A DNA stretch of 18,907 nucleotides from Promethearchaeia archaeon (GTDB taxonomy: Archaea; Asgardarchaeota; Lokiarchaeia; Sigyniarchaeales; SOKP01), in contig JAHQWJ010000125.1 of assembly GCA_029856125.1 (NCBI GenBank), positions 1 to 18,907 on the forward strand, in the 5' to 3' direction. Positions 1 through 18,907 of this stretch are shown here, piece after piece. Positions within the stretch are counted from its first letter, which is position 1. Every line of letters starts with the position of its first letter. Below the pieces are notes generated by a model. It was not told the origin of the DNA and made no database searches. It saw nothing but the letters and a program-made list of their open reading frames with translations. A program made the position numbers and the translations under genes.

Positions 1-1291
1 ATCCTACAGAGATGTCGGCGTAATCTGATGTTAAATCTTCACAAAAATGACAATTATCGCGAGCGTATTTTTGCACTTCTTTGAGGGGTACATCCATTTG
101 CTCTCCAGATTTCAAATTTATTATAAAATTACCGCCTCCAATATTCATTTTGGTAAGTTCGTTAATGTCCTTGTTGAACTGTTCTTTAGCTAAATTAATT
201 ATTCTGTCATAAGGAAAAGCTTCCATACAAAAAAGCCCGATCTTGTATTCTATATTTTTAAAAAACGGTAACCCGCTTGGAAACATAGAACCCTTTTCTA
301 TAGCTTTCATCATGCAAGGCACTCCTACGAATGCTATATTCTCGTACTTCTTACATTGATCTATGATGGTTAAAGAAGGCGAGTTTGCATATTTAGTTCC
401 ACCCGTTTGATATAAATCTTTTACACTTTCTACTATTACAGGTTCCGGCCTCCACAGTTCTTCAGAATGCCGAACAGCTACAATAGCATCAACAAGATTA
501 TTATCTAAAAGATATTCCAATATAGAAGTTACAATACCGCCATCTTGACGAACTTTCTTAATATTATCTTTAGTCGTTGATGCTGAGTAAGCGTTAATAT
601 AAGCTCCAGTTTTGTCAGACCATTTTAAAGATTTGTCTAACTTTTTAATGCTTTTGTTAGCTTGATCTATCGAAAAGGAACGTGGACAGACCGAAAAACA
701 CAACCCACATTTCATGCAAATATCTCCATCAATTTCAAGAGTGTCTGCCGTCACTACAATGGCGTTTACAGGACAAATTGATGAACACCATCCACATTGA
801 CAACATACGCCAGCCTGGAAAACTATAGAAACAGGCTCAAAGTATTGCTCAGTTGGTAATTCTTTCAATTGGTATCTATAAAAGTATTCCTTAACCTCTA
901 CTTCTTTTTCTTCTCCTTTAATTTTTTTAATAACCGTTTTAGTTTTTATCTCTACATGCTCCTGAACATATCCTTGCTCTTTTAGATAAATGACATCTCT
1001 GATAACATTCTCAGCGGGAAAATCTTTAATTTCCTTAACGATTTCTTCTAAAAATAAAGGTTTTTTACCCATTAATTTTTCTAAAACTAATTTTCGCCCT
1101 GTTTCAGCGTCAATCATTGCATCGAGGATTTCGTAAAATTCAACTTCAGTAAATTTACCAACTTTCAAGATTTCATCTTTAGCCTCAAAAAATGCTCTAA
1201 TCTGAAAGTTTCCCGAGGCTTGATATGTGGCTTCCATTAAATCATCAGGCGAAATACCCTGAAATGATTTATTATTTACTATTTGAACCAT
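1..1291 (-). CDS. frhB: FrhB/FdhB-family (coenzyme F420 hydrogenase/dehydrogenase beta subunit) protein with ~150-aa N-terminal extension and 2x[4Fe-4S] domain; 3' end runs off the window
   Basis: Not in the ORF track. Manual translation from ATG 1291 (MVQIVNNKSF...) is open to the window edge. It contains CCQCGWCSSICP and CMKCGLCFSVCP ferredoxin motifs, then the FrhB motifs RQDGGIVT, GGTKY, FVGVPC, IGLFCME and CHFCEDLTSDYADISVG. Confidence 0.9.
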   Translation of the reverse strand, partial: MVQIVNNKSFQGISPDDLMEATYQASGNFQIRAFFEAKDEILKVGKFTEVEFYEILDAMIDAETGRKLVLEKLMGKKPLFLEEIVKEIKDFPAENVIRDVIYLKEQGYVQEHVEIKTKTVIKKIKGEEKEVEVKEYFYRYQLKELPTEQYFEPVSIVFQAGVCCQCGWCSSICPVNAIVVTADTLEIDGDICMKCGLCFSVCPRSFSIDQANKSIKKLDKSLKWSDKTGAYINAYSASTTKDNIKKVRQDGGIVTSILEYLLDNNLVDAIVAVRHSEELWRPEPVIVESVKDLYQTGGTKYANSPSLTIIDQCKKYENIAFVGVPCMMKAIEKGSMFPSGLPFFKNIEYKIGLFCMEAFPYDRIINLAKEQFNKDINELTKMNIGGGNFIINLKSGEQMDVPLKEVQKYARDNCHFCEDLTSDYADISVG

Positions 1292-1350
1292 TATTCATAC
1301 TTTTACCTATTTAATTACCATAAATTTGATTATTAATAAAAATTATATTA

Positions 1351-1421
1351 CACTCCCTCTCCTTCGCAAGGTAAGTCATCTTATAACTATTATTTTTTTA
1401 TAAGACTCATCCTAGGGAGTG
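1351..1421 (-). promoter_or_regulatory. Eukaryote-like (Lokiarchaeal-type) SECIS element
   Basis: The minus strand reads CACUCCCU-AGG-AUGAG-UCUUAUAA-AAAAAUAAUAG-UUAUAAGA-UGAC-UUACCUUGCGAAGGAG-AGGGAGUG. This gives an 8-bp lower helix, an AUGA/GA core, an 8-bp upper helix and an A-rich apical loop. It lies directly 3' of genes with Cys-aligned UGAs. Confidence 0.85.
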
Positions 1422-1861
1422 GTTACTACTTTTTGCTTTAATTCCTTATTTTCCATAGTTTTTATCGGATTGGGTCCAGATCGTTTTATCTTTTCGTACG
1501 CATCTTCGACGCTTTTGACGAGCTTATCTGCTTCTGCCCCACTTAACCAATACATATTAATTCGTTGGTTTCCATAACCTCTAGAATCCAATATTCTATT
1601 AGCTAAATCGACATGCCGTTGAGCAGTAAAATTACCTTGTTTAAACTCGCATTCATTTGGTCGTCATCCAACAATCATAACTCCATCAGCCCCACCTTTT
1701 ATCCCATATAAGATGTGTTTTACATCAACTCTTCCCGTACACCTTACTTTGATGATTTTGACTGATGCCGTGTATTTCATTCGAGCAACGCCAGCTAAAT
1801 CCGCAGCAGAATACCCTCATTTCAAACACGCAAACATTAGAATTTTATAATCGTTCTCCAT
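1412..1861 (-). CDS. mvhD: Selenocysteine-containing MvhD/VhuD [2Fe-2S] subunit, 149 aa, Sec15 (TGA 1817-1819) and Sec66 (TGA 1664-1666)
   Basis: Manual translation: MENDYKILMFACLK(U)GYSAADLAGVARMKY...KVRCTGRVD...GADGVMIVG(U)RPNECEF...GNF...SGAEA...GPNPI, ending at TAG 1412-1414. The TGAs sit at the two positions that are Sec in methanococcal VhuD. SD AGGAGGT at 1870-1876. Confidence 0.95.
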
Positions 1862-1866
1862 TTGAT

Positions 1867-3807
1867 TTAACCTCCTTCTAACATTCCGTCAATTTCAGTG
1901 AATAATTGATAATCTCTAAAGTATCTAATGTCTATCGCGTTAGTTGGACAACATGTAGCGCAAATTCCGCATCCATCGCAGTTTATTTCGTCAACAATTG
2001 CCTTTTCTTCGTCAACAACAGTTATTGCATTTTTCGGGCATGCTTTTTCGCATCTCTTACAAGCAATACATAAGTCATTAGAAACTTCTGCAATTATTAG
2101 TTCGATGTCTACTTCTCCTGGAGCGGTTAATTCAGCCACCTTACTCGCTGCAGCTCTAGCTTGAGAAACTGAATACGCGATATCTTTTGGACCTTGGGCA
2201 AACCCTGCAATGAAAACGCCTTTTGTCTTAGTTTCCTGTGGCATTAACCCAAAGTGAGATTCAGTTAAAAATCCATTTATATCGGCATCTAAGTTTAATA
2301 CTCTTGAAATCTGCTCTGTTCCCTTTGAAGGTAACGCAGCAGTAGATAAGATTACTAGATCTGCGCTAATTTTAATGATCTCGTCGGTTAATGACGAATA
2401 CACTCGAATGTTTACATTCTTTGTCTCGGGGTCTTCAGAGAATTCTCCTACTTTTCCCCGAATCATTCTTATATCTGACTGTTTAGCTCTCTGATAATAT
2501 TCTTCGAAGCCCTTTTCGTTAGTCCTCATGTCAATATAACAGATGGTAATATTAGCGTTAGGGAATTCTTCTTTAAGCAATTTTCCGTTTTTTAGTGCTA
2601 ACATGCAACAAACGCCGCTACAATAAGGTCTTTCCGTATCCCGGCTTCCTACGCATTGAATAAACACAATTTCCTCGGGTTCCTTTGAATCCGAGATTCT
2701 GTGAACGTGTCCTTCTAATGGTCCATTTGGAGCAAGAATTCTTTCAAGTTGGGGTTGAGTAATGACATTTTCAAAATTTCCGTATCCATACTCTCCGTAC
2801 GGTTCGTAAATATCCCACCCCGTTGCTACTATAATCGATCCTACCTTGAAAGTAACTTCTTCAGGCACTTGACTAAAGTCTATAGCCTCTAATTCACAGG
2901 CTTCAACACAACTAAAGCATTCTACGCACACATCTCTGTGAATGTCATATAAGAATGGTACGGCTTGTCCAAATGCAATATCAATAGCTCTTCGAGGTCC
3001 TAGGTGTTCGTCAAAGAAATTTGAAGTAATGATAGGACAGACTTCCGTACAAGCCCCGCATCCATTACAGTCATTGTTTACGTACCGTGGTTTCTTTTCC
3101 ACGATAATATTATAATTTCCAACATAGCCTTCAACTCTTTTCACTTCACTATAGCTGAGAATCTCTATATTTTCATGCCGATTGACTTCGAGCATAACAG
3201 GGCCACAGATTCATATCGAACAGTCGTCAGTAGGGAATGTTCTATCTAGTTCTGCCATCCTTCCGCCTATCGTAGTTTTGCTTTCAACAAGAAACACTTT
3301 TATTCCTTCGTTTGCTAGATCTAAAGCAGCGTTCATTCCGGCTATACCCCCACCTACGATGAGAGTCGCTTTTTCAACGGGAACCGTTCTCACGGGAACC
3401 GGTGCCAAGGTCTTTGCTCGGTTAACTCCACTGTTAACTAAGATTTTTGCTTTTTTCAATGCTTCTTCATTATCTTCAGTACACCAAGAACAATGTTCTC
3501 TCACATTGACCATTTGAAAATGGTAAGGGTTTAAATCCGTTTTAGCGAGAGAGCCTCTATAAATTGGTTCGTGAGTTCGAGGAGTTCAAGCGGAAGCAAC
3601 AACACAATCAAGATTTTTCTCATTTATATCATCTATGATTTCTTGTTGCCCACTTTCAGTTCAAAGGAACGCATGAGTTTTCGATATTATGACATCATCT
3701 AAGTCTTTAGCAAATTCAACTAGTTTATCGCAATCTACCTTTCTTTTTATGTTAATTCCTCACTGGCAAGCATAGTATCCAATCCGATGATTTTCAGATT
3801 TTTCCAT
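1867..3807 (-). CDS. hdrA: Heterodisulfide reductase subunit A, multi-selenocysteine form, 646 aa, Sec16/49/74/199
   Basis: Track ORFs 3211-3513 and 1867-3195 share one frame with ATG 3807, interrupted only by TGA at 3760-3762, 3661-3663, 3586-3588 and 3211-3213. It reads RIGYYACQ(U)GINI...AFL(U)TESGQ...VVASA(U)TPRTHE...NVREHCSW...IVGGGIAG...TFPTDDCSI(U)ICGP. It then has four CxxCxxCxxxC motifs, QCVGSR and YCSGVCC. Confidence 0.95.
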
Positions 3808-3820
3808 TTTCTTTTATACT

Positions 3821-3827
3821 CCACCTC
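3821..3827 (-). promoter_or_regulatory. Shine-Dalgarno-like sequence upstream of hdrA
   Basis: GAGGTGG on the minus strand, 13 nt before ATG 3807. Confidence 0.5.
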
Positions 3828-4121
3828 TATTTTTACAATTATGTATAATATTTTCTATAATTAATTATTTTTCGTCCTTTATCGTTTTCCGACATTATTG
3901 ATGAATTTGTGTCGAAAAAATTACTTAAATAAATGAAATTTTATTAAATTTATTATTTAAGTTAGTTTTTATGTTATATATTATATTATTTTCTATTTAA
4001 CGATATAGTAAAAGCTAATCATTAAATTAATGATATAAAAAAAAACCTGATTCTTTAATCTAAGAAATCTTATTTCCTATAAATAAAAAAGGCGTTAAAT
4101 TCACAACTTTTTAATATTTTA

Positions 4122-5264
4122 TTACGCTGATTGAACTTGATTTACACTTGAGGCTCGTTCTTGGCGTTCAATAAAATTTACTGTTAGTTCCTCTAACTTT
4201 TCTACTTTCTTTTCTAGTAGTTCTATTCGATTAAAATTCGCTGCTAAGATTTTTCTGATTAGTTTGTTTTCTGAAATTGTAAACGCTCCAACTTTTTTTC
4301 TGAAAAATTTATTCCTTCGATAAGACTCCGATCTTTTTAAGAGATTTAATCGAATTATCCATTTAATAGCGGGCATAAAATGTTTTCTAGGACCAATTCT
4401 CTTTTTAACATCCCTATAATAATCTTCAAGCGTATGTTTTTGGTATTTTAGGAAGTTTTGAGATTTATTGGTGTTCATGAAGCCACAATGAAAGTCTTTT
4501 TCAGTAAATCCTTCTTCAGGTAGGAAATTTCTACCTAACCCAAATATCTCCATCATATCGTTAAGGTACTCTCTATATGTTATTCTACATTGCTTTCCCC
4601 CGGCTAAATTGAAAGTTTCACCCCATACCTCATTGCACTCAATTGCGTTTATTAAAGCTAATCCAACATCTTTCGTATCACAAATTTCGATAGAAGTATC
4701 TAAAGGCATGTGAAACATTAGAGGATCCATATTAAGTTTATCGATGGATGTTATGTAGGTTAATCTAAATATTGCGAAATCTACACCCGCTTCTCTAATC
4801 AACTTTTCAGCAGAAATTTTGGTTATTGCATAATAATCTCCCTTGCTTGGGGCGAGGGGATCGGTAACTTCTATCATTGGATTGTATCGGCGATCTCCAT
4901 AAACAGCCACTGAGGAGGTAAATATCAATTTTGGTTTGTGTAATTGTTTGTTGATCACATCTAGAATATTTTTAGTACCTCCAACGTTTACAGATTCAGC
5001 CAACTCGGGATTAGCATCTGCTAACGGTGGAATAATTGCAGCCAGATGGATTATTATATCTTGATTTTGAACAGCACTATCGACATCTTTCCTATTTCTG
5101 AGGTCGCCCCAAATAATCTCTATTCTATTCTTGAATTTTTTAGCGAGCTTTCTGTTTTTTCGGTTATAGACTTCAAAAACTCTGACATGATAATCTGTAT
5201 TCAGTAATTCCTTTAAAGTGCTCAAACCTACATTTCCAAAAGCACCTGTCAATAATATTTTCAT
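4122..5264 (-). CDS. Extended SDR / NAD-dependent epimerase-dehydratase family protein
   Basis: TGAFGNVG Rossmann motif, HLAA, VNVGGT, TSSVAVYG and catalytic YAITK; short coiled-coil C-terminal tail. Confidence 0.9.
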   Translation of the reverse strand: MKILLTGAFGNVGLSTLKELLNTDYHVRVFEVYNRKNRKLAKKFKNRIEIIWGDLRNRKDVDSAVQNQDIIIHLAAIIPPLADANPELAESVNVGGTKNILDVINKQLHKPKLIFTSSVAVYGDRRYNPMIEVTDPLAPSKGDYYAITKISAEKLIREAGVDFAIFRLTYITSIDKLNMDPLMFHMPLDTSIEICDTKDVGLALINAIECNEVWGETFNLAGGKQCRITYREYLNDMMEIFGLGRNFLPEEGFTEKDFHCGFMNTNKSQNFLKYQKHTLEDYYRDVKKRIGPRKHFMPAIKWIIRLNLLKRSESYRRNKFFRKKVGAFTISENKLIRKILAANFNRIELLEKKVEKLEELTVNFIERQERASSVNQVQSA

Positions 5265-5362
5265 ACCATTCTCCTTATTTAATTTATAATTTTATTCTTC
5301 TTGTCTAAACTGAAACAAAATCCCTACGATATAAGAATTAATCCTAACTAAATAGTTGAATG

Positions 5363-5376
5363 GTTGCGATCGCAAC
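5363..5376. promoter_or_regulatory. Perfect 14-bp palindrome, candidate operator
   Basis: GTTGCGATCGCAAC in the AT-rich divergent gap between the SDR and the HTH regulator. Confidence 0.55.
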
Positions 5377-5439
5377 ATATAATAGATTATATTTATTTTA
5401 CAATTTATACAGTAAAATTATCGTTGGAGTTAAATTCTA

Positions 5440-6120
5440 ATGAAAATCATACGATTACAGATACCAGGCAATTTTTTAGAACATATAGGGTTTGCAGATT
5501 TGTTTCAACATCTTGAATTTATAGAAATTTTAAACGCATTCCAATACGACCAAAATCACTTCTTTGCTCTTCAGAGGATAAGGTTTAAACCGAATATAAT
5601 TAAGGATCTGGATAAATACATTAAGAAAAAATTTAATCCTCAATCCTTCCAGTTATTAAATCAAACTGGAAACGAAATAATTTGCATTATGAATCAGAAT
5701 AAAACTTCTGGATTCTTTCCGATTGTTGACTCAGGTCCATGGGCATTTCTTTTTCCTATTCATGTTTCTCAAGAAGTTCTTTTAATCAATATAATCTCTC
5801 AAAATGAATACGTCAATAAATTATTCGATGTTATTAATTCGTTTACTAAAAAGTTTGAAATCATAGGAATGACCGATTTGGATAAAATTGATGAAGTAGA
5901 TCAAACTATTTGGAGATCCGCAATTCCTTTTCCTAAATTTACAAAAAGACAGCTAGAAGTAGCTTCATTCGCAGCAAAAAAAGGATTCTTCAAAATTCCA
6001 AAAAAAATGAGTGCGGCTCAAATCGCTGAGCATTTTGGGATATCAGAATCAGCTGTTAACAGACTACTTAAAGCTGCAAAAAATTTAGCTATGGAATATT
6101 TTTTTGGATCATTTTTTTAA
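5440..6120 (+). CDS. Archaeal transcriptional regulator with C-terminal bacterio-opsin-activator-type (HTH_10) domain
   Basis: C-terminal FTKRQLEVASFAAKKGFFKIPKKMSAAQIAEHFGISESAVNRLLKAA matches the TxRQ...GYF..P......LA..LGIS pattern. Confidence 0.85.
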   Translation: MKIIRLQIPGNFLEHIGFADLFQHLEFIEILNAFQYDQNHFFALQRIRFKPNIIKDLDKYIKKKFNPQSFQLLNQTGNEIICIMNQNKTSGFFPIVDSGPWAFLFPIHVSQEVLLINIISQNEYVNKLFDVINSFTKKFEIIGMTDLDKIDEVDQTIWRSAIPFPKFTKRQLEVASFAAKKGFFKIPKKMSAAQIAEHFGISESAVNRLLKAAKNLAMEYFFGSFF

Positions 6121-6270
6121 TATAAATGTTTGAAAATGTCAAAATATTAGGGAATTGTGATTTAAAACATAAATTATATTAAAAATATTTTTATAAGTGT
6201 ATAATTTAATAAATTAAAATAATTAGAGTTTTTAATACAAAAAGCAATTCAAAGAAATTTCTATTTTATT

Positions 6271-7884
6271 ATGCCAAACTCAAATCTTTCGCCACAAGAA
6301 ATATTTGATAAGCGAGAAGAGTTTGGATTAGAGAATTCCGTTGAGATGCTAACAGATATTGTTGAAACAGATAAGGATAACGGTAAAAGAAAAAGTGCAA
6401 TTAAATTCCTTGCCAGCATTATAAAATATATTCCTAAATTAAATAATGAGTGCTTTATTACATTGGAAAATATCTTAATTTCTGAAATTAATATTGAAAT
6501 AAAATGTGAAGCAGCAAAAGCTTTAGGAAAACTAAAGAATGAAAAAGCACTTAAACCCCTAAAATGGACCTTAGAACAGAAATCAGCTAATGTTGATTTA
6601 AGATTGGCTACTTTGAAGGCAATAATGAAAACGAAATTTAAAGAAACCCAGATTACAATTTTTATAAATGAATTAGATTCTGAATATAATTCCATCAGAG
6701 AATATGTCAAGAGCCAACTAGTGGGGCTTGAACCTGAAATTCTTATTAGGTTATTGTTGGATAATTTAGAGAGCGAGACCATCTCAAATAAACATAAATC
6801 AGAAATAATCAAATTAATTGGTTATGAACTTTCCAGCATAAATATTTCGTTTCAAGATAGGGATTATATAAAAGTGAAGTATCCAGAGGTTGTTTCAAGT
6901 TTACTTCGAAATAAAGCAGTATTATTAGAACAAATTATTCGAAACTTAAAAACCGAGGATACGGAGTTAATTGACTCTGCAACTTTGATATTGAAACTTT
7001 TAAGTCCCGAGATTAACAGAGATGTAATTAAATTACTGTTAAGCGACGACTTCATTATTAGGAAAAACGCCATCACCATAGCTGGAAGGCTTAAGTTAAA
7101 AGATGCTGTAGAATCATTAATCTCAGGCTTAGATAATATTTACAGCGAAGTTAGCGTTGCCTCGATTGAAGCTTTAGGAGAAATTGGTGATCTTTCTTCT
7201 GTCCCAGAGTTACTCAATATTTTGAATGTTGAGGATATAAGCTTTGAGTACACTGATATAGACATGAAGTTTTACATCATGGACGCCGTAAAGAAAATTT
7301 ATTCGAGCAATAAAGGGGCTAACTTCGATTATCTTTTTTCTAATTTAGAGTCGAACAGTGAAACGCTTAAAGAAAGTATCGCATTCATATTAGGAGATAT
7401 AGGAAATGAGGAGTTTACCGATCCTTTAACAAAATTACTGAAGAGTAAGAATTTGGATGTTAAAAAAAACGCGATTATAAGTCTAGGTAAAATTGGAAAC
7501 ATTAATCCTATCACACACTTGATAGAGATCTTAGAAGATCCCAATTCCTACTGGCTTATTAAAAAAGTAGCAATAGATGCAATTTATAATATTTTTCAGA
7601 GAAATTGGTATCGAATAACGGAAAATAATATAGAATTTAAAAGGATATTAACCAAGCATATTGCCATATTAATCGATGTTTTAAAAAAAAGCGAAGCAGA
7701 AAACGCCAAGGTGAAAATTGGTTTAATAAAATTCTTAGAGTTTTATGGTGACGAACCAGCTTTGAGTGCCCTCCTCGCAAGAGTAAATGATTTTCCTAGA
7801 ATAGTTAGAATACACGCAAGCAATGCGATTAAAAAGATCGAAGATAAGATAGAAGAACGACTCGGTCTCAATAACATCGATTAA
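6271..7884 (+). CDS. HEAT/PBS-lyase-like repeat protein
   Basis: Repeated helical units such as CEAAKALGKL, RKNAITIAGRL, SIEALGEIG, IAFILGDIG and KKNAIISLGKIG. Confidence 0.9.
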   Translation: MPNSNLSPQEIFDKREEFGLENSVEMLTDIVETDKDNGKRKSAIKFLASIIKYIPKLNNECFITLENILISEINIEIKCEAAKALGKLKNEKALKPLKWTLEQKSANVDLRLATLKAIMKTKFKETQITIFINELDSEYNSIREYVKSQLVGLEPEILIRLLLDNLESETISNKHKSEIIKLIGYELSSINISFQDRDYIKVKYPEVVSSLLRNKAVLLEQIIRNLKTEDTELIDSATLILKLLSPEINRDVIKLLLSDDFIIRKNAITIAGRLKLKDAVESLISGLDNIYSEVSVASIEALGEIGDLSSVPELLNILNVEDISFEYTDIDMKFYIMDAVKKIYSSNKGANFDYLFSNLESNSETLKESIAFILGDIGNEEFTDPLTKLLKSKNLDVKKNAIISLGKIGNINPITHLIEILEDPNSYWLIKKVAIDAIYNIFQRNWYRITENNIEFKRILTKHIAILIDVLKKSEAENAKVKIGLIKFLEFYGDEPALSALLARVNDFPRIVRIHASNAIKKIEDKIEERLGLNNID

Positions 7885-8005
7885 AAGTGTAAAAAGACCC
7901 TTTTCCCTTTTTTTAGTAAATTTTAATATATGTAATCCATAACCATAACATAATTATCAAATTATTCAATCTGGCTAATACAAAGTTTTTGATGATTTAT
8001 AGAAA

Positions 8006-9502
8006 ATGACGGAAAATCCAACTGAACAGGAGTCAGAATCTACTCAATACGATTATTCTTTTGATTATATTCAAAAGAAACTTGAGGGGAAAAAAGACTC
8101 CTATGGAATGTTAATGAAAGAAATTGTGCGGGCAGGTATCTGTACTGAGTGTGGAACATGTGCTGCTGTTTGTCCAGTACTCGAATGGGACCATTTAACG
8201 GGACAACCTAAATTAATAGGAAAATGCACTGGCTGTGGAATATGTTACAATCAATGCCCAAGGACAATAACCGATCCTATTCAACTAATGGGCGAATTCA
8301 AAACGGGATATGTATCAAATACTAATATCCCAGAAGTAATTGGAGCCCAAGATGGAGGAACTGTGACTTCCTTGTTATGTTATTTATTCGATGAACATTT
8401 AATTGATGCCGCTGTCGTTTCAATGAAAGATCCTAATAATCCCTGGCACCCCGTCGCTCAAATCATAACAAATAAAGACGATGCTATTAAAGCTGCTGGT
8501 TCGATTTATTGTCACTCTCAAACCGTTGAAGCATTAATGGACGCAATACGAGAAGGTTATCGTTCAATCGCTTTTGTTGGTACGCCGTGCAATATCGATG
8601 CTGTTGATAAGATGACAAGTTCCCCTGCGGGTATGTTAAAATATTTTATGCGAGCTCACGTTCTTAAAATAGGTCTGTTCTGTATGGACTCTTTTTCTCC
8701 GGAAGCTATTTACCCATTTTTTGAACAAGATGGGATAGATCTGACAAAGGTAGTAAAGATGGACATAAACAAGGGTAAATTCCACATATATTACGACCAC
8801 GATGGAGAACCCATAAAGTCATATACCATTAAACAATTAGATAAATTTAAATCTTCGAGTTGTAATTTCTGTACAGATTTAACTGCTGAAAATGCAGATA
8901 TTTCCGTTGGTTCTGTTGGTAGTGGTCCAAAGAAGAATACAGCTTTTGCGAGAACAGGTATCGGGGCTGAAATTATTGAAGATGCAGCAAGTAAGGGATA
9001 TATTAAAATTGAATCTTACAATGCTATCAACTTAAACGCTGTTTTATTTTTAGCAAAACTTAAGAAAGTTTCGCAATACAACATTCAAAAGCGTAAAGTT
9101 TTCATCGTCAAAGACTCTAAAACACAATCGGAGCCAAAAGTTGAAACAAAACCTGAAGCAGAACAAGCGGTAAAACCATTAGGTTCCAGGAAATTCTTAA
9201 GCGTTAAAAAAAGTATTAACGAGGAAGATGTTGTTCTAAATATTTCGTTGACCAATTCTGTAGGTTATCTCTTGGAAGACTTAAAGATTAGAATTGTTAT
9301 AGTCGAAGAGCTTTTTGAAAAAAAACCTTGGATAACTACAATCAGAGAATTATTTCCTTATGAAACAATAGAAATTGGTTATCCATTAGAAACCGTTAAT
9401 AACGACATAGTCTACTCTAATGTGCTAGTAGAAGCCTCCACGGAAAAATTTGGAAAGGTTTTCTCAAAAACATATAAATTAGCCCCACAAGAAGAAAAAT
9501 GA
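8006..9502 (+). CDS. Second FrhB/FdhB-family protein with ferredoxin domain and extra C-terminal beta-rich domain
   Basis: CTECGTCAAVCP, CTGCGICYNQCP, AQDGGTVT, FVGTPC, IGLFCMD and CNFCTDLTAENADISVGSVGS, then a charged linker and a ~100-aa extension. Confidence 0.9.
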   Translation: MTENPTEQESESTQYDYSFDYIQKKLEGKKDSYGMLMKEIVRAGICTECGTCAAVCPVLEWDHLTGQPKLIGKCTGCGICYNQCPRTITDPIQLMGEFKTGYVSNTNIPEVIGAQDGGTVTSLLCYLFDEHLIDAAVVSMKDPNNPWHPVAQIITNKDDAIKAAGSIYCHSQTVEALMDAIREGYRSIAFVGTPCNIDAVDKMTSSPAGMLKYFMRAHVLKIGLFCMDSFSPEAIYPFFEQDGIDLTKVVKMDINKGKFHIYYDHDGEPIKSYTIKQLDKFKSSSCNFCTDLTAENADISVGSVGSGPKKNTAFARTGIGAEIIEDAASKGYIKIESYNAINLNAVLFLAKLKKVSQYNIQKRKVFIVKDSKTQSEPKVETKPEAEQAVKPLGSRKFLSVKKSINEEDVVLNISLTNSVGYLLEDLKIRIVIVEELFEKKPWITTIRELFPYETIEIGYPLETVNNDIVYSNVLVEASTEKFGKVFSKTYKLAPQEEK

Positions 9503-9566
9503 TTTTTGATTTGATAAAGAAATAAATTTAATGGAAAATTATAAAATTCATAAAAAAATAAGGTGA

Positions 9567-10481
9567 ATAATCTTAAAAATTAGTTTAGTAGGCCTTGGAG
9601 GTTGTGGTAAGACAAGTCTTTACTCCGTAGCATTTGCTGAGACGAAACCGGAGGATACCAAGAAATTAAGTCCAACAATTTTATATGAAACGAGAAGACA
9701 TCCCTTTCTTGGGCTTCAAGTTGGAATTTTCGATTTCGGCGGCCAGGAACAGTACCGAAAAGAGTATATGGACAGGCCAGATATCTTCAAGGGAACTGAT
9801 GTATTAATTTGTGTTGTCGATCTGCACGATCCGGATTCTTTTGATCAAGCGAAGGAATATTTTGAGGGCTTGTTGGATATCCATCGGAAAAATAACGAGA
9901 AACCGAAAGTCCTATTGTTTTTGCATAAATATGATACTGAAGATTACCAAAAAGAGTTATTAGATACAAACGTAAAGAACGCGAAGGATATCTTTGTAGA
10001 CACCTTTAAAGATTACGACTTCGATTTGAAACTTACGAGTATTTATCAGCAAGATGAATTAGCTAAAATATTCCGCGATATTTTGATTTCCTCGTATAAA
10101 GACCTTAAAAAATCTGTAGAAAAAGCTGAAAGTCAACTTGAGGAAATAAAAGCAAAAATAATAATTTCTGATGTTTCTGGTAACGTATTAGTTCACAACG
10201 TTCAAGGCGTTAGTAGTGGTTTGACGCTAAGGGGGGATTTACGGGATTTTATTGACGCATGCAATACTGTAAGAGAGAATATTTTTATGTCTGATTCGTG
10301 CCGTTTCACGGGTAAAAGTGAGGACGGAAAAGGGATCGAGCTCCATATCTTTAAATATATTATCTCCGTATTTGTTATGAAGTCAGGAGAATTAGAAAGA
10401 GAATCTCAGGACAAGTTAAATGTATTGCTTAACGACATGAAATTATTCGCAGATTTAATAATTTCAGCTCACAACGACTAA
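9567..10481 (+). CDS. Rag/Gtr1-like small GTPase with C-terminal roadblock-like domain (start codon uncertain)
   Basis: The frame of track ORF 9768-10481 is open upstream to TGA 9564-9566. It encodes G1 GLGGCGKTS, G2 SPT, G3 DFGGQ and G4 HKYD; His in G4 is Rag-typical. The C-terminal AKIIISDVSGNVLV looks roadblock-like. Confidence 0.85.
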   Translation: MILKISLVGLGGCGKTSLYSVAFAETKPEDTKKLSPTILYETRRHPFLGLQVGIFDFGGQEQYRKEYMDRPDIFKGTDVLICVVDLHDPDSFDQAKEYFEGLLDIHRKNNEKPKVLLFLHKYDTEDYQKELLDTNVKNAKDIFVDTFKDYDFDLKLTSIYQQDELAKIFRDILISSYKDLKKSVEKAESQLEEIKAKIIISDVSGNVLVHNVQGVSSGLTLRGDLRDFIDACNTVRENIFMSDSCRFTGKSEDGKGIELHIFKYIISVFVMKSGELERESQDKLNVLLNDMKLFADLIISAHND

Positions 10482-10482
10482 A

Positions 10483-10518
10483 CTTACTATTATTTTATTT
10501 TTACTTTTATCTCTTTTT
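10483..10518 (+). repeat. 36-bp T-rich direct repeat, copy 1 (probable terminator)
   Basis: CTTACTATTATTTTATTTTTACTTTTATCTCTTTTT, identical to 11586-11621; it starts just after the GTPase stop. Confidence 0.85.
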
Positions 10519-10605
10519 CTAAATTAATTTGTGTGGAAAAATTATATATTAGAATAATTAAAATGGTTAATTGTACTCATTTTAAAACTACTTTCGAGTT
10601 CTAAC

Positions 10606-11364
10606 TTATTCTTTTGAACCGGGCTGCCATATAAACCATTCTATTGTGCAATATTCCTTAAAACCCATCTGTTTATAAATATTTAAAGCCATATCAGATG
10701 AATTAAGAACTGCAATCTCATATCCTAACTTCTTAGCCTCGTATAGTGGAGCAAGAGTTACCGCAGTACCAATCCCTTTACCACGTGCTTCTTCTAATGT
10801 TGTTACATTATAAATACCTGCAACACCTGCTTCATAACATACTACTGAAGTGGCAACAGGATTTCCATTATAATATGCTAAGAATGCACTTGCAGAGGGA
10901 GTATCATTCAAAAGCATAAATGAGAAAGCTTTGTTAAAAAAATCAGAAAGAAGTTCTTTTGGCATTTCAAAACCAGTTAAAACAACGTCATTCCATATTT
11001 TTAAAGTTTCAGCATTTTCAACCTTTACTATATCTACTTTGTTTAAAATTTCCCTTTCTCCACCCAAAGTTTTTAGGTTATGAGCCATCCCTGGCTGTTT
11101 TTCAACGATGAATCCATTTTTGATTAATAGCTCCCCCATATTTTTAGGACTGCTTGATGGGCCAATTATCCAAAGAAAAGGAACTTGTCTTTTTTCAAAA
11201 AAAGTGATATTCTCTTTAATCTTTTTAACAACAACTTCTGAGGGAACATGACTATTCCAAACCGCATTAAGTAAAAAAAATGGGATCCCCGTCGAGTATC
11301 TGGAGAAAAAATCAGTCTTTTCATATATTGTATCTTCTAGATCGATAGTAGACATAATTCTCAT
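10606..11364 (-). CDS. GNAT-family N-acetyltransferase (true start may be ~11433)
   Basis: AGIYNVTTLEEARGKGIGTAV acetyl-CoA motif A and NIYKQMGF; the frame stays open ~30 codons upstream of the ATG. Confidence 0.9.
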   Translation of the reverse strand: MRIMSTIDLEDTIYEKTDFFSRYSTGIPFFLLNAVWNSHVPSEVVVKKIKENITFFEKRQVPFLWIIGPSSSPKNMGELLIKNGFIVEKQPGMAHNLKTLGGEREILNKVDIVKVENAETLKIWNDVVLTGFEMPKELLSDFFNKAFSFMLLNDTPSASAFLAYYNGNPVATSVVCYEAGVAGIYNVTTLEEARGKGIGTAVTLAPLYEAKKLGYEIAVLNSSDMALNIYKQMGFKEYCTIEWFIWQPGSKE

Positions 11365-11585
11365 TAATTCATAAGAATTGAACTCAATTGCATGCTCAAT
11401 TTCAGATTGATTAGGATTTTTAAGAATGCTTATTATTATCTCACGTCTAGAATATTAATATCAATATGTTATCTTTCTTAATCATAACTAGGTATTTAAA
11501 TTTACATCATTTCGAACAAGAAATTGTCCTATAACCAAAAAATAGAGATGAATTAGACTAGCATAAATTGTTGAAGTAATTCACT

Positions 11586-11621
11586 CTTACTATTATTTTA
11601 TTTTTACTTTTATCTCTTTTT
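11586..11621 (+). repeat. 36-bp T-rich direct repeat, copy 2
   Basis: Exact copy of 10483-10518. Confidence 0.85.
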
Positions 11622-11732
11622 ATTCATAATATTCGATTAGTAATTAATAGACAGAAATGTTTAAAAAAGAAGGGAAGTTAATGTTTACAAGAAATTTAAT
11701 TTGAATTTACTACTATAAAGGTGAAATTTGAG

Positions 11733-12107
11733 ATGCTTAAAGATATGAGTAGAGCTGCCTTATCCGTGTTTATCTTTGGTATATACATGATTTTATTGGG
11801 ATTAACATTTTTACTTTTTCCTGAACTCATGATTAGCCTAACTTCACCAAATCCTCCTGACATCGCTTCACGTATTTTAGGAATGATCTTCTTATTTATG
11901 GCTTATTTATTTATTCGCGTAGCTTTAGACGAAGAAGGAATGAAAAAGTTTTTTATGTGGACAGTACACATACGAGTTACAGTAATAATCTTCCAAATAA
12001 TATTTGTCCTACTAGCGTTAGGGAACCCTTTTATAATTATATTTGGTGTTATTGATTTTGCTTTCGCAGCTTGGACATTTTGGGAACTGCGAAAGGAGAA
12101 AAACTAA
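11733..12107 (+). CDS. Small 4-TM membrane protein of unknown function
   Basis: Four hydrophobic segments. The track's GTG (11721) lies within the SD AAGGTGA, so ATG 11733 is the likelier start. Confidence 0.75.
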   Translation: MLKDMSRAALSVFIFGIYMILLGLTFLLFPELMISLTSPNPPDIASRILGMIFLFMAYLFIRVALDEEGMKKFFMWTVHIRVTVIIFQIIFVLLALGNPFIIIFGVIDFAFAAWTFWELRKEKN

Positions 12108-12220
12108 TTTTTAAAGAGAATCTAAAATCTAGTAAAAGTTAATTTTTTTTTTCTTTACTTAAAAAATTTTAAGATATATTCCCAAATTTAATTCAAATGA
12201 CATCTCTAGGTGAAGAATTC

Positions 12221-12240
12221 TACTTTTATCTCTTTTTATT
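12221..12240 (+). repeat. Partial third copy of the T-rich repeat
   Basis: TACTTTTATCTCTTTTTATT is identical to 11605-11624. Confidence 0.65.
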
Positions 12241-12311
12241 ATTCTATTTTTTAGCTATTATTTCGAAAAATTTTTTGAATTTGCATTATTTTATTTCTTA
12301 ACTGGTTTGAA

Positions 12312-13448
12312 ATGTCAGAAAAAGTAGAAGATCGAATAAAAGAATTAGAGGACCGATTGGCTTCCACCAAGGTAAACAAGGCTACGCAAAAAAGTATAAA
12401 CTTCATTAAAGCACAGCTAGCGAAACTCCGAGAAGATCTGATTCGCATTGCCAGTTCTAAGAAAGGTGGCGGTGGTGGGTTCGGTATTAAAAGAACAGGA
12501 GATGCTCAAGTGGCGTTTATTGGATTTCCCTCAGTTGGGAAATCTTCTTTATTAAATTTGCTAACTGAAGGTAACACAAATTCTAAAGTTGCAGCATATG
12601 ATTTTACTACTGTTACAGCCATACCTGGTATGATGGATATTGAAGAAGCGAAAGTTCAGCTTATAGATTTACCTGGAATAATTTTGGGTGCTGCAGCTGG
12701 TAAAGGGAGAGGAAAAGAAGTATTAGCAGTAGTACGCTCTGCAGAGTTAGTGTTAATTATAATATGTTTTCGTTCTGATGGGACGATTAACTTTTCTGAT
12801 TTAAAATCTATTAGAATGGAATTAAATAACGCAGGAATACGGTTAAATACAAGCCCACCTAGGATTGTTATTAAAGAGCGTACGCGTGGAGGCATTCATT
12901 TTACTTATAAAGGCCACCAAATCATGGATGCAGACGAAGTAAAAGCTCTAATGAATGAGTTAAAAGTCCGGAACGCTGGGGTTTATTTCTCTGAACCAGA
13001 TACTACACCAGATCAATTAATAGATTTCATATTTGGAAATCGTATCTACACAAGAGAATTTGTTGTCATAAATAAATCTGATTTAATGAAAACTCCAATT
13101 TCCCCTAGAGAGATTACAGAAGCAATTGGTCACGAACATTGGGTTATGATCTCAGCTAAAAATAAAGAAAATATTAACACCCTTAAGCATAATATCTTCA
13201 CGGAGTTGAATTTGATCCGCGTATTTTTAAAGCCACCAAGAGAGGAGGCTGATATGGATGAGCCAATAATTCTCCACCATGGCGATACACTGGAAAAACT
13301 TTGTCGTAAAATTCACAAACGATTCATAAGCGATTATCGCTACTCGTTAGTTTGGGGCAAATCTGCTAAACACCCCGGTCAAAAATTTGAGAACTTAGAA
13401 CATGTAATTGAGGATGGCGACATAATTTCAATTTATCTGAAGCGATAA
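12312..13448 (+). CDS. drg: DRG/Rbg1-family OBG-class ribosome-interacting GTPase with TGS domain
   Basis: NKATQ...KAQLAKLR N-terminus, GFPSVGKS, YDFTT, DLPG, NKSD and TGS domain ...VWGKSAKHPGQK...DGD. Confidence 0.95.
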   Translation: MSEKVEDRIKELEDRLASTKVNKATQKSINFIKAQLAKLREDLIRIASSKKGGGGGFGIKRTGDAQVAFIGFPSVGKSSLLNLLTEGNTNSKVAAYDFTTVTAIPGMMDIEEAKVQLIDLPGIILGAAAGKGRGKEVLAVVRSAELVLIIICFRSDGTINFSDLKSIRMELNNAGIRLNTSPPRIVIKERTRGGIHFTYKGHQIMDADEVKALMNELKVRNAGVYFSEPDTTPDQLIDFIFGNRIYTREFVVINKSDLMKTPISPREITEAIGHEHWVMISAKNKENINTLKHNIFTELNLIRVFLKPPREEADMDEPIILHHGDTLEKLCRKIHKRFISDYRYSLVWGKSAKHPGQKFENLEHVIEDGDIISIYLKR

Positions 13449-13482
13449 TAGGAATTTTCATGGTTTGTATAATTAATAAAAC

Positions 13483-14115
13483 CTAAGCGTAAAAAATCCT
13501 ATATAATTCATTGTAAATCTCCGCAAGTTTGGAGATTCTATTCGGATCGTTTTCTTGTAATGAATGAAGGAGATAAGAGTTTAATCCTTGAGAATTTTTA
13601 ATCCACTCTAAAAAACCTTCCACTTCCGCCTTAAGATATGGATCAACTGAGGGTTGCGCTAATCTACTGCTTATATCAGTCAAACCATTGTCATCGGAAG
13701 CATCTACTTCTGTTTCAATAAATTGTGCTTTTGATCCTTTTTTCATCATTGCTGCTGCCCTCGCTATAGCAGGGTACGCCATATGCATCCAACCTTTCGC
13801 TTTTGGTTTGATATGAGCTATAAGATACGTATCAGTTCCAGGTATGGATGAACCAACTAAGTGTCCTTTTTTCTGTCTGTTAGTCGCTACAAATCTTTCT
13901 GGTGCCATTTGAAGAACTGAATATCTAATATTATTCATATTCACAAACTGAGCGTTACCGCCACCCCAAATAGCTAAAAATCCTTTTATATCTTTCGATA
14001 CCTTCCAATTACCAGTTGAGTGAAGAACTTTGGCATTATTATTAACCACAACTACTTTTGTTGCGTCTGAATAATGTTTTTGTAAGTTTTTTACAATAGA
14101 TTTATAGTTTACCAT
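13483..14115 (-). CDS. Asgard profilin-like protein with ~80-aa C-terminal extension
   Basis: STGNWKVSKD, NIRYSVLQMAPERFVATNRQKKGHLV and YLIAHIKP follow the recalled Loki profilin pattern (TENW.., GIKY....EERxIxTNxxGKGH, xxYxxP). ATG 14115 is preferred over GTG 14121 on SD spacing. Confidence 0.7.
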   Translation of the reverse strand: MVNYKSIVKNLQKHYSDATKVVVVNNNAKVLHSTGNWKVSKDIKGFLAIWGGGNAQFVNMNNIRYSVLQMAPERFVATNRQKKGHLVGSSIPGTDTYLIAHIKPKAKGWMHMAYPAIARAAAMMKKGSKAQFIETEVDASDDNGLTDISSRLAQPSVDPYLKAEVEGFLEWIKNSQGLNSYLLHSLQENDPNRISKLAEIYNELYRIFYA

Positions 14116-14129
14116 AATCACACACCAAT

Positions 14130-15509
14130 TTAAGAGGATTGTACATTAATCATTAAATTAATCCATTTTTTGATTTGTTCTCCTAATTCGAATTTCTCTT
14201 TAGAGCTTAATCCTATATTCGGTTCTACTTTTTGATAGAGGTTAACATATCTACTCATTTCCCATAAAACATTTGAGTGTAAAATCATACTCCTAATATA
14301 ATCTCTGGCAATTTCAAGTGCTCTTCCTATGGACCTAATATCATAATCTTGATTTACTATATCTTTAATAACAAGAAGAATTTCTAGAGAATTGCTCGTT
14401 GGAATGAGTGGGAGTGTTTTTATATCTACTAAAGGTCGTTTCATGTTTCTAATCTTGAATTCCTCATGTTCAAGCCCAAATTCCTCAACTTTAATATCTC
14501 CTTTATCAATTTCTTCTGCTTGATAAATTTTACTTTTTACTTGAATAACTGATCTCTCCAACTCATCCTTTGTTCTTCTCCTAAAACTCTCAGGCCAATC
14601 GACAAAAGAATTCATTCTTGGCTCAGCAGAGAGAAATATTGATTCCTTTGGCAATTTTTCGTCTGATCTTTCAACTTTCTGAACATTAGAAGAACCTACT
14701 TCTGATCTAAACCTTAAAGCAGCATTTACTAATATTGAGAACAAATACATAGGATCGTAATCTATCGTAGAATAAACCCTTTTAAGTTTTAATATTAATT
14801 CTTCAATGTATTGTAAATTCTGATATGAAAAGTATTGCTCTAGATGCTTTTTAGAGTCAAGTGTAATTCCGTTTAATCCTGCTGTTGGGTTTAAGAATTT
14901 AGATTTCATGTCATAGTCCATTTTGGTAGAAAGCAAGATTTGGTTATAAGAATCCCGATGTGTGCTCAAGAGGATTGGTCCTGTTTTGTCAACTTGAAAA
15001 GATTGTGGATTTTTCAATGCTTCCATAAATTCTAAGATTAGATCTTTATAAGGAATGAATAGATTTCTCATAAGAGTTCCTTGAATAAACGTACGCTTGT
15101 TTTCAGATTTAAAGGATAAATCTATGGGTAACTTAAAGAGATTCTCGCTTACGATTACATCACGATCGTTTTCTAAAGTTAGATTTTTTGAGGTCGAAAG
15201 ATGATCGTAAACGAAATCTGAAAGCACTAAACTCGTTAATTGTCGATTGTCAGTAATATATCTTCCGCTTTGAAGTTCAAATTGAGTGTAATAAGATCCT
15301 AGACCAAATAGATAGTAGAGCGTCCCTTTTTCTGTTTGAACAGAACAATCAGCACCACTGAAAAAAATGACAAGGTCATGAGATATTTTCGACACTTTGT
15401 GGTTAGAATATTGACCTAGCGTTGGATACCCGAGCAAATGTCCCCAACTAGGGATAACAAAAAAAGTATAATTTTCCAATATATTAGGTTCTGTTTTAGC
15501 GGTGGTCAT
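14130..15509 (-). CDS. Hypothetical protein, 459 aa
   Basis: Long ORF with no recognised motif; it ends 14 nt before the profilin-like gene. Confidence 0.8.
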   Translation of the reverse strand: MTTAKTEPNILENYTFFVIPSWGHLLGYPTLGQYSNHKVSKISHDLVIFFSGADCSVQTEKGTLYYLFGLGSYYTQFELQSGRYITDNRQLTSLVLSDFVYDHLSTSKNLTLENDRDVIVSENLFKLPIDLSFKSENKRTFIQGTLMRNLFIPYKDLILEFMEALKNPQSFQVDKTGPILLSTHRDSYNQILLSTKMDYDMKSKFLNPTAGLNGITLDSKKHLEQYFSYQNLQYIEELILKLKRVYSTIDYDPMYLFSILVNAALRFRSEVGSSNVQKVERSDEKLPKESIFLSAEPRMNSFVDWPESFRRRTKDELERSVIQVKSKIYQAEEIDKGDIKVEEFGLEHEEFKIRNMKRPLVDIKTLPLIPTSNSLEILLVIKDIVNQDYDIRSIGRALEIARDYIRSMILHSNVLWEMSRYVNLYQKVEPNIGLSSKEKFELGEQIKKWINLMINVQSS

Positions 15510-15643
15510 ACAGAATACAATTACGAGTTTTTAATTATGATCCTATTAAAATAATATAAAAATCAATAGGGAATTGATTTCGTCGTAATAATTTGGATAT
15601 ATTACTTATTATATAATCTCAATAGATATATTTAAATTTCTAT

Positions 15644-15686
15644 TGGACTCTCATAAATATTTTCAATTAATGGACTCCCATTAATT
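15644..15686. promoter_or_regulatory. Direct repeat TGGACTCyCAT x2; second copy inside a 9-bp inverted repeat
   Basis: TGGACTCTCAT 15644-15654 and TGGACTCCCAT 15671-15681; AATTAATGG-ACTC-CCATTAATT 15665-15686. Confidence 0.4.
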
Positions 15687-15746
15687 AATCAATCCTCTTT
15701 GAAATGATTATTATAAGTATCTAAATCTTAAAATTCGAAAGTAAAA

Positions 15747-16493
15747 ATGTCAAATATAGATATTAAAAAAGGTTTTCAAGAATTTGGAAGAAGTATTCAA
15801 ATAGTCGCAGTCTGTACTATTTTAAGCATAGCAACTGGATTTACCGGATTTATAGCGCTGATCTTTATTTTTATAGCCTTAGGTAATATTAAAAAGATAA
15901 ACCTTCAGTTAAACAACGCTTCTTTAGAAGAATTTCGTTCTAGATATATTAGAGGATTCATTTCGGGGTTAGTGGGATTTATTATATTAGCTACCGGAGG
16001 CGTGAGTATTGCATTCTATTTCATTTTCATGCCATTCTCTATTTCTGGCTGGACCACTCTTTCGCTATCAATTGTTCTCTTGTCTGCTGGTTTAATCTTT
16101 ATTATTGTCGGTATAGCTTCAGAAATTAAAGCTTGGAAAAATTTGAAGGTTTTCTTTGAAAACAATAGCAAGTTATTCCCAAGTGACTTATCTAGCGAAT
16201 TGATTGATGGATGTGATAAATTAAAGAAAGGTACATTATTGAGCGCGTTCGGATTCTTAGTAATTCCTGGAATCATAGGTTTTATATTCCAAGTTATTGG
16301 GTTCTTTAAATTAGCAAAACTAAACACATTAAGTGTTTTTGACGCCCCAAAAGAACCAGATTCAATAGAACAGGCTTATGTTCCTAAAACAGTGAGTGAA
16401 GTAGAAATTACAACCAATTTTTGTCCAAATTGTGGAGCCAAATTATCTGGTATAGGAAAATTCTGTGCTTTATGTGGTTCAGAAGTCAATTAA
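15747..16493 (+). CDS. Membrane protein with C-terminal zinc ribbon (DUF973/DUF996-like), paralogue 1
   Basis: About 5-6 TM segments; FCPNCGAKLSGIGKFCALCG. Confidence 0.8.
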   Translation: MSNIDIKKGFQEFGRSIQIVAVCTILSIATGFTGFIALIFIFIALGNIKKINLQLNNASLEEFRSRYIRGFISGLVGFIILATGGVSIAFYFIFMPFSISGWTTLSLSIVLLSAGLIFIIVGIASEIKAWKNLKVFFENNSKLFPSDLSSELIDGCDKLKKGTLLSAFGFLVIPGIIGFIFQVIGFFKLAKLNTLSVFDAPKEPDSIEQAYVPKTVSEVEITTNFCPNCGAKLSGIGKFCALCGSEVN

Positions 16494-16615
16494 TTTATTT
16501 TTTTTTTATTTAAATTAGAAATTATGTGTTTACAATAAATTAAATACCAAATTATTAAAACTGTTGAAATTAAATATAAAATTAAACCTAGTTAGATTTG
16601 TTAGAGGTTTCATAA

Positions 16616-17368
16616 ATGTCAAATATAGATGTTAAAAGTGAGTTCTTAGAATTTGGAAAAAAGATGAAGATCGTCGGCATAATGACTATTTTAGTTATTA
16701 TACCTTATGTTGGAAGTTTTTTAAGTTTCATTGGATTAATTTTTGGTCTTATGGCTCTTGGAGACATTAGAAACGCCAATAATAAGCTGAATCAGGGTTC
16801 GCTTGAAAACTATCGTTCAAAATATATTTCTGCTATCGTAATCAGAATAATTAGCACTGCTATATCAGCAATAGGTTCTTTTTATACTTCGAATTGGGTT
16901 ATCGATTTCGTATTTACATTTAATTTTTCAGCAATAATAGGCAGTGCAGTAATTTTACTCATTACATTTGTTCTTAATATTATAGCAGCGGCGATTGAAA
17001 TGGATGCTTGGCGTAGTTTAACAGATTTCTTTAACCAAAATCGAACATTATTTCCACAACACATCGCAACAGAAGCTGCAGATGGTAGCGACAAACTACG
17101 TTCCGCAGCTTTAATGAACATACTTTCGTTCTTAATTATCACTATCTTGATTGGTTGGATACTCCAAATCGTAGGGTATTTTAAACTAGCCAAATTAGAA
17201 GAAATTACTCGTTATTCTGATACAACTCCAACGACCACAGTACCAATAGAAGAACTAGAGTCTCAACCTACAACTCCCACTTTGGAACTTAAATATTGTC
17301 CTAACTGTGGAGCAAAAGTTTCAGGTGAGGGAAAATATTGCGTGGAATGTGGTTCAGAGCTTAAATAA
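16616..17368 (+). CDS. Membrane protein with C-terminal zinc ribbon, paralogue 2
   Basis: Shares MSNID, SLExxRSxYI, AWxxLxxFF, DGxDKL and GxFKLAKL with the upstream gene; YCPNCGAK...YCVECG. Confidence 0.8.
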   Translation: MSNIDVKSEFLEFGKKMKIVGIMTILVIIPYVGSFLSFIGLIFGLMALGDIRNANNKLNQGSLENYRSKYISAIVIRIISTAISAIGSFYTSNWVIDFVFTFNFSAIIGSAVILLITFVLNIIAAAIEMDAWRSLTDFFNQNRTLFPQHIATEAADGSDKLRSAALMNILSFLIITILIGWILQIVGYFKLAKLEEITRYSDTTPTTTVPIEELESQPTTPTLELKYCPNCGAKVSGEGKYCVECGSELK

Positions 17369-17550
17369 ACAAACTAATCTAATCTTTTTTTTATTTTTAC
17401 TTTTAGTGACCTCTCTCTCCCTCTGCTATGTGAAAAAGCAATGAAATTTCTTCTTTTTTTATAGATCAATCCTTGTTTTTGAAATACAACTAGTTTAAGT
17501 GTAGAAACAAAACTTTTAATTGTCTTAGTATTATTTTTAATGACTTAGAA

Positions 17551-18132
17551 ATGATAAATAGGATTAAAAAAAACTATAATAGAGTAATTTCTAGATTGGG
17601 AGGAAGTGATCTGAACTTTATTCAAATGAGACTCTTGGTAAAAGATTTTACTCCCGAGTTTGAAAAGAGTCTTAAAGAAAAAATTGAATATAATATCCTT
17701 CAAGCGGATGTTCGGGAAGCTTCTGAAGAAGACATAGATTGCCTTATATATCTTCACGAAGTTGCTTGGCATTCAACACCCATGCCCTACCGTCCATTGA
17801 AAAAAGACTCAATTAATAACTTGTTAAATGATCCTAGTATCATTTTTCTGATAGCTAAAGTTGAAGGAGAAGATAGTGGTTTTGCTCTAATTAATTTTAC
17901 CGGTGAAAAGAGCAGTATAGGTGTTATTGCTGGGATGGGAATTATCCCTGAATTCCATAGAAAAGGATTAGGTACGATTTTAGGCATGGCTGCTTGGGAT
18001 TATTTTAAGAAGAAAGGTGTTGCTGAACTACGCTGTAAAGTCTATAAAGACAACAAAATCGCTTATGATTTTATAAAGGGATTGCGCTTTGAGGAATATG
18101 ACGATGATTTTATCCAATGGAAATTATTCTAA
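17551..18132 (+). CDS. GNAT-family N-acetyltransferase
   Basis: VREASEEDI, GIIPEFHRKGLG and NKIAYDF...LRF. Confidence 0.88.
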   Translation: MINRIKKNYNRVISRLGGSDLNFIQMRLLVKDFTPEFEKSLKEKIEYNILQADVREASEEDIDCLIYLHEVAWHSTPMPYRPLKKDSINNLLNDPSIIFLIAKVEGEDSGFALINFTGEKSSIGVIAGMGIIPEFHRKGLGTILGMAAWDYFKKKGVAELRCKVYKDNKIAYDFIKGLRFEEYDDDFIQWKLF

Positions 18133-18181
18133 ACTAAAGGAAGTAATGATACAATATATTGAAAATAAAAAAAAAGGTTAT

Positions 18182-18212
18182 AATCCAAAGATTTTCTTTG
18201 GGTTTTATTTTT
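18182..18212 (+). terminator. Hairpin plus T-tract downstream of the GNAT gene
   Basis: AATCCAAAGA-TTT-TCTTTGGGTT followed by TTATTTTT. Confidence 0.4.
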
Positions 18213-18366
18213 AATCACCCCCCTCTCAAATTTAAAAAATATTTAGATTTACTTATGTTTGGAAATTGTTCTACGCTATTGTAGAAAATGATTGAATTTA
18301 ATAAACTTTAAAACGAATTAATAATGTTCTTATTATGAGTTTTAGTACTTAACTTGTTGAGCTAAC

Positions 18367-18498
18367 ATGGATAGTAAAAACACTCAAAAAGATGTTTGGT
18401 TAACATACTGCGAAGAATGTGTAATGAGTAAAATCGACAAAAATGGCCCTCAAGAATATAAAGAAGAACCGGGGGAAAACGCAGATACGAATTTATGA
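18367..18498 (+). CDS. Putative 43-aa small protein with a CxxC motif
   Basis: MDSKNTQKDVWLTYCEECVMSKIDKNGPQEYKEEPGENADTNL; purine-rich and coding-like relative to its flanks. Confidence 0.4.
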   Translation: MDSKNTQKDVWLTYCEECVMSKIDKNGPQEYKEEPGENADTNL

Positions 18499-18816
18499 AG
18501 AACATCTATTTTTACTTTGTTAGAACGCTTTTCTTCCTATATTTTAATATCAAGACTGACCTATTTTAATTATTCAACGCAACTTTATCAGTATTTCCTG
18601 TTGTTGAAAAATAAGTAACTAATATTTTCAAATTTTTAGGTCCGATTATTTTTAATTAAAACTTTATCTTAGAAATTTGATTAAAATTTGAAGTACTTGA
18701 ATTATTTATGCGACAGAAATGTAAGATAAATATGTGTATGTGTTTTCATTTCTCTAAAATTTTTAATTCTTAGCTGCTATTATAATAATACCTAAATTAA
18801 AAAACAGAAAAAAAAA

Positions 18817-18907
18817 ATGATTGAATCAAATAAACCAAAATATTCCTTCTACATTATTGCTCCTTTTAATTCGAAAATGGTAATTGACTATTCATCACTC
18901 ATAGGTA
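18817..18907 (+). CDS. Possible 5' end of a gene truncated by the window
   Basis: ATG after an A-run; open to the window edge (MIESNKPKYSFYIIAPFNSKMVIDYSSLIG). Confidence 0.35.
   Translation, partial: MIESNKPKYSFYIIAPFNSKMVIDYSSLIG

Follow-up and report, generated by a model that had tools for sequence, protein, structure and literature searches.

The segment that closes vhuD in a Loki-type (Promethearchaeota) archaeon is very probably the SECIS element of a bicistronic hdrA–vhuD message, folded as a three-way junction. It occupies positions 1351–1421 on the minus strand of the window (the whole stretch of contig JAHQWJ010000125.1 that was analysed, 18,907 nt in length), and every part described for it can be located in the sequence. 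This reading is based on the anatomy of the element, on covariation, on its association with UGA-containing genes and on its absence at Cys-type loci. The element itself is an orthologous instance of an already published signal, the lokiSECIS, and the core finding is known; it is the side arm of this one further instance that could matter. Judged from aligned sequences, the side hairpin (H3) is a constant, covarying arm of the lokiSECIS that recurs with every selenoprotein gene examined, with at least four families of the phylum represented.

Gene context and anatomy of the element

The element stands at the end of a pair of genes with in-frame UGA codons. The product of hdrA is by Pfam an HdrA-like flavo-iron-sulfur protein; 5 nt separate the gene from vhuD downstream, with which it is presumably co-transcribed, and it lacks a SECIS of its own. 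The translation of vhuD contains in-frame TGA at codons 15 and 66 and ends at TAG. The six UGA codons of the pair (four in hdrA and two in vhuD) are situated 256 to 2352 nt upstream of the AUGA of the element. On the other side, a frhB-like gene, the product of which contains FrhB_FdhB domains, starts at position 1291, approximately 60 nt downstream of the element. The features are as follows.

1867–3807, minus strand: hdrA, 646 aa; TGA at codons 16, 49, 74 and 199; stop TAA
1412–1861, minus strand: vhuD/mvhD, 149 aa; Pfam FlpD, 141 bits; Sec codons at 1819–1817 and 1666–1664
1351–1421, minus strand: whole SECIS, a probable three-way junction, located by sequence and by a covariance-model match at 1344–1424
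1414–1421, minus strand: 5' strand of H1, CACUCCCU, formed by the final codons of vhuD plus the stop-codon U; pairs with 1351–1358
1412–1414, minus strand: vhuD stop codon UAG, with U in H1 and A and G in a short stem (the C-stem)
1412–1413, minus strand: 5' side of the C-stem, A1413 and G1412, with U1374 and C1375 as the partners suggested by covariation
1407–1411, minus strand: bulged strand of the predicted kink-turn, with G1411-A1410-U1409 as the 3-nt bulge and G1408 and A1407 in the sheared pairs
1407–1410, minus strand: AUGA, read from the sequence
1398–1406, minus strand: 5' strand of H2, GUCUUAUAA, nine pairs with 1378–1386
1387–1397, minus strand: apical loop of 11 nt, AAAAAUAAUAG, read from the sequence
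1378–1386, minus strand: 3' strand of H2, UUAUAAGAU, supported by sequence and covariation
1374–1377, minus strand: G1377 and A1376 (non-bulged strand of the kink-turn), C1375 and U1374 (3' side of the C-stem)
1361–1371, minus strand: side hairpin H3, CCUU (1371–1368) with AAGG (1364–1361) and the loop GCG (1367–1365)
1351–1358, minus strand: 3' strand of H1, AGGGAGUG, a perfect 8-bp complement of 1421–1414
1338–1342, minus strand: run of five U, 9 nt past H1; a possible archaeal termination signal

An earlier note on this DNA, made from the sequence alone, had recognised an AUGA...GA core, a perfect 8-bp upper stem, an A-rich 11-nt loop, an 8-bp lower helix formed by the last vhuD codons and the stop codon, and the string CCUU-GCG-AAGG on the 3' side of the internal loop, and all of these are borne out. 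AUGA lies at 1410–1407 and GA at 1377–1376 of the minus strand, the loop at 1397–1387 and the side hairpin at 1371–1361, while the lower helix is the perfect pairing of 1421–1414 with 1358–1351. The upper stem, H2, comprises the eight Watson-Crick pairs plus one G.U pair that adjoins the core, 9 bp in total. The core is predicted to adopt a kink-turn geometry, in which G1408.A1376 and A1407.G1377 would form the sheared pairs, H2 the non-canonical arm and the C-stem the canonical helix. In sequence, the pattern of a standard kink-turn fits: a bulge of 3 nt, tandem G.A/A.G, and a canonical helix whose first pair, -1b/-1n, is Watson-Crick. U-rich tails after H1 are likewise found in many orthologues.

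The element tracks Sec-encoding vhuD genes

A protein-anchored search of Promethearchaeota (Lokiarchaeota) genomes recovered 33 complete two-Sec vhuD loci, and in every one of them (33/33) the element directly follows the gene. At 14 mvhD loci that are of the Cys type or otherwise divergent, the sequence after the gene contains no match to the core, and none of them scores above 17 bits with the covariance model. The element therefore tracks the Sec-encoding genes. The earlier note had counted two things against a SECIS, a lack of structural conservation in orthologues and the same hairpin downstream of Cys-only versions of the genes; the orthologues have the element throughout, and the Cys-type mvhD loci are without it.

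The vhuD stop codon of the window is a UAG that ends one base before AUGA, an arrangement seen among the 33 orthologues in the window and one relative only, whereas in 31 of the 33 the stop codon is the UGA within AUGA itself. The U of the UAG forms the top pair of H1, and U1374 and C1375 are the C-stem partners of the A and the G, so that the junction takes in all three bases of the stop. The overlap proposed in the earlier note is thus real, and it is even more extreme in the 31 orthologues. It is an already published feature: partial overlap of the lokiSECIS with the coding sequence has been noted, and the proximity of the SECIS argued to prevent recoding of terminal UGA codons, in the text of Mariotti 2016 (PMC4989117), and that of Huang 2024 (PMC11227280) describes UGA stops as often overlapping AUGA.

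A constant and covarying side hairpin

H3 is present in all 13 lokiSECIS elements of this genome, in 33/33 vhuD orthologues and in 90 distinct elements from 32 genomes, and its layout recurs within the family in 25 of 25 genomes sampled, and beyond it in genomes from three further families of the phylum. In each of the 13 elements of the genome GA or AA is followed by 1–4 linker bases, a hairpin of 3–7 bp, a further 0–3 bases and the 3' strand of the lower helix. Sequence is not shared between these stems, as CCUU/AAGG, UAUGG/CCAUA, ACCAUU/AAUGGU, CUC/GAG, CCCC/GGGG and AAAGGGA/UUCCUUU show; the number of distinct stems is 42. The loop contains G (90/90) and C (85/90, with U in four), followed by a purine (88/90), and this conservation equals that of AUGA, which is invariant in 89–90 of the 90 elements. 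The A of GA occurs in 90/90 and the C that follows it in 85/90; in the apical loop the central A positions are kept in 88–90 of 90 and the final G in 87/87. A GNRA reading of the H3 loop (GCGA, GCAA) is at best tentative, given how much its length and register vary.

In the 90-element alignment, which was fitted to a model containing H3 and whose members were partly chosen by that model, 92% of cells are paired, as opposed to 36–56% when the 3' partners are slid by 1–3 columns, and each of the 20 modelled pairs has sequences in which both of its sides are changed. All five modelled pairs of H1 covary (91.5% of cells paired, in a model-guided alignment, since MAFFT aligns H1 of the orthologues wrongly when their linkers are unequal in length), as do all nine pairs of H2 (94.3%), and the third pair of H3 is UA in 30, CG in 22 and UG in 19 elements. 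The -1b/-1n pair, formed by the G two bases before AUGA and the C after GA, is GC in 85, UA in 3 and AU in 2 elements and is unpaired in 0/90, while the -2 pair of the C-stem is mostly AU. Unconstrained RNAalifold on the same 90 elements predicts H1, H2 and H3.

A control free of the model anchors the elements by the core pattern alone and assigns a position-constrained joint score to H3 and H1. A joint H3 and H1 solution exists in 83/83 core-pattern elements with no model fitting; 75 of the 83 exceed the 95th percentile of shuffled flanks, and 72 do so with GC in the H3 loop as well. Of 3000 random sites in this genome only 0.5% satisfy the combined requirement for H3, H1 and GC, and none of three decoy cores, which lack an upstream selenoprotein ORF, does so. 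A first shuffle test, which accepted any hairpin in the tail together with any pairing between head and tail, was discarded as non-discriminating, 25–50% of shuffles having passed it.

If only the vhuD orthologues are considered, H3 keeps its sequence and covaries little, and the evidence for a helix therefore comes from the paralogous elements. The covariation check across orthologous loci that the earlier note had suggested was accordingly answered in part, with H3 conserved in 33/33 and covarying little there. In orthologues of the ACCCC type a best-hairpin search sometimes paired the 5' strand of H3 with the 3' strand of H1, a pairing that is treated as a weaker competing fold. The extra mini-hairpin, which the earlier note took for a possible lineage-specific feature, is real, but it is special neither to vhuD nor to this organism.

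Folding and alternative readings

The element has a folding z-score of -4.0, and 0/200 shuffles fold as well. The plain RNAfold minimum free energy (MFE) structure has another local pairing at -20.9 kcal/mol, compared with -18.6 kcal/mol for the three-way fold and -16.7 kcal/mol for the same fold without H3. In the MFE structure and in the centroid the AGG before AUGA pairs with CCU, leaving GCGAAGG unpaired, and H3 is absent from the MFE structure. Of the computational checks proposed in the earlier note, RNAfold was divided in its answer, since the sequence folds better than 200 of 200 shuffles while its MFE lacks the hairpin, and a Loki SECIS covariance model was clear: against a model built from orthologues, with which real elements score 33–93 bits, the element scores 80–81 bits (E about 1e-18 to 1e-20) and is the only significant match in the window.

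The RNAfold result is what a plain two-helix SECIS of the eukaryotic style would look like, one in which CCUU...AAGG is part of an internal loop, or AGG–CCU extends the lower helix, and the mini-hairpin is unreal. Both the MFE structure and the centroid contain the AGG–CCU pairing, with -20.9 kcal/mol for the MFE against -18.6 kcal/mol for the three-way fold. Nearest-neighbour energies give no credit for kink-turn contacts, and the three-way fold is preferred because the comparative data decide. The paralogues have different H3 stems at the same position, and their bases before AUGA are unable to pair with H3; the G that precedes AUGA by two bases has the C after GA, not H3, as its covarying partner; and RNAalifold predicts H3. 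We consider the two-helix fold improbable. Even slimmer are the chances that a box C/D-type small RNA, or another kink-turn RNA that binds L7Ae, happens to lie after vhuD. The sequence GGAUGA does resemble a C box, and weak Rfam matches to box C/D snoRNAs cover exactly 1351–1421, the best with 23.5 bits (E 0.26), but all of them fall far below the gathering scores of 36–45 bits (45 for the best match), there is neither a CUGA D box nor a guide region, and the element is absent after Cys-type mvhD. Moreover, the genome holds 13 copies, 12 of them directly after a UGA-containing ORF and one after an ORF that ends in UGA-UAG. The sub-threshold matches reflect the kink-turn-like GGAUGA...UGA pattern.

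Hardly more credible is a structure that serves mainly to stabilise or terminate the 3' end of the operon, or to regulate the downstream frhB-like gene. The U5 run 9 nt past H1 and the start of the next gene about 60 nt downstream would suit it, but the invariant AUGA/GA, the fixed geometry of 9 bp and 11 nt, and the link to UGA-containing genes whose downstream neighbours are unrelated are left unexplained. A secondary role in termination is compatible with the SECIS explanation, and the SECIS folded as a three-way junction is the reading followed below.

Two other sub-threshold Rfam box C/D matches in the window, both on the minus strand, are probably due to chance: sR20 (18.5 bits) at 13727–13753, which contains AAUGAUGA, and snoZ161_228 (20.9 bits) at 9337–9426.

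Comparison with known SECIS elements and kink-turn junctions

Eukaryotic SECIS elements (form 1; RF00031) lie in the 3'-UTR, act at a distance and combine an AUGA...GA kink-turn core with unpaired A residues in the apical loop, and the archaeal element has all of these properties. In contrast to the eukaryotic form, its helix II is shorter (9 bp), a canonical G-C pair lies directly below the 3-nt bulge, a third helix sits on the 3' strand, and the organism has no SBP2, only two short ORFs of the L7Ae family.

The closest known system, with no essential difference, is the lokiSECIS, the text description of which comprises AUGA, a 9-bp stem, an 11-nt loop of the AAAAA...AG type and then GA, with a position at the end of the coding sequence and one element after vhuD that is common to the hdrA–vhuD pair (Mariotti 2016; PMC4989117). 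According to the rules given there, the first five loop bases are A-rich, the last is G and usually preceded by A, and GA or AA follows the stem. The core, the stem and loop, the loop bases, the GA and the location in the window all agree with that description, which supports the assignment in the earlier note of a Lokiarchaeota-type, eukaryote-like kink-turn SECIS, here 3' of a two-Sec vhuD. In the results, discussion and methods text of the same paper, the side hairpin and the G...C pair that flanks the core are undescribed.

The Asgard type I eSECIS-like element, as worded in the text of Huang, Xiao and Zhang 2024 (PMC11227280), shares the GA_[G/A]A core, an upper stem of 7–15 bp, an apical loop of 8–20 nt without a ministem and the common use by hdrA and frhD/vhuD. 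In that description, however, both the internal loop and the lower stem are without highly conserved nucleotides, whereas the element studied here has in this region a hairpin that covaries and whose G-C-purine loop is nearly invariant. An Rfam scan of the whole window and of a local segment of 161 nt (1300–1460) returned no SECIS family at E <= 10; Rfam has no family for this element, and standard SECIS tools are reported to miss such elements in the texts of both PMC4989117 and PMC11227280.

The vhuD SECIS of Methanococcales and Methanopyrus (GAA_A) resembles the element in its location 3' of vhuD and in having AUGA opposite GAC/AAC, with a conserved C after GA. The element of the window differs by lacking both the GAA_A bulge and a succession of G-C pairs in its upper stem: by the criteria for the methanogen type taken from PMC11227280 and PMC11881835, inspection of 1351–1421 found no GAA/A bulge with G-C clamps, and H2 contains a single G-C pair.

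The nearest described motif is the k-junction of the Lilley laboratory (PMC4005666, PMC10573300), a likeness drawn at the level of secondary structure predicted from sequence. In the k-junction an extra helix on the non-bulged strand of a kink-turn makes a three-way junction, and the Loki element would do likewise. The third helix of the k-junction joins at the turn via 1–2 connecting bases, whereas that of the Loki element would leave after a canonical stem of 1–4 bp and 1–3 linker bases.

Further lokiSECIS elements and the selenocysteine machinery of the genome

With a core-only pattern (AUGA, nine pairs, a loop of 10–12 nt, GA or AA) 11 good elements were found in the same genome, and the covariance model added two more to give the total of 13. 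Twelve of these lie just 3' of an ORF with an in-frame TGA, the upstream genes being vhuD paralogues, a stand-alone hdrA, a vhuU-like gene, two Prx-like genes, a SelD-like gene and several small ORFs with TGA. The thirteenth, on contig C148 (minus strand, about 27155–27260), follows by some 45 nt a zinc-ribbon-like ORF of 36 codons (CxxC...CxxC) that ends in ...RFK-TGA-TAG, with no larger UGA-containing ORF upstream; this ORF may code for a very small protein having Sec at its C terminus; alternatively, the TGA may be no more than the stop codon.

Several of the other loci deserve mention in their own right. On contig C122 (minus strand, near 12086) an ORF of 95 aa with two adjacent TGA codons (...HAD-U-U-ADN...) directly precedes a lokiSECIS and does not obviously belong to any published Asgard selenoprotein family. 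Hydrophobic ORFs of 59 and 67 aa on contigs C8 (minus strand, near 48132) and C50 (plus strand, near 19097), each with an in-frame TGA and followed by a lokiSECIS, are candidate small membrane selenoproteins. A hdrA of 676 aa with two TGA codons on contig C129 (minus strand, near 11562) ends 20 nt before a lokiSECIS of its own with no vhuD in between, where the text of Mariotti 2016 (PMC4989117) has Loki hdrA always followed by vhuD. On contig C32 (minus strand, 36946–37033) a SECIS with an apical ministem (type II-like) follows an ORF of 309 codons with one TGA, which is probably selD; this SECIS also has a side hairpin, CUCU-GCG-AGAG, and a lower helix.

A gene for SepSecS is present in the genome (352 bits). 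A search of the draft genome for tRNA-Sec with aragorn and Rfam RF01852 gave none above the cut-off, and the best matches, about 30 bits on contigs C84 and C71, look like long-arm tRNAs. Because SepSecS and 13 SECIS elements are present, the tRNA-Sec gene may be unassembled or atypical. A search of the genome for an L7Ae/SBP2-like paralogue yielded only two short ORFs of the L7Ae family, which agrees with the reported absence of SBP2. The sole functional test in the literature, of a Loki SECIS in M. maripaludis, found it inactive (Peiter and Rother 2025; PMC11881835).

Proposed mechanism and implications

In the proposed fold the 8-bp H1 would stack on the 2-bp canonical stem, to be followed by the kink-turn and then by H2 with its 11-nt A-rich loop, and H3 would branch off the non-bulged 3' strand at a distance of two bases past the canonical stem. 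By analogy with archaeal and eukaryotic 3'-UTR SECIS elements, the folded RNA would recruit the Sec-specific elongation factor and Sec-tRNA, directly or via an adaptor, to ribosomes paused at the six upstream UGA codons, four in hdrA and two in vhuD. The text of PMC4989117 has a single lokiSECIS serving as many as six UGA codons across some 2 kb.

Since the final codons of vhuD and its stop codon go to make up H1 and the canonical stem, each terminating ribosome would have to unwind the element, which, judging from this geometry, would refold afterwards. Unwinding may keep the terminal codon from being recoded, and such protection would matter in 31 of the 33 orthologues because their stop codon is the UGA of AUGA. 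H3 probably buttresses the very short canonical stem, and it may offer a sequence-specific contact, to which either a protein could bind or the A-rich loop, folded back by the kink, could dock. One may speculate that the fixed lengths of H2 and its loop, the invariant A residues of the loop and the H3 loop fit one tertiary arrangement, in which the apical loop comes near the junction.

A more tentative proposal, to which we attach somewhat less than even weight, is that all Loki-type SECIS elements are three-way junctions and that the G-C-purine loop of the third arm is a required recognition determinant, overlooked in the text of the published models. The determinant could in that case serve the SECIS reader (SelB or an adaptor) or the docking of the A-rich loop. 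The arm is absent from the eukaryotic consensus. It is unmentioned in the texts of PMC11227280, a 2026 review (PMC13188914), Sun 2021 and Peiter and Rother 2025, and a full-text search of the literature produced nothing relevant that links SECIS with a three-way junction; it thus appears to be undescribed in published text, while the hairpin may be visible in drawn structures.

The arm bears on the question of how archaea read a SECIS in the 3'-UTR, given that no SBP2 is present, that SelB is a candidate binder and that a Loki SECIS is inactive in Methanococcus. A conserved, covarying arm with a loop as invariant as the AUGA/GA core would provide both a target for mutation and a bait for a binding partner. 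It refines the view of the Loki element as simply a short eukaryotic SECIS: the Asgard form would carry a module that eukaryotes have lost or never had.

Follow-up and report, generated by a model that had tools for sequence, protein, structure and literature searches.

One eukaryote-like SECIS after vhuD as the probable selenocysteine signal for six UGA codons of an Asgard hdrA-vhuD gene pair

The window analysed here, 18,907 nucleotides of contig JAHQWJ010000125.1 from a Promethearchaeia archaeon (assembly GCA_029856125.1), carries the genes of a heterodisulfide reductase subunit A (hdrA) and of a hydrogenase delta subunit (vhuD/mvhD), which together contain six in-frame UGA codons. A single SECIS element follows vhuD and, judged from comparison with orthologous loci, it is probably the sole selenocysteine (Sec) insertion signal for all six codons of the presumed bicistronic operon. 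A previous sequence-only reading of this DNA had proposed long-range recoding of multiple UGAs across a cistron boundary. This core proposal is still the best-supported reading and fits all of the comparative evidence, whereas the accompanying claims of novelty, of an intercistronic SECIS and of a coupling to selenium are wrong or unsupported.

According to the proposed mechanism, the kink-turn SECIS after vhuD would serve, besides the two UGAs of vhuD, the four of hdrA, which lie beyond the cistron boundary at distances of up to 2.35 kb upstream. It would recruit EFSec/aSelB carrying Sec-tRNASec, either directly or via a kink-turn-binding protein, and EFSec/aSelB would then be delivered, within the one mRNA, to ribosomes paused at any of its UGAs, a mode of delivery modelled on that of eukaryotic 3'-UTR SECIS elements. 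Two published observations count against the proposal, namely that a lokiarchaeal SECIS was non-functional in Methanococcus maripaludis and that archaea have no known SBP2 homologue (both PMC11881835).

The gene pair and its six selenocysteine codons

All features of the locus lie on the minus strand. Read with TGA as Sec (U), hdrA is an open reading frame of 646 codons (1867..3807) with a TAA stop and in-frame TGA at codons 16 (3762..3760), 49 (3663..3661), 74 (3588..3586) and 199 (3213..3211); its product shows FAD/NAD-binding and 4Fe-4S domains in Pfam. The vhuD gene (1412..1861; 149 codons, TAG stop) matches PF02662 FlpD with an E value of 2.5e-41 and has two Sec codons, 15 (1819..1817) and 66 (1666..1664). 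The gap between the hdrA stop and the vhuD start is 5 nt (ATCAA), exactly as the sequence-only reading had it. A frhB-like gene with a 4Fe-4S domain and the N and C domains of FrhB_FdhB (2..1291) is found 120 nt 3' of vhuD, and this synteny is kept in all orthologs.

In the alignment of HdrA with PDB entry 9sfi_A (E 5e-197), U16, U49 and U74 are placed opposite Cys, and U199 opposite an X (Sec) of the solved protein; U15 and U66 of VhuD are each placed opposite an X (Sec) in 9sfi_K. The 41 unique orthologs of hdrA all have UGA at codons 16, 74 and 199; at codon 49, 34 of them have UGA and 7 have Cys. In vhuD, both Sec positions are UGA in all 46 unique orthologs. Across orthologs the six UGAs exchange with Cys only. 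Both products thereby have the characters of selenoproteins, HdrA combining full-length homology with UGAs at Cys/Sec positions of its homologs and VhuD/MvhD combining the FlpD domain with UGAs at both methanococcal Sec positions. Since the same UGA positions recur in about 40 orthologs of hdrA-vhuD and the stem of the SECIS covaries, this comparison excludes chance as the origin of the arrangement.

None of the orthologs ends hdrA with TGA, the stop being TAA or TAG throughout, and vhuD follows after 3–9 nt, so that an mRNA containing hdrA only would be free of a SECIS. It is the 5-nt spacing which suggests that the two genes are co-transcribed. The earlier idea that translational coupling makes vhuD expression dependent on selenium is speculation; a strong SD of vhuD itself (GGAGGU) lies within the 3' end of hdrA.

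Regarding the Sec machinery, SepSecS is encoded in the genome (351.7 bits). ARAGORN reported no tRNA-Sec in the MAG, with or without introns, and the match to the Rfam model stayed below the gathering score, which we read as a limitation of the MAG or the model rather than as absence of the tRNA. The model of bacterial selB, TIGR00475, matched general GTPase domains only and is uninformative for EFSec.

The SECIS element and the search for others

A complete Loki-type, eukaryote-like SECIS (1351..1421) begins at the vhuD stop codon. Its helix I is formed by CACUCCCU (1421..1414) with AGGGAGUG (1358..1351) and includes the U of the vhuD UAG stop. The core consists of AUGA (1410..1407) and GA (1377..1376), followed and preceded, respectively, by the two strands of the 9-bp helix II (1406..1398 with 1386..1378; GUCUUAUAA/UUAUAAGAU), which carries an apical loop of 11 nt, AAAAAUAAUAG (1397..1387); a mini-hairpin, CCUU-GCG-AAGG, occupies 1371..1361. 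The first UGA is situated 2352 nt 5' of the AUGA, in agreement with the distance of about 2.3 kb given earlier. The element shows what defines the lokiSECIS or Asgard eSECIS-like type I: AUGA directly 5' and GA (or AA) directly 3' of the stem, a stem of 9 bp, a loop of 11 nt with five leading A, and a position directly after the stop of a UGA-containing gene, which in hdrA-vhuD pairs means after vhuD only.

AUGA and GA are invariant columns of the SECIS alignment (A1). Helix II shows double changes in 8 of 8 pairs with 95.1% of cells paired, and its covariation score of 0.76, compared to 0.26 after shuffling, was reached by none of 500 shuffles. Helix I comprises at least 5 bp in all 46 unique orthologs and exists in 22 pairing-preserving sequence variants, with one case, L089, mis-assigned by the script. 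An Rfam scan of the whole window at E<=10 returned no SECIS family and just two chance snoRNA-like matches; the element resembles the eukaryotic SECIS in its presumed mode of action and is, by the Rfam models, not a member of those families.

At a distance of 9 nt past helix I there is a T5 tract (1338..1342), which may act as an archaeal transcription terminator of the hdrA-vhuD mRNA; orthologs have U4-5 tracts directly after helix I or within 15 nt of it. This makes it doubtful that the SECIS is intercistronic, as had been proposed; the 3' UTR of a bicistronic mRNA would suit its position better than a spacer within a longer operon mRNA.

To count SECIS elements, a covariance model derived from the SECIS elements of this genome was run without filters; trained on Loki-type SECIS alone, it is blind to elements of a different architecture. 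Across the whole window the SECIS scored 58.9 bits (E 1.6e-11), the next matches reaching 18.7 and 13.8 bits, so the scan, coding regions included, gave one SECIS for hdrA-vhuD and no convincing second. Of 43 orthologous loci, 42 have one SECIS each, always after vhuD, and in the 43rd the contig stops before vhuD. In each of these 42 vhuD-containing loci the single strong match (33.6–56.6 bits) starts at the vhuD stop, and none showed a match at E<0.1 in hdrA or upstream of it.

The earlier statement that there is no other AUGA/GA hairpin holds for conserved ones and has to be corrected for one weak match inside hdrA. This hairpin of AUGA, 9 bp, 11 nt and GA (2432..2466, codons 448–459; model match 2476..2422, 13.8 bits, E 0.31) was rejected as a second SECIS: its pairing falls from 9/9 to 4–6/9 in orthologs without compensation, it was reported in none of them at E<=1, and its AUGA and GA derive from conserved Met-Ile and Glu-Asp codons. 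The match of 18.7 bits (15527..15583, plus strand, E 0.023) lies between divergent genes, has the wrong loop length and is treated as chance; neither of the flanking open reading frames has an in-frame TGA.

Bacterial-type SECIS elements, i.e. conserved hairpins directly 3' of each UGA, were not found in hdrA either. In the 12–24 codons after U16, U49, U74 and U199 synonymous sites show no constraint (z -0.7 to +2.3), which argues against local hairpins of this type and supports the previous observation that no consistent hairpin follows the UGAs.

The hdrA paralogs of the same genome provide a further comparison. All five that contain UGA codons have one SECIS downstream, and in a paralog without vhuD the element lies 17 nt past the hdrA stop, indicating that hdrA UGAs use a Loki-type SECIS. 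The four paralogs without an in-frame Sec UGA, one of which shows only a TGA near codon 620, have no SECIS.

A constrained block beside the first UGA

Codons 6–13 of hdrA contain a block of 23 nt, AAUCAUCGGAUUGGAUACUAUGC (3770..3792), which stops 7 nt short of the first UGA. It is near-identical, with occasional single-base differences, across orthologs of 74–95% HdrA identity, is rearranged in L045/L072, L096 and L090 and includes CGG, the rarest Arg codon (5.2% of Arg). Its synonymous diversity has a z of -6.6 to -7.0, compared to -2 at the vhuD start and -3.8 at the frhB-like start, and the only other synonymous constraint in hdrA is found at its 3' end, the site of the vhuD SD. As judged from these values, the block is a constraint at the nucleotide level within the hdrA coding sequence. 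The block is absent from the hdrA paralogs and occurs once in the genome, and RNAalifold detected no conserved local fold between -45 and +100 of hdrA (-1.1 kcal/mol). The block shows that hdrA holds further cis information, and the notion of one SECIS and nothing else may accordingly be incomplete.

One tentative explanation, to which we give a minor chance, is that the block (3792..3770) pairs with the flanks of the SECIS and loops the mRNA, which would bring the SECIS complex beside UGAs 16, 49 and 74. The looping might then constitute a cis-acting cyclisation element for Sec recoding on a polycistronic mRNA, for which we see an equally modest likelihood. Such pairing would add to the explanation by a shared SECIS and would not supplant it. 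The candidate partner, CCAAUCCGAU in the vhuD codons for GPNPI (1464..1473, minus strand; 63 nt 5' of the SECIS AUGA), is a perfect 10-bp Watson-Crick complement of AUCGGAUUGG in the block. Most orthologs with an identity of 82% or more retain this partner, which uses CCG, the rarest Pro codon (9.8% of Pro), with a joint codon probability of 1.7e-4. The invariance of the block itself at 74–95% identity, its z of about -7 and its rare CGG codon also favour pairing.

Orthologs of 74–77% identity have a different conserved motif, AUAGUAUUCAAUU, at +62 in the 3' UTR, which forms 13 bp with an overlapping part of the block and has just 4–6 exact occurrences genome-wide, the pair itself included. 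In L096 the CAUCGG part of the block is lost and the part pairing with the 3'-UTR partner is retained. Moreover, the SECIS-proximal 230 nt were the best of 10 duplex windows in 14 of 28 unique orthologs. Complementarity between the context of the first UGA and the 3' end of vhuD is also seen in one paralogous hdrA family, in its subgroup of 77% identity (-21 to -27 kcal/mol, rank 1–4 of 89 windows).

There are however several reasons for caution. As the block never varies, compensatory changes between it and its partner are unscorable. Several orthologs (L058-61, L065/85 and L066-68) keep the block and lack the partner, a generic test of 42-nt complementarity gave patchy results, and in the paralog family C82 complementarity is confined to one subgroup, the closer subgroup showing none. 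The 3'-UTR partner sits past a U5 tract and may escape transcription. In addition, the pairing hypothesis and the search windows were partly set after inspection of the data, and the related genomes behind this evidence are non-independent samples. In the literature searched, no report of complementarity between such a block and SECIS flanks was found.

Alternatively, the block and an inverted copy of it downstream of the SECIS could be sites at the DNA level without any role in Sec decoding, for instance an operator bound by a regulator of both hdrA-vhuD and the frhB-like gene, or part of the promoter of the latter. Taken together, we regard these variants as unlikely, slightly more so than pairing. 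They would account for the invariance of the block even where the RNA partner is missing, and the partner of the distant group lies 55–60 nt upstream of the frhB-like start, a plausible promoter or operator position; a covarying inverted repeat upstream of hdrA (3918..3910 / 3894..3885) further suggests protein-mediated regulation of the promoter. On the other hand, an operator 16–38 nt into a coding sequence would be unusual, both mismatches between the copies of the block are G.U-compatible, and the partner of the near group is a different sequence within the vhuD coding region. Enrichment is also low for a common regulatory motif, ATAGTATYCAATY reaching at most about 1.5-fold genome-wide over the reversed control.

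That hdrA has its own Sec signal of a non-Loki type, or that its UGAs are read without any SECIS, the element after vhuD serving vhuD alone, is highly improbable. In its favour are the training of the model on a single SECIS type, the 5'-UTR position of the SECIS of Methanocaldococcus jannaschii fdhA and the nucleotide constraint at the hdrA 5' end; against it stand the missing fold around the hdrA start, the Rfam scan without SECIS families, the restriction of all other synonymous constraint to the region of the vhuD SD and the Loki-type SECIS right after the stop of the vhuD-less paralog. RNAz had also detected nothing else in the study of Mariotti et al. 2016 (PMC4989117). The shared SECIS after vhuD remains our preferred reading.

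Relation to known selenocysteine systems

The sequence-only reading had ranked the locus as a candidate for an undescribed system. The arrangement has, however, been published by Mariotti et al. 2016 (Mol Biol Evol 33:2441; PMC4989117), who found a single lokiSECIS after VhuD in all HdrA-VhuD pairs of Lokiarchaeota and described "up to six UGA codons ... ~2 kb". It was generalised to Asgard archaea, with an eSECIS-like type I and the gene names hdrA/frhD, by Huang et al. 2024 (ISME J; PMC11227280). These publications arrived at the shared-SECIS reading independently, which counts in its favour. Close relatives of the locus, e.g. isolate bin41 (L071), are members of a lineage included in these published surveys of Lokiarchaeota and Asgard archaea.

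The locus shares with the lokiSECIS HdrA-VhuD pairs the two genes, their order and very short spacer, up to four Sec in HdrA and two in VhuD, the SECIS after VhuD only with its AUGA, 9-bp stem, 11-nt loop beginning with AAAAA and GA, the hdrA stop which is never UGA, and the lineage (Promethearchaeota correspond to Lokiarchaeota MAGs). It is thus another instance of this system without essential difference, and the shared SECIS, known since 2016, is no new discovery. Details added by our analysis are the covarying lower helix I made up of the final codons of vhuD, the mini-hairpin conserved within the internal loop on its 3' side, the filter-free negative scans (43 orthologs), the synonymous-site scan and the invariant block with its complementarity to the SECIS flanks. 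The evidence against a second SECIS hidden in hdrA is thereby firmer, and the invariant element beside the first UGA provides a testable lead on how one SECIS may serve UGAs 2.3 kb away.

In methanogens, VhuD of Methanococcales and Methanopyrus likewise has a 3' SECIS with an AUGA..GA motif for two UGAs about 50 codons apart as well as hdrA-vhuD synteny, and solved methanogen proteins have Sec at the positions of HdrA U199 and of both VhuD UGAs. The methanogen SECIS nevertheless differs in its GAA_A kink-turn-like internal loop and overall shape, and methanogen HdrA has one Sec only.

The eukaryotic SELENOP mRNA is similar in that multiple UGAs (at least 10) are decoded at a distance by 3' kink-turn SECIS elements. 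It has a single cistron and relies on two such elements together with SBP2, whereas hdrA-vhuD comprises two cistrons with one SECIS and no known SBP2. Conserved RNA elements in the SELENOP coding region, close to the start and the first UGA, reportedly tune decoding. The shared SECIS is among the most striking Sec features of Asgard archaea, as it unites distant recoding in the eukaryotic style with the operon organisation of prokaryotes. It also has a bearing on the origin of the eukaryotic SECIS.

The hdrA-vhuD gene pair and its UGA codons

On the minus strand, hdrA (3807..1867; 646 codons with TGA read as selenocysteine (Sec, U), TGA at codons 16, 49, 74 and 199, stop TAA) is followed after 5 nt by vhuD (1861..1412; 149 codons, TGA at 15 and 66, stop TAG), and an frhB-like gene (1291..2) lies 120 nt downstream of vhuD, a gene order that is kept in all orthologs. 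According to Pfam, the hdrA product contains FAD/NAD-binding and 4Fe-4S domains and the vhuD product an FlpD/MvhD domain (E 2.5e-41). Comparison with solved structures identified the first as HdrA (E 5e-197 to 9sfi_A) and the second as a hydrogenase delta subunit; U16, U49 and U74 of HdrA are opposite Cys in the 9sfi_A alignment, U199 is opposite the canonical Sec, entered in the structure as X, and U15 and U66 of VhuD are both opposite X in 9sfi_K.

In unique orthologs, 41 for HdrA and 46 for VhuD, the Sec positions are invariably UGA except for HdrA positions 49 (UGA in 34, Cys in 7) and 300 (Cys in 39, UGA in 2). Having Cys as the only alternative is what marks genuine Sec codons. In the orthologous loci L045/L072, an insertion of 10 codons after hdrA codon 9 resembles a partly duplicated RIGYY segment, and every Sec position is shifted by +10.

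Synonymous diversity is lowered at hdrA codons 632-646 (1867-1910, minus strand; z -2.6 to -3.5), where the vhuD Shine-Dalgarno sequence GGAGGU and an AT-rich stretch are located. Either an internal promoter or translational coupling would fit this. The hdrA-vhuD promoter has a candidate operator in the inverted repeat UUUUCGACA-N15-UGUCGGAAAA (3885-3918, minus strand), which lies 80-110 nt ahead of the hdrA start and precedes a conserved TATA-like ATACATAATTGTAAAA and the Shine-Dalgarno sequence GAGGUGGA; its half-sites covary between ortholog groups (CGACA/TGTCG versus CGATA/TATCG). In 17/17 loci of a paralogous hdrA family (L002:209-226 and its orthologs L126-L145) the start codon, AUG or UUG alike, lies within a conserved 5-bp hairpin, GUCUG-N5-CAGAC, which resembles an initiation stem-loop.

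One SECIS element, probably shared by two cistrons

The core of the Sec insertion element (SECIS) follows the vhuD stop directly and consists of AUGA (1410..1407), a 9-bp stem, the 11-nt loop AAAAAUAAUAG and GA (1377..1376). The last vhuD codons supply the 5' strand of helix I, CACUCCCU (1421..1414), which ends in the U of UAG, and the 3' strand is AGGGAGUG (1358..1351). In 46 unique orthologous elements helix I measures 5-9 bp, and pairing is kept through 22 sequence variants (one of them, L089, mis-assigned by the script), e.g. ACUCCC/GGGAGU, ACCCCU/AGGGGU, AACACCU/AGGUGUU and GCCUCU/AGAGGU. In addition, a conserved mini-hairpin, CCUU-GCG-AAGG (1371..1361), is placed on the 3' side of the internal loop. 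A covariation test of the stem with 59 elements from this genus and 8 modelled pairs revealed compensatory changes at 8/8 pairs, with 95% of cells pairing, a result reached by 0/500 shuffles.

The sequence-only reading had called this element intercistronic. A T5 run (1342..1338, minus strand) is located 3' of helix I, other ortholog groups have U4-5 immediately 3' of it, and archaeal transcription usually terminates at oligo-T, which favours the 3' UTR of a bicistronic mRNA as the more likely location over the interior of a longer operon transcript.

Nine elements of this geometry emerged when the complete genome (3.69 Mb, 32.7% GC) was searched by structural pattern: one has no assigned gene, and the others lie downstream of vhuU, a small ORF with one U, a Prx-like gene with UU and the five hdrA paralogs that contain UGA. 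From their alignment a covariance model was built and used to scan the window, coding regions included, with all filters off. The only strong match was the element at the vhuD stop (58.9 bits, E 1.6e-11), followed by 15527..15583 on the plus strand (18.7 bits, E 0.023) and 2476..2422 within hdrA (13.8 bits). The former (AUGA, 8-bp stem, 15-nt A-rich loop, AA) lies in a divergent intergenic region of which neither adjoining gene has an in-frame TGA, and is probably a chance match. The latter has the correct geometry (AUGA, 9 bp, 11 nt, GA), so that the claim of no other AUGA/GA hairpin stands only as far as conserved elements are concerned: its pairing falls from 9/9 to 4-6/9 in orthologs with no compensation, and its AUGA and GA derive from conserved Met-Ile and Glu-Asp codons.

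Filter-free scans of 43 orthologous loci, 29 from the same genus and 14 more distant (68-74% VhuD identity), gave exactly one strong match per locus including vhuD, always at the vhuD stop; no further match fell below E 0.1, and the weak ones were not positionally conserved. As had been noted by eye, no consistent hairpin follows the UGAs: a synonymous-site scan showed no reduced diversity 3' of any hdrA UGA, so that bacterial-type hairpins are absent.

A natural control is provided by L003 (G000:C129:11300-13800 of the source genome), an hdrA paralog with two UGAs and no vhuD downstream, whose SECIS lies 17 nt past its own stop, indicating that hdrA UGAs use Loki-type elements. No SECIS was found downstream of the four paralog pairs of this genome without an in-frame Sec UGA (one with only a TGA near codon 620). 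Moreover, the hdrA stop is TAA or TAG, never TGA, in all orthologs and the spacer to vhuD is 3-9 nt, so that an hdrA-only transcript could not carry the SECIS. Together, the model scans, the synonymous-site scan, the comparison of L003 with UGA-less paralogs and the stop and spacer data provide good computational support for a single SECIS shared by the UGAs of hdrA and vhuD. The observation of one element alongside six UGAs in two cistrons is confirmed, and the mechanism proposed for it is the best-supported one.

Elsewhere in the genome, a canonical Loki-type SECIS (C8:48098-48132, minus strand; 49.2 bits) follows, after 13 nt, a hydrophobic ORF of 59 codons (L005, G000:C8:47900-48500) that contains a single in-frame UGA and may encode a small membrane selenoprotein. 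Neither ARAGORN nor Rfam (above gathering score) detected a tRNA-Sec in this genome, which contains SepSecS and ten SECIS elements; the gene may be unassembled or atypical.

An invariant block before the first UGA

Synonymous diversity drops very strongly at hdrA codons 1-14 (z -6.6 to -7.0; control starts, vhuD z -2 and the frhB-like gene z -3.8). The dip contains a block, AAUCAUCGGAUUGGAUACUAUGC (3792..3770, minus strand), which ends 7 nt 5' of the first UGA, includes CGG, the rarest Arg codon (5.2%), and is near-unchanged, a single base differing now and then, in orthologs whose protein identity is as low as 74%, except in three rearranged loci (L045/L072, L096, L090). The five codons 5' of it vary even in amino acid. 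No conserved local fold was found at the block, nor a second copy in the genome, and it is absent from the paralogs.

A duplex search along the transcript placed its two best partners adjacent to the SECIS. The cleaner one, CCAAUCCGAU (1473..1464, minus strand), is a perfect 10-bp complement 63 nt 5' of AUGA; it falls in the vhuD GPNPI codons, and uses CCG, the rarest Pro codon (9.8%), at a joint codon probability of 1.7e-4; most orthologs with 82% identity or more retain it. In the 74-77% group this site has drifted, and a conserved 3'-UTR motif, AUAGUAUUCAAUU, 62 nt 3' of AUGA, forms 13 bp (two G.U) with an overlapping part of the block; exact copies of the motif number only 4-6 per genome, the inverted pair with the block included. 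In L096, from this group, CAUCGG has been lost from the block, and what remains is precisely the stretch pairing with the 3'-UTR partner of this locus.

The largest share of probability goes to another constraint on the block combined with chance complementarity. In favour of a functional long-range pairing, the SECIS-proximal 230 nt are the best duplex window of ten in 14/28 unique orthologs. However, several lineages retain the block without a partner, no compensatory change is scorable, a generic 42-nt test is patchy, the 3'-UTR site is past a U5 tract, and in a paralogous hdrA family only one subgroup has 5'-3' complementarity of comparable extent; because of this evidence we consider such pairing unlikely. 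That the block is a DNA-level operator or promoter site seems even less probable.

Comparison with known SECIS systems

The arrangement had been proposed as the best candidate for an undescribed system. In fact, every Loki HdrA-VhuD pair has been reported to possess only one lokiSECIS, downstream of VhuD, which would serve as many as six UGAs over some 2 kb, with HdrA never ending in UGA (Mariotti et al. 2016, PMC4989117), and a later survey added hundreds of Asgard MAGs (Huang et al. 2024, PMC11227280), so that the proposed shared SECIS was already known. The lineage is Promethearchaeota (formerly Lokiarchaeota), and its closest public relatives are MAGs so named, among them Loki_b31, Loki_b32 and isolate bin41; the last, a 92% relative of the hdrA studied here, has the largest archaeal selenoproteome according to a 2026 review. 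Archaea have no known SBP2, and a lokiarchaeal SECIS was non-functional in M. maripaludis (PMC11881835).

The invariant block and the complements flanking the SECIS are the sole parts that may be new, and through them the working of the shared element can be approached directly by experiment. The SECIS itself matches none of the Rfam SECIS models and has exactly the lokiSECIS geometry; with core, helix I and mini-hairpin compared, its layout is fully eukaryote-like, comprising helix I, internal loop, GA quartet, helix II and A-rich loop as in eukaryotic SECIS elements.

Follow-up and report, generated by a model that had tools for sequence, protein, structure and literature searches.

Selenocysteine-rich HdrA proteins of Lokiarchaeia are already on record. 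Loki HdrA was described with up to four selenocysteines (Sec), distributed over five positions; a VhuD with two Sec always follows it, and a single SECIS covers as many as six UGAs across about 2 kb; its Sec sites were held not to be cluster ligands and were proposed to be unexplored catalytic cysteines (Mariotti et al., 2016; PMC4989117). HdrA selenoproteins have since been extended across Asgard archaea, and the available part of the main text of that study holds no discussion of Sec number or position or of structure mapping (Huang et al., 2024; PMC11227280). [quoted passage not shown] The locus described here lies on an 18,907-nucleotide contig of a Promethearchaeia archaeon (JAHQWJ010000125.1, analysed whole and called the window). 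Its gene type, Sec count, shared SECIS and exact sites are already known (PMC4989117, PMC11227280). The fresh point, probably correct and not found in print in the literature searched, is that the sites coincide with ligands of the mobile shuttle cluster HA3 and with a thiol relay. The first-pass annotation of the window had overlooked the published multi-Sec gene, the role of U199' as an HA3 ligand in 5ODC, and mvhD with the shared SECIS as part of the unit.

The hdrA gene is a single 646-codon frame running from ATG to TAA on the minus strand (window 3807-1867), with TGA codons 16, 49, 74 and 199 as its sole interruptions, just as the first-pass annotation had claimed. The plus-strand reading of 1867-3807 was rejected, its translation being nonsense. 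In window coordinates, the features of the gene are:

1867..3807, minus strand: hdrA, 646 aa, four in-frame UGA (Sec), stop TAA
3403..3807, minus strand: N-terminal domain, residues 1-135, which would bear the shuttle cluster HA3 with the ligand set C14, U16, U49 and U74 (model and conservation)
3766..3768, minus strand: Cys14, an N-terminal ligand position that is never TGA (Cys in 77/77 orthologs and in all nine paralogs)
3760..3762, minus strand: TGA read as Sec16, the second Cys of CxC; local YACQ-U-G, aligning to CHCG
3661..3663, minus strand: TGA read as Sec49, the YMC position and the labile site; local FL-U-TES
3586..3588, minus strand: TGA read as Sec74, the AAC position; local ASA-U-TP, aligning to AACS/TP
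3211..3213, minus strand: TGA read as Sec199, the canonical site, in a CxxU relay with Cys196; local DCSI-U-I, aligning to DCxxC and equal to Cys197/Sec197 of Methanococcales

The read-through translation matches solved HdrA over its whole length (E<1e-189 for 5ODC and 9SFI; E<1e-164 for five full-length entries), and its predicted fold compares with HdrA structures at a TM of about 0.85. The four TGA codons align with the Cys of CHCG, YMC, AACS/TP and DCxxC in all solved HdrA, in keeping with the earlier claim that they match conserved cysteines; at the last of them (DCxxC, codon 199) M. maripaludis 9SFI has X (Sec) and its N-terminal domain is all Cys, in line with the statement that methanococcal HdrA carries Sec solely at that site. 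Furthermore, the domain set of type I HdrA is present (N-terminal Fe-S, thioredoxin-reductase/FAD, inserted and C-terminal ferredoxin domains, from Pfam and structure matches), with Cys or Sec at all cluster positions and a CxxC(U) pair. Glu355 and Lys406 of the FAD site, which from the 5ODC alignment we take to be the conserved residues of the bifurcating FAD, are retained in the alignment and invariant among orthologs. The structure literature regards a Lys at the bifurcating FAD as a hallmark of bifurcating HdrA. Automated annotation does fragment the gene, as had been stated: translation table 11 splits it into 442, 100 and 111 aa. For annotation it matters that databases carry the gene as 442-aa stubs or as full-length TGA=Trp mis-calls, the public gene callers (entries P0001-P0016) having recovered the full-length gene by TGA->Trp, with W at the Sec sites.

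Downstream of hdrA, the same strand carries the partner gene, the recoding element and a further operon gene:

1412..1861, minus strand: mvhD/vhuD, 149 aa, two UGA, 5 nt after hdrA; Pfam FlpD E 2.5e-41
1817..1819, minus strand: TGA read as MvhD Sec15, the 'additional' relay Cys16 (BamF Sec19 by analogy); X in 9SFI_K
1664..1666, minus strand: TGA read as MvhD Sec66, a putative [2Fe-2S] ligand by exclusion of Cys16; X in 9SFI_K
1376..1410, minus strand: lokiSECIS (AUGA, 9-bp stem, 11-nt A-rich loop, GA), directly after the mvhD stop; z -2.65
2..1291, minus strand: FrhB/FdhB-like F420-binding subunit, the next operon gene, truncated where the contig ends (Pfam FrhB_FdhB N and C; 499 aa in relatives)

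Both MvhD TGA codons (15 and 66) are X/Sec in the M. maripaludis structure 9SFI, and a directly downstream vhuD with the two-Sec pattern is constant in 78/78 orthologs. The lokiSECIS, 2352 nt from the first hdrA TGA, is present in 76/78 orthologous loci, and among 60 distinct elements covariation is seen at stem pairs 3-9. One such element follows vhuD and none follows hdrA, and at the sequence level this single lokiSECIS would serve the six UGAs of hdrA and mvhD. A genome-wide scan returned 10 elements, most of them behind TGA-containing frames, against 2-3 in shuffles; an Rfam search of the window did not detect the lokiSECIS. Elsewhere in the genome, a two-Sec hdrA paralog (C129:13586-11562) has a lokiSECIS 20 nt after its own hdrA stop and no mvhD was found directly behind it, making it an exception to the published hdrA-vhuD rule. 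Another lokiSECIS (contig C122, ~12086, minus) follows a ~115-codon ORF ending in ...VHAD-TGA-TGA, which may encode a small protein that terminates in Asp-Sec and is ubiquitin/MoaD-like by eye.

The gene run in relatives is hdrA, mvhD, frhB-like, frhB-like, hdrC/hdrB-like, double-length hdrA and mvhD, and the remainder of the operon in this genome lies on contig C131. The operon stretches examined encode two FrhB-like proteins and no hydrogenase, FdhA or ElpA; the genome has cofD and cofE, and mcrA was not found in it (at 99% completeness). By analogy, the setting is likely an F420H2-fed non-methanogenic bifurcating complex like Elp-Hdr. The window contains other genes worth recording. A second FrhB/FdhB-like gene (8006-9502, plus), outside the hdrA operon, has a ~150-residue extension past the FrhB domain. 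A profilin-like protein (13483-14121, minus; E 2e-6 to Loki profilin 5YED/5YEE) has a ~90-residue C-terminal extension and no Pfam match. The P-loop of a Rag/Arf-like small GTPase (9531-10481, plus) lies upstream of the first ATG/GTG/TTG, so that translation has to begin at a non-canonical start (ATA/ATC/ATT after GGTGA at ~9563) or read through a TGA at codon 12.

Sec recoding of the hdrA TGAs is supported by the predicted SECIS, by the machinery and by Cys/TGA exchange only at Cys columns. Of the machinery components named in the first-pass annotation, tRNA-Sec, SepSecS, SelD and a PSTK-like gene were found, while EFsec/SelB is absent from the assembly. SepSecS scores above its family cut-off, the PSTK-like gene is full-length (E 2e-49) and below its family cut-off, and two tandem selD genes (C24:553-2855) each contain an in-frame TGA. 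The tRNA-Sec gene adjoins SepSecS (C101:1406-1260, minus) and has introns of 27 nt in the anticodon loop and about 30 nt in the T loop, on account of which Rfam RF01852, ARAGORN and motif scans all missed it; it was located by BLAST with the tRNA of a relative, is intron-less in two relatives, and when spliced folds as a 9/4 cloverleaf with a UCA anticodon. A SelB-model search of the genome did not find EFsec: its top matches are EF-1alpha, eIF2-gamma and a short SelB-like GTPase, and a candidate on contig C138 was not upheld. EFsec is present in 7/8 same-genus genomes, and in relatives it stands directly after the gene that here runs off the end of C42 and before the genes of C101; thus, an assembly gap between these two contigs is the simple explanation of its absence. 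Since TGA ends 177/1422 long ORFs genome-wide (12%), it is not globally reassigned.

Among Loki orthologs, TGA occupies position 16 in 77/77, position 74 in 78/78 and position 199 in 80/80, and position 49 is divided between 54 TGA and 24 Cys in 78. All 294 in-frame TGAs of the 80 orthologs (related Promethearchaeota (Lokiarchaeia) MAGs and not independent samples) lie in columns of conserved Cys, and 289 of these TGAs belong to sites 16/49/74/199. The share of TGA is thus 289/313 codons at the four sites and 5/1600 at the 20 ligands of the other clusters, by which comparison of sequences the four-site placement is selected, but graded. The neighbouring Cys 14, 26, 106, 109, 196 and 201 are never TGA among orthologs, the hdrA stop is TAA/TAG in 80/80, and 30 same-genus loci agree with the pattern. 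On a tree with site 49 masked (75 rows, short or truncated ones omitted), the Cys/Sec state of this position changed at least 5 times, and 9 times by parsimony. Nine hdrA paralogs are present in the genome, with Sec at 16+199, 16+199+300, 16+74+199, 16+49+199, all four sites or none; 16 is TGA in all five Sec paralogs, 16 and 199 recur across them, and four paralogs are Cys-only. The Cys/TGA exchange anticipated in relatives is therefore seen at 49 (54:24), with zero TGA off the Cys columns in the 80 orthologs and none of the stops at random non-Cys positions that would have spoken against Sec. Nor did TGT/TGC turn up at the sites in contigs of other sediment studies, which match across the TGAs without difference (X3 2111-3796; X7 2605-3492 and 3562-3781); two further sediment contigs, X4 and X6, appear to be one data set filed twice.

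The five remaining ortholog TGAs lie in the ferredoxin Cys columns 297, 300 (three times) and 613, in loci L066, L111, L130, L136 and L137. Where they stand beside the four sites they give five-Sec HdrA genes, one above the 2016 maximum of four. Similarly, a paralog of this genome (C82:24226-26154) has Sec at 300, a ferredoxin-type cluster ligand.

For U16, U49 and U74 as ligands of the N-terminal [4Fe-4S] cluster the support is deductive, and comes from conservation, from the Cys content of the domain and from the location of HA3. The N-terminal domain of M. hungatei HdrA has only four Cys, at 14, 16, 49 and 74. In 150 diverse representatives (<50% identical to each other) Cys is found at these positions in 145, 144, 150 and 150, respectively, and at the next best position in 106; they are the only near-invariant Cys of the domain, and the Sec sites are hence among its only conserved thiolates. 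The modelled domain (pLDDT 92.6) lies within an rmsd of 0.8-0.9 Å of 5ODC and 8RVU. In 5ODC, HA3 is presumably ligated by five cysteines. By elimination rather than from atomic contacts, we consider it probable that HA3 here has at least three selenolate ligands: four N-terminal ligands would give three Se, and three of them together with residue 199' would give three or four. Only a non-thiolate ligand, such as the conserved His79, would cut the count to two; by conservation, His79 or Glu104 could each substitute for one thiolate. The contrary reading of 2016 predates the 2017 structure and counted four (ferredoxin-type) clusters only, and it appears outdated. One figure legend puts HA3 at the C terminus (PMC12350162); since HA1,2 are assigned to the N terminus in the same paper, the labels appear to have been exchanged.

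A weak likeness between the N-terminal domain (3403-3807) and MvhD (1460-1861; hhalign E 0.008, probability 5%, TM 0.5) pairs U16/U49/U74 with U15/C41/U66 and, if real, would put Sec at equivalent positions of both domains. It was set aside as too weak, and a wide structure search returned generic flavodoxin-like folds only.

The reading we prefer, at a probability of roughly 70%, is that hdrA and mvhD form one transcript on which the single 3' lokiSECIS recodes six UGAs, the product being an ordinary type-I bifurcating HdrA together with the MvhD adaptor. Judging from the structures, the six Sec would then all lie on the mobile, gating portion of the machine. U16, U49 and U74 would bind HA3 together with C14; U199 and C196 would form a thiol relay by the FAD, U199 being able to bind the HA3 of the partner subunit; MvhD U15 would be a relay thiol and U66 probably a [2Fe-2S] ligand; and the five fixed clusters would keep Cys. 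The weakest step concerns function: Se most likely speeds the gated steps (ligand exchange, the selenenyl-sulfide relay and electron entry to HA3) and eases recovery from oxidation, improving chemistry that Cys also does. From the gene neighbours, F420H2 would be the donor via FrhB-like subunits, as in Elp-Hdr, and switching between Sec and Cys paralogs in response to Se could be a by-product.

The first-pass annotation had proposed, instead, that the three selenolates mainly shift the midpoint potential of HA3 and thereby change the energetics of bifurcation. U16 and U74 are indeed fixed in all orthologs, HA3 takes the low-potential electron, so its potential matters, and five paralogs of one genome differ in their Sec sets. 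Nevertheless, Se-for-S ligand swaps move Fe-S potentials only modestly, position 49 switches at least five times among close orthologs (which also argues against a strict need for all three N-terminal Sec), three of the six Sec lie in the relay or in MvhD and are not N-terminal HA3 ligands, and methanogens bifurcate with an all-Cys HA3. A predominant shift in potential is therefore unlikely, and a kinetic or protective role is favoured over it because half of the sites belong to the relay or MvhD and because Cys versions work in methanogens. We likewise doubt the 2016 proposal as applied to some N-terminal Sec, above all U16, as free or hemilabile selenols that form a diselenide or selenenyl-sulfide and are not stable ligands. 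The likeness to MvhD aligns U16 with U15, a non-ligand relay position, and if Cys197' ligates in the crystal one N-terminal residue is maybe spare or exchanging; against this, that likeness is weak, and just four conserved Cys are available to a [4Fe-4S] cluster that in state 1 withdraws from Cys197'.

Evolutionary drift or regulation would account for the sites differently, the extra UGAs being near-neutral hitchhikers under an existing SECIS or mainly a Se-sensing brake that would turn this paralog off under Se scarcity, with all-Cys paralogs taking over. The labile site 49, the sporadic TGAs at 297, 300 and 613, the four Cys-only paralogs of the genome and the replacement of Sec by Cys isoforms in M. 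maripaludis would fit such an origin; but no reversion of sites 16, 74 and 199 is seen in 77-80 orthologs, 16 and 199 reappear among the paralogs, the six neighbouring Cys are never TGA, and a brake would not need ligand positions, leaving it rather improbable. A pseudogene, a sequencing error or a genome-wide reassignment of TGA (to Trp or Cys) could appeal to the absence of EFsec from the assembly and to the database calls that read TGA as Trp. Conservation in 80 genomes at Cys columns only, identity in independent contigs, the 12% of long ORFs that end in TGA and the syntenic place of EFsec between C42 and C101 together make any of these extremely improbable. Beyond the preferred reading of Sec on the gating parts, a bolder one is offered tentatively: Lokiarchaeia may build a [4Fe-4S] cluster with three, in one conformation four, Sec ligands, whose potential or gating kinetics would be measurably unlike those of an all-Cys cluster, and the nine paralogs (0 to 4 Sec) may be graded bifurcation modules. 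The literature searched yielded no description of a three- or four-Sec-ligated [4Fe-4S] cluster and no usable measured potentials of Sec-ligated Fe-S clusters.

The six Sec would mark the shuttle cluster and thiol relay, which three structure papers of 2026 describe as the unsettled part of HdrA-type bifurcation. Since one 135-residue domain occurs naturally with 0 to 3 Sec, the effect of selenolates on a [4Fe-4S] cluster is directly measurable; the residual value of the locus lies in the correction of the 2016 reading and in a clean natural Cys/Sec test series.

In comparison with known systems, the Loki HdrA-VhuD tandems of 2016 have the same SECIS after vhuD (AUGA, 9-bp stem, 11-nt loop, GA) and an hdrA stop that is never UGA. 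The published Loki tRNA-Sec has a T-loop intron only, whereas two introns are present here, and the sites there called non-ligands are ligands as later structures suggest (PMC4989117). Supplementary data 2 of Huang et al. includes a close ortholog (Lokiarchaeia GCA_019894885_U_2) in which X stands at these four sites, and YACQXG is found 54 times in that file (PMC11227280). HdrA/VhuD of M. maripaludis (PDB 9SFI; PMC13518236) has the same fold, with Sec at DCxxU and at both VhuD sites; it differs in the all-Cys N-terminal domain and in belonging to a methanogenic Hdr-Vhu-Fwd assembly, whereas no mcrA was found in the present genome. M. thermolithotrophicus HdrABC-MvhAGD (5ODC), M. hungatei Fdh-Hdr-Fmd (7BKB) and M. 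marburgensis Elp-Hdr (8RVU) have the same four-domain HdrA and share all 24 cluster ligand positions and the FAD-site Lys/Glu, with an N-terminal domain rmsd of 0.8-1.5 Å. These three are all-Cys, whereas the Loki operon, with no hydrogenase or FdhA/ElpA in the stretches examined, combines its Sec-bearing HdrA with two FrhB-like genes.
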